Shown piece by piece: positions 1 to 64,000 of a stretch of DNA of 64,000 bases. The position numbers and the translations under genes were made by a program. This stretch comes from Ascidiella aspersa (lineage: Eukaryota). Positions within the stretch are counted from its first letter, which is position 1. Each line of letters starts with the position of its first letter. The stretch lies in assembly GCA_963924565.1 (NCBI GenBank), contig OZ004613.1:23622001-23686000 (forward strand), written 5' to 3'. A model generated the notes under the pieces. It did not search any database, was not told the DNA's origin, and was given only the letters and a program-made list of their open reading frames with translations.

Positions 1-433
1 CCGGACTGTCCAACACTTGACATTTGATGCTGGCCAATACATCATCAAAACTATTGTCAGTTTGAAAGCGCAGCAGCATAAGTGCATAGAAGTAGCCGCC
101 AACTGACATGGCGTGGATAACGATTGGCCGTTTATCCACTACTACATTGCATTGTACACTTTTCAGAAATTTACTGCTGTGCTGGAGACCTTGTTTTGGC
201 CACAGAAAGTCAACCAGGTTTGCTTGCCTGGTTACCACTTCAAAGCCAAGCTTTTCATACAATGTCTGGTACTTTGAAATGCCAGTCCTACTTGCTCTCA
301 ACCAAGGTAGTAGAATTACAAGGGGCTTCTTGCCTTGTTGTTTATCATTTGATATGCGTCTGCATGCATTTGAAACATATGCTCCTTGACGGATAAGAGA
401 GGTGGGTCGGTATAACCCCAAAGCTGCATACAT
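1..433 (-). CDS. TMEM53-like (DUF829) alpha/beta-hydrolase paralog 1, 5' part, truncated by the window edge and missing from the ORF track
   Basis: ATG at 433 with an in-frame TAA just upstream. Reads MYAALGLYRPTSLIRQGAYVSNACRRISNDKQQGKKPLVILLPWLRASRTGISKYQTLYEKLGFEVV...DFLWPKQG...IVIHAMSVGGYFY...IKCQVLDSP and stays open to position 2. Colinear with the 762..1523 protein (LPWL, LYEKLGF, FLWP, IHAxSxG, CQxxDSP). Confidence 0.9.
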   Translation of the reverse strand, partial: MYAALGLYRPTSLIRQGAYVSNACRRISNDKQQGKKPLVILLPWLRASRTGISKYQTLYEKLGFEVVTRQANLVDFLWPKQGLQHSSKFLKSVQCNVVVDKRPIVIHAMSVGGYFYALMLLRFQTDNSFDDVLASIKCQVLDSP

Positions 434-761
434 TGTATTTTAGTTAAAAGTTATGAAATATTTAGATGTTTCTCATCATGTCCCTGCAATAGTTGTTTTT
501 TCATAAAAGAGTTAAGAAAACATTTTAATAAAAACGTATGTACGCTTTATTGTAGAACATCAATTAGGATAGATATAATACTTTTTAAACAATAATAAAA
601 ATAATAAATCACTGTTTATCCATAAACCTAATTACAGATTCTTTTTTAACATATTAAATCAATAAAACCAAAAGACTAAATAGGCATTGCACAATACAAT
701 CTAGTACAGGTACACAGTTCTCTGGCATTTTGAGGTGAAATTGGAAAAATAATTAAAGAAA

Positions 762-1523
762 TTACAAACTTGATTTTAAAGCCAAGTGGTTTGGTAAAGC
801 TTTTCCTATAACATCAGTAACTATTTGCTTGTATTCCTCAGGGTGACGTTTGAAATGCATAATATGAGCAGAGTCATTCCATACTTTGCTAGAAAACTGA
901 GAAATATTTTCACTCCAGATTTCGCATAGACCCTGAAACTGCTTTGGTAAAGCCATTGGGTCATTGTCACTGGATAATAATACTGAAGGAACATTCACTG
1001 AGCTATATTTAAAAGCATTGATTAGTTGGTGATAGTATCGAACTGTATATGATTTCGTAGCCATGAAGTAAAACATAGTTGAATACTGAACTAACAGTCT
1101 TCTAAATGTCCCCTTAGTAGAAACCTTTCCAACACCATAGGCCATCTCTCTAAGGTTTCCCACGACAGGACTGTCCATTATTTGACAGCAAATCATGGAC
1201 CTTATACTTTTGAACTTGGTTGGTTCTTGGTTGAGGCAATGTAAAATGATGGAGTAAAAAAAGCAGCCAATTGAAAAGGCGTGAATGATCAAAGGACAGC
1301 CATCCGGGTTGATTTCAGTCTGTAGCTCAATAAGAAATCTCCTCCCATTTTGTATTCCTCTTTCAGGCCATAGGAAATCAGTGATGTTGCAGTTTTTCAC
1401 AATTACCTGAAAGCCAAGCTTTTCATAAAGCGTAACAAATGTTTCTATTCTTTGTTTCGGGGCTGCAAGCCAAGGAAGCAATAACACTGTTGGTTTGGAA
1501 TCAGCCATTTTCTTTGGTTTCAT
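762..1523 (-). CDS. TMEM53-like (DUF829) alpha/beta-hydrolase paralog 2, intronless, 253 aa
   Basis: Motifs LLLPWL, IHAFSIG (nucleophile elbow), DSP, SDND (Asp) and WNDSAHIMHFKRHPEEY (His) are typical of the DUF829/TMEM53 family. C-terminus is LKSSL. Confidence 0.88.
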   Translation of the reverse strand: MKPKKMADSKPTVLLLPWLAAPKQRIETFVTLYEKLGFQVIVKNCNITDFLWPERGIQNGRRFLIELQTEINPDGCPLIIHAFSIGCFFYSIILHCLNQEPTKFKSIRSMICCQIMDSPVVGNLREMAYGVGKVSTKGTFRRLLVQYSTMFYFMATKSYTVRYYHQLINAFKYSSVNVPSVLLSSDNDPMALPKQFQGLCEIWSENISQFSSKVWNDSAHIMHFKRHPEEYKQIVTDVIGKALPNHLALKSSL

Positions 1524-2436
1524 GTTTGGTAAAACAAAACAAAGTAAAATAGGATTTTGGCAGTTTATTAGGACAAACAGTATTTAAATATTTTTCTGTC
1601 TCATCTTAAGATGTCTATTGCCGAGAAAAAATAAGTCCTTCTTCCATGTCAAGCTACATTCAGTAGCCAACAATCATCAAAACAGGTTGTTTAACCTATT
1701 TTATCATTTAATAAAACAGTAATTTTGAGGTAACAGGAATAGAAAAAAATTTTTACAGGTAAATTTTTGAGGTAACACAAATAGATAATAAAACATAATT
1801 TTAAACATATTCGGTATGTATATCTGGATATCATCAAATATTTTACATATATATATATATATATAAAATTATATTAACTAGGGCAGGGCAATTAATTAGG
1901 CGAAGAGAAAAACTCTTGTTTTCATCACAATGAAAACACATTTTACAATCTATGTTTTAATTAAAAATAAAACTGCTTTAAGATAAATTATGTGTTCAGT
2001 TTGCAGTAAAGGTGGGGAAATTTGTTAATAACTTTTAAAACAATTCAAATTTGATCATTAATTATCAACTTGAGTTAATGTTATTTTCATTATAATTGTG
2101 ACTTATTTCAAAAATATGGAAAAAGAGAATTTTTATTTTGAGTATAAACGTACATTGAAATTTGTCAATCTGCTATAAAGCATTTATTATACGAAGATTA
2201 AGGGACAATACAAAATGAAACAGACAGAAAACTATGAGGAATATTATTTGATTGGTCATTGGAGGCATGTTTAGTACGTCGTTTAGTACATCTAGAAAGT
2301 AAATAGCAAGCACATCATAACGTATAACACCACAGATCTCCAAAAAACAGTAATAAATGGATTGTTATCAAACTAACATGTTGGTACAACAACAAATTAC
2401 TGTTTATTAATATTGCAAGATTATATTAAGTTTGTT

Positions 2437-3182
2437 TTACAACTTAGGAACAATTTTTAAATTATTTCCAAAAACTGACGACAAGGTGTTAAATAGCATC
2501 TGCTTATATTCTTCAGGATACAAAGCCATGTGGCGCGCATGCAATGACTTGTCCCACAACTTAACCGTTACGTTTGACAGCCTCTCATTCCAAACTTTAC
2601 ACATTGAATCCAAACCAGACTGCAAAGCAAATGGGTCATTTTTACAAATATAAATAACTGAAGGTACATCCAAAGCTAAGTAAATAAAAGAATCCACTAC
2701 TTGCTGATGGAGTTTTGCTGTGTAAGGATGAGTAGCAGCAAAGAAAATTTGGGATGCAGCATTTACAACCGACCCCATTAAACTGTTGCCAACAACACTT
2801 TGGCAAAGCCAGATGACATTTCTTTGTAGCTTCCAACAACTGGACTGTCAATTATCTGACAACATATGCTAGATTTTATTGAACCAAACTTTTCTGGCTT
2901 TTCATGGATGAACTTAAGCAGAATCCCATAAAAATAGCAACCTATAGAAAAGGCATGCACAATGATTTTTCGCCCTGTTGTACAGACTGGAAGCAGTTCT
3001 TCAACCATACACTTTTCCACATCTTTCATTGCACTTCTTGGCCAGAGAAAATGCTGTGCAAAACTCTCTTTGACTATAACTTCAAAACCAAAGTTCTTAT
3101 AGACTTGAAGATATTTGTCGCATTGCTGTGACGTAGACCCCAACCATGGCAAGAACAAAACAATTGGACGTGCTTTATCCAT
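2437..3182 (-). pseudogene. TMEM53-like paralog 3 with a single 1-nt frameshift near 2797 (recent pseudogene, null allele or sequence error)
   Basis: ORFs 2778..3182 and 2437..2778 are the N- and C-halves. The junction AAA GT GTT GTT GGC lacks one base, and adding it restores exact colinearity with paralog 2. HAFSIG, KND and HARH motifs are intact. Ends IVPKL. Confidence 0.8.
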
Positions 3183-3495
3183 TACAATTTAAAAAGGAAT
3201 ATTAGTTTTTATATAAATATATATTGGTCGTACTATTTATACAACGATTTATCACAACAATGGAAAATACTATTGGGCCTTGCTAAATTAACCATGTTGA
3301 TAGATGGACCGGAAGGGTTAAAATGGCAAAACGCACTGCATTCGTAATGTACACAAAGTTACATAACTGAAAATACACCGGCTCATGAGCTAGCTTCAAA
3401 AGATTAAAGTGTTTGTGTACACACTAAATTCGCACGCTTCGATGATTTTACTAAAGGCGCGTTTTTTAAGTGTCTTCTACGCACAGCTGACTTAA

Positions 3496-4126
3496 TACAG
3501 GAATGCCACCCGATCCGTTAGAAATCAGTGCATTTCTAAGCAAAAAGGTCTACGACAATCAGGGCATCGAATGGCAGAAAAGTCTAGACTTTTAGACCTT
3601 GAGGTCCTGGCAATGCACTGATTTGGACCTTTAGGTAAACTCCCGGCGAAGATAAATTAAAAATATTCATTAAAAGTTCAGAAAAGATAACCAAAAATAT
3701 GAGATAGGGTTAATAACACTTGACCCACCTAAACCCTAACGCTAACCCGAATCCTAACCCAAATAATGTGCGTTATTTTAATAATTCTTTAAATACTGGG
3801 GAAAAAAGCCCAAACTCGGATGGTTTCTCGTCCATTGTATTTAAGATTATTACGTCACAAATTGATGTATTGGGGCATGAAGCGTTATAATTATTAAATT
3901 ATCGCACATTATTGGGGTTAGGGCGCTGGTTAGCGTTTGGGTTTGGTTGGGTCAAGTATTGTTAAACTTAATCTTCTTATGCACATTTGTTAATGCAAAT
4001 TGGTGCATTGTCCAAGACCTCAAAGTCTAAAAGTCGGACTTTTTGATCCTTTGAATGCACTGATTGTCGTAGACCGTTTTGCTTAGAACTGCACTGATTT
4101 CTGACGGATGGGGTGGGAATGCCGTA
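3496..4126. mobile_element. Foldback/MITE with long terminal inverted repeats and inner CCTAAC-like inverted repeats
   Basis: About 3496-3626 is the reverse complement of about 3998-4126. An inner pair at about 3710-3775 and 3900-3960 is also inverted. The inner motif recurs at 58975-59118. Confidence 0.75.
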
Positions 4127-5508
4127 GTAGGCCCACAGTGGTTCTCAACCGGGGGTCCTCGGTAGAGATGGTGAGAATATAAAATTTGTGTTCGCTGCCC
4201 GCATCCCAATTTAATAAGTTGTTCGCAAGCTGAGCTGCACCGCAAAATTTGAGCACTATAAGCAACATATTCCAAAACTTAAAAACACCATTACAAACAC
4301 CTAGAAAGATAGTTCAAACATAAAAGTACGGACAACAGCTTACTTTTCAGTGATGAAACAACTATGTGTAAACTGCTTTCTATTTCACTTCAATTAACTA
4401 AAAAAAATAGCTTATGACGCACGAGGTGCAAGCGGCCGCATATACGCTGCGCGGTTGACATCTCTAGTCCACAGACCCCTAGGGGTCCGCAAAACGATTT
4501 CAGGGGGTTCGCAAAAACTTCCTAATAAACCTTTATTAATGTGGATATGTGGATTTTTGTTTTCATTTTACTTTATTCTTCTTATAAAGTTTAATCACAT
4601 ATTACGCTGGTTATAACGCCCATCGGAGAAATCAACTTGGTCAGTAACTCAATATGCTATGGGTTATTCAGCCAAAAATGTTTTTTTGTTGTGTTTAAGC
4701 AAGGAATAGATAACCTAAACTCCTTGTACATTTTAGTTTAGTTCTTTAAAGATATAGCAAAACACATAAAATTATTGGTTTCCTTGCGTTTTCAGCGAGC
4801 AATCTACAGTGCAATAGGATTCAACTAAAAAGTTATCTAAAAGCCCATGCTGATTTTTATTAAAATCGCAGACATATAATTTTAATAGGGAAAGATGACG
4901 CACTGCAAGCACAAAATATTCTCATTACCTGAGAGAAAATAGCTTTTTTTTTACAATATAGGAAACATATTGCGATATAAGATGCATCGTTGCACAGAAG
5001 CTATTGCAAAATAGACTGTTTAAATAAACTCAATTTTAAATGACGTTAACTTTTTGTCGCTGAAAGCCAAAATTAAGTTGGCGAAATGCGTAAAACTTTA
5101 ACGATTACAAAAACACATTGGTAGGTTGTTTTAATTATTAAACTTCGCAAATATCAAATTAAAAAGTGTTTCATAAAATATGTGTAGCCTAAAATGTAAA
5201 AAAAAATCCTTAAACACAGATAAAAGTTTGTTCGCAAAAAGGCAGTCTGATTTTTTTACGAAAAAAGGATAATATGCTTAGCACTTATAAAATGTTCTCT
5301 TTGTTAAACCATTTATATTGTCGTAATATTAATGCGTTGTAACTCTGCCTTCGTTAATTTCGCAATGAAATACGTTTTTCGGTGCTCTACGTTTTGGTCG
5401 TTGTTTCCATGTTCCAAAACATGGCAATGACCACGATCTGCGTGATTTTAGGGAGCAACATTATTTTGCTTTCAAATCACAATCGTTTTGAACGAGTTTG
5501 ATTTGTCG

Positions 5509-8500
5509 TCAAGTTGTAGTCTGTTCCTGATCGGATCTCTCTGTCTCTTCGTAGGCTTCGTTACGCACCGCTGCGTCCGCACGAGGCGTAGAAGATCCAC
5601 CCACAAGGCCGACTTCAGTTTTAAGCGATACGATCTTTGCAAAGTCGTACGACAACGTGCAAGCGAAAAAGAGGCATAAGTAAATGAACGTCCATTCCCA
5701 TATGGATGCGAACAACAATATATTACCGGCCACAGGTTTTTCAACCTGTCAACGAAAATGACATACATAAATAACGTATTGACCTTAATAGAACCACCGG
5801 TAGGGTTTTGGTATATATTTGCAATAAGAAAAGGAATTGATAACATATAGCTTACCACTATAACGTGGTAATTGTAGGGCTAACCGCATGGAAAGACTAA
5901 GAGCAACACGATCTAACGTGTTTTACTTTACATGGTTAGTCATGGAGCCGAACGTTAACGATATGCTAAATAAAACAATGTAAATGTTATAGGCCTATAC
6001 TCTACAGTGTAAATCGCAGTGATTTTTCTTTTAATCCAATTAAGGATTCTATAGATATGATAATGCTCTTCAAAAGTTAAAAATAATATAACCTAGCAAG
6101 TCTAGTAAAATTAGGATTATTTTGTTCATTGTAAAACAAAAACGTTTACTTACCATTACAATAATTAATAAAATTATAACTTGATCCCAAAAATAGCTTG
6201 CTGAGAAAAATGGCGGTAGTTGTAAATAGTATGTATATCGCACTTTAAACAAAACAGAAGGGTCAACCAGCTCCCTATTTGATAATATTCAATCTTATTG
6301 CACCGAATAGTTGTCAAGTAATAACATATTTAAACTAAAAATAGTAAGTAAAAACATATAAAGTTTAAAAAAGGATACATAAAACTTGAGATATATTTGC
6401 TATAACAGCGATTGAAATCCTCAGAACCACGATCCATTTAGGGTAGATTTTCTTCCTCTTGAGGGCAACTGACGTCACCGTAACGAGAACACAATAAACA
6501 CCAAGGACTGAAAGAAAAATCATGTTCACGCAGTCGGGCGCGGATCCAGAATTTTGGTTTTGGTGGTCCATGACATTTTTTAGACGTGAAGTCATAGGTT
6601 TCGCCATAACGTGACGTATTAAAATAACATTCAAACGTGACGTCATAAATAGGTATTAAGGACACTACTATACATATTCGTTTATTTTGTTCCGCCACCA
6701 ACTGGATCCGCCCCTGTACATCAATGTTGAATAATTTACCAAACTGTCAATTTTGATTTATTAGATTACGGTACTTGCAATATTGGCTTTTTATATTCAA
6801 ATGGATTGTTTTCGACTCTGATCAAACATTGGTGTTTAATGATTCGGTTACGTCAGGTAATAACTTCGGTTTTAAAGTAACAATATTTAGTATTTCCTAT
6901 AATAAAATTTAGTATTTTCCTTTTTTATGCGTTAGTTTAATGTACCTTTGTAATAGTTTAGGAATACATTTTCCGTCACTTTCTATATAGTTACATAAAC
7001 AATACTACAAGAACTAAAGTTGCTTTCTGATTATGTTAACTTGCATTGGGCATTTCTGAATATTTTTAACACTGGCAAAAAATTACCACGCAATGTGATT
7101 TCAAAGACAAGTGAAATAAATATAAGGTTGAAGTGATAAAAAATGTAAGTGAGTGGTGCACAACTTTGTTAATAACGAAAATGCAAATTTTAAATATTTT
7201 TTTATGTTATTAAAGCGGTTAATTGAGTAAAAGTAACATCATAAATTCCATATTCATAGCTTTTAGCGTTAACCTGACATTTATACAATCCGATAACTTA
7301 TATGTTTGGACTAAATCAAGCCATTTTGCATCTAGTCACTTTTTCTTGACCGTAATTTGGAATGCTTAATTTGGGAAGACCTTATACAACCACTTAGTGC
7401 ACTATAGTATTTAAAATTAAAATAAATAAAAAATGAAAACTGTCACATGCAAGCAAAATAAGGTTTAATATATACTTACATACAAACACTCCAAAAGCAC
7501 CTATAAAATGTACGACCGGCAACTTGTGAATCTGAAAGCATAAAAAAAATGATTTATACTTCACCCTATGTTATTGCATGTATATTTGTACAATGGTGTG
7601 ACAGGCTTGTGTGTAATCAACTTAAATTATCAGCGCAAGACGAACCAGCTGACCAATCGCACATGTGCGCATAAAATGTGGATAACAAAGTAAAGCAAAA
7701 ATCCTGATAAAAAGGGTTGTCAAGATGTTGGGAAATTATATTCTATAGCAGTGCTTCTCTACCTTTTCTGGTTTGGTGAACCCTTATAGTTGTTGTGGCG
7801 AACTCATGCACCCTGTTTAATTAAAAGGTAAACTGAGGTAAAAAGCGATATGAAAAATCATTATGCATATCGATATCATCATGTCAATTAAACCTAGAGG
7901 AGCTGCCGAAGTTTCACACACTTTCTGTAAGAGTTTAATTTTGGTTACAGGCTGCCTAGCGAGTACTAGTGCATATCACAAAACAGCATTCAAACAAACT
8001 TGAAAAATAGTAAAGAGACTATTTAATGACTGTTTTGTCATTAAAAATATCAAATATTAGTGGTTCATTAAAGGTTTGTTATGCACCCTTGTACACATTT
8101 TTGTATTGGTGCAACCTAGTTGAAGACCACTGTTTTATCGAGAGATGGATACACGTTCAATTCTGAGGGTTGAGTTTGTGATCCTGTGTAGCAGGGCTAA
8201 ACTGAGTTTGTTTAGGGGCTGAAGCGCGTTACGCCAACATTGAATCCGACTCCATTTGTTGAGTTGCATGTTCCAACAGCTTCGCCACAGAAATTTATTA
8301 AACGTATCTGAGTTTATTGAATAACAGCAAAACGGCAATCAACTTGGAAAAATAGCCAAAGGTGCAGGGTGTACAGTACTAACGGTATAGAATAGTATAG
8401 CTTCAGTCTGTTGTCTTAGGTATAGTTAAACCATTTGTCCCGTTCTGGTTCCCGTTGCAGTTACCATTCAATTCCCTTTCTTTGGCTTTTGGCCAATCGT

Positions 8501-9964
8501 TTTGTACACATCGTCTGCCATAGAATCATTTAGCAGAGGCGTGTTAACGGGTAACATCTCCGCGTTACTTGTGTTAAGGTCATTGGGTCACGTCATAAAG
8601 TTTGGTTTTATAACTTAATTTCAATATTAACAATAAATAAAAAAATGTCCACTGCAGATTCTCTTATCACATAGCATGTCAAACATCTGGTTTCGTATTT
8701 ACCTGAAAAGATCCAGTAATTATCATGGAAAGGCTGGCCACGGCGATAACGTACCACGAGGCCGTATTCACTTTCGCCACTCCGAGAAGCTGTTTGACGT
8801 AACTGTGAATAAACAGGATATTTTTAGCATAGTATCCATCAAGCGCACACCAGAGAAGCAAAATGTTATGAAACCAAAATTATCCACAGAATAGAATATC
8901 ATTAACGTACGAAAACGCCTTTTTGTAATACTTTTGTATTAAACCATATCACACAAATGCTACGAAGGCAGATTTCCTTACCAGTAATATGTATGACCAA
9001 CGAAAAAGAGGCCAAATGCAGCGGTGGACATTACCAACGTGAAAATAAAGCTTTGTGGTGGCGTTACGCCGGCGTCACTGATGAAGGGCCACTTCCGCTT
9101 TCCAAGTTCGCTGTTTTGGCTTTTTAAAATTCCAACGCTGAAAATAAGGTATAATGGTTGCGTATGAGGACAAGCATTCTTAAACTTAGCATCGCGATGC
9201 CGTGGTGGGTCAATGCAATTTCCAAGGGCATCGCACAATGTTTCTGATTTAAACTGAGGTAATAGAAAGCTACAGGTTATTGCCTCTAATCGTGTGCACT
9301 GATTTGGTTCGCCGCAAGTCCAACAAACTTTTTCAAAAGCGTCGCAAGAAAAACGATTATGAACTTCTGACGTCGGACAAACCAATTCACAACCGGGATA
9401 ATTGTTTAGAATTTCTATATACACGTTTACAAGTTAAAGAATTATGTGCAGCCAATGTATTCTCTAAGATTTTGGGACGGTACAGCAAAACACATGATTT
9501 TCTCTTATAAACATGTAAAACGAATAAAAAACGAGTACTAATATCCAGGAAACATTTACCAGGATAGGGTCCCTGAAAGATTTGTTTTTGTCACATTCAC
9601 CTATTCAGCTTGCAATACAATCGACATTACTTCTACTTTTCCTAAAAAAGCTAAACAATTAACCAGTAACGTTTATTGCGTCATTATAACCGTGAAAAAA
9701 ACAAAAAAAAACAAAAAAACAATTGAAAAAACATCGGATCCAGCCCAATAGCCATGTTGATGAACAAACCTGACGTTTAAATTTATGCAAACGCTTTTCG
9801 TTGTAGTCAACCTGCTACTTAAAGTGTTTCGAGATAGGGAACCGACAATCGTAAACCAACAAACGTCATAAAACGCTCTTAACTTACCAAATGAAGAATC
9901 CAGCTCCGGCGTACAGGGCAAAGGCAATAGGAATGGGGGCGAAGGTTTTGCAAGTTGCCAACAT
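5509..9964 (-). CDS. DRAM/TMEM150 (Frag1/DRAM/Sfk1) family membrane protein, paralog A, 258 aa, 7 coding exons
   Basis: Exons 9964-9888, 9137-8982, 8802-8703, 7531-7480, 6507-6379, 6179-6154, 5745-5509; all GT-AG, phase-consistent, 777 nt. Motifs WPFISDAGVTPPQS, GSFQ, VHFIGA, IWEW, SYDF. Confidence 0.9.
6180..6378 (-). other. U12-type (minor spliceosome) GT-AG intron, DRAM paralog A
   Basis: 5' splice site GTATCCTTTT. Degenerate branch point TTTTCTCAGC about 20 nt from the AG. Followed by a 26-nt exon. Confidence 0.8.
6531..6716. mobile_element. Short non-autonomous DNA transposon (MITE) in an intron
   Basis: Imperfect TIRs ...GCGGATCCAG / CTGGATCCGCCCCTG; no clear TSD. Confidence 0.5.
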
Positions 9965-12713
9965 CGCGGTTTGATGTTTTGTAAACAAGCCAAGTAATGT
10001 GAAAACGTATATCACGTTATATTACGTCAGCATGTTGTTATATGACAAGAACAATCTTTTCGCTATAGGCAAGACATTTAAATACTGTCAAGCTCTGATG
10101 TGAAACATTTTAGAAACAACGGTTAACTAATACAATTGGTGCCTGTAAAGATTGGATTTAAGCGTTTCGAACAGTAAAGGCCAAATAAGAAAATAATTAC
10201 TACAAAGGGAGTATAGACGTAAATAATTTGATTATTTTTTTCATTTTGCCGCTTCCTACCAATATATGTTCATAAAACGTAAAACACAGGTAATATTTGG
10301 AAATTACTTTTAGCAGGTAATTATATCTTACATTGACATGCTACGTTTGACGTTCATTTTACAGGTTCTCTGATCTGCGGACTAGAATTATATCTTATGG
10401 TGGCACTGGTAAAGCGACAGTTTTGTTGAACATAGTAAATATACTACAAAAGCCAGTCAACATCAGCACCCTGACAGTCCGACAGTAGTAATAATAAATT
10501 CACATCGACCGCACAAATTCAAAATTCAAAGTTTGTTTAGGCGTTCCAATGCACACAAATAAAAATATCATAATACACAGTAGCTATAACTACAATTTTG
10601 TAAAACTGAAACAAATAAATCATTTGCAACAAGATAAAGAAGCCATAGAGCGGTATGGAAAACTTTCAACTACAAAGAAAATAACGACAAAGCACCACTT
10701 CTGCGCCACTATGCTGGCAAACACATGTTCATTCTGAGGCAGAGGCCTCTCATTGCACATGTGCTTCAGAATTCAGAATAACGTTTTTAGAACAACCTTC
10801 TATGAAAAAGTTGGACATATGTGAAGCTGAGTGGCTGAAGGTAGTTAACGCAACCATTAACATACAAAAAATGGTTCTACCGCGAATAAGATAAAACGCT
10901 ATCTTATCGCTACCCATTCGAGCCGCATTTCACCGTCTAGCATCTCACATTGGGCATTTTTCCACTTCCATCATTTATTGCGTCGCCAACTCGTTTGTCC
11001 CAGTTGTGTTTCCTACGAGGCTATAGTGCTTTTCCTCACGTTTTAGTTTTTATACCTTTTTTTAGTCTATTGCCTTGTTCAGTATTTTATTGTTTACTTT
11101 TATTGGTTTGTTGATGGCTGTGCTCTGATTTTGTTTATGTATTTGTACTCTTACAGGAATTAACGACGCCACTTGGCGAAATATATTTTCCTTCTAAACA
11201 AAACGTCTGATCGTTTTTTTACTCATGTTTTAACAATGAGTTTACTTGTTAATATTCGAATCGGCGGAGCAGTGATCGGCTGGCTAAAACCTGCCGCCGA
11301 TGGTTTTGGATTCTATAAAGATGCATCCTAACGTAAAATTTTGTGTACTCCTTTAAAAATTGCTGCTGTTGTCTCATCCTTATTTCTACACGCTTTGCTA
11401 CTTAAAGTTTGCAGTTTCATGATGAATTGCTCTTATTCACATCTTACCCTCTGCACTGCGTCAGTTGTTCTCAAACCATTGCCTGCTGGACTTTTTCCTT
11501 GAGTCATGTAAACCGCCTAAAGGCAACACGTGGTATCAGTTAATAGAAGGTTGGTTAATAGTCATGCGATATCGAGGTTTTTTTTCGTGTGACTAAGAAA
11601 CAGGCTTGTGACACTAAAACCTTCGGCGTTGTACAAAGCCTAACGTTTTGAGTGAATAAACAAGGCGTCGCCTTTCAGCATTATCATAGAACCCGAAACT
11701 TTACTTGAATGCTTCTCGTGGGCGTTTAGTTTCGTTTGCAAGCGTTTCAAAGTTACAAATATTGACCAGAATAGTTTTAATCACACGATCTTTTCAGGAG
11801 TTTAGATTGTTATTATTATTCCTCGTAGGCAACTTTTTACTTAGGCAACAGTTTTAGCGTTTTTTGCCCAAAATGGCCCACTATATACTCAATTTGTTCA
11901 CACGGTCTTTGATCAAGTATAGTCTGACATTTTTTACTTCTCATGAAAATTTGCCGCTTGTTTGTAAATTGTTTTTGTACCAATTTATAATGCTCCATAT
12001 GAATTTAAATGTCATTTAAAACACTCTTGGAAAATTGTGGATACAGATTATTGTTATTACATTTTTTGCACTAACATTGGCCAAAAGTCAAGAAAAACAA
12101 ATTGTTTCTTTAAAGACAATAAAATTGTTATGCTAAGGAATTTTAGTCATAAAGACATTATAATAACATTGACACCCAGGCTATATAACTGCTTAAACCG
12201 AAAAAAAATTGAAATTCGTCTATACAGGGCTCTACATTACTTACATTATTTATTTAAAAAATGATTTTTCTAAAACGAACTTAGCAAATTGCACTAGTAA
12301 ACAGCGATACACTGTACGATGTAGATAAAAAATATAAAACACACATTAACAAAAAACACATCCCGAAGAAATTCCTAAAGACTAAGAACTTTCTCCAGTC
12401 TTAACTCGATTCTTATAATAATGACATTTTAACAGATAGAAATTTCTCTGATTTTGTAAAGCTCAAATAAAAAAAACAAACGTTTCGGCCTTTTTAAGTT
12501 GGCTTAAAAACTCGAACCCGAGAAGAATATTTCCCTTGAACTGTGGATCAAGACTGAACTGTGGAAAGTCGGACGATAAACGTATACACCAGTATGTTTT
12601 GCCTAAATTTAACTTGCATAAGTATTACTCGCTAGAGCTACTTTAAAACGATGAACATAACGACAACGACATTGCAACTCAATTCAAGATGATTAAATAT
12701 GTCCAATCCTCAT

Positions 12714-15700
12714 TTACACTTCAGTTTGCCCTTGATCGCCTTTTTCTGTTTCTACGTATGCCTCGTTATGCACGACTGCGTCCACATGCGGCGTCGTAGA
12801 GCCACCCAGAAGACTGACTTCACTTTGAAACGAACCGATCTTGGCAAAGTCGTAAGACATTGTGGAGGCATAAATAATGCCCGCGTAGATTAAAATCCAC
12901 TCCGCTATGGAGGAGTACATCATCACAACCGTGTCAGTCCTGTTGACCTAGTAACAATTTTTCCCCTTAAATAAACGCTTGCACCGACATCGGTATAACA
13001 ATACAGTACTACCGGTAATACGTTGCAAGATAAAGTTAAAACAAAGTGAGAATAAATAAACCATAAATAAACCAAGCTTTAACCTATAATTTAGCATTAA
13101 TTTGAAAGACTAACTGCGACCTAATGAGGCATGTTTTACGTAAAAGATTACCATAATTTTCATTGTGCTTGATTGAATCAGCTGCTATAGTTACCCCACT
13201 GTAATAATTCTAGCATTTGCTTCATGCAAACAGAAAATCTTTTTTTTATACGTATGAATCCATCTTGAAAGCGGTTCATATATTAGTCCTTTGCAACCTG
13301 AGGGTCGTAAGGGGTTGGATTGGGGGAGGGGTTTCACCGCATATTAATTGGTAAAAGGAAAAGTGATGGGAAAATTAGCAAGCAAAATCACTGGCCGGTT
13401 TTTAGGCCGTTTTAGGCGAGGACTATTCATTGGAAGATATAGGAACGGTGCCTATTTTCAAGCATCAAGACCCGTTTTGCCACACTTGATAAAACTCCCC
13501 ATAACAAGTATAAACACAATTAAACACTTCAACATTTTTCCCATCAAAATACATTAATGAAAATCATCATTAAAAAGTATCTTCCGAATCTGTATTTACA
13601 TCACTATATATTAGAACAACAAACCTTAAGTAAATCTGGCCAATATGGTTTAAAGTTGTATAGTCGCTTTACGACTTTACGGTCAATTTTTAATTGTTTC
13701 TTTGTACAGACGCACATTATATATTTTTTCCTTGGGATCGATTAGTCGTAATAACGCCCATTGAGGCTTAAACCGAAATTTTAGTTAGTTGTTTCTACTT
13801 TTGGCGAATTTCCAAACCTTCTTGCCGAATTTTCAAACAAGCCGCTTTGAAATGTGGAAACTTTGCAAATTTAATTATATCATTTATTTGACTTTGGTTT
13901 CTGTGTAATACACCAACATCGCGAGGGGCAAAATTGTTTGGGAACCACTGTTATATTTAATGTCATCCCATGTTCTCTTACACAGTAACCTAAGACTTAT
14001 GAGTTACAAAAGCACATGTTCTTGATCTCAAAATGCAAAGGAAAAAACGAATACTTACGAACCAATATACAAGAAGGATGGCCACTTGCAGTATAAATTT
14101 GTCGTTAAGGAAAATCATTGCCTTTTAAGAAAAAAAGTGCACTCCTTTCTTATATATTCGATATTATATTGATCATAATTATGAGTCATATGCATCATTG
14201 TTAACAAAAGGAAACCGAGCTTAACTATCTGGGCTATGCAAATATTCAAGAACGCGTATAACTGCTTTGTGTACTCTCAGCGAGTTTTTTATATAAATAT
14301 CTATAATTCATGTCCAATGTTCCAGTATTGAAAAATGATATATTCTACTTAATATTCTAAATATCGATAATATTGATTGGAATACTTAGGAGAATCTCAT
14401 GTCTGTCGGACTTTCATTAGAAATTTTAACGTCTTTAGTTGCTTACACGGGTTTTGACCCTATGATTGTGCTATTCACTTACGGACCAGTTTCCATACGG
14501 AATGATCAACTAGTATAATAGTATTACAAAAGGATACACAAAACTTGAGATATGTTTGCTATGACAATGATGAAAATCCTCAGCACCACGATCCACTTTG
14601 GGTAGATTTTCTTCCTTCTAAAGGCAACTGACGTCATCGTAATAAGAACACCATAAACACCGAGGACTGTAAGAAAAAAACAAAGCAAATCTATAGTGTA
14701 TTTAAATGTTTTAAACGAATAATATATACCAGTCTTGATCATTTTAAAGTTTTCGTATGTTTTCCACTTGCAACAAAGTTTTGTAAAAGGGCAAAATAAA
14801 CTGATTTAAAGAGTTGCAGTTTACCGAACTGGTTTACGTTTTGGATAAATGAATAATTATTCTCCAACTTCTGAAAACCAAGTAAGGTAGCCAAGAGCTT
14901 AAATATTCGAAAAATTGACAAGTTGCTTTAAATTGACAAGTTGCAACCAAACAAGCAGGAAGACTAGCCGTTGGAATACTCACATAAAAATACACCAAAA
15001 GCTCCTATGAAGTGAACGACCTCCGAGTTTGTATACTGGAAAAACAGACAACATACAATAAAGTATACTTTTTCTGCTTAAGATTTGTTTATCAAAGATG
15101 GACTCTATGCTTTAGTGCGCAAACCCCTATGGCACAACAAGATGTCACGTCGAATTAAATAACATAAGGTAGTATTTAGACATTAAATTCAATATATTAT
15201 ATACATAATTATGTTTTCAGTTAATCGGTGTTAAAATATATTTGAAATGTATAGTCCATTCCACGAATTATTATGGGCAAAGTGTTTACCTGAAAAGATC
15301 CGGTAATTATCATGGAAAGGCTGACCACAGCTGCAATGTACCAGGTGGCTGTATTCACTTTTGTCTCTCCTATCATCCTTTTGACGTACCTGTGCATCAA
15401 TAGCAAAGTTTTAGACATCTTTCTGTATATATAAAATATCACACGTAACAAAATTTAACATGCCGCTTAGAAGTGAAGCATGTGATATGTAAAACAATGC
15501 GCTTGGTGTCAGGGCTGCGGAGTCGGTTTATTTCGCTGGAGTCAGACTCGTGACTCGCGTAAGACTACGTAAAACTATACCCGATTCCGACGTGCGCAAG
15601 CGCAGTACCAAATTTTAAGACTGATAAGGTCGAAAAATGTAAGTCGTAAAATTGGAATAGAATATATGGTGAAGTAATTCTCCACGCATTGTGAGTTCTG

Positions 15701-17026
15701 GATGAGGTATAGCACACCTGTGGGCGGACTGCTATATCCACACTATTTTGATTACGTAAACGGGACTAACACACACTGTTTAGTTTACGCCGGACTCTTC
15801 ACTCGATGGATTTCGCAAATTTGCCGGAGTCGAACTCGGCTTATTTTCAACCGACTCCGCTACCCTGCGTGGGAGTGTGCCTTTATAGGGCCTCAATTTT
15901 GTTTCGAATTTTTCTTTTATTAGAGTAAAATAGACCACCGAAGTTTGTTTTAAATTATACTCATTTAATATAGCAGGCTGATCCTCTGATAGAGTTTACA
16001 TTAGTTTATGGAAAAAATTTAAAATGATAGAGCGCAATATAGCTTGTAATGAAATAAAATCCGGTAACACTCAGCAAATAGGAGAAACTCCTTTCATATT
16101 TTAAAGCAACAAAGCGCCCAGAAAGCCGGCCTACTTTTTAACGAAAGCTGTCCAGCCTTACCAGTAGTGTATATGGGCGATGATGAAGAGATAACATGCG
16201 GAGGTAGACATTACCAGCGAGAAAATACAGCTTTGTGGCGGTGAGACGCCGGTGTCGCTGATGTACGGCCACTTTCGATTTGCACGTTCATCGTTGTTTT
16301 GGCTTTTTAAAATGCCGAGGCTAAAAACAATAATAAATGTATATATCAAACAATTTAACACGATATAGAATACTCATCAATCAGTAAAATACAGTGAATT
16401 CGAGCAACTTCAGTACGTTAGTTATCAGAAATAAGTTTAGAATGTTTAATCCACATTGTATTAGCGAAGCTAAACAGTATAGTTCACCAAATGTTGATCA
16501 TGTAACATCACCAATTTATAAAGCAATTATCGCACAAAAGTCGTGTAAAATAGCAAAATTGCTTCGAGCTAAATAAGTGTGAAATAACAAATTGAAACAA
16601 AGCTTTAAAATCTGCTAAAATTTCCGCTTTTTATAACTAGAGTTTTTTTGGAAAACCTTGTTTTATTTCTACGATACCTGCACGAATAATTCACTTGTCT
16701 TTTGCGGGAAAAAGAATGGCCCCGCGAAACTAAAACGTTTTGCTAGCTCAAACCACTCAAGAGAATACTTTCACGTCTTGCGCAAATCTATTACAGCTTT
16801 CGGTATTAACAACATGATTTGCGCACGAATCGACCGAACAGAAATATACGTGCTAAGGCAATTGACGTCACTGTCGAAAATTGCTGAGTCAGTCGCAACG
16901 CAAAACTATGGGATCCACTGAAAAGGTACAAAAGCTGGTTTTGTAAACTTACCACACGAAGAATCCAGCTCCGCTGAAAAGGGCAAAGCCGATGGGAATA
17001 AAAGCGAACTTTTTAGATGCCGCCAT
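12714..17026 (-). CDS. DRAM/TMEM150 family membrane protein, paralog B, 257 aa, 7 coding exons
   Basis: Exons 17026-16953, 16320-16162, 15389-15290, 15035-14984, 14666-14538, 14084-14059, 12947-12714; 774 nt, phase-consistent. Motifs WPYISDTGVSPPQSCIF, GSFQ, VHFIGA, IAEW. Confidence 0.92.
14085..14537 (-). other. U12-type GT-AG intron, DRAM paralog B
   Basis: 5' splice site GTATCCTTTT and a perfect U12 branch point TTCCTTAAC (14112-14104) 19 nt from the AG. Confidence 0.93.
15510..15867. mobile_element. MITE with GGAGTC subterminal repeats in an intron of paralog B
   Basis: TIRs CAGGGCTGCGGAGTCGG / CCGACTCCGCTACCCTG. Confidence 0.7.
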
Positions 17027-18648
17027 GATTTAAATTAATTTAAAAAGCTGGGAAAACAAGAAAGCCCAATGCGTTTAAAACGTTTCATGCCTATATAGCC
17101 TATTGGTTAGTTTTTTTTAGATTTTTAGGTAAATTTTGAACTACGAAAGCAGCTATAGTACTAATAAAACATGACGTAAATTGTAAATCTTAGATTATTT
17201 TGCTTGGATCGTGTGAATAGCTTGGTTTTAAGAATACTTTTTGAAATACTGCGCGACTAAATAACGTCAAATACGTTTCGGTTCTGGCATTATTAGCACA
17301 TTATGTAGGATATAAGTATTTAATGAAAATAAAGATACCTCATAAACTACAAGTCAAACAATTTTGGGCCGACTGGTGAACTGACGAAAAATCTGCAGGA
17401 AGTCGTGCACTTACGTAATTTTTTTAGTTATGGCATACCATACCCACTGCCAGCCAAACAAGTTAAGCGAGTTAAATATGTTTGACGCACTTTATCAGTG
17501 TTTTTTAAGCTTTTTTATTCGTGATCAAATTGCTAAGCGTAAGTATAACAACCTTTGGTGATCCAATTTTCTTTATTGAACTTTTTGGAGAGATCATAAC
17601 ATAGCCTAAAAATCGAATTTAAATTACCATGAGTGATTGCTTTGTATGGTTCTGCAATTTTAATTTTAATTTTTTTTTGATAAATGTAGCTCAGAGCCAA
17701 TCCCATTATACATAATCTTGTGACGAACTGCAGCTGGTCACCCAATCAATATCAAGCGGCAACCCCATTTCGACTAGCGACCCACAGGTTGCGAAACACT
17801 GTACTGTGTTAATACTAAACCATTTATCAAACACTGACCAATTTTCTTTTTTTTGTTTAACAATGTTCTGCACTGTTTTAGATAAAACGGTTTATTTGTC
17901 TTTTAACTGCTGTAGAATTGCCCGATTTTAGAATGTGCTATTAAATTCCCAGCTACCGAAGGTGTTGTATTATTAGAACCACAACAAACTACATGACAAT
18001 TTTAACAAAAATAAATTAAAAGCATTTGTTTAAGATAATCCTTTCATAATAATGACCACTACTGTTTACCTATTTCAAAAAAGTGCGCACAGGCAAAACA
18101 CAAAAAAATATAATATTTGGAAAGTTTACAAAATCTCCAGATTGTCTGTCACTGCCTGTTATATGACTATTCTAGTTGTGAGAATTTTTTCAATGGACTG
18201 GTAGTATTATTCACGGAGTTTTGACGTCATAAATGCCCGGAGGCAACGCGCCGAACTATGGTCACGTCAATTCGGGTCTTTCCCGTGTTATGAAAAATCA
18301 CGTATGAGAGAAACGCGTAGTAGCCATACGCATGAAGATCGTTTTAAACTCGCGACAGTCAATGCAGTCATCGATCCTTTAAAGCCTCTATCGTAGTGGA
18401 GTATGCTAGTAGAGCCTAAAAAGTATATAGGACCCAAAACGTTCTCAAAGTGTTTCCAAGGCCGCAAACTGTATTGAGTTGCTGTTAAACGGCCATTGGG
18501 CTACCATGGACTTTTTTGCTTGTACTAATCTGAGGATTTCAATTAAGAGTCACCGAAGAGATGTATGGACTCATTGAGAAACCCTGTCAAAACTACTCCT
18601 ACAGAACGCGTTTGTTCCTTTTAACACCATTATCCTTTGGTAAATTAT

Positions 18649-19073
18649 TGTTACGCCAAACTGCAGGATCCCAACTTAACGGCCTGTCGGATGCCAAGCG
18701 CTTCACGAATTGTCTTTAAACTGTATTAATATAGGTGAACTGTAAGTAAAGCAAATACATAAGAAAATAAAAAGCGGCCAACGTCTAAAAAGGTGGCAGA
18801 AACTTCGATTAACAAAGTTTCTAAATGTTTTACAAGATCTTCCAAAACTCGACTACCTTCATTGGTTTTCGGTTACTCATATCACCACAACTGAAAGAAA
18901 AAAATGTTGTAAGTGCCAAATGCAACTATTATTTGGTGCCAACGAAACACGTGACAAGATAAGAAATAAAGCGTGAAAGGTGAAATGCAAAAGTGAAAAG
19001 AACAACAAACGTACAAACGATAAAATAAAGGAACGATAACGCACACACAAACGATAAAATAAGCGGTGCAACA
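18649..19073. mobile_element. Solo LTR, diverged relative of 57987-58364
   Basis: Termini TGTTACGCCAAACT...CGGTGCAACA. Internal blocks (AAAAGCGGCCAACG, CGTACAAACGATAAAA) are shared with the 58 kb copy. TSD not conserved. Confidence 0.6.
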
Positions 19074-19618
19074 ATAACACACTGTTTATTTGTCGAATGT
19101 CACACAGACTGCAGATCACATATAGTCTCAATCGTCCACCAAGTGTGATAAACAAGCTGACACTCCTGGACGATATAAGTCTATCCACTGGCTTCTCGAG
19201 TGCGGCCCGGGCATTTCAACTAAAATAATAAGATCGCCGATACGTATGAAATCTTTCTTTAACGTTTTCAGTTTTGTCCGCCTCTACCATAGAATTCTGC
19301 ATTTCGTTTACCCAAAAGTTCAACCGATTTGTCCGTAATACCATAATAATATACATTACGATGCTTGTGTGTTGTCCAAAATGTCTACTCTTTATGTATG
19401 TACGATGAAAAAACTCTTCCATTTCTCCATGGAAAGGGTTGGAAATCAACGAAAGCAATAGACGTAATCATCCGATATATAATAAAAAACGACAACGTCC
19501 AACAGAAGTTTAAAATCACTGAAAAACAGTATCACAAACTTGGCATGACAGCAAGGAGCGTTTTACAAAGTAACAGTTAAAAAAATACCACAGAAAGCGG
19601 TTTATAACTAATTAATAT

Positions 19619-19985
19619 CAGTGTTTTTTAAACAACTCATTTTAAAATGACTTATGTCCAAGTCAAGTCTTTTCGAATAAATTACATGGCAAGTCCCAGC
19701 CCTAGTCATCGGTTGCCCAAGTCAAGTCATAATTGGGGCAAGTCAACTTCAAAGTCAGGTCCTTGTCATAAAAATAAATTTAAACTTTAGAAACTGGTTT
19801 ACTAATATAGCAAGCAAAATTGTTTTGTGTGCAAGGCAAAATAACCCAATTTTATAAAAAAAATTGTTTAATGAAAACTTTAATCTTAACACATGTCATT
19901 TGTTCAAAAGTCTTAAGTAAAGTCGTTTAAAAACAATAACTTAAGTGCACTCATCAAGCCATGGACTTAAGTCATAATAACACTG
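19619..19985. mobile_element. MITE family with tandem AAGTC subterminal repeats
   Basis: CAGTGTT...AACACTG termini; homologous to 24503-25023. Confidence 0.7.
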
Positions 19986-20968
19986 GTGATAATAATTAAA
20001 AGATGTTCCTCGGAAACCGAGCGACAATGATATTTCAAGAAAAAATGAGAACCTGTTTTTAGTAATTTTACGACGAGTTTATTCTTTGCCACAGCGCTTC
20101 CTATTTATGCAATGCATTTTGCGTTCGTATGTAGTGTTAGTTTTTTTTCTTTTTTGTTGTAACTAAAATAAATTAAAGAAAGTAAGAGTAAAGTAAAGGG
20201 TAAAGGGGTAGTGGCTTCTTCTTCCCATTGGCGAAAAAGAAGTCCGGGGATGCCTGAAGTGTCAGTAATAGGTTCAGGCCCAGTCCTCAGGACAACCATT
20301 ACCAAAGGGAGATGGGGCCGCCACTTGGAGGTAGGGCCTAAGTTAAATTGCGCATTGACAGAAGGTCAACATTTTCGCCTTTTTGTTGTGGTGTAGGTAA
20401 TAATATAACTGTCAGTAATGTGATGATTTTAGTATTTTTCTGGCCAAAAAAACGCGGTGTTACCAAGAAAAAAAAATGCCATGACACAAACCCCACAGTG
20501 ATCCGTTTAAGTATCGGAGGGAAAATCATTTATCTAAATTTTTAGGCTTTCCTATAAAATCCAAACGAATAGCAAAATGTTTCGTTTTATCGTTTGTGGT
20601 GGAGGGAGGAACTGTAGGCAAAAAACAGAAAAATATGCTACTCAACGTCTGTATACATTGATTGCTGTGAGATGTCGCGATTGATATGGGGTTGAGTTTT
20701 ATGCGTAAGAGTCGAGCTAACTTTAATGCGAAAAAGGTAAAAATAGCTGACACCTTGTAAAAGGTTTTAACAACTTTCAGATTGTTACACTATTTGTTAC
20801 AGGTCACAGAAAAACATGCAGTGTAATGTCAGAAAGGTAACAAAAAAATTCTATTTTTGGGCAAGATGTTAGCATTTACCTCTGTTAACGAAATGAAGTT
20901 TTTTATTTATGTATATTTAGCACTTCTTTCTCATAATTTTTTTACAATCATACAACGTATTTTTACAG

Positions 20969-21706
20969 ACTATATTCTGAGCACAACGTTTTTCCCGGGC
21001 CATTTCTTGCTGAATTCTATTCCCTGTCAATTGTCATATATCCTTTATGGAGAAATGGGTTTCGTAGTTTGCTGTATTGTGGGGCATATCGTCTCAGTTC
21101 TAATTGGTGTGTTTGTATGTTGCTAACATTACTCAGTCGGACGTAAGTTAAAAAACATATTATTTTGTTTTGCAACACCTTAAGGTTGGTCTAATCAAAA
21201 CATGGTATTTTTAAAACTGTATGAAAGTAACCAAATCGCTATTTAAACTGCAACGTATATTTCATTAGAGAGGAGATAAGAGTAAAAGATTAGAATAAAA
21301 ATCGTGTAAATAAGTACAACTGTAATCCTTACTAGTAGTTGTAATAGAGTGACTCAAGCGTGTTTATTCAAGCCCTCGTTGTACGCAACTTACTTTATAT
21401 TTGGTTTCATATTTATCCACAACAGGTTGCCAGCATCCTAGCAAACTTCCACGTGGTGTCACCATCCCATTTTTCGACCACGTGTTCTTCAAATGGATTC
21501 CCTCCAAAACCCGGCGCTTTCTTGAAGATGAGGAGTTCCTTACGACAATACAGGAGCGATAGGTTCAAATACGAGGTGAAGAGAAGCAAGAGCAGTTTCA
21601 AGGTGAAAAGTTTAACCTCGGGAAGTGCAAGTTTAGTTGCGAAGCTGACAAGGATTGCACTTGGTCTTCTAAAAGTCCTGAGTCATCGATCACTACAGCT
21701 TTGTGA
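20969..21706 (+). pseudogene. Orphan last two exons of an SLC5 sodium:solute symporter (SMCT/SMVT/NIS-like) with a premature stop
   Basis: Exon 20969-21106 (...QLSYILYGEMGFVVCCIVGHIVSVLIG) splices in phase 1 to exon 21426-21706 (CQHPSKLPRGVTIPFFDHVFFKWIPSKTRRFL...). This matches the last TM helix and cytosolic tail of SLC5A5/6/8/12-type proteins. In-frame TAG at 21560-21562; the frame then continues to ...ITTAL* (PDZ-type end). No upstream SLC5 exons recognised. Confidence 0.7.
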
Positions 21707-23456
21707 AGATTGCAAATATTTTTCAATAAGCTATTTATAACTTGCATTAAGAAATGTATTTTTTAGTAAATCTTACATTGGATGTGTACACCCTGGCGTA
21801 ATACTGTAATTTGACAGTTCGCTTTGTTACTTAATTATTCTATATACTAGACGTCATACATAAAATCGCTTTTGAGCTCGCGAGTTGTGCTTTAACTCCA
21901 GTAGTTTAGCAAAGACCTCCAAACAATTTTTTTCCCAAACTTTCATTTCGAGAAATAAGCGATTATTCTGTGTAAGACTTACTATCTCTTCAAATTATAA
22001 TTTGAATCTGTATAAAACAAACTAGAAAGATAGATGGGGATTTAAAAAAAAACTCAATATAAGGATTTATAAAAGACAAAACGCAAAGTTTGGGGCGGCA
22101 TGCCTGGATCAGGTAAGAGTCGGTATACAAAAGCCGCGTTTTTATTGCAGCGCAGAATATCCTTTAAAAATTTTTTTGGATAAAAATCAACCACGGGTCG
22201 CTTATTGACCAAGTCTGAACTCAAGCTGAAAGGAACTTCTACGGATAGTACAAATAGCAAATATGAAGATTTTAATCAAAATGTCCCACTTTGTGCTACA
22301 AAGGAAGTTCACAAATCCTATTTAAAACAAGTTAAACCCAGCCGTTTTTTCACCTGCTTCTTCGGTGGTGGATTGAGGGCTGGAAAAGTTGGGTTTAAGA
22401 TAAGTTGAATGAGAAAGCAACCACTAATACTCAAACCAAACAACTAATCTAAAAGTGTTACTTTTACTAACTGACTAACTAATCTAAATATTCCAAAATC
22501 AAGGCTTGTTATCTTGTTTTCGTCCGAAGACCACCATAAGTGTTGAGAAATTTCAAACATAGAACTACCTTTCAAATTCCAAAACGTAGAAGTAATTTGA
22601 CAAAACTTTAGGCATCATACAAAAAAGGTAAAACTATACTTCTGGTAAACATGTGAGCAAGAAAACGCAGAAAGACAAAAAAAAACTACATTTCCAAGTT
22701 TTGAGTTTCTAGGGAGACCGTTTCTTCTTTTTGTTGGAAAAGAGAACAAATCATGCCAAAAGAGAAAAATTGTAATATTAGTATAGTAGTAGTGAGTGTG
22801 TTTGCCTCAAAAATAATCACAAATATAAAAATTGGCGAACTCATAGCAAAATTAAATCCTCATCTTAATCATGGTAAGGATTTTAGACATTTATGGCAGA
22901 AGTATAACAGGGATATCACAAACGCAATGCAAAAAATAAGCAATGTTACTGTAACAGTGAAAAAACAATACAATTGAAAAATAAATGAGTTTTGTCGTTG
23001 AAGGCTCGACACTAAACAGTAAAAGTGTTTATAGGCAAAGGTAAGCAGCTTAATGTAAAACGCCACATGTTCCAAGTACAAAAATTTGTACAAAATACAT
23101 GTAGGCAATATCAAATTGGAAGTTGCAAACTAAATGAACCACAGATCATTTTAACGTTTCATACGAATTACAATTGTTGTAACATAATAAAGAGACAAAA
23201 TCACGCTAAACTTATTCTTAAGACTGGCGGAAGTCTCAAACGCTCACTCCAAAACGATCAAGATATTTTTTTAATTTTTTCAAACCAGATTATTTACTAA
23301 GTAATATATCTTAGCGATCACAAAGATGGGTCTGAAAATAAATCTAGCAAAGTTTCACAAAAATATCAGTTTGTTATTGTTTTTAACTCACAAAATTCAC
23401 CATGCCACATGTGTTTCTGTTCGGCTCCGTCGCAAAATCGTGCTTGCAGTTTTCAA

Positions 23457-26400
23457 CTATTCAACAGCGTATGCCAGATCTTGTTCGTGATTGGCTGACT
23501 CCGTTTCTACGTAGGCCTCGTTTGACGCGGTTGCATCCGCACGTGGCGTCGGAGAGCGATTGATAAGAGATATCTCGCTTTGTAACGAACGTATATTCCT
23601 GAACTCGTACGACTTGGTCGCCACAAAGATAAGTGCCAGGTAGAATGCAATCCACTGCCATATGGCCGAGTGCATCGCCAGTTCGTCCACTTTCTCACGC
23701 AACTGTCGATTTAATGTTTGTCGTGTAATTATTAGGGCAATTATTTTTGACCTAAAAAAGAGGAAATCTTGACCTAAAAATAATTTATTTTGACAATAAT
23801 TTGACCTTTTAGAAATTTAAATAACCTCAGCGTCGTTAATCACGGGTTTTTTGTTTTTATTTTATACCGTATATTGCTCTATAATAAACATATAATACGG
23901 TTAAAATGACTTTGAACATTAATCAAAACTAATTTTTTTTTTATAAAATTAAACGATAAATTTCAAAACGACTGAACGACGAATTTTAAAAAGCTATAGC
24001 TATAGTTTTTTTTTTATTTTGCAAACGATTTACGTGCTTATTTATTCGATTTTGACTTTTTTTTGACAAATTTTGACCCAACATGTAAATTTTGACAAAA
24101 TTTTGACTTTTTTTGACAAGTCAAAAAATAATCGCCTTGGTAATTGTATTTTACAGTAAAGCAAAGAAGCAAATCCCACGCATATTAAAAATCAGATAAA
24201 TGTTAGGTTGTTGTATGCAATGAATCTAAAAAAAGGAAAAGATAAACCTTACATGGTTTTTAGGAACTGATATTTTTTCATACTTCTCTCTAAACTTTTT
24301 ATAAAACTGTTAACCATATTTTACTTCTATTGTTGACAATTATTCCAAAAGGTGAGCTAAATTACTTGTTCCAAAGATACATAATTTAAATATATGCTCA
24401 CCCTGTTGGTAACTAACAAACTTCCATCTTGTGTTAGAATATTTCATTGATAAGAAAACAATTGACGTTCTATTGAGATTTACAGTACAAACTTCCTATA
24501 ACCAGTGTTGTAAACAAGTCATTTTCAAAGGACTTAAGTCCTAGTCAAGTTATTTGTAAACTAACTTAAGTCCAAGTCAAGTCTTTTTGAATAAATAACA
24601 AGTCAAGTCCCAGTCCAAGTCATCGGTTGTGTAAGTCAAGTCCCAGTCAAGTCATAATTGGAGCAAGTCAATTTTAAGTCATGTCCTTGTCATAAAAATA
24701 AAACGTTAAACTATTAGAATTTATAAACTCGCATGACTATGAACAATAACTATACTAAAAAATAAGGAAAACGGAACATATAGCAAGTAATTTGTTTTTT
24801 GTGCAAAAATTTGGACAATAGCTCAATTTTATAAATAAAATACTTAAAGAAATGCTTTACTTCAACCCAAGTCATTTGTTCAAATAACTTAAGTCAAGTC
24901 AAGTCATTTGTCAGAAAGACTTAAGCCAAGTCAAGTCATTTTATCCTAATGACATAAGTCAAGTCAGGTCATTTAAAAACAGTGACTTAAGTCAAGTCAT
25001 TGAATTAAGTCATTACAACACTGATATGAATGTTAAAAAAGGTCACTAATATTTTTTTATTTATTTATCGAGAATTATAGTTTTTAGGTCTAGTTGTGGA
25101 TCACAATAAAGAACAAGGATTTTTCATTTAAACAGCCACGACTATTACATAATGTAACAAATAAAAAATAACAATAAAAAAATAGTAATTAAGGATACAA
25201 ATGATTATTGATGCAAATATCAAGACGGTGATGGTAATCCGGACAACGATAATCCATTTCGGATAGGATAGCTTTTTCATGCAGGTAACTGATGTTAAAC
25301 TGCTGAGAACTGCATAAGCTGCCAGACCTAAGCAAACAAACAACAAAAACGCCATGGTTTTGCAAGCTACCAAGCGACTATTTCTTTACTTGTTTTCGTG
25401 TGTGTTTAACACAAGTGGGTAACTTTAGAGTTGAAAACTATTTTTTTTAAACGTGATGTTGTAATGGCAAGGTTGTATTCGTTCAGCATGCTCTGTTGAA
25501 TGACATCCATTTGCCACGTGCGCGACACATAATCACAATACACAAGACACGCTAAGGTTAACATGGAACAAGGAACAGTGCTTATAGTGACATATTGACG
25601 TCAAAGTGTAATGACTAGGGTCATTTTTATTTTAACCTAAAAAAAATGTTTTTTCCATTATTTTTATCAAATTTTAACTTTATTTTAACCTAACTAAATT
25701 GCTTATTTGTAGAGGCTGCAGTTCTTCCTTGAATTGATGCCAGTTACCCAAACATAATATTTTTTCGATTTTAAACCCAAACGTAATATTTTGTCGCAAA
25801 GTCAAGGTGTTTTATGGATTTTAAAAAGTGCGTCGGATTTTTTGGCGATAGATTTAGCTTGCTTAGGCATTTTTGTATTACAGAATGTCAGTAGGCTATT
25901 CCTAAACTCCAAACTGTTGATCTTCGAAAACACCATGTTTATGAAGATGAAGTGTTTTATAAGAAATAATTTAAATACGTAACAATAAATAAAAAAATGG
26001 ACAATTTGTGATAAAAGTTACCGCTGATCCAAGTGGGCATTGTGACATTTGTCCTGCTTGTATGGGTTAATATGGTTGAATTGTGTCGCAGTTACTGATT
26101 GACAATGCTTCTACGACGATTTTTACAAAAATTACTCTCAAGAAACACAAAAACTTTGTCAAAAGCCATATTTTGACAAATTTTGACTTTATTGAAAATT
26201 TTAACTTTACTTTAACCTATAAACTACTTAGAAACAGTCCCCTAGGTGCTGAAAACAACTTTATTCTTTGATTCGTGGACAGACGAGGTCCTTAAAAACA
26301 TTTTAATTTATTGACTTTTGCGGCCCTAGTAATGACAAATCGTGCGTCTTCATTATGGTTTACCTATATTATATGACCTTTAAGACTTACATGCAAGTAA

Positions 26401-29067
26401 AGAGGTGACGTAACATCTGGTTTTAACACTATTCGATTTGTTTAAAAATTCAATAGAAGTAGAAAATAGTGTGAAAGGTTTAAATGGTAATTTCACACAA
26501 AACTTCATTATAGTTTGTAACATATTATTCAGTGGTTTACTTTAAAAAATATGTAATGTTCTATATTGTAAAAATTTATAGTGCAACTTTTTGTTATTGA
26601 GCGCATGCAATGAATAAATTAACAAGTGCTTCACGCCGCCATTTATAGTCTGCTATTGAAAAGTGGTTCTCAAACTGGAGTGCTCCTGTGGAGGTATCCA
26701 GGTGTCTCTGCAATACCATTTACATACAATTACTGATGAATTGTTGTTGCCTAAGCACATCTCTTCTATAAAGTTTTAATGACAATTCAATTATTTAGTC
26801 AATTAATAAATTGTTTCTAAACCTTTTTGATTTAAATTTAATCGGGGTCCACTTATCTTTAACGAGGAAAAGGGTTCCGCCAGTTCCAAACGTATGAGAA
26901 ATACAACAAATGTGTCAAGTATACGCAGCGAACTAGCCAAATAGCCATTTAAATTAAATACAGTTTCGAAATTTAGTTTATATATATATGAATTTGAAGT
27001 TTATCTATAGTTTTGAATGAGTGCCTGTTATGACCTATAAGTGTAAAACGACTTAAAACTGAAAACAAGGTCACATGTGTCCTTTGATACTCACAGAGAC
27101 ACACACCAACGGCTCCGATCCAATGAGGTATTTCTGCCTTTGAAAACTAAAACAAAGCGTTGTGTTACGGCAAGTACGATTAGAACAATATAATACAGTG
27201 GTTCTAAACCTTTTTTTCTTTCGTGGCCCAATTTACGTTAAAAAAAATTCTTGTGGCCCAATAAATTTTAATAAAAAGAAAAATTGTAAAATAGGTTTAG
27301 CACAAAATACAGCAGAACATATTTCAAAACAGAATATTTATTCAAATGTACATTAGTTAGACACTTGGGCTGAACAATAAATTTAAATTTATTTTTAATT
27401 ACTCCACAATAGCCATTATATTTCTGTAAAATTAATATATTGACAAAATTGAAACTAAATCTAGCTTTTTTAAATTGGTCTGTAGCTCACCTCAAATGTT
27501 CTTATGGCCCACCAGTGAGCCATGGCCCACTGGTTGAGAACCGCTGATCTAATATGAGCCTTATACATTCAAGAGCCTCATTCAATCGCGGATTTCATTT
27601 GACTTCACAACTTTTGCAAACAGAATATTAAAGACGGCAAGAAGTCATTACTTTGAGCGTGTTGCAACAATGTAAATAAATCATAAAAAAAAAATAGTTT
27701 GTAGATGCAATAGAACATATGGGTTCCTAAACTTTTTTGGTCGGTTGCCCAAATCTATTTAAGAGCGATTCGTGGCTAACCACGTGCTTTCAAGACGTTT
27801 AGCAACATCGGTCTTAAAGCGTTTCATCCAACACGGAACCGCAAACTAAAAATAACAAGCCCAAATTCGCAAAAACTCAAGGTTTGCAGCATTGCTACTC
27901 ACCCACTTTGAACTGCTATAACTTCAACAAAGCAGCTAAAACCGATTAATAGCAGACAATGACCAGTCTTGCTATATTATTATTGTTTCTCAAACCAAAG
28001 CGAATAATCTCTACAACTATATAACAAAACAGTAAAATCTGTTCAAATGTGTCTGTGGCCCATTGAAAATGTCTTGGTGGCCTTACTTGGCCATAGCCTA
28101 CAGTTTGGGAACCACTGCAATAAAACAATTACCTGAAAAGAGCCAGTCATTATCATGGAAAGGCTAAGAAGGACTCCAATGTACCGCATGGCCTTAATTC
28201 GTTTTGAATTTCCAATCTGCTTTTTGACGAAGCTGCAATGTAGTTTAGGTTTACACCAATCTTATGTTTAAAAATAGGTAAATACTTAACATGATAACAA
28301 AATTTGAACAAAAAAAATAAAAAAAATGAAAAAACACATCGAATTTGGTAGGTAGCATTTAACCAATTGCGGTTACCAGCAGTAAGTTAAATAATGAAAA
28401 GTAAACTAGTAACGGTATAACACTATTTTAACCAAAAAAAAAAAAAACATCGCAAGAAAATAAAGAGATTAAAATTCAATGAAAAACCTAACAAATTTAG
28501 TAGATGAATGTAACACACTGCGCTTACCAGCAGTAAGTATGGATAATGAACAGTATCAAGAAGGCGTCCGTAGACATGATCAACGTAAAAATGCAGCTTT
28601 GTGGTGGATTATCGCCGGTGTCACTAAGGAAGGGCCAAGGAAGTTTCGCAAGTTCACTGTTTCCACTTTTTAGAATGCCTAAACTGAAAATGTATAATGA
28701 GTCTCCTCAGGCAACTATAAAGATTGTCACAATCTCTGGTTTAACGTAGCAATATGATTTAAGCCAGTAAAGAAAACAAAAGTTATTTTAAATAGGGTCT
28801 GAGAAACGATGCCAGGAATTGCGGTCCAATATGCTGATATAAAAATTACCTTGACTATAGTCTTGTCATGCAACTATAGACGAAATTGCGTAAAAGCATA
28901 ATCAAACCTAAAACTTATAACTATTTCATTCAAAAGTAAGGACTTTTGACAATAGTTTGCCAATCGATAAAAGTTCTATATCAAACTCACCAAACGAAGA
29001 ATCCAGCTCCAGTGAAAAGCGAAAAGGCGACGGGAACAAAAGCGAACGTTTTACAAATCGCCAACAT
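23457..29067 (-). CDS. DRAM/TMEM150 family membrane protein, paralog C, 261 aa, 7 coding exons
   Basis: Exons 29067-28991, 28683-28528, 28232-28133, 27146-27095, 25327-25199, 24427-24402, 23702-23457; 786 nt. Motifs WPFLSDTGDNPPQSCIF, GSFQ, PHWIGA, IWQW. Confidence 0.9.
24428..25198 (-). other. U12-type GT-AG intron, DRAM paralog C
   Basis: 5' splice site GTATCCTTAA; degenerate branch point TTTTCTTATC or ATTCTAAC; 26-nt downstream exon. Confidence 0.8.
24503..25023. mobile_element. AAGTC-repeat MITE inside the U12 intron
   Basis: TIRs CAGTGTTGTAA / TTACAACACTG with many AAGTCAAGTC repeats. Decayed copies at about 37363-37740, 37960-38400 and 56806-56940. Confidence 0.8.
27196..27546. mobile_element. 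hAT-type MITE
   Basis: TIRs CAGTGGTTCTAAACC / GGTTGAGAACCGCTG; 8-bp TSD ATATAATA/ATCTAATA. Confidence 0.8.
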
Positions 29068-30241
29068 TGCAGAATGCAGTGAAAATCACCTGTAATCCCA
29101 TAAGTCAAATTGCTGTTGAGACAACACAAGATTATAATTAAAGCTAATATATTATGCAAAGCTAATATATTATGCTTACTTAATTTATACGCTTAGGTGT
29201 AAATTTAAGCTAATCAGTTTTTATACTGCCCTATGTTGCAAAAATCTGGGCACAGCTTATCTTTCTTGTACTGTCCTGCATTGCGAAACACTATAGACAA
29301 AACGAATTGAATTAAAAGGACTTTTATTTCAGCACCACTGTAACAATAACATTCCTGGTGATCACAAAAATATCGAAGTTATAGGTCTCGACGCTGAATC
29401 ATTTATCGTGTTTAAGGTTTACAAAAGATGAACAGCATGCATTCAGCTACAACGACGGTCACTATATTGTATCTGCCATTACATGTTGCTGTCTCTAACG
29501 GACAAACGATTTAGCGTGGAGAACTATATCAACCTCATTTGGTCAAACGTTTGTTTTTTTCCTTCTGTGTTAACAATTGCCCTGAGGCAAAACGGCAAAA
29601 TTGACTAATGGCACGACCATTGGTTCAAGTTTCCCCTCATTGTGATACGTTTCTTGAATCCTGAAAGCAATACGAAAAGGGTTAAATAACTGTTTAATAT
29701 ATACATATAGCCGATTAATGAGAAATCATGGGATCTATGTTACCAATATTTCACTGACGGAAGTCAATGAATTGACTTAGCGCAGTCAGGTCGCCTGCTT
29801 GGTTTAAATCATTTGAACAAACCACTTAAATTACACTAAAGTTATAAAGGCAAAAACCCCCAACTTTGCCTTGTCTCAAAAAAAACATTTTCAATGTGGT
29901 AATTGGATTATTTAACTCGAATTTTGCGCTTAAAACCATTTACCTTCTAATTTTTGACTTTTCTTGTTTACTTATCGAAATGTGTTTAGAAATTATGCAA
30001 GTTTACCCAATTTGAACGGTTAACATTTATTTCGATATAAATGACCGCTTGACTCGCTGTGACAATAGGTTGGATTGGACGGGCACTTGACTTGGAAAAC
30101 TGATGACTTGAACTGAACTCGACTTTGGTTGTGTTTTGCAGTTTAAATTTACGTGAAATTAAGTTGCTTTGCGAATGTTTTGCCTGCGACTCAAGTTGAA
30201 TCAACTTAACTTGACTAGAACACTACTTGTTTATTATAGAC

Positions 30242-30696
30242 CAGGGTGGCCAACATGCGGCTCGCGAGCCTCATGCGGCTCTTACGTTCATGTTGCCCTT
30301 CTGATTTTTCAGAATGTTTCGATTTCGTTTTTAGTTATGGATTATTGCCGGTTCCGACTTAGACTGTTTACCATAAGACACTTACATTTTTAGTAACTTT
30401 TGAAACAAGTTAAACGCATAAAATTTGACCAAATAATATTTATAAATCATATTATATCGAGAAATGTGTATTTTTTTATTCAGTGCGTCGTGTCTCCTAT
30501 TAAATTAGAACTTTGTCTTTTTCACCAAATAAAGGCAGTAATTTCTTGATTTCTGTGATCGCTTTATGGAAGTGAGTGAGAAATGGAGTGAAGTGCTATT
30601 CTTTTCGTTTCATGTGTGTAAGGTGTGGCTCTTTGCGGTTTGCGGTTAAGCAAGCAAGAAATGCGGCTCTTGGTATCTGACTTGTTGGCCCCCCTG
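30242..30696. mobile_element. hAT (Charlie-like) MITE
   Basis: TIRs CAGGGTGGCCAAC / GTTGGCCCCCCTG; 8-bp TSD TTATAGAC/TTCTAGAC. Confidence 0.8.
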
Positions 30697-31372
30697 TTCT
30701 AGACCATCTCCAAAAGCGTTTTGTAATTGTAGACATCGTGCTTCCAAAATCTTGCACACAGGAATTCATACAGCAGATCAAGGCACGGTCTGTTGCTGAC
30801 ATACACAGGTTTCTTGTTAAGTATTTTTATGCTAAATTAAACTAAACGCTTTTTGCAGAACATTGTAAGAAGTTTGTAACTTTCGCAAATTCCTTGTTGT
30901 CTTGTCCGACAAACTCATTTATTGAAAAATTGTTTGGTTAACATTTTTATACACGAAAACAGAAACAGAGTTGTTTTTGGCCGCAAATTTTTAAAGTCCC
31001 CACTTCCTACTATATTCTACATGACTACAACATATAAAATGTTTTTTATGTCGCCACGTTAAATTAATATGCGTTTAAGGTATAGTTGTTTGTTATATTG
31101 TGAAAACCTAGAAATAATTGTGAAACGCAGACAAATTATTTTTCTAAACAAACTTGACATTAATCTGATAAAACCTTTTAGGTAGATGAACATAAATTGA
31201 GTGTCACGAAAAAACCCTGAAAGAATCAAATTGAAAGGGCAATAATTGTGATCTTAGGCGAGTGCTCAAAAATTTTCTCTAAGATAAACGAAATATAAAC
31301 AATTTAATCCTATTAATGTGACATAGCCTAATTTTATTTTGGTAAAGTTTTTGTTTGAAAAGGTTAATATTA

Positions 31373-31445
31373 TAGAGGTGCCTGGCATTTGCCGATGGGT
31401 CTCACGTGCTAATTGCGAGCGCTCTACCATTTGAACTACATCCCA
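31373..31445 (-). pseudogene. Degenerate tRNA-Ala(AGC) pseudogene or tRNA-derived SINE head
   Basis: Minus strand reads GGGATGTAGTTCAAATGGTAGAGCGCTCGCAATTAGCACGTGAGA...ATGCCAGGCACCTCTA. The 5' half matches eukaryotic tRNA-Ala; the T-arm/B-box is decayed and the anticodon arm has an extra base. Confidence 0.7.
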
Positions 31446-34031
31446 GATGAAGAAAATCAAACCAAAGCAAGAGCATTTGAGTGGCCAGCAGTGATCAGTG
31501 GGTTTGCTGCCAGCAAAACGGAACTGGTCGATTACTGCAGCACTGTGCAAAAATAGAAAGGCCCTCAAGCGGTAATCGAAAGATATCCGTGAATGACTGC
31601 AATGAAGGTACAAATTTAAGTACAACTGTTGCGCTTCAACACCAAAAAAGGAAAATAATCACTTTATTTGTGTTGTAATTAACCTGCTTGTATATTTATA
31701 CAGGTTAAACCATGGTTTCTGAAGCAGGGGTACTCGCTGCGAGAACTCTTCCAAGGGGGTGCGGTAAAGTTGAATTAGAGTCAGAAAATGCATTACGGTA
31801 ATTTATTTCTTCTGAATTAAATATAAAATTAACCCAGATATTTTAGTATTATGTTATTGTGTTATCAGTTACTTGTATAAAAATAAAATTACAATGGTTT
31901 GGTTATTTAGGCAATCCTAGAAGGAGGTGCGGCGAGAATTGGTTGTTGATTTAAATAAAAAACACTTGTTTAAAGTCTATAACCCTGTGATTAGAAATCT
32001 TTTAAGGTACATGTAATTTGTAGGTAGGATTTATTCGTGGTAAAACCAGATGCGATGTTCTACCGGCCTACAACAGTTTCGTAAATCTTCCGTAGTTGTC
32101 AAATAATTATTTTCACCTTCTTAAATTCGACACAAACAATAATAGCCAACCCACGATCATCAAACCTTATCAACCCTAAACACCAAAACGATTGTAAGCT
32201 CAACTATAGCGGTCATAATAATTTAGGTAATTTTAAAAACATACTCAAGGTAAACGCTAATATTAGATATATATGTGATTTGCTTAACACATATTTTTGT
32301 TTAATTTTTTGTCATTTGTGTTTCATCGTATTTGCCAGAAATTACCGATTTCCATGACACATTAGTGCTGTAGTCGTTGCAAAAATAAGTCGTTGTTGTA
32401 CGGAAGATTGTTCTTGTGAGATGCTTCGTGTATAATATGGGTTTGCAGCCCTGGTAATATGTCAATAACCATTGCTCAACTGACAACGATCACACAAGTA
32501 GTGAATTCGCCCAGCATTAACAGCTTTGTGTATAATATATGAAAACGTCTTTTATGTAGTATTTTACACGGTTCTTGTTTTGCAGTGCCTTTTCGTGTGA
32601 ACTTTTAGAGCGTGGAAATATTGCTCTTTCTTGACTACATTTGTCTAACCTAAACTGAACTCTTGATAGGTTTATGTTAATACACGTGACGTCATAATGA
32701 GGCATTGTTTGTTAAATTGCTTCTTTTATTTAGGCGCTTAAAATATAATAGACGCTGCTTCACATTCTCCCGGTTCCTCAAATAGTTGGCGAGCATAATA
32801 TTTTAATCGTACCACAAGTTAATTGTATTTGACACATTGCCTTTTGTGTGGAAACCGTCTCCCTGCTGTATTGCGCCAACATCTTTGCTCGCCATCTATT
32901 TTCGCCGTTGAAGCAACAGCCGCTTTATTTTCACCGCAACCTGCATTATTCCCTACGTCGCCGACGTAACGAAGCAACCCGACGAACTTCCCTGGAACCT
33001 ACGCAGCTTCACACATCTTCTGGAGCGGGGTCCTGTAGCGAACCTATCGATGTCTATCCACGTTCACCAAAGCGTGCAGATCGCATTTTTTTCTATTTCG
33101 CTATTGTACATTTATAAACGTGTGTTTGTGCTGTGCCATCTCTTTACCTTAACTTAACCATGTCGCAGCTACGCAATAAAGCACCAACCGCTTTAGGGTC
33201 TTGATTTCGACAACAAACTATGTGTAATTGTGTTGTGTCTGAAATAGTAGACACATTTCCCTACAAGAATTTGGCCTCATATAGCGTTCTGCGCATAGAC
33301 CGGGTCGCATACAACGAACGTTATAATTTGACTGACATTTGGTTAAGCGGTAAATCGATAAAACATTTTCATCTCTTTGATTGCGCAATTTTAGTCAATT
33401 TTATTTCTATGCCTTGTTTAATCACAAAATACTCTAAACGTTATCAGTAAAACACATCAAGTCCACATGGCCAAGTGGGCTGCGCAAAAGAAGGTATTAA
33501 AAGAAATGAGTAAGGTATAAACTATAAAAATAGTTCACTTATTTAGGTTTAGCGTTAACCATGTCCAAAGTCGACATTTTTCAAACTTTCACTTTCCTTA
33601 TACCAAAATGCTGTACCAAACGTCAGGTCTGCTATTAGGATTCGGTTTTCGTGCGAAATAAATTTTACGTACAACCTTTATTGAGGCACTAATTAAAAAA
33701 AAAACTTCACAAATTTAAAGTTGTCTGTGCAAACTCTATTAATCTCTATATAAGACTATAAGCACGAGGTTAAAGTTTAAATGCAAAATTTAAGTTTGCA
33801 AGATTTAACGATTGAACATGTGACAATCTTAAGCACTTCTATTTATAAAGATTGCAATATCTACTGTAGAAAGAAATGTGTTTTAAAACAAAAAGAAAAG
33901 AAAAGAAGTGTCTCCAAAATCAATACTCAACACATCACACATTTAAATACCAATGAACACAATGTTGTTTTAGAACATAATGTTTCCTTATTATTCGGCT
34001 AATATATATATGTTTTCCGCTGAGTTGCGAG

Positions 34032-34084
34032 TTCATTGCCCTGACGAAGATTGGCTGAATAGGTCATCGAAACGTTTAAATGAA
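34032..34084 (+). ncRNA. Minimal hammerhead-ribozyme motif of Penelope-like element type (degenerate)
   Basis: CTGACGA (34041-34047), helix II, then GAAAC-GTT with a palindromic helix III; flanks TTCATT/AATGAA pair. Confidence 0.5.
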
Positions 34085-34146
34085 AATAAAAACATATTTC
34101 GGAGAAACAATTTTTAAACTAACATAATGATTGTTTAGCATCATAC

Positions 34147-34483
34147 TGTGAAATGTTGAACTGGTGAATCCATCATAAAACGCCCAAGTAGCCCATCACA
34201 CGATTAGGCCACAGGTCATGCATAGTCAATGAGTGACGACCCAGTGGGGTAGGGCAGGCAAACCTATATATAAGAAGAATGTTTACTGAACCGCGAAATA
34301 CGCGGGGAAAGCCTAGCACATAGAGTTTGCTGTGAGCAAATAAAAGCTATCGCAAACAACTGCTGGTCACCCGAAGCCTATATAGTTTAGGTGTTTAGCC
34401 AGAGAGCGTCACGTATATTTAGCGTTATTGAGACTGTTAGAAATAACGAAATAGAGATCAAGATTATTGAGAATGTCTTCACA
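34147..34483 (+). mobile_element. Possible solo LTR
   Basis: Inverted termini TGTGAA...TTCACA with an internal TATATATAAG followed by AATAAA; no TSD. Confidence 0.35.
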
Positions 34484-36067
34484 TCTTGTCTTATACATTT
34501 GTTTTGTACTAAGCTGTTGCGCAATTATATTTAAAAATCACCGCGTAGTGCTCGACTGCCAAAAATAGTAGCGACCATTATAAGCATAGCTAATTAATAC
34601 AGTGACTTACAAGCAAAGTAAAACGTATGTATCGTTCATATTTGTTTCGAATTTTTCGGAAATTGGGTCGACCTATATTTCGAATTTTATCTTTGTTAGA
34701 TATATCTTGTAACGTAACGTCGAAGATTTGCTGAGATTGTTACCTAGAATACTAGGTTGAGACCACATTGAAAACTTCTTTAGTTGTACGTAAGCCTAAA
34801 CAATGTACATGGATAAACGCGAAAAGAAGAGTGACGTATTTCCTTTCCTTTCCATTATCTATTGTGCGATGTCCTCCGAAGCTATACATGTCAAAATAAA
34901 AGCGATATAGTTTTATTGGCTTGTGAAAGGAAAAAACAACGACGTGAAACTCTATAGGGAGGGACAAACGTGCACAACAGTAGCCAGTGAGTGGCATAAA
35001 GAGTCTATCATCTCTTAGGCAATTAGCCATGTTACAACAGCTTGGCTCATACGCGTAGGATTGAAGTGATTATACTGTTTGAAGCAGCGGAACTCAACTA
35101 AAGTGCACAACGTGGTTACATGGTGTTAATACATAAACTATAGCACCGCATACTTGTAAAAAGACAATTGTTGGAGTATAGCTGAAGACATTCGTTCTGT
35201 AAGGCAATCTAACCTATCAAGTGTCCAATCTACAGGAAATATTACTTGATTGAGTCAATTAAGGCTCGTTTTTAGGTTTTCGACCTGCTGTCTAATGAAG
35301 TGTAGCCTAGTATAGTCTAAGCCAGGTTTTGCGCCATGATTTGGTTAGCCCGGGCATATAGGATAGAACACTTGATGCTACCAATTGGTTTGTTCTTGAT
35401 ATATTTGCCTTCTTTTGTTCTTTTGTTCTATGCCTTCTCTGTCAATGTACGAAAACCTAATTTTGGTCCTGTGAAATCCGGAGTAAATGGTTTGTTCAAT
35501 ACTTATGACTCAAAAAGCATAAATTAATGACCCCTTTACGCAGCGGACACAAAAAGACAGAGTACGCTACCACCAACATGCATCTGAACATTTTCTTGTA
35601 AATACGCCGCACATTGACGTTCAATGCTGTGCAATAGGCCTATTTAAGTTTAGTGGTCTTGATGAATCAATGATATTATATGCGAACTGTTGACTGCGAT
35701 TCTGGCCATAAACACTTAAACAGCCCTGTAAGTACCGGTTCACCTTCTATTTTGTTGGCACAACTGTTAGACACAGATTATGCACGTAAGTCAGCGGCAA
35801 CCAAACAGACAAAGCCTGTCTAAAGTTTAAAGTGGAATGTGCTTTTCGAAACAGAAGATATTCAGGCTGTGTTAATGACTGACGAATCCACTTTAAACTA
35901 ATGCAAACTAACGAATGAAAGCAAGAAATTGAAAAAGGACGTTATATGAGAACACGATTGTGGAACAAGAAGAGATTTGGTCTGTTTTGTCGAATATTTT
36001 ATTAAAATTTAAATGTATCGTTATCTATAGGACATTTGCTGTCAAAATCAATTAGAATCATAGGAAA

Positions 36068-39000
36068 ATGTGGGAGTCTTGCCGATCTTTTTGCCACTTT
36101 CCAATCGCTTTTGTGTTGTTACTCGGTGGAGGATTTTTCGTATGGTAAGTGATTACTATATAGTTTGGGTTACAGTATGAATAGCCAATAAGTGTGGTTC
36201 TGAAAATAAATATTGTAAAACAAACTTTTTCGACACTCTTTTCAAGGAATTGACCAAATATACTTTTCCAACGCCGGATAATTAACATAGTCTTTGTTTA
36301 TATAAGTTGAATATAACTTTCCTATAAAAGTGATTAGTTGAACGCCTATAGATGCACATCTCTTACTCATAAGAAACAGGACATTTACAGGGCCCAAGCA
36401 TTGAAGTAACTTCAAATCCTAGACTTGTTTAATGTACTTGGCGCGTATTACAAGCCAACCTGTATAACAACATTGCTTTCTTGTTTAACAACCATTGGTT
36501 TGTTTATCTTTCTCCGCAGCTATGGAATCGGAATAAGCAACGAAAACTTGCAACCCCTGCCATCGTGGCCGTTCGTTAGTGACACCGGCGCAAGTCCCCC
36601 GGAAAGCTGCATCTTCACTTTGATTTTAACATGGGGTGCTTTCTTCACCCTCGTTACCATGTATTCTTATTACAGGTATATACTGTTATTTAAAAGGTTT
36701 TACAGATTTTTGCAACATATCGATATACATGTAAAGTAAGATGGTTGCTAATATATAAGAGTGGCTTTTTCAACCTTAAAATGGGACAACCATAAGATCT
36801 ATGTCGCCTATTCGTTATTCACTACATTTGTGCTGCTTTATAAACAATTTTTAACCATTTAGAATATTTTAGTTTTATTTGCTGCATCCTTGTTGAAGTG
36901 GCATTTCTTCTCAAGTTTACCATAAGGAACACTCTGATTCGTTTTTTTCCACGCCAGAGATTTTTTTGTTTGTATTGTAGGTACGTGATACAATGCGACG
37001 GCCAATCTAAATGCAATATTGCCGGTGTAATAGTCGGAACAATATCTTGTTTTGGAATCACTATGGTGGGCGCTTTTCAGGTTAGTCTGCGTTCGTCTGG
37101 CGGCGAACATATTTCCTCTATAAACAAAATAGATGGAAAATTTGATTTTATTGCCGATCGTTGCTTGACGAGCGTACTGAAGCTATCACATATAAAACAA
37201 AAACAGTGTTACCTGCTAAGTTGTGTTAAACTTTAAACCACAAATAAACGACTCAATATAAAACAAACAATATACTTTTCTGTTTTAAGAATAGCATGTT
37301 AGCTTCCGGGTCGAAAATACTCTTTTAATAATGTAAATCAAAATTCATTACAATTTTTGGTCCAGTGTTGCAAACAAGTCATTTTTAAATGTCTTATACC
37401 CGTAACTAGTTTTTTTTACCTCATAAAATGTCTAGTCCAAGCTTTGTATTTGAAGTTCAAACCATTAACAAATAATGTCCAAGCTTTTGACAAAACAATA
37501 ATACTAAAAATTATTAAAATGAAAAAATCCTTTGATTGCGAGAATTATTTCCAAAAAAATACAACCAAAAACAACAACATATGTTATTTTAGCCTTTTAT
37601 ACTACTTCAAAAATGAAGTCATTTGTCTAAATAACGCAAACCAACTATCAGCGTTCCACCAGAAAACGATTCATCAAGCCTAATTACTTGAAATCAGCAA
37701 TTTAAATGCATTTTGACCAAGCCATTGTCACTTACTAGGTTATCAAAACATTTATTTTTACTTTGCAGTGGACTAATGTCCTTGCCCCTCATCTAGTCGG
37801 AGCTTTTTTGGCCTTCATTGGAGCCATGATCTACAGTTGCATCATCGTTTATGTCTCTTGGCATCAGCTCATGAACAAGGTGCACAAGAAAAACGTCGTG
37901 GTGCTTCGAATCGTTATCACATTCCTGGAGTTGGTTTCGTTTGTAGTTCGTATCCTTTGGCATAGTTGTGGACGCGATATTTTTAAAAGACCTAGTCCCA
38001 GTCAAGTAATTTATAAAATAACTGTTGAAGTTAGTCTTTCGAAAAAATAAAACAAAGTAGGTCCCTGTCCAAGTCATAAGTGGCCAAAGACAAGCCCCAT
38101 CAGTCAAGACATTGTAAAAGCAATTATCTCAAAGTCAACCACTTCTATAAAAATGAACCATAAGCCAATAAAATTGGTAAACTCTTCGCATTATGGGCAA
38201 TGATTCAAACTAAAAAAAACTAAAAAAACATTCGGCAATTTAATTGTTTTTAACAAGAGAAAAGTTGCTCAATTTATAATAAAATGTTTAATAAGAACCA
38301 TTATTTTCAGCTCAAGTCATTGGATAATTTTTACTAAAACGACTTAAGTCAAGTCAGGTAATTTGAAAACAGTGACTAAAGTCATGGATCATTGTCAAGT
38401 CTTTTGACTTGTCATTTTGCTTAATAACTGTCATTTGTTATTGATTGTTTTTTTCCACAACACTTGGACAAGTAATATAAATATAAAGTTTGACAGACCT
38501 GCAACTTAAGAGTCCAACGGGTATAATTATGCGAAAGTAAGGGCAATTCTAAATGGTTAATGTACCAAATATTGAATAAGCACAAGTTGATGCAACCAAA
38601 AATGACCAGCGACTAATAAAATGTTTTTGTTAGGAGCCAATTGGATATATATTTAAATGCTTGGTATGGCATTTGAAACGCCCAATTACTTGTTTTAATG
38701 ATGTTATTCCAGCTTAAGTTTTGGTATAGGCCGTTCTGCATGTAAGTTATGTAAAAAAAAATTCTTTAATGCTTTGTGGCACCTCGGTGATACACATATG
38801 CCAAACCTTTTTTCTTAGCTTTGTTTGCCGTACTGCTGCTGATTAGTAATCGTTGGGAGCATTTTGATGAACGTAAGTTGTATTACTTAGTTTGTTACAC
38901 AAATTTCTTATTTATTTTACTTAATAAGGATGACGTTTTTTGACGTTTCAAGTTGATAAACCTTTTGTTTTTACAAGTTTAAATAATAGTTATCTTTCGA

Positions 39001-39329
39001 ACATTATAATCCGAATTATTTAAATCTTTGAACAAGACTTTACATCTATCAATCAGGAAAGATTGTTCTTAATGTTCTTCTCAAGACGTTTGAAAAACCA
39101 CTATTTTTGTCAGAACGATTCGGCCCAGTACAGAAACGTCGCCACCATTTCGGAATGGTTCCTTATTTATTTGGCAATTCTCTTCGTGGGCACTCTGGCG
39201 TACGACCTCAGGTACATTCGATCTCACACCCTCACCCTGGGAATTTCCCACATTGAGCACCCTAACCTTCAAATGGACGAGGGACATTCAACTTATCAGT
39301 CGACAGGGGATCTTCATATGGAGCCGTAG
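36068..39329 (+). CDS. DRAM/TMEM150 family membrane protein, paralog D, 251 aa, 6 coding exons
   Basis: Exons 36068-36144, 36520-36675, 36981-37080, 37769-37949, 38847-38872, 39114-39329; 756 nt. Motifs WPFVSDTGASPPESCIF, GAFQ, PHLVGAFLAF, ISEW. Confidence 0.92.
37950..38846 (+). other. U12-type GT-AG intron, DRAM paralog D
   Basis: 5' splice site GTATCCTTTG; candidate branch point TTTTCTTAGC; 26-nt downstream exon restores the phase. Confidence 0.8.
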
Positions 39330-40843
39330 TTTAAGTGCAGACGTACTGCATTTTGTAAAGATCATTTGTTAGATGCCTTCAAATTGCGGTACTCCATTTT
39401 TAAAGTTAACCTGTAAAGCCGAGAATAATACAAAAGTCCAGCATTAATAAACTAGTTTTCAGCATATTCTTAATTATTGTTTAGGATATTAATTTAAAAG
39501 CCACAAAACTCTCTTAGAAAAAGTTACATGAGATAAAGTGTTTTGGATTTTCTGCTAGTAAACAATCGTCTTTGCGAAACGCATAAAATTGATAACCCGT
39601 TTATTTACAATCACCCATCAGCGTGAAAGAATATTTTTTACTTTTTACGGCTGCCACACTGTGTGTTGCACTGTTTATTGTCACAGGCGATTACACCCTT
39701 TTTCTTTTTTGCCATTTTAGTAAAGGTTCGTAAATCGGGATGTTGTTTAGAAAATGCTTGTTGCACCTCAGTAAACGTAAAAAAGGATCAATGTACAGTA
39801 AGAAATGTTATAAAAACTTTTCGGAAACCTCATGACAAAAAGCAAATTAATGTCATTTATGCAGGATACATTCACAGTTTGAACCAAATATTTGTAATAG
39901 ATTTCGCCTATGAACGTTCTTTTTCTATTCCCATTTGCAAAGAGTTTAAATATGTATACCATTACGGAGATTATACTTCTGAAGTTCTTTTGTTTTATTT
40001 CTGTAAAACTGTTTGTGTTTAATTTTGATATTATCATGAGTTCTTTATCGCGTTGCAACAGGTTTCTATGCAGTTCGTTAATCTGTGTTCGGAGTTGTAA
40101 GTATTTTCAAAAAGAGAAATTTATAAACAATGTAATGTTTGATCCCTAATTAAGTATCTTGCAAGTATTTCGTTTTCTCCCACTATTTTATGTAACATCG
40201 TTCTTAACTCCCAAATGAAGGTGTTTCACTAACGTGAAATCAAAACCAGTTGAGATAACAAAGCTTGCCTTGCGGGCAACAATTAAAAGCAGCGCGTTCT
40301 TAATCAAATCAGTGTAGGGCGCCTAATCATGCAGTCATTAGGGTGCTGTACGCAAAAGACCGGCACAATTTTCAAGCAACGAGCGGTGTGTGCCAGTGCT
40401 GATTCTGTTTAGTATTGAAGCAAAAACAATGTTAGGAATTGCATAAGATTGTCGCAGGTCATTTTGTTGCAGCAAAGTCACGAAGTAGTTAATACAATTT
40501 TTGTTTGAAAAAGTATTAAACAGGTAGTGGTTGTTTGATAAAATGGATCTCATTTATTGCCGACTGTAGTTGTATTAGGGCAGGATTTTCGATTTAGGAT
40601 ATTATTTAGCCTACAGGTATGTCACTTCATATTTTAAACGTTGGTAACTGCACATATTGACTGTAAGACAAGGAAGTCGTATAACTAGTAGTCACCTCTT
40701 TTTGTTTAATGCCTTATGCCAATGTAGGGAAATATTAGGTTTGTTCAGCCAAAGTCGTAAAACCTAATATGACTTTATAGTCTTGCGTTACTTGCCTTAA
40801 TTCTTGTTGGGCAGTGTGGTTATTTCTTTTATGAAGGTGTATA

Positions 40844-41325
40844 CAGTGGTGGGATTCAACCGGTTCGCACCGGTTCTATAGAACCGTCTCACAAAATTTT
40901 ATGAGATCAGCGAACCGGTTAGCATTACTGGTTACTGTCAATGGATTTTTGCATCTTATCTGATACACAGATTTTTAAGATCCATGTACCTCACGTGTTA
41001 TTTTTTCAAAATGTGCAATGGTCAAGGTCGCAAGTAACAGTCATATATTGTGTTAATTTTTATTATTGTAGTAATTTTTCTTTGTGACAGTGGGTCTGAA
41101 GATTCCATTGTTGCGTCATAAGTATACGTCATGAGGCTAATGCTTTTTAGTGTGGCTGTTAGCAGTGATGGGATTCAACCGGTTCCAACCTTTCCTGGGT
41201 TTGCTTCCTGTTATTGCAACTACTTTAATTATTTGCCGAAAAATATGACTTTTTGCAACAGAACCGACCGAAAAATATGACTTTTGTGATAGAACCGGCT
41301 GACAAAAATTTGAATCCCACCACTG
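40844..41325. mobile_element. hAT-type MITE with an internally repeated left end
   Basis: TIRs CAGTGGTGGGATTCAA / TTGAATCCCACCACTG; TSD GGTGTATA/GGTGTTTA; second left end at about 41163. Confidence 0.82.
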
Positions 41326-42936
41326 GGTGTTTACCATACCTAACGCGATACACGAAACATTTTTTTTGATTTTAGATGTTTTACATAGAATATACAACAG
41401 CTTATAAGTTAAAAAGTGTCGACATTATCAACTGAAAATGAGTTCGACATCTTTCAAAAGACTGGTTATTTTGCTGATGGAAATGTTACTGCTGCGCCAC
41501 GAAGGAATATAACAAGTAAGTCTTTAGCTAAATGATCGACTTATCACACGACTTAAAGCCTTTGTTACAACATTATTACATAAAATATCCGATCCCCTAT
41601 TTGGGAGAATGGCCATTAAACACCCGTGTGTTGAGGTAGGTTTGGGAAAATCCTTCAACAAAAAATTACAGTTGATTATTATTATTGTTATCCAAACAAA
41701 TAAATAAATAAAACATCTCTTAAGTGTGTTCAATAAAACATGTCTACGTGTAAGTGTTCTGTTGTAGGGTCTCGTGCGTTTAATCTCATTAATGTGTAAT
41801 TTGAGCTCTATAGGACTGTACTACTTCGAGCATCCAGATATACCACGTTATATTTTTAACAGTGAATTTCGGGACAATGAGTGTGTAATATAACTTTTCA
41901 TTGAAACCAGCAGGATACCGTGCTTCATTTTGCGATTTTCGTGTGACAGTAATCTTCGACCCCAATGCTTCGTGACGTAAATCAAAACAAAATTTTATTG
42001 AAAAAATTTTGAAACCCTAACATATTAGCTCTTGCGTTTGGTCCTTTTAAATAGAAGTATTTACTGATTTTTTTTAACTAACTGTTACGAAAAGAATCAA
42101 TACTGTTCTCATGAGATTTAAAACCTGTGCTGTCTGACACTGGACGTTAAAAGCATTTTTACCTTGATCTGGGCATTGCGTGTTACGCCTTTCATATGCA
42201 TGACAGTTGTAATGTACGCAGCAACTGAAGTCGTTGGGTATAGATAAAACCACGGTAAAAAGTTTGACTGACAAGGGTTCAAATGACAAGTTTCAACGTT
42301 TTTTTCACATATTTTAAATTGTCGATTTCTTTTGTTTGCGACTTTGTAAAATAGTTTAGAAACTAAAATGCAGTTTTATACACATGCTGTATGTCTGGTC
42401 GTTAGTCACCCGTGTTGTGTGTAAAACAACAAAAAATGTTCTGTCACTAGATGGTGTGCTTACCAAGAAATATGAAAACACTTGAATGAATTTTGTAAGT
42501 GACAGATGGCCGTGGTTGGCCTCAACAAGTCGACTTTAAAACGTTTTAAAAAGTGCGGTCTGTGAAAGTGGTGTACCTCTCTTTAGGGGAAAAGCTCTCT
42601 TTAGGGAAAACCTACAAATGCTAAAAACCTAAAAGATGCTGTTGATAACTGCAAAGGCAATTTATTATTTGTAAATTAATTCCACTACATCACACATCGC
42701 AAACGGTTTCATCAAGAAACAAATATTGTTTTTAAATCTTTTTATTAGTTTGTTTTGCTTTTTGACCATCTGACTGTTTTTGACATTACAGTTTCGCTTT
42801 CCAGCTGTGTTTAACGCTGTCGGTTTTATTTCCAGCCTGAAAGCGCTATTCCACAATTTTATTGCATTTGATTTGCTTTATTGGTTTGTAGTGTTGTTTT
42901 TGAATAATTATCTGCGAATTATTACATGCTTTACTG

Positions 42937-43578
42937 CAGTGGTTCCCAAACTGTGGTACGCAAGAGTCTTTCAGGTGGTACGCGACTAACTTCAGCATAC
43001 TGATAAATTTGAAAACACTTTCAGATTGGGTAATTTGTAATGTCGTTTTAGTTACCTTTGGTTTTGCACATTTATGACGTAACACTTATCTTGTTTAAGA
43101 TAATAAAACGCTAACTGGTTTAATACGTATGTTATAATAATGAACATAGCAGCAGTGTAGAATTGTCGTGTGGTTTTGATGTTTCAATAATGGAACTACT
43201 GTAATTTCTTTTAAAATAGAGGAATAGTAAGAAAACTACATTTTGTTAAAAATTTACGAACATCTGTTGTTTAAACGTCTTTGGGAGAATCTTAGTTCCA
43301 ATTACACCTGTCTTCTCTACTACACGGTGGTGCGCTGGCTCTCACATCCATCGCACTAAAACTAATTGCTGTGTTTTGTATAATTTATGGCTTTTATGTC
43401 TTCCTGGAATGACATTTGTTAAACTTTAATACAGCTACATGCTCCTTTTCTTATCTATATGTTAAAATAGTTATAGTTTGAGATATTTTAGTCGGATGTA
43501 GGCCTAACGTTGGTGGTACATGAACACTGTGCAAAAGCTCAAAATGGTACGCGAGAAAAAAAAGTTTGGGAATCACTG
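42937..43578. mobile_element. hAT-type MITE
   Basis: TIRs CAGTGGTTCCCAAACT / AGTTTGGGAATCACTG; TSD CTTTACTG/TTTTACTG. Confidence 0.82.
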
Positions 43579-44828
43579 TTTTACTGAAAAAAAAGTAAGA
43601 ATTAGCGTTGAACACGTCAGTCTAAATCTCGTAAACCAATCAAAAAACTCACCTCCACATTTTCAACTCGAACAAAATTAAATTGCACAACGCTGAAAAA
43701 TACATTATGCTTCAAACTAATATATTTTTTCTTTTTATCATGTTTCCAGGTCTAAACATGTCGGATAAACTTTGCTAACCTGAAAAAGTTTACCAGTAAA
43801 ACTGCAACCACTTTTATTAGTGTTCAATTAGCACATTTCATATCGATAAGCAAAAATTATCCAATGTTCAGTTTAAAGAATACCGGCAGCTATTTGCCAA
43901 TTAGTCGAGTTATTATTATTAGTCAACAAGCCAATTTATGGACACATTGATCTAAAAAGCACACTTTTGTTCCGTTAGCTCGGAAAAAAAAAGTTTGGGC
44001 ACGATACACAGCATCTTTCTAAATGAACTCAAAAAACATAATTCATTTCGTGAAAGATGCCTTTCGAAGTGGTATGCCTACTATAGATCGTGAAGCGTAA
44101 ACAATTAGAGTGTTTGTTCATCATGCGGTGTACTGTATATTCTAGGAACAGCATACGACAATATTTTGTTCTGGAAAGAAGTTCTCCCGGTACTTAAAGA
44201 AGTTCTCCCGGTATTTGTTTTATCTGACGTTTTCGTCTTTGTCAGGGAATCTAACAACAAAAAGTAAAAAGACACGAAAAAGCTGTACAGTTTGTTCGCC
44301 ATAAAATGGACATCTTTTTAAAACCTCCGCAAAGCAATAACTGTCCAATCATGCAAATACATAAAAACAAGTGGAAGAGTGTCAATAAAATTAGTTGGAA
44401 AAATTAAGTTCGCACAAAATAATGAAACACCAAAAAAAACTATGCAAATGCAATTGCTAGCATTTAAATAGTATTGAATATTATTCAAAGTTTTACTATG
44501 GCCTAAATCATTTACAATTGCTTGAACCGTACCGGGTTCACCGAGACTTACAATATAGGCCTCGTAAACTTTAGAAAAGATTGAATATAGATTAGCGACG
44601 CAGCCAGCTAGCAAATTCAAGATTCTGGTACAAAATACTTAAAACGAACGACAATTAAAATATAATACAGATGCTTCAAACCCTACCAATATTCTAATTT
44701 CGGTGCGTTAAAAACTGTCAGAAGAAATCAGACCGGGTGGTAAAAGTCGTCTTATTTTAAAGACAATTGGTAACCGGGCAACTAAATCGATACAGGTATG
44801 GGCGAAAAGCGGATAGATCGTTTAAGAA

Positions 44829-47800
44829 TTAAATCCATATGTCAGAAGTGCAATCCCCTCCAGGGTAGCGGATTTCGTGGGCCAGAACCGGGCCCCTTGG
44901 TTCCAGGCCAAAGTCGACGAAAGCGTTTTCGTTTAGTGTAAGTCCCCCGTTCACGGTGTCGACGTCGATTCTCAGGAGATAGGAGCCGGCCCTTTACATT
45001 CAAATGTTCTGGTTATGTGGTTGGTTATTGCGTCACAATGCACTGTTCTGAGATTACGCGTGTTTTGAAGTTGCTTTAAATGACCGTTGTTTATAATGTT
45101 AAACATTTCGGAGAATATTTTTTATTACAATATACAAAGGTTAGCAAATTGTTTTCTGATTATTTCTGTGGCTGTGGGCCCTGTAGGGTATACGAACATT
45201 AAATACGCCCCAAACAAAATCGAAGTTTAGTAATTTAATAAAAATACATACTAATACTTGGATTGGATACTCTGAATTCGTTATTCTAGTTTCGAGACCT
45301 ACAGTTCTTGAATCCCTGGGATTTTACTTTGAATATCCCTATTCGCGACATATATATGTAGCATATGTAAAGACAATCAAATAATTTAAGATAAACTTCA
45401 TTAATTTAATATATGCAAAACAATATGTAAACCAAAGAGAAAAATATTTTAAAGTCTTCATTGCATTTGGTTTTTAAAGCAATATTGCGTACTGTGTAAA
45501 GCCTGATTGATATGCTATTTCGGTACTACAAAATTCCCATACTCAAAAGAATAATGTTTAAAAAACAAAACAGAGCATGAACAAAAATCGATTAAAAAAA
45601 TTACAGTAAGCAATGCAAAAGGAAAACATCGTTTATTAGGCCTATTAACGCGAAAATTATAAACGTGTATAGGCCTACTTCCAAATATGCGCTACAACCG
45701 CTTACTTAATCATTCCGGGGTAGAACTGCTTGTCCCAGCCGCTGTAGAGTGAAGTGGTTACGTAGAGGCGCTTGCCGTCTAAACTGAGCTGCAGCATTTG
45801 TGGCGCTCCTTCAATTCGCTTTCCTCCGATGTAGCGCGGAGGCGGCTGGCTCTTCAACTCACTGTCTTCCGTCACCTGACCAACACGTAGCCAACTTATA
45901 GTTCGACGACTTTCATGTTTACCATGATGTTAGGAATAAGGATGACAGGCATAGGCGTAGCCAGGGGGGGAGGCCTGATGGGTCATGCCCCCCAAAAAAA
46001 AAAATTTATAAATATTTTACTCTTAATACTTTGTTTTTTTTAGCATTTGTGAGCAGTACCACAACAGTCCATCACAGCCATGCCACACCTTCAATCGTCA
46101 TACACTGTTACGTCACAAACGATGTAGTTAACATTACATTTGCTATACATTAATGTAGTTTTACTACTTAAAAGTCAGTTTTTGCTGTTTGAATGGTTTT
46201 CTTGGAAATGGAGTATTGCGTTAACACTCAGTCAGTTGCTGCTCGAAACGGTTTGCTAACTTTGTTATTGTGATCGTTACGGCGGTAAATACAATGACAA
46301 AAGCTAAACAAAAAGTTCAAACTTTTTGGCCCCCCCAAAAATTTTCGGCTGGCTACGCCACTGATGACAGGCTACTCGACATTTATCTCAATACCGATAC
46401 CCGATATTTTTGGTAAAATGTAGCGCGATTGGATCCAATACAAAATGACGCCATTATTAGGCTCAAACAAGCGAAATATATGGAATTGAAACGTTCACAG
46501 GCAATTTTGGTTTATATATTATTCCAAAATTAGATTTTAGCGTTAAGTTTAGTTACATCCAGTTGTCACACTACATTTTTTTTATAAATTTACATTTCAA
46601 GGTGGAAATCGCTTTGCCGGACTGAAAATCATGTCAGAAATGCTTGTATTAATTTGGTAGCGAATCGGCACTTACAGTATGTCACGCTAGTAGGGCGATA
46701 GCATAAACTTTACCAGGTAAAATCGCTATGTTTAGTAAACGTTCATTGCAGAACTTGCAAACACACGAGATCCGAAAATACCACTTGCGTAAAATGTCCC
46801 ATAAATATCGGTTCGAACGATATACGAAGCCAAGTGCTAATACAGGTTCTAGTTCGTTTGTAAATTAAATGCATATTTATTAAACACAGCGATTTATACC
46901 TGGTAAAGTTAAACAAAATAGTTAAGTGTTTAGGCTAACTATACTGTCTAGTGCTGAAGCAAACTTGGCTCGTGACAAAAATACCATTTGAAGTTTTTTA
47001 AATATATCTATTTGCGGAATCAGCCATATAATAATAACGCTATTTGGTGTAGGGTCTTAGGACGAACTTTTTATCTAAAATATCGGAATAAAATGTCAAA
47101 TGTGCGACAGCCTTGTTACGCAGTAGGTTTAACGGTTTCTCAAACGGGTTAAATTGATAGAGACGTTTTATTTTTACCAAACACTTAGTGATTAAATGTT
47201 ACATTTAGATTAGACCTCTTATGTTCGACATTTTTAACGATCAAAAGAGCTGACAACACTAACTTTGAACGAACAGAAATGTGAAAGTGCAATAAAAACC
47301 ATGAGAAAACAGTGGTGTTTTGCGGGATGTTATACTTTACTGGAGATATGCCTCTAGAAATATTAAAAACTTACTTCTGAAATCACAGAGTATTTTTTAT
47401 AATATTTAATGTTTTGTATCGTGTCCTCATGGGTGTAACTCCCGCAAAGGAAAGTTACAAGCCGATGAAGGTTTACTTTTTATCGTTTTACTTCCTACTT
47501 TCACATTTCCATCCGAGCAGATGCTTCCTCCTAGAAAGACCTGGCCAACCAACTTCGGGTGACGCGTGTCGGTGATGTCATACTGACGTATGTCGCCGTG
47601 CAGCCAATTGGAGAAGTAGCAATAGCGGTCGTCCATCGACAGCAGAATATCGGTAATCAAACCTAGTCGTATTTTGTGCTGTTTAAACTTTCCATTAACT
47701 ATAGGTAGAATATTTCTAAAAATGTGCTGCTTTTTGCTTTGAGTTATTGGGGACTGGATTTTTTGTCTATTTCTTTAAAGATAAGTTAGGAATGGTTATA

Positions 47801-50800
47801 TGGAGTAATAGGAAAAGTTGTATATTGCTTGCTAAATTTTATTTGAGAAACTTTTAGTCAACCGAACAAGTATAGCGGTAAGGGACTGTGTTTCGTTCCG
47901 CTTTATACGTTAATGCCGATTTCTCGTCATTTTCTTTTCCACTAAATCCGTGTTAGGAAAATCCTGATATCCATAAAGTTATCCAAAAGGCTTAAATTCA
48001 CGCTGATTACGTTAAACTATTTGGCGATAAACTTATCGCAAATTGTTTAGAAAACACAATTAGCAATGCTCTGGACAGTTTCTAGCAACCACACGCTTTT
48101 ATAGTTTTTTTCTTTCATATAGGAAACCTGTATGCAAAAGTTTAAAGTCAAAACTTTCTAAATTTCGTTTTGTTTGATGTTTATGTGTTCTCAAAATATC
48201 GGTCGGACTCGCTGGACTCACAATTGGGTCGCCGCATTATTTGGTTGGGTCGAGTGCTTGTTACATTTATTGAGATTGGTTATGAGCTAGATTTCTTTTT
48301 TTACAAAACAGTGGGAGAGCTATATTCCTCCAAAATTTTGAAAAACAGCTGGAGAAATAGGACGAAATGTCTCATTACTATTCAATTCGAATCTATTTAT
48401 GTGATTTTTCCTATGTTTTGTACATCTGAAATGTTTAGTAACCAGAACTGGCTCGCCAAAGCTATAGCTGCGACATTTTCGCTCAGCATTTGGGTCGATG
48501 CCAGAAAACGTTTGGAAAACACGTTTCTATTGGTCTCATTTTTAAACAGGTCAATTGACAGCACAACATAATAGGTTTCGCAGCGCTCTTGCGCAAGACA
48601 AAGCTATCAAACGTTAAGCAAACACTTGAACTAGTTGTTTAAACGTGTTGGCGTACATTAGACGCCAGTCGATCTGTAAACATTTTAGCAGCCTAATTTC
48701 CCAACGCGCGACCATCATTCGTTTTAAGATCCAAGTTGCGATCAAAGGCTCAATATCTTCCGAAAAGTCCAGCGCGGAAATCCGACTAGGAAGTTTTACG
48801 TCATTAAGTACCCATCCAGTAGTTTTGGCCAGCCGAAGTGCGGAAAGCAAAAAGGTATTGCTGTTTGCGCTCAAGGTAGAGCTTTGACTTTGCAGCAACT
48901 GGCACACTAAAAAAGGTGTTACGCATTACCGTTAAAACCTCTGTTTATTGATTGATGTTTGGGGACTGTACACAATCATTCTAGTATTTTATTGGGCAAA
49001 TATGCACATATTTGAAGCGTACGAATGTTCACCAAACTTTTGTATGTCCTGTGACGCGCTGACAAAAAAATACATTTACCAATGACGACGTGTGGTTCCA
49101 AAATTGTATAGCAGCTTTGTTCAGTTTAAATAAATAAATCGTACTGTTTTTGCTCATACGAAGCATTCCAATAAACATGAAACACACAATTGGCTTTAAC
49201 GCAAAGCCCCATATAATACCCAATCAAGGCGAGACTTAATTGCACTCGTAAAATTCAACTTAGCTCGTTTAAATATGGACTGTAGAGGTCATAGTGACAA
49301 GTGGAAGAAATAAAAACTTGGCGACCTCCAAGTTTTGCGAAGGTCGCATTTTATGTGAGCAATAAAAGAGTGCAACTGTGAAAACACTCCCGGTTGTTGA
49401 AGGAGGAAATGCGGTTTGTCGGCGGCGCAGTCCCTATGTTTACCTTCGCCTATTTTAGTCTGGGCGCCTGATAGAGAAGCGCTTGCGTCTGCAATTTCCT
49501 TTTGTTGACTTTTGCACCGTGGTAGGTGATTGGCGAATTGCTGGTCATACTAGTAAGCTTGTTGTGCTATATGACAGTGGTTTTCAAACTTTTTTGAATT
49601 GCAACCCAAATATAAGTATTGTGAACACCTCTCGACCCAACAGACTCAAACTAGCATGAAATATATTAGCATTGGTTGAATTTAGTCAATCTTTAGCAAA
49701 CAGTTTAAATGGTTTGATGGCGCTTTACTCCACTGGCATATTTGTTTAATTATTTAGCTCCAGTTTTGTTCCGTAACCAACTGGTCTTGTATATAACTTT
49801 GTTTGTATTTAACAAAGTTATATATAGTTTCTTATTTTTTACTTTACTCTGTGAAATCACAAGATTAAGGTCAATAAACGCTTGTTTAAAGAGTTAAACC
49901 TTCACTCTGTAAAATTCCATTCGGCGTTCACACCACACCTTTATCACAATGACGCGAACACAGCATGATAACGTGGCGTGGATCCAAACAGCGCGTAATC
50001 GCTTAAAAATAATACATTTTATAAATTACAAGCGAAATAAAGTCCAGTCGGCGGCTTGTACTTGGAATTTAATTTCAAATATTCGGTTTTCTTTTCTCGG
50101 ATTAATTAATTTACGAGTTATTCACAGTGCTTCTAAATCCCATGATTGATAACACGTATTTGGAGGTCGGTGTTATGCTCCCACGGGCAGCTTCTAACAA
50201 CTACTTGGTTGCCGGTTAGTGTTTCATAGGATTGACCGCAAAATATAAACAAAAGCAGAATTAGAGGTATGTGGTCAGCTTTAAGGATTAGCAGTAAATC
50301 CCAATAACGTCGTTCGCGAGACCTTTGAACAAAAATACCTTGAAATATTTACCGCAGTGGTTGTCAACCTTTAAACTAATTCGTTTCGTTCAATTAACGA
50401 AGATGTATTAAAGCCATAAAAACGTTGATTTTAAATTAAAGATCGTTTAATGTGGCAAATAAGTAACTGCAGACGGCATAATATTACGCTGGTGGAAAAA
50501 ATTCCCAAACTCTTCACATGGCATGAAAGATTCTCGCGTACCGGTTGAAAGTCTTCGCGTAACTCACGGTGAAAATTATTGTTTAACTCTCTATGGGTTC
50601 ACCATCGCAACCAGGTACCATTTGCCAAGGGCAGACTTCCTTGGATCGTAGCTTAACGGCGTGGTTTAAACAACATAAAACTTCAAACCGGTCCGGTAAT
50701 ATTACAAAAAAATGCTTTCAACTGTTAATTACCTACCTGGCATTACTGGCAGGGCCCAGCCTTCAACCTTCTTCGGCGGAATGCTGATAACCTTCTCGGC

Positions 50801-53800
50801 ATCCCAGGTTCCGTTCTACACAAAAACGAAAACACCACAATTATAGGCCTGTTCGCTTGCTGCTATGGCAGAGATTTTAACTTGTTAACGCGGGTGTGCG
50901 CGGACCATGCAAGGTCGACATGAATCGTGCAGTACTAACGTCAAAATATGAATATGATAGGAAACCTGCTGTTTTCAACCAAAAATGTGTAACTGAATTG
51001 CAGTATAAACACAATAGTACAACGTGTTTTTTCCGTTTTCTTTTTAAAAAAATTATAATTTTTCAATTAGTCGACTGATATTTTAATTGTGCTTTAATGG
51101 ACAACCTAAAGCGCTTCTACGTACCCCAAGGGGTCAAGACCCCAGTATAAGAACCCATGTGATGACAGAGCAAGGTGAACTTCTCAATAAAGGAATGACA
51201 CAGATTCACGTGTAACAAGTTCTCAAATACCCAGGTACTTTAATAGGAGTACGACTTAAGTAGTCACTTGGAAAGGAAAAACGTTTGTTTCTGTTTGTCA
51301 AAACTTAAAAAAATCGCACCTCGGTCTTGAAGAATCTGAACACGGTGCTGCTGAGAGCACAACCCACGAATCCCTCGGTGGCGGATGGATCGTGCAGGAA
51401 TCGTATCTCGAGTGGAATCATTCCGTCTGGTCCCAGGTCGATGTCCTAGTTTTAGGGGGAAACATAATAACGGCAAAGAGTATTAGGCCCCAAAATAAAA
51501 TTGGTATAAACCACTGTAAACTATAAGTTTACATTTTAGAAAATACGGTATGGATATGATTAGCGATGTCCGAAATATAGGATTTTAATCGATACGCGAT
51601 GCCAAGTGGTAATATCGGTACTCGTCCGGTACTACGGTGGTAGCGCTGCCGATACAACACTATATTACTATAGGTATTATAGCCATGATTGGCTACCCAA
51701 CACAGCGATTTCTACATTTAAAGGTAAATTTGTCAAAAAATAGTCGGTTAACAACTGACGGTATTGAACCTTCTTCATGCTAAAGCGAATTTTGTCCTAA
51801 TGATATGAAAAAAATTATCTTTGGACGGTTTAATTCATTCTATTCAATTTGTTTGTACATAGTAATTATGTTTTAGTAGCAGATCGGATTGCGATACATT
51901 TTGTGTTATATATTGGGTATCAATATCGGATTAAAAATTTCAAACATCGGACATCCCTAGAGCTATGATGTTTGAAATCTGGTCGAGACAGTTAGTTAAC
52001 GGCTTTCAGCTTATAACAATAACCAAAAAGGTCATTTAGAATGGTTGGTTTGTTGAATGGTTTATCGAGACAAGGTGATAGCCTTAACAATTCTTTCATG
52101 GCTAGTCGAGTCGTCATGATGTTATTAAGAAATCCGACTATTACCTGAATTATTTCTCTTGTAGTCCAGTCCCATACGTGGAGTGAATGTCCGTAGTGAC
52201 CTGCGATTGCAAAATACTAATTTATTTATACCGCCTAATGTTAGTTCAATGAAACATCATTATCAAAAGAAACCTGCCGTCAGACCATAGGCGTAGCCAG
52301 GGGGGACTGAGGAGCCATGCCCCCCCAAAAAAAATTATGAATATCTTACTCTTAATATTTTTTTTGTTTAGCATTGATGAGCAGTGCCACAACAGTAGAT
52401 CACAGGCATGCCACACCTTCAATTGTCATGCATTGCAACATCATAAACGATGTAGTTATTATTACGTTTGCTATATATTAATGTAGTTTTGTTACTTTTA
52501 GACAGGTTTTGCTCTTTGAATGTTTTTCAATATTGCCTTAACACTCAGTCAGTTGCTGCTCTAAACGGTTTGGTAACATTGTTATTTGTGTTCGTTACGG
52601 CAGTTGATACAATGACAAAAGCTGAACAAAAAAGTTCAAACTTTTTGGCCCCTCAAAATTTTCGGCTGGCTACGCCACTGCAACGGACCTGCTGTTGTAC
52701 AGCGAGATATGACCGCCAATTCAACAAATTAAAAGTAAACGCAACTGAAATGGTATACATGGTTTGCCGATATTCTACCTGGTGACTGACATGAATGCTG
52801 TTGTTGTTCCAGATTTGTGGCACAATATATGGGGCGAATTTAATTTCACATTGCAAAGCTTTTATAGACGTTGTCATTACGATATTTTCAATGAAGCACA
52901 CTGAAGACCAAAAAGTAAATAGAGATGTTTCATTAACGATTTTAAATCGTGACTTTGTAAAATGTCGTTTCAATAGAAGTACTAATGATGACGAGATGTT
53001 ACAAATTTAAAACCATCAAAAAGCTATAACAAAGTCCATCACCTGCCGCAACGTCGTCGGGGTTGAAACCCGACAGCAGTTTCTTGGGGGTTCCCCACTC
53101 CGTGCTGATCATGACGTTGTGGCGGGGCTGGTACCAGAAATCGTAGCCGAACTTGGGGTTGTGGCCGGGTTTTTCCCAAACACCCTCCAGTTCAAAGCTT
53201 TCCGAGTCGAGGATAATAAATCCTCCTAAAAATGGGTCGTAGTGCTTGGGTTGCTTAATGCGGTAGTGGTTATAACCATGAAACTACCGGAAAAGTAACT
53301 TTATAAAAATCCTCTTATAGCTGGAAGCCCAAATTGAACGATTCTCTACTGAGATGGCTTTATGGTTAGTTTTTCTTAGTAAGAACACTTACCAAGAGGC
53401 ATAGTATTACACAGGGTTACTATAGTTATAGTCTGAAAACATACTCTGGGACATCGTTGGTATTAACTTCGTACATTTTAGTCCCTAAAATTCGTTTAGC
53501 ACAGCAAACTTGATCACTATTGTAAGCTTGCCATATATGTCATAAGGGTGCGTACATTTTAATTTAGGGCTACTGTAGAGTAGAGTACCATGGAATGTTC
53601 ACGACGCTTTTGTGTTGAAAAGACTGTATCCCGAAGAGGGCTTAACATACTAACAATGCGTTTTAGTTGAAACGATCAATTTACTTATTATTATTGCCGT
53701 TACCTTACGATGGTATGTTTATAAAAGATGCAGCGAATTTTTTGAATTTTAGATACACAAAGTTGCAAAGCTTTCATATTTGATATTTCCAGTTTATGCA

Positions 53801-56800
53801 CGACGCCTCTAGGCACAAAAGATGATTTACCAGATCGAGATTTATAGGTCAAGGATATAATGTAGCCTCGCGCAAAGCGCAAAACATTGCAGCATTTGCA
53901 TATTTAAAATGGCAAAAAAAGTATTGAGAAGGCCTTGTTCTCAGTTTATCAGTTAGGTAAAGGACCGTTGACGACCCATGGTTCAGGTTGCCTATAACAC
54001 TTGTTAAAATTAAGGTTAATATAGCCTCCATAGGAAACAGAACATATCCATAAATTTGGTTTTGCACAATAGGTTCCATCGTTTTATATACACGATCTAT
54101 ACCTTTCCCGTTTCCTGCCGGGTCTCCAATCGTGCTTATCATAATCTTCCCGCCCGGAATGCAGTGAACGGTGTGTGGGTTAGCCAGCCCCGTCTTGTGC
54201 ATCACATCCACTGGTTCCACCGTCTAAAAACGTTTTGTGTTATGTATAATAAAATATATGATAGGTTTGTGACAAACATATATTGCTGTGCAGAAGGGTC
54301 GAGGCAACATCTCCTTCTCCACGTTTACGTTATACCAATGCTGTTAGTTACCAGCCTATACGTATCAATAACCAAACGTAACAATGGTTTTGGAATTGGC
54401 TTTGTGTTCTTGAATGTGTGCCGTTTATTTGCTAAATAAGTTTGAGAAGCAAGCTGTGTTGTACCTTGATAAGTAACTAATTGTTGATATACGTGTTAAG
54501 CGAAACGTAAGACAAATAAACCTACTCTGAAAAAATGAATGTAATTGAATAGACCTGTATAGCAAAAATACTTGGTAAGTTTAATTTATTTTGTGAGTAC
54601 GTTGATGTTCTTTGTTTAGCTGTTGACTTTCATGTTTAGATAACGTGCTTCTTTCATCGTGCCACATGAAAGTACTTCGTCGTTGCTGTACTACGTGCTT
54701 TGCTGCGTGTGTACTGTGTGTGTACTGTGTGTGTGGATTTGGAGTTATTAGACCAAGATTTGGAGACTGCCGTCATTGTACGTTAGGGCAAGATGCGCAT
54801 TTCAACGCGACAACCCTTTGTGAGACTTGACAACCCTTTGTGAGCCTCCAGGTCGGCCATTGTCTATACAGACCGCTTTTAGTTCAAACGGATAACTAAA
54901 CACATGTTCCGTCTAATCTAATCATTTAGTTTTTCAACTTTCAAGTCAGTTACCTATTTGAACAGTGACAAAAGCCAGCGGTTCAGCGCAAACGGGGAAA
55001 AGAGATCTTATACCTTGGCAATCCTGGGCCGCTTCGGGTCTGTTGTTACATCGACGCCGTAGATGCGATTGGAAACCAAGCCCGGCATAACGAACAGGCT
55101 CCGTCGCTTGGTCGGGTCGTGGAAGCAACTACTGCAGGCGTTCCAGCCAGTGTGGTGAAGCTCGTCCTTCATGTTGGGCATTTCGAGTCGGTCTATCACC
55201 TGGATTGGACAATGGCAGAAATTCAATCACATTAACCTGTCAATGTTAGAACCTATCACCTGAAGTGGGCAACGGCAGAGGGTGTTCGCTCTTAAGGTTA
55301 AGCGACTGGACTCGTTTTGTTAAAATCTTTAAATGTTTAGCACTTCTGAGCGTCGAAGTAAAGTTTATACCCAGAAATGTAAACCACGCACAGTTATGCA
55401 GGCCGCAGAATGTAATAGGGAACACACAAAAAACGTAAAAAGCAATAATACCTGAAGTAGAAAATTTTTTAAAACCATAGGCCAACGACACAATACAGCC
55501 AAATGCGCAGTAATATCCATGCAGTACAGAATAAGATCAAATTCGTCTGAATAAGACCTAATATCGTAATACGCCCTAAATTCATTGGAACAAGACCTAC
55601 ATGGTCAAAATAACGCCTTAAACCAAGGGTCGGCAACCTTTTTCTAGTCGCGGGCCAAAACGAAACTCAGCATATTAAAATGTTAGAACAGCTTTTATTC
55701 AGGCGGGCCTCGTATCTTTTTTTGCACTTAAAAACGTGTTTAATTACATATAAGAAGGCAGTGAATTGTTGGCGCAAAGCGGAAAAAAAGCGTTTGTTTG
55801 GTTTAAAATTCTAGTTCACACGTCGACATCCATACTACATATAAAAAGTGTAATAAAAGTACATTGAGAAAACGGGATAATCGTTTTTAATTAGTCTAGT
55901 TCCGTGTTTATTAAACTTTGTGTCCGGGAGCACCTGACGAGCGCAGCGAGCACGATTTTTTTTTTGTTTAAAAGACAGCCTTAAAACGTAAACGAACCGG
56001 ACGTACAAAGATCAATCGCGCAAAACGCGAAAAATTTTCCCACTTTGCTACGTAGTTAAAATAGTCATAAAGTATTTGAAATGAACTCGTGTCTAGTTTG
56101 TCAACGAGTCGGCGGGCCCGCGGGCCGTAGGTTGCCGATCCCTGCCTTAAACTGTAGATGGTGGACGATCAGGGGCCATCTGTTTGGCATTGGTCGTTTT
56201 GGTGACTACGTTTGGGCGCCCTAGTTTGACCGGCCCCGTAAGGGTGCCGCTGTTTTGACAACAGATTTTTGATGCTAATATATATATATCGTTAAAAATA
56301 CTTTTATGATCAGGCTCGTTGCTCCTAAAGGCCTATAATACAACAAAGTTAAAAGTCCATTTAATCCATTTAAAGTGTGATTATGGCGTTTGTCTGGAAG
56401 GGAGAAAATAGATTAGCATTGGACAATAATGGTTGGAGGTTGTAGTAAGACGTAATACGAATATCAAAGCCCATTCAGAAGTAGGTATCAATTTGAACGT
56501 TTCGAATAACTCTTTATTCATTTTTCAACAAGCTTAGCATTGAGTTTACGCTGCGGCAGTTGAAGGATTGGTCAAATAGCATAGAGACCATAGAAGTTCA
56601 TAACAAAGTTTTCACACCTGGCAGAACGTTGGCGATGTTTCGTCGAGATCTACCGTTGCCAAATAATCAGGAGCGTTGATGTCAGTGTTCCTGCAACAAA
56701 TTAGCCAATCTAAGAACTAACAATCTATGAATAAAGGCTTGTTCGAAGTGTTCGGCCATTTACCAGTTTAATTAAATATTCTTACGACTATTCTATGGTA

Positions 56801-57568
56801 ATTAAGAGTGTTGTAATAACTTAAGTCACTGTTTTGAAATTACTTAACTTGAATTAAGTATTTTAGCCAAAATTATTTGACTGGACATAAGTATTTTGGA
56901 CAAACGACTTGAATGGACTTCATTTTTTCAAAAAAATAATTTGTTTATTATCAACAACAAAAACTTGCCTATGTTTTGCGTCGTTGCAAAATATGGAAAG
57001 TTTCAATGTTAAACAGGGATTCTCGTAACCTGTAAATGCACGGAATGTAGACTATCTTCTCTTTGGGCGCCTTCATTGCGTCAATAGGTGAAGCATAGCC
57101 AGGTCCCGTAGATGCCTTGCAGCAAGACGGCTCAAGATGCTTCGCTATCGTTTCGACTCTTTGCGCTAAAACCAGGAGATAAAGAGCAAGTCAATATTTA
57201 AGCTTGACAGTAACAAAGAGAGTTTAATATCAAGTAACTTGTGGTATATTTAGACCAATGTGCACAAACTGTTTTATCGATGCGAACTTTTGAAATTTTA
57301 CCAAGCCGCGCCCTTAACGGCGTTTGCTGGTATATGCTTCTTGGTCTCCTTAATTTCGTTCCATAGTATTGAAAAAAACTAACTGAATTTTAGACCGACT
57401 GAAAAGGTAAAGATTCAGTTTGAGTTTAACTTTAACTAAGTTTTTAACTTTAACGCAGCTTCGTTTTAGCTGGATGTAAAGATTTAACTATTTTTCAGCC
57501 CACTAGCAAATGCGGAGCATTGAGAAACCACATGGAAAGGACTAAGTTTAACTCGCCCACTTACACAT
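44829..57568 (-). CDS. SELENBP1: Selenium-binding protein 1 / methanethiol oxidase, 486 aa, 12 coding exons, N-terminal PTS2
   Basis: Exons 57568-57565, 57165-57030, 56690-56618, 55199-55014, 54223-54103, 53225-53043, 52200-52145, 51445-51320, 50815-50737, 47662-47499, 45875-45706, 44991-44829; 1461 nt, all GT-AG and phase-consistent. Hallmark motifs [100 protein letters not shown]. Confidence 0.96.
45950..46363. mobile_element. hAT-type MITE, copy 1
   Basis: TIRs CATAGGCGTAGCCAG / CTGGCTACGCCACTG; perfect 8-bp TSD ATGACAGG. Confidence 0.88.
52286..52680. mobile_element. hAT-type MITE, copy 2 of the 45950-46363 family
   Basis: Same termini and highly similar body; TSD degenerate. Confidence 0.85.
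55624..56144. mobile_element. hAT-type MITE
   Basis: TIRs CAAGGGTCGGCAACC / GGTTGCCGATCCCTG; perfect 8-bp TSD CCTTAAAC. Confidence 0.88.
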
Positions 57569-57986
57569 ATTTGCAATATTCCGTTGCAATGTAAAACAGG
57601 GAGAAGGTTGGGCGAACTCCAAGAAAGGCAGAAGAAATACTCAGCTCCTAAACAGCTACACAATGACGCAGCAAAATTTAAAGCTGTTGATCGTGAAATA
57701 AAACATGCGTGTAAATTTGAGAGATCAATACAGGTTCTATATCCAGGTCACAAAACTTTTTTTTATGAAGAGCCCGATAAATGTAAGTGCAAGTCCTGCG
57801 GGCCTGGGCATTGAGCCTTAGTAATTGTCGTACAGATTCCATTCAAAAATTAGCTTTAAAATGCATCCGCCAACATTTCAACTGTACTACTTCTGGAATT
57901 AACCCCGCGGGATTTAGTTTAGTGACCGTTACTCTATATTAAAAGATAATCAAAAGCAGCAGCAAAGCATTTTTGATAGCAACAAG

Positions 57987-58364
57987 TGTTACGCCAAACT
58001 AATCCAGAACTCTACTTAACGGCCTACCGACTGCCAAGCGCTACAACGTGTGTCTTTTACTTGTATTAAAATAAGCGACAGTAAAATGCTAAAACACTGA
58101 AACAACGAAAAGCGGCCAACGCCTAAAAAGGTGACTTAAACGTTAATTCCCAGGGTTTTTTACAATGAAATAAACTCAAGCTAGACCCTAAACGCGACTG
58201 CCCACAGTAGATTTCGTGTACCCATTCACTACAACGAGAGAAAAAAAGGTGTGCGTGTCAAACGTAACTAATTATTGAGAAAGAAAGAGGAAAACGAAAA
58301 CACGCGTACAAACGATAAAACACAGAAACACCACACATAGAAACTATAAATATTCGGTGCAACA
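57987..58364. mobile_element. Solo LTR (Gypsy-like, 4-bp TSD) upstream of SELENBP1
   Basis: TGTTACG...TGCAACA termini flanked by CAAG on both sides; homolog at 18649-19073. Confidence 0.72.
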
Positions 58365-58974
58365 CAAGAACGCAATGCAAAGTTTGCAATAAAAAAGAGC
58401 TTCATAAAACCAGAGCACGATATGTAAGTAAAATGTCAACTGCTTTTGTGCTTTTGCAAAGCAATCTAATTTTTCCCAAATTGCAGGTTGAACGCGGCAT
58501 CCATTTTGTGAAATTTATAACCTTTATAATCATATCAGGATTTTGACGCCATCAATAATTTGGCGCGCACATTCAGCAACGAGCCAACTAATGATAGCTC
58601 TAGATTAGTAGCTAGTAGCACAATTCGCCAAAAAATTCGAATAAGATGCGAATAAACTCGTAAAAAAATATATTTAAAAACGTCAACATTATTAACCCTA
58701 GCCTACTAGTTGTGGGCGCACAACAAATTAATTGCAATGAAATGATTATAGTAAATTATGAACCAGTATTATTGGTGTATTATGCGCACTTCAGTTAACT
58801 GGGTTTCAGAATATTTTTGAGGTGGCCACAAAAACGGATTTACTAGCTTTATTAACAGGGCATGCAAAACAATATTCGTCAAGTAAAGACGACCAAACAA
58901 CTTAATAGAATGTCTAACAGTGATAGCACTAGGAAAAAGTCGGTGCCAGTCTAAAATCCTACCACAGTTATTAA

Positions 58975-59118
58975 ATCAACGCACAATATTTGGGTTAGGG
59001 TGCGAGTTAGTGTTTGGGTATGGGTGGGTCAAGTATTATTATATTCATTATTTAATAATAATACTTGAGCCAACCTTACCCAAACGCTAACCCGCACCCT
59101 AACCCAAATTATGTGCGT
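58975..59118. repeat. Inverted pair of the telomere-like (CCTAAC) motif found in the 3.5-4.1 kb foldback element
   Basis: GCACAATATTTGGGTTAGGGTGCG...GGGTCAAGTATT followed by AATACTTGAGCC...CCCTAACCCAAATTATGTGCG. Confidence 0.7.
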
Positions 59119-62023
59119 GGTGATAAGATTCCAGACCAGGGCCAAAAAGCCACTTCCGAATTGTGCAGCGGTAGGAAATCGTTCGACCTTGAACTAGGTC
59201 AAGAAACAACAACTGGAAACGTGGTGTGGTGCTCGCCGTCTTTGCGCGTGAAGCGTGAAAGTACGCGTGAAGTTTTTTTTTTTTCGCTAAACGAGTGAAG
59301 TTTGCCAAGTCACGCTGTTTAAAACGACTGAATTTCCCTAATTATAAGGTTAGGCGGGCGAATGCAGAACATATTTTTACTGCACGTCCATATTTGCAAT
59401 ATTATTATGCCTAATTAATAACTTGGATGGTCTTTCAATTTTTATCTTAATTTTTATGAAATGCTTAAACAAAATAATAAGTATAGTTCTACGTAATGGG
59501 TTATGATATTCACTCTTTTGATTTAGGTCAGGAGTTCTTAACCTTTTTTTTGCATGTTTTACACTTTTAACAAAGTTGAATATCAGATATTTCTCTGTTT
59601 TTGATAAACGAAAGTAACAAATTGCTTTGAAGTAGCAGTTATAATCTGAACTAGGAAGGTAAGATACCAATACCTACAGCTGGCTTAATTTTTCTGTCCC
59701 CAAAATAATTGCTTCCTGGGGTAAATTCACCCCAGGTTAAGAAGGGCTGCTTTAGATCATTTTACACTCTGCAATATGACTTGCTTTAGTTTTCGATAAT
59801 ATTTGGCAAACTGTCTTTAGAAGGCGCCATCATAGCTAATTACTGACATACATGCTCAACAATTTATGAACTCAACAATTATGAACCGTTCGGTGTAGGC
59901 GGCCGAGTTGACACACTTATCACTCTTAAGAAATTGACTCCGAACTACTGCACTGTAGCCTAAACGACAACTGCTCTGCCAAACACTTGCAAAATCGCAT
60001 CACAACTTTGGTGCCAACATGCGCTTGATCAACGTTGAATGGTTCGCGTCCGCACCCTGTACAGCTTTAGGTGGGTAGGTTCGTCGGAACGGCCTACGCT
60101 TGTCTTAACCAAACAAACCTTTGCTTGAACTGAACCATAATATACAGTCAACAAAACGAGAAAGAAAAAGGCAGACAGCATTGAACCGCACGGGATTACC
60201 AGCAATCTAGCATGTTCTAGACTCTAGAGAGTTTGAATAGCGGGAAAAAATGCGACTGGTACAATCACAAGACTCATACGATTTGGCACGTTTCTTTCTC
60301 CACCTTTTGTTTCACTACATTTTAAACCCTTTTAACATGACTATTAGAGATGATACTAAGGAATGCACTATTCATTAATAGTCATCTTTAATGTTTCGTT
60401 TTGTATACACAAGTGGTTCTGCACTTTATTTATATGGCCCACTTTCACAAGTGGTTCTGCACTTTATTTATATGGCCCACTTAGTTTGTATATTTCCTGC
60501 GTCTTGTGCCCCCCACAAGTATTAAATATTTATTTGATGTAGCCTATGTGGATTACATAACAGTGAGACAAATATCAAAGATCGCACATAGCGCGAAAAT
60601 TTGCGTTTATTTAGTTTCAGTTGACTAAACTCTCAAATATACATGACGAAACAGGTCACACATACAAACATACACATTGCTCGTGCTCGATATTGACGTT
60701 TGTCAATGTGATTTACTGATTTTTTAGACTTATCATTATCGAGGGCCATTTACTCCACAACTGTAAGGCTGCATAAAACTACGCAAGTCCACACGAAAGC
60801 GTTGTACATTGCGTTTTTTGTGCTTTCAAGGGTGTTACACACAAATAAGCCTAAACATCACAGATCTATGTCACATGTGTCATATCTACTAAATCATAGG
60901 TGGTAAGTAATGCAGACAGAGACCAGAAGCCACAATTATTACTTTGGTACCAACAAAAAGCCACACCTCTGCCTATTCATGGGTAGAAATGAACACCACT
61001 TCGTTTTGTCCTCACTCGCACACATAGCCTACCTTCATTCAATTAGATTTATTTAATAAACGATACTAGCACAAATTGATATTCATATAGTGACCAGTGC
61101 AATAAATCGCGTCAGGCTGTCGAACTTTCTGAAACAGGGGTGCGTAATGTTTATAAGATATCTACTTAAGTGTTTTTATTTATTTGGTAAGCGGGTTGGG
61201 ATGACTTGAAAACGCAACTAGCCACTTTACGAACGCCATGCTATTCCTTCACTGTATATAGTGTCTTGAAAGTTCATTGCAACTTAGTTTTTCGCGGGCC
61301 TTTTACTATATGCCACTCGAACGATCCGACATGGAAGCGGTAACCCCATGTTTAATTTGTTTCGGTAAAATGGTTTGTGGTTCAAAACCGCGAAACTGGA
61401 CCAAGTTTGCCAAAATCTTTACCCGTCAACAAAAATAAACAGTAAACTAAATCGACATTGTATATCCTAAAAATTAAAATACAGGATGAACGTAAATCGG
61501 CATAAAACCGGGTAAAGAGACGCATGCAGCCTGCGAGCCATTGTTTTGCCACCACTGTATTAAATCTAACGTTTTACCACTTAAAAACGCTAGCAACTTG
61601 TGCTGATTGCATCACAGGATTACACACCAGCTGCGGTGCACAGCTTTTTAAATTCTACAAGAGAGTGTACTTTGAGACGAAACGCGCATTTTGCACAAGT
61701 TAGCTTCGTTTTTGAGCTTATTGGGGATAGACTCCTCACTATAGGGATAAACATGTTGCGATTTGACAATACGGAGCATATGAAGCAGGAAGTCAAAACA
61801 ACGTTTCAGGACTCTACAACTGAAAAAACATTTCACCCCTATATTGGAATCCAAAATCACATTGTATCTTATCTGTTTCAAGAAATGCAGCAATCTGATT
61901 TTACACGAATTGCCAACGCAAAGATATCGCGCTATTTTATTTAACTTACTTTTTCGAAGAGACATTGTTTTTGCTATAAAGATTATACTAAAAATAATAT
62001 ATTTTGGTATATATTTGATAAAC

Positions 62024-62201
62024 CAACGTTTCGGCTTACTATTTTGAAAGCCTTTATCAGGGAATGACACACATGGCAAACAAGACGCAAAGTAAAATGA
62101 CACAAATAAAAGAGGAAATAAAATGCGCGAAACTTTGCGTCTTGTTGGCCATGTGTGTCATTCCTTGATAAAGGCTTTCTGAATAGTAAGCCCAAACGTT
62201 G
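62024..62201. repeat. 70-bp-arm palindrome containing Penelope-type hammerhead remnants
   Basis: Arms 62024-62093 and 62132-62201 match at 65/70 positions. The left arm on the minus strand reads CCTGATAAAGGCT...AGCCGAAACGTTGG. Confidence 0.75.
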
Positions 62202-62947
62202 TGTTAACAAATACAGTATATACCAGAAGAGCTTATTTTTAGTATACTATGCCTGGTAGCAATAGCATATTTATTAGTTAAACATTATCTAAATTAGAAT
62301 GAATAAATCAAAAAATTTGTAGAAAAGTTACCTTAAAATGGACCTTATCTCATGTAAAAGAGGCAGAAAATCCCACAATGCATTTTTTATCTTAACAGAA
62401 TTGCGATACGCATAGAGGCTGTAAATTGGTAGTGCGAAGTCAATTATTGACTTTTTCAATTGGTTAACTGCGTTTTATTGTTTTTCGGGGGGGATGCAAG
62501 TTTTATGGCTTGATTTATTCCTTATATTTTAGTCTTATTTATCAAATACCAGGTTTGTGTTAAACATAATATTGGGAGACATGATAAACTAAAATTTCAG
62601 GATTTTTTTTTTAAAGTGGCCCGTAACCAGTTTAAGGGCCGCTGAAGACAAAACAAATTATAAGAACCACTAAATTGGTTGTTGTCTTTTTTTTCAAAAA
62701 ATCTCTAGGAAGTTTTGTACACGTTTTTACAACGACGTTGTTCAGTTGTACAAACGACCTGGCACGGGCAGCAATTATGACCCGAAATTAAGGTCGCGGC
62801 AATCTTTTATTATGAAATAAAAATGCAGTGCTGGTGCTCTTAAGAAGTACAAGTCGGCGCAAGGGAATGATTTGTGGGAAGCGAAGTAATGTACCCCCAA
62901 TATTCATAAAGTAACACCACAACTTTCTGATATGTTTCGATCAAGAA

Positions 62948-64000
62948 TCAGCTCTTAAGGAGATCAACAAACTGCTGACGGGTGGCCACACTGCGATAAG
63001 CAGCTCTGAAGCCACCGGCGCCGTTGCTCGAGTCTGATATAAACTCGATCCTGAGGCCTCTACCGGCGGCTCCGAGAATGTTCAGACGAACGTAATAGCG
63101 TCCATAAAGCCGAGCGATCCGGCGACTGGACGACTGGACTCCGCTGCGAATCTGCATAAAGAAAATTGCTTACTTTCACTGTTTTTAGCTGGCAAAATGG
63201 TGCGGTATCATATTGTGGCCTGTTCTTGGCAATTTGAAAAGACTTCCAACATTGTTGAGGTGGTTTAACACTTTTTAATATCTTATTTTAAATTATTTAT
63301 TTTGAAAATAAGATAACGGTGTTTTTTATTTTTTTCAAATTTTTCATACATATAGACTTCATAGTTGCATATTTTGAAAGTACTGTGTGGTTAATGAGCT
63401 AAGCCGAAAAAGAAAGTAAGATATTTTTTATTTTGCCTGCTATGTACCCGGAAAATTCCATGGCACATATATGGATCAGTATAGTGTTCATACATGTATC
63501 CTAAAAAACGTGAGTTAGCGTTTAGCAAAAAAATGCAACGTTGCCTGTATTAGATATGTACTGTCGGCAGCGCTTGTACATCTTCACGGGTTTCTAAATC
63601 CGACGTTCGGAAATAAATGTCTTCTTTAGGCTATTTATTTTTCTTAGAAGCAAGGAAAGGCAATTTGATATATGGCTCTTCTGTAGGTGGGCTCAAAATT
63701 ACTCACAATGTTAAAAGAAAGTGCGAGTCATAAATGCACACCCTTTTATATAAAGATATACAAAATTTCCTTTTTGGGCTATAGATATCTGACATATGCT
63801 GTTTCTGAATCGCTAAGTAGTAACGATCATTCAGCAATAGGCCTACCCTTATAATATCAGCGCGCGGTTCCGTGAGGATTCCCAGAATGGTGAGCACCAC
63901 CATGCGGCTTCCAGGCGCCCTGATGACCCAGTAGCATTCCAGGTTGTTGTCGTACACCTGCAGTGGCCAATTGGGGCTTGAGAAGTACTGAGGCGTCGGT
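62948..64000 (-). CDS. CUB-domain protein, 3' end (last two exons; gene continues beyond the window)
   Basis: Exons >64000-63847 and 63151-62948 give ...FSSPNWPLQVYDNNLECYWVIRAP...ADIIR|IRSG...IARLYG...LRIEFISDSSNGAGGFRAAY...*, which matches the CUB consensus. Confidence 0.85.

What the first reader, a model, noticed from the sequence alone, without database searches (positions are those of the whole stretch)
57134..57568. SELENBP1/methanethiol oxidase with a canonical peroxisomal targeting signal 2 (PTS2)
Seen: a 4-nt first coding exon (ATG T|gtaagt, 57568-57565) splices to exon 57165, giving [34 protein letters not shown] fits the PTS2 consensus R-[LVI]-x5-[HQ]-[LA] exactly and sits at residue 4, as in peroxisomal thiolase. 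It is followed by Cys residues, as at known PTS2 cleavage sites. Known: human SELENBP1 (472 aa) starts directly with MATKCGNCGPGY and is regarded as mainly cytosolic. It oxidises methanethiol to H2S, formaldehyde and H2O2. The 14 extra residues here are essentially the PTS2 extension. Inference: this lineage may route methanethiol oxidation into peroxisomes, next to catalase, which is plausible for a marine animal exposed to DMSP-derived methanethiol. I am not aware of this having been described, but I cannot search.
Basis: partly seen in the sequence, partly recalled or inferred. Interest (0 to 1): 0.8.

Follow-up and report, generated by a model that had tools for sequence, protein, structure and literature searches.

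The report
Sea-squirt methanethiol oxidase with peroxisome signal
This sea-squirt-like animal's copy of the enzyme that destroys methanethiol carries, at its very start, a conserved address tag for peroxisomes that vertebrate copies lack, which suggests the reaction takes place inside peroxisomes in these animals.

Summary
On the minus strand, ATG T|GTAAGT (57568-57559) lies upstream of an AG acceptor at 57167-57166. Exon 2 (57165-57024) encodes [23 protein letters not shown], which needs an upstream start codon. RVETIAKHL fits the published PTS2 consensus exactly.

The splice itself was not seen in reads. It is supported by stranded RNA depth (exon/silent intron/exon). It is the only phase-compatible start exon in the covered region, and a paralogue has the same micro-exon.

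The motif is conserved. Of 119 relatives, 7 carry a strict PTS2 before GPGY: Ciona, Clavelina, Styela, amphioxus and three unnamed rows. R1, [LVI]2, [LVI]5 and H8 are invariant while positions 4, 6 and 7 vary.

Two findings are new here. All 6 echinoderm/hemichordate rows have no PTS2 but end in a PTS1-like tail (-ANL, -SNL, -AKL). The same genome holds a second complete SELENBP1 gene with neither signal.

The genome's AGPS keeps a canonical PTS2. PEX7 itself could not be searched.

Four paper searches pairing the protein with PTS1, PTS2 or peroxisomal targeting found nothing relevant.

Verdict: real, and probably a functional peroxisomal targeting signal. No localisation experiment exists.

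The parts
57565..57680 (-). First exon: 5' UTR plus the 4 coding bases ATG T (ATG 57568-57566, T 57565). The 5' end is approximate.
   Evidence: Sequence. RNA depth is 5.4 in bin 57461-57657 and 0.67 in the next bin upstream, on the gene's strand only. It is the only ATG between about 57700 and 57565 and the only phase-1 candidate in RNA-covered DNA.
57166..57564 (-). Intron 1 (donor GTAAGT 57564-57559, acceptor AG 57167-57166).
   Evidence: Sequence. RNA depth is 0 in bin 57264-57460. The junction row itself was not displayed.
57024..57165 (-). Exon 2: completes the Ser codon, then [45 protein letters not shown].
   Evidence: translation. Pfam SBP56 profile positions 2-29, E 1.6e-6. 80% identical to Ciona P0224 residues 3-47.
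57134..57160 (-). PTS2-type nonapeptide RVETIAKHL (residues 4-12 of the model).
   Evidence: Fits the consensus quoted in PMC4726662. Conserved in tunicate and amphioxus orthologues.
57095..57124 (-). Family motif CC-x4-GPGY ([10 protein letters not shown]).
   Evidence: The same motif is present in homologues with no extension.
56615..56692 (-). Exon 3 (approximate, tblastn bounds).
   Evidence: P0224 residues 47-72; ORF.
55011..55220 (-). Exon 4 (approximate).
   Evidence: Pfam SBP56 E 2.1e-25.
54101..54220 (-). Exon 5 (approximate).
   Evidence: Pfam SBP56 E 1.6e-10.
53041..53226 (-). Exon 6 (approximate).
52139..52210 (-). Exon 7 (approximate).
51320..51445 (-). Exon 8 (approximate).
   Evidence: 95% identical to Ciona.
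50735..50848 (-). Exon 9 (approximate).
47460..47672 (-). Exon 10 (approximate).
45705..45878 (-). Exon 11 (approximate).
44829..44999 (-). Last exon, ending ...[13 protein letters not shown] then stop. No PTS1 tail.

Best explanation
The window holds a complete 12-coding-exon SELENBP1 (SBP56, methanethiol oxidase) gene on the minus strand, about 44829-57680. Its first coding exon contributes only ATG T. Exon 2 opens with an 11-12 residue insert, absent from vertebrate orthologues, that forms a canonical type-2 peroxisomal targeting signal (RVETIAKHL, residues 4-12).

Proposed mechanism (inferred, not shown): the folded enzyme is bound in the cytosol by the PTS2 receptor PEX7 and imported into the peroxisomal matrix. 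There methanethiol oxidation (to H2S, formaldehyde and H2O2) would run beside catalase. A second, signal-less SELENBP1 paralogue 0.8 Mb away would supply the cytosolic form.

Shown: the letters, the family, the motif fit, its conservation, the paralogue, and a PTS2 on AGPS in the same genome. Inferred: the exact splice, PEX7 binding, import, and any cleavage.
For: 1. Family: Pfam SBP56 on single exons (E 1.6e-6, 2.1e-25, 1.6e-10). All coding exons from exon 2 on align to Ciona P0224 residues 3-486 at 65-95% identity. The C-terminus is ...[10 protein letters not shown].

2. Motif: exact fit to the consensus quoted in PMC4726662. Chance is about 1.3e-5 per position.

3. Conservation: 7 of 119 listed relatives carry a strict PTS2 just before GPGY. 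These are Ciona RVEAISKHL, Clavelina RVEAISKHL, Styela RVTTIKSHL, Branchiostoma RLEVVKGHL, P0225 RVETVSKHL, P0218 RLEKVSGHL and P0219 RLEKLSSHL. Near fits are P0222 RVTTIQSHL and P0221 RIEAINKHI. P0001, from a metatranscriptome, has RLEKVSGHL. Across these 10 sequences plus the window, R1, [VLI]2, [IVL]5 and H8 are 11 of 11 and L9 is 10 of 11, while positions 4, 6 and 7 take 3-5 different residues.

4. The 8 PTS2 or near-PTS2 rows lie, with one signal-less row (P0237), in the tunicate clade (SH-aLRT 100) on a tree built without the N-terminus.

5. Independent signal in sister lineages: 8 of 114 full-length rows end in [SAC][KRHN][LIM] after an extension beyond the family's DIWx end. They include all 6 rows of the echinoderm/hemichordate clade (Acanthaster -ANL, Amphiura -ANL, Antedon -SNL, Glandiceps -AKL, P0293, P0307). 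Chance is about 0.0045 per C-terminus. None of these has a PTS2, and no PTS2 row has such a tail.

6. Pathway in this genome: the AGPS first exon reads MNTKGQQEKSRLDAISRHLSVKKP. AGPS identity is confirmed against PDB 4bby at E 1e-18. Ciona species are reported to have a regular set of peroxins (PMC4690255, passage).

7. Gene model: RNA depth pattern and strand; unique start-exon candidate and the same micro-exon in the paralogue.
Against: - No read crossing 57565/57165 was displayed, so the start codon is a model.
- PEX7 could not be searched in this genome. No library holds a PEX7-specific family and no PEX7 protein was stored.
- The classic PTS2 cargo, ACAA1-type thiolase, was not found here. 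PF00108 gave only ACAT1-, ACAA2-, ACAT2- and HADHB-like loci and a fatty-acid-synthase KS domain.
- A group of unnamed rows that cluster with Patella and Owenia has a similar N-terminal R-[LVI]-x-x-[LV]-x-x-x-[LV] segment without the H-L pair (RIAAVTRAL, RVAAVGRAL, RLEALAPAL and others). An N-terminal helix with another role is therefore conceivable.
- Where SBP56 proteins have been localised, they are cytoplasmic or nuclear: plants (PMC11394908, passages) and C. elegans (PMC6812014, abstract and passages).
- The -ANL and -SNL tails are weak, non-canonical PTS1 forms.
- No localisation experiment exists.
Confidence: 0.65

Rival explanations
1. The N-terminal segment is a conserved amphipathic helix with another role, such as partner binding, membrane association or regulation of the nearby Cys-Cys site. 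On this reading its fit to the PTS2 pattern is incidental and the protein stays cytosolic.
For: - Unnamed rows grouping with Patella and Owenia carry R-[LVI]-x-x-[LV]-x-x-x-[LV] extensions that lack H8 (P0265, P0277, P0286, P0315, P0321, P0323, P0232).
- All experimentally localised SBP56 proteins read here are cytoplasmic or nuclear.
Against: - In tunicates and amphioxus, exactly the PTS2 key positions (R1, hydrophobic 2 and 5, H8, L9) are fixed while the others vary.
- Sister lineages that lack the segment carry a PTS1-like tail instead, and the two signals never occur together. That pattern is hard to explain without a shared destination.
Confidence: 0.2
2. Gene-model artefact: the true mRNA does not translate the nonapeptide. 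It would be trans-spliced at 57165 or use another first exon, with translation starting at the internal Met of ...DAMKAPKEK.
For: - The junction was not displayed in the read table.
- Spliced-leader trans-splicing is common in tunicates (recalled, not tested).
- P0001 begins with MKAPKEK.
Against: - An internal start would delete the family-invariant CC..GPGY motif.
- RNA covers a unique-copy exon in 57461-57657 on the right strand, with a silent intron between it and exon 2.
- Orthologues, several from mRNA-sized contigs of 1.6-1.8 kb, start M-x-x-R before the motif.
- The paralogue has the same ATG T|GTAAGT exon.
Confidence: 0.05
3. The extension is a mitochondrial or other N-terminal presequence rather than a peroxisomal one.
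For: It is N-terminal, contains R and K, and is likely helical (inference only).
Against: - The segment [15 protein letters not shown] carries as many acidic as basic residues, which is atypical for a mitochondrial presequence (established knowledge, recalled).
- The ACAT1-like thiolase of the same genome shows what a basic presequence looks like: MASNFLRNFTKVSRAGCRFASNRPS.
- The PTS1-like tails in ambulacrarians point to peroxisomes.
Confidence: 0.03

Closest known systems
Vertebrate SELENBP1 / methanethiol oxidase (SBP56 family, PF05694)
   Same: Same family and near-full-length collinearity. It has the CC/CxxC-GPGY start, the invariant His/Cys/Asp columns and the ...GGDC[ST]SDIWx end. About 65-70% identity between the tunicate orthologue P0225 and the vertebrate rows.
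   Different: Vertebrate rows start M-A-x-C-x-x-C-GPGY with no extension and no C-terminal tail. This gene has 13 extra N-terminal residues that form a PTS2.
Classical PTS2 cargo (peroxisomal thiolase, AGPS, PHYH) imported by PEX7
   Same: A nonapeptide fitting R-(LIVQ)-x-x-(LIVQH)-(LSGA)-x-(HQ)-(LA) within the first 20 residues. This genome's own AGPS has RLDAISRHL at residues 11-19.
   Different: SELENBP1 is not on any list of PTS2 cargo that I could find. Import and presequence cleavage are untested.
Echinoderm and hemichordate SELENBP1 with C-terminal -ANL, -SNL or -AKL tails
   Same: Orthologous enzyme, with a presumed peroxisomal destination.
   Different: They use a PTS1-like C-terminal extension and have no N-terminal extension. 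-ANL resembles the catalase-type weak PTS1 (recalled).
Bacterial SBP56 homologues with twin-arginine-like N-termini
   Same: The same enzyme family kept out of the cytoplasm by an N-terminal signal. P0100 starts MRRREFLATTGAAGAAMLLPAC and P0133 starts MHRRDFLIATAAASAAP.
   Different: That is export to the periplasm by a different signal and machinery. Reading these as Tat signals is from recall, not tested.

Membership tests
SBP56 / SELENBP1 (PF05694) | Significant match to the family profile | tested here: met
   Single exons scored E 2.1e-25 (89.9 bits) and 1.6e-10 (40.9 bits), both above the 34-bit cut-off. Exon 2 alone scored 27.7 bits, E 1.6e-6.
SBP56 / SELENBP1 (PF05694) | Full-length collinear coverage of an orthologue, with intact frames | tested here: met
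   11 tblastn pieces cover Ciona P0224 residues 3-486 in order, with no stop inside them. The exons were not joined.
SBP56 / SELENBP1 (PF05694) | Conserved N-terminal Cys-GPGY motif and C-terminal GGDC[ST]SDIW end | tested here: met
   [10 protein letters not shown]; [10 protein letters not shown] then stop; invariant columns.
SBP56 / SELENBP1 (PF05694) | Methanethiol oxidase activity | not testable with these tools
   Inferred from orthology only.
PTS2-targeted peroxisomal matrix proteins | Nonapeptide fitting R-(LIVQ)-x-x-(LIVQH)-(LSGA)-x-(HQ)-(LA) | tested here: met
   RVETIAKHL against the consensus quoted in PMC4726662.
PTS2-targeted peroxisomal matrix proteins | Signal lies near the N-terminus of the translated protein | tested here: inconclusive
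   It sits at residues 4-12 in the model. The start exon is supported by RNA depth, by being the only candidate, by the paralogue and by orthologues. The junction reads were not displayed.
PTS2-targeted peroxisomal matrix proteins | Key positions conserved in orthologues | tested here: met
   R1, [VLI]2, [IVL]5 and H8 in 11 of 11 and L9 in 10 of 11 tunicate and amphioxus sequences, including the window.
PTS2-targeted peroxisomal matrix proteins | PEX7 receptor encoded in the genome | not testable with these tools
   No PEX7-specific family accession and no stored PEX7 protein were available. Indirect support: AGPS keeps a PTS2 here, and Ciona has 'a regular set of peroxins' (PMC4690255 passage; its figure and additional files were not seen).
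PTS2-targeted peroxisomal matrix proteins | PEX7-dependent import shown experimentally | not testable with these tools
   None.
PTS2-targeted peroxisomal matrix proteins | Presequence removed after import | not tested
   The Cys pair after the motif is a family motif and so does not indicate a cleavage site.

The most novel reading that the evidence does not exclude
Housing methanethiol oxidase in peroxisomes is an old, widespread state in marine invertebrate deuterostomes, and perhaps in bilaterians. It is written with interchangeable signals: PTS2 in tunicates and amphioxus, and a PTS1-like tail in echinoderms and hemichordates. It was lost on the vertebrate stem, which moved H2S, H2O2 and formaldehyde production from methanethiol into the cytosol. 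Ascidians keep both options through a signal-bearing and a signal-less paralogue.
Probability: 0.45. Interest if true: 0.78.

Novelty: new variant of a known kind. Interest (0 to 1): 0.7.

Why it matters
SELENBP1 is studied as a cytosolic or nuclear protein, as a tumour-suppressor marker, an H2S source, and the cause of extra-oral halitosis when it is lost. If its invertebrate orthologues are peroxisomal, three things follow:
- The enzyme's original setting would be an oxidase compartment, with catalase on hand for the H2O2.
- Vertebrates would have relocated a producer of H2S, H2O2 and formaldehyde into the cytosol. This bears on its proposed signalling roles.
- SELENBP1 would be a new PTS2 cargo in animals, where only a handful are known. 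It would also be a clean natural case of PTS2/PTS1 exchange between sister phyla.

The claim can be tested directly by electroporating GFP fusions into ascidian embryos.

Tried and rejected
- Read junction: read laying gave depth but did not list the 57565/57165 joint. Adding the DNA run X1 filled the joints table with repeat joints.
- Word search with exon 2 alone (47 aa) found no candidate.
- The representatives search with exon 4 returned mostly fragments. It was useful mainly for P0001.
- PDB holds only the archaeal 2ece for this family.
- Thiolase as a PTS2 control failed because no ACAA1-type gene was detected.
- PhyH hits gave an intron-less PHYHD1-like ORF with no PTS2. One chance-like motif (RVITILKQL) lay in a 23-aa ORF without a Met, and I rejected it.
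- The candidate first exon near L002:1207 for the paralogue (ATGTAAGT) was rejected because it has no usable donor in frame. The micro-exon at L007:7538 fits instead.
- Earlier scan notes: nothing near the place. Two notes elsewhere in the genome on other peroxisomal signals did not bear on this reading.
- Supplements were closed and were not requested. The additional files and Fig. 1a of PMC4690255 may hold the per-species PEX7 table.
Full report
**What is in the sequence.**
- ATG at 57568-57566, T at 57565, and a consensus donor GTAAGT at 57564-57559.
- Then 399 bases of intron and an acceptor AG at 57167-57166.
- Then an exon from 57165 to 57024, followed by GTTACG.

Read through the acceptor, that exon gives (A)[45 protein letters not shown]. 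With the T of the first exon, the first codon becomes TCG (Ser). The model therefore starts [25 protein letters not shown].

In this frame a TGA lies at 57193-57191 and there is no ATG between it and the motif. An upstream coding exon is needed. The next in-frame Met (DAMKAPKEK) would remove the family's invariant Cys-GPGY start.

The window holds no N.

**The gene.**
Single exons hit Pfam SBP56 at E 1.6e-6, 2.1e-25 and 1.6e-10. Stop-to-stop frames and tblastn with stored orthologues place eleven further coding pieces down to 44832. They cover Ciona intestinalis P0224 residues 3-486 in order, at 65-95% identity, and end ...[13 protein letters not shown] then stop. This is a complete SELENBP1 / methanethiol oxidase gene of about 12.8 kb. 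Every search used one exon by reference or a stored orthologue.

**Is the first exon real?**
One RNA run of the same species label (X4, stranded, paired) was available. Laid on 54900-60800, it gave the following mean depths by bin:

| Bin | Mean RNA depth |
|---|---|
| 57067-57263 (holds most of exon 2) | 9.2 |
| 57264-57460 | 0 |
| 57461-57657 | 5.4 |
| 57658-57854 | 0.67 |
| 57855-58051 | 0.21 |

All of this depth has the first mate on +. That is the usual signature of RNA from the minus strand, and the downstream exons show the same. The DNA run X1 has single-copy depth (about 60) over these bins, so this is not repeat signal.

An expressed exon of roughly 100 bases therefore ends inside 57461-57657, and the stretch between it and exon 2 is silent. 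This is as the model predicts.

The split reads themselves were not shown. The joints table printed 15 rows and hid 63, and the repeat joints of X1, which I had added, took the space. That call cannot be repeated.

A scan for ATG + (3n+1) bases + GT[AG]AG within 4.3 kb upstream of exon 2 found two candidates: 57568, and 61025. The latter lies beyond the laid stretch, whose last five bins (59825-60800) have no RNA. Between about 57700 and 57565 the only ATG is the one at 57568.

**The motif and chance.**
RVETIAKHL fits -R-(LIVQ)-X-X-(LIVQH)-(LSGA)-X-(HQ)-(LA)-, the PTS2 consensus as quoted in PMC4726662 (passage read). From the composition of the stored homologues, the broader pattern has a per-position probability of 1.3e-5. 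It occurs at 2 of 90,929 positions in the protein bodies.

**Relatives.**
- A full HMMER search with exon 4 (72 aa) gave 689 hits, mostly fragments. None of the 150 listed had the motif in the stretch before GPGY.
- One of them, P0001, contains ...[38 protein letters not shown]. It is 252 aa, 71% identical, and comes from a marine metatranscriptome catalogue.
- A word search from P0001 found 64 further proteins, none with the motif before GPGY.
- A search from the close relative P0161 found 5,869 proteins, of which the best 120 were listed.

Among the 119 rows other than the query, 7 carry a strict PTS2 immediately before the Cys-GPGY motif:

| Row | Organism | N-terminus |
|---|---|---|
| P0224 | Ciona intestinalis | MSNRVEAISKHL |
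| P0220 | Clavelina lepadiformis | MSSRVEAISKHL |
| P0223 | Styela clava | MAERVTTIKSHL |
| P0234 | Branchiostoma | MGDRLEVVKGHL |
| P0225 | unnamed | MASRVETVSKHL |
| P0218 | unnamed | MASQRLEKVSGHL |
| P0219 | unnamed | MALNRLEKLSSHL |

Near fits are P0222 (RVTTIQSHL), P0221 (RIEAINKHI) and P0333 (RVDNIKGHV).

Across ten of these sequences (P0333 left out) plus the window, R1, [VLI]2, [IVL]5 and H8 are 11 of 11 and L9 is 10 of 11. Positions 4, 6 and 7 take three to five different residues. This is the pattern expected for a PEX7-binding helix face, a reading that rests on established knowledge and is recalled.

Every row named as a vertebrate starts M-A-x-C-x-x-C-GPGY or similar, with no PTS2 before GPGY. 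The sponge, placozoan, jellyfish, echinoderm and hemichordate rows also lack one. On a tree of 60 rows built without the N-terminal region, the eight tunicate-type PTS2 or near-PTS2 rows sit in one clade with SH-aLRT 100, together with a signal-less row, P0237. Branchiostoma groups with the vertebrates.

**A second, independent signal.**
Looking at the C-termini, 19 of 114 full-length rows (440 aa or more) do not stop at the family's ...DIWx end. Eight of those end in [SAC][KRHN][LIM], the PTS1 pattern printed in PMC4690255:
- Acanthaster ...STANL
- Amphiura ...NTANL
- Antedon ...TPSNL
- Glandiceps ...HTAKL
- P0293 and P0307 ...STANL
- P0291 ...ATANL
- P0309 ...TASRM

By composition such an ending has a probability of 0.0045. 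These eight include all six rows of the echinoderm/hemichordate clade.

None of the eight has an N-terminal PTS2, and every PTS2 row ends plainly in DIWx. Other tails are looser and fall outside the pattern: Lingula -GKL, Patella -NKL, P0327 -HKL and P0301 -PKM.

With both trait regions cut from the alignment, the tree needs 3 changes for PTS2 (10 rows, strict plus near) and 3 for PTS1 (8 rows). Two different peroxisomal signals on the same enzyme in sister lineages is the strongest argument that the destination, not just the motif, is under selection.

**The pathway in this genome.**
I could not search for PEX7. I looked for classical PTS2 cargo instead.
- Thiolase_N (PF00108) found ACAT1-like, ACAA2-like, ACAT2-like and HADHB-like loci and a fatty-acid-synthase KS domain. 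It found no ACAA1-type peroxisomal thiolase.
- FAD-oxidase_C (PF02913) led to AGPS on contig 4. One exon hits guinea-pig AGPS (PDB 4bby) at E 1e-18.
- The AGPS first exon reads MNTKGQQEKSRLDAISRHLSVKKP followed by a GT donor. That is a canonical PTS2 at residues 11-19.

[quoted passage not shown] It also states that nematodes lost Pex7 and that Oikopleura lost peroxisomes. Its figure and additional files were not seen.

**A signal-less paralogue.**
Searching the window's own genome (308.6 Mb) with exon 2 found one more copy, 0.8 Mb away on the same contig.
- Its exon 2 starts (x)AACCKTGPGYATIADAIKSPKETLAYIPCVYR, right at the acceptor, without the insert.
- All later coding exons are present and align to Ciona residues 12-486.
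- It ends ...[10 protein letters not shown] then stop.
- An ATG T|GTAAGT micro-exon lies about 1.06 kb upstream, giving MS-ACCKTGPGY.

The two genes thus share the odd 4-base first coding exon. I have no RNA evidence for the paralogue.

**What argues against.**
- The junction is not seen, PEX7 is not shown, and there is no localisation experiment.
- A group of unnamed rows near Patella and Owenia has similar N-terminal extensions without H8-L9 (RIAAVTRAL, RVAAVGRAL, RVDAVQRAL, RLEALAPAL, RLQVLHPVL, RLKALTPAL, RIDAVSRGV). These may be decayed or non-canonical signals, or a helix with another use.
- SBP56 proteins that have been localised are cytoplasmic or nuclear: plants (PMC11394908, passages) and C. 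elegans (PMC6812014, abstract and passages). The worm result fits the loss of Pex7 in nematodes.
- The Cys pair after the motif is the family's own motif and says nothing about processing.

**Is it known?**

| Search terms | Papers found |
|---|---|
| 'selenium-binding protein 1' + PTS2 | 0 |
| SELENBP1 + 'peroxisomal targeting' | 0 |
| PTS2 + 'selenium-binding' | 1, a plant salt-stress transcriptome (listing only) |
| 'selenium-binding protein' + PTS1 | 0 |
| 'selenium-binding protein' + 'peroxisomal matrix' | 1, a COPD gene-expression study (listing only) |
| 'selenium-binding protein' + Ciona | 2, a plant thermogenesis and a C. elegans reference-gene study (listing only) |
| 'methanethiol oxidase' + peroxisom* | 35; of the 15 listed, the top two name PPAR-alpha in their abstracts, and in the two papers I opened the only hit was a peroxisome-proliferator or PPAR mention |

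The library lacks most subscription journals, so reviews of PTS2 cargo there were not checked. The orthologues are annotated simply as methanethiol oxidase.

**Verdict.**
It is a new localisation variant of a known enzyme that uses a known signal type. I put a functional PTS2 at 0.65 and interest at 0.7.

Noticed in passing
G000:C7:22853000-22862999 (L008); first exon candidate at L007:7538: A second complete SELENBP1 gene lies 0.8 Mb from the window on the same contig. It has neither a PTS2 insert nor a PTS1 tail, and it has the same ATG T|GTAAGT micro-exon. There is no RNA evidence for it.
   Followed up: partly
G000:C4:3440986-3454400 (L014, minus strand; first exon about L014:4843-4770): The AGPS gene has a first exon that encodes MNTKGQQEKSRLDAISRHLSVKKP, a canonical PTS2.
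   Followed up: yes
whole genome G000: No ACAA1-type peroxisomal thiolase was detected with PF00108. Only ACAT1-, ACAA2-, ACAT2- and HADHB-like loci and a fatty-acid-synthase KS domain appeared. This may be a loss, or a miss of the exon-wise search.
   Followed up: partly
stored proteins P0238, P0246, P0259, P0278, P0291, P0293, P0307, P0309: Echinoderm, hemichordate and some unnamed SELENBP1 orthologues extend past the family's DIWx end and finish in -ANL, -SNL, -AKL or -SRM (PTS1-like). Lingula (-GKL), Patella (-NKL), P0327 (-HKL) and P0301 (-PKM) have looser tails.
   Followed up: partly
stored protein P0001 (metatranscriptome contig): Its product runs from the end of exon 5 straight into exon 2 of a nearly identical second copy, with one residue different in the overlap. 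This could be a tandem duplicate read through, a back-splice, or an assembly join.
   Followed up: no
window 56426-56524, 55491-56278 and 58840-59233: Very high-copy repeats inside and upstream of the gene, with contig word depth of 40,000-360,000 against about 60 for unique DNA. The roughly 100-base unit at 56426-56524 shows opposite-strand joints and lies about 90 bases from exon 3.
   Followed up: no
G000:C9:16644048-16644779 (L011, minus strand): An intron-less 297-aa open frame covers the whole PhyH domain (E 2.6e-39). It starts MGEFMFSDNQKQKFEEDGF and has no PTS2. It looks PHYHD1-like rather than PHYH-like.
   Followed up: no
stored proteins P0100 and P0133: SBP56 homologues that look bacterial have twin-arginine-like N-termini (MRRREFLATTGAAG..., MHRRDFLIATAAAS...). 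This suggests export of the enzyme in bacteria.
   Followed up: no
stored proteins P0265, P0277, P0286, P0315, P0321, P0323, P0232: Unnamed rows that group with Patella and Owenia have N-terminal R-[LVI]-x-x-[LV]-x-x-x-[LV] extensions that resemble a PTS2 but lack the His. Their organisms and the meaning of the extension are unknown.
   Followed up: partly
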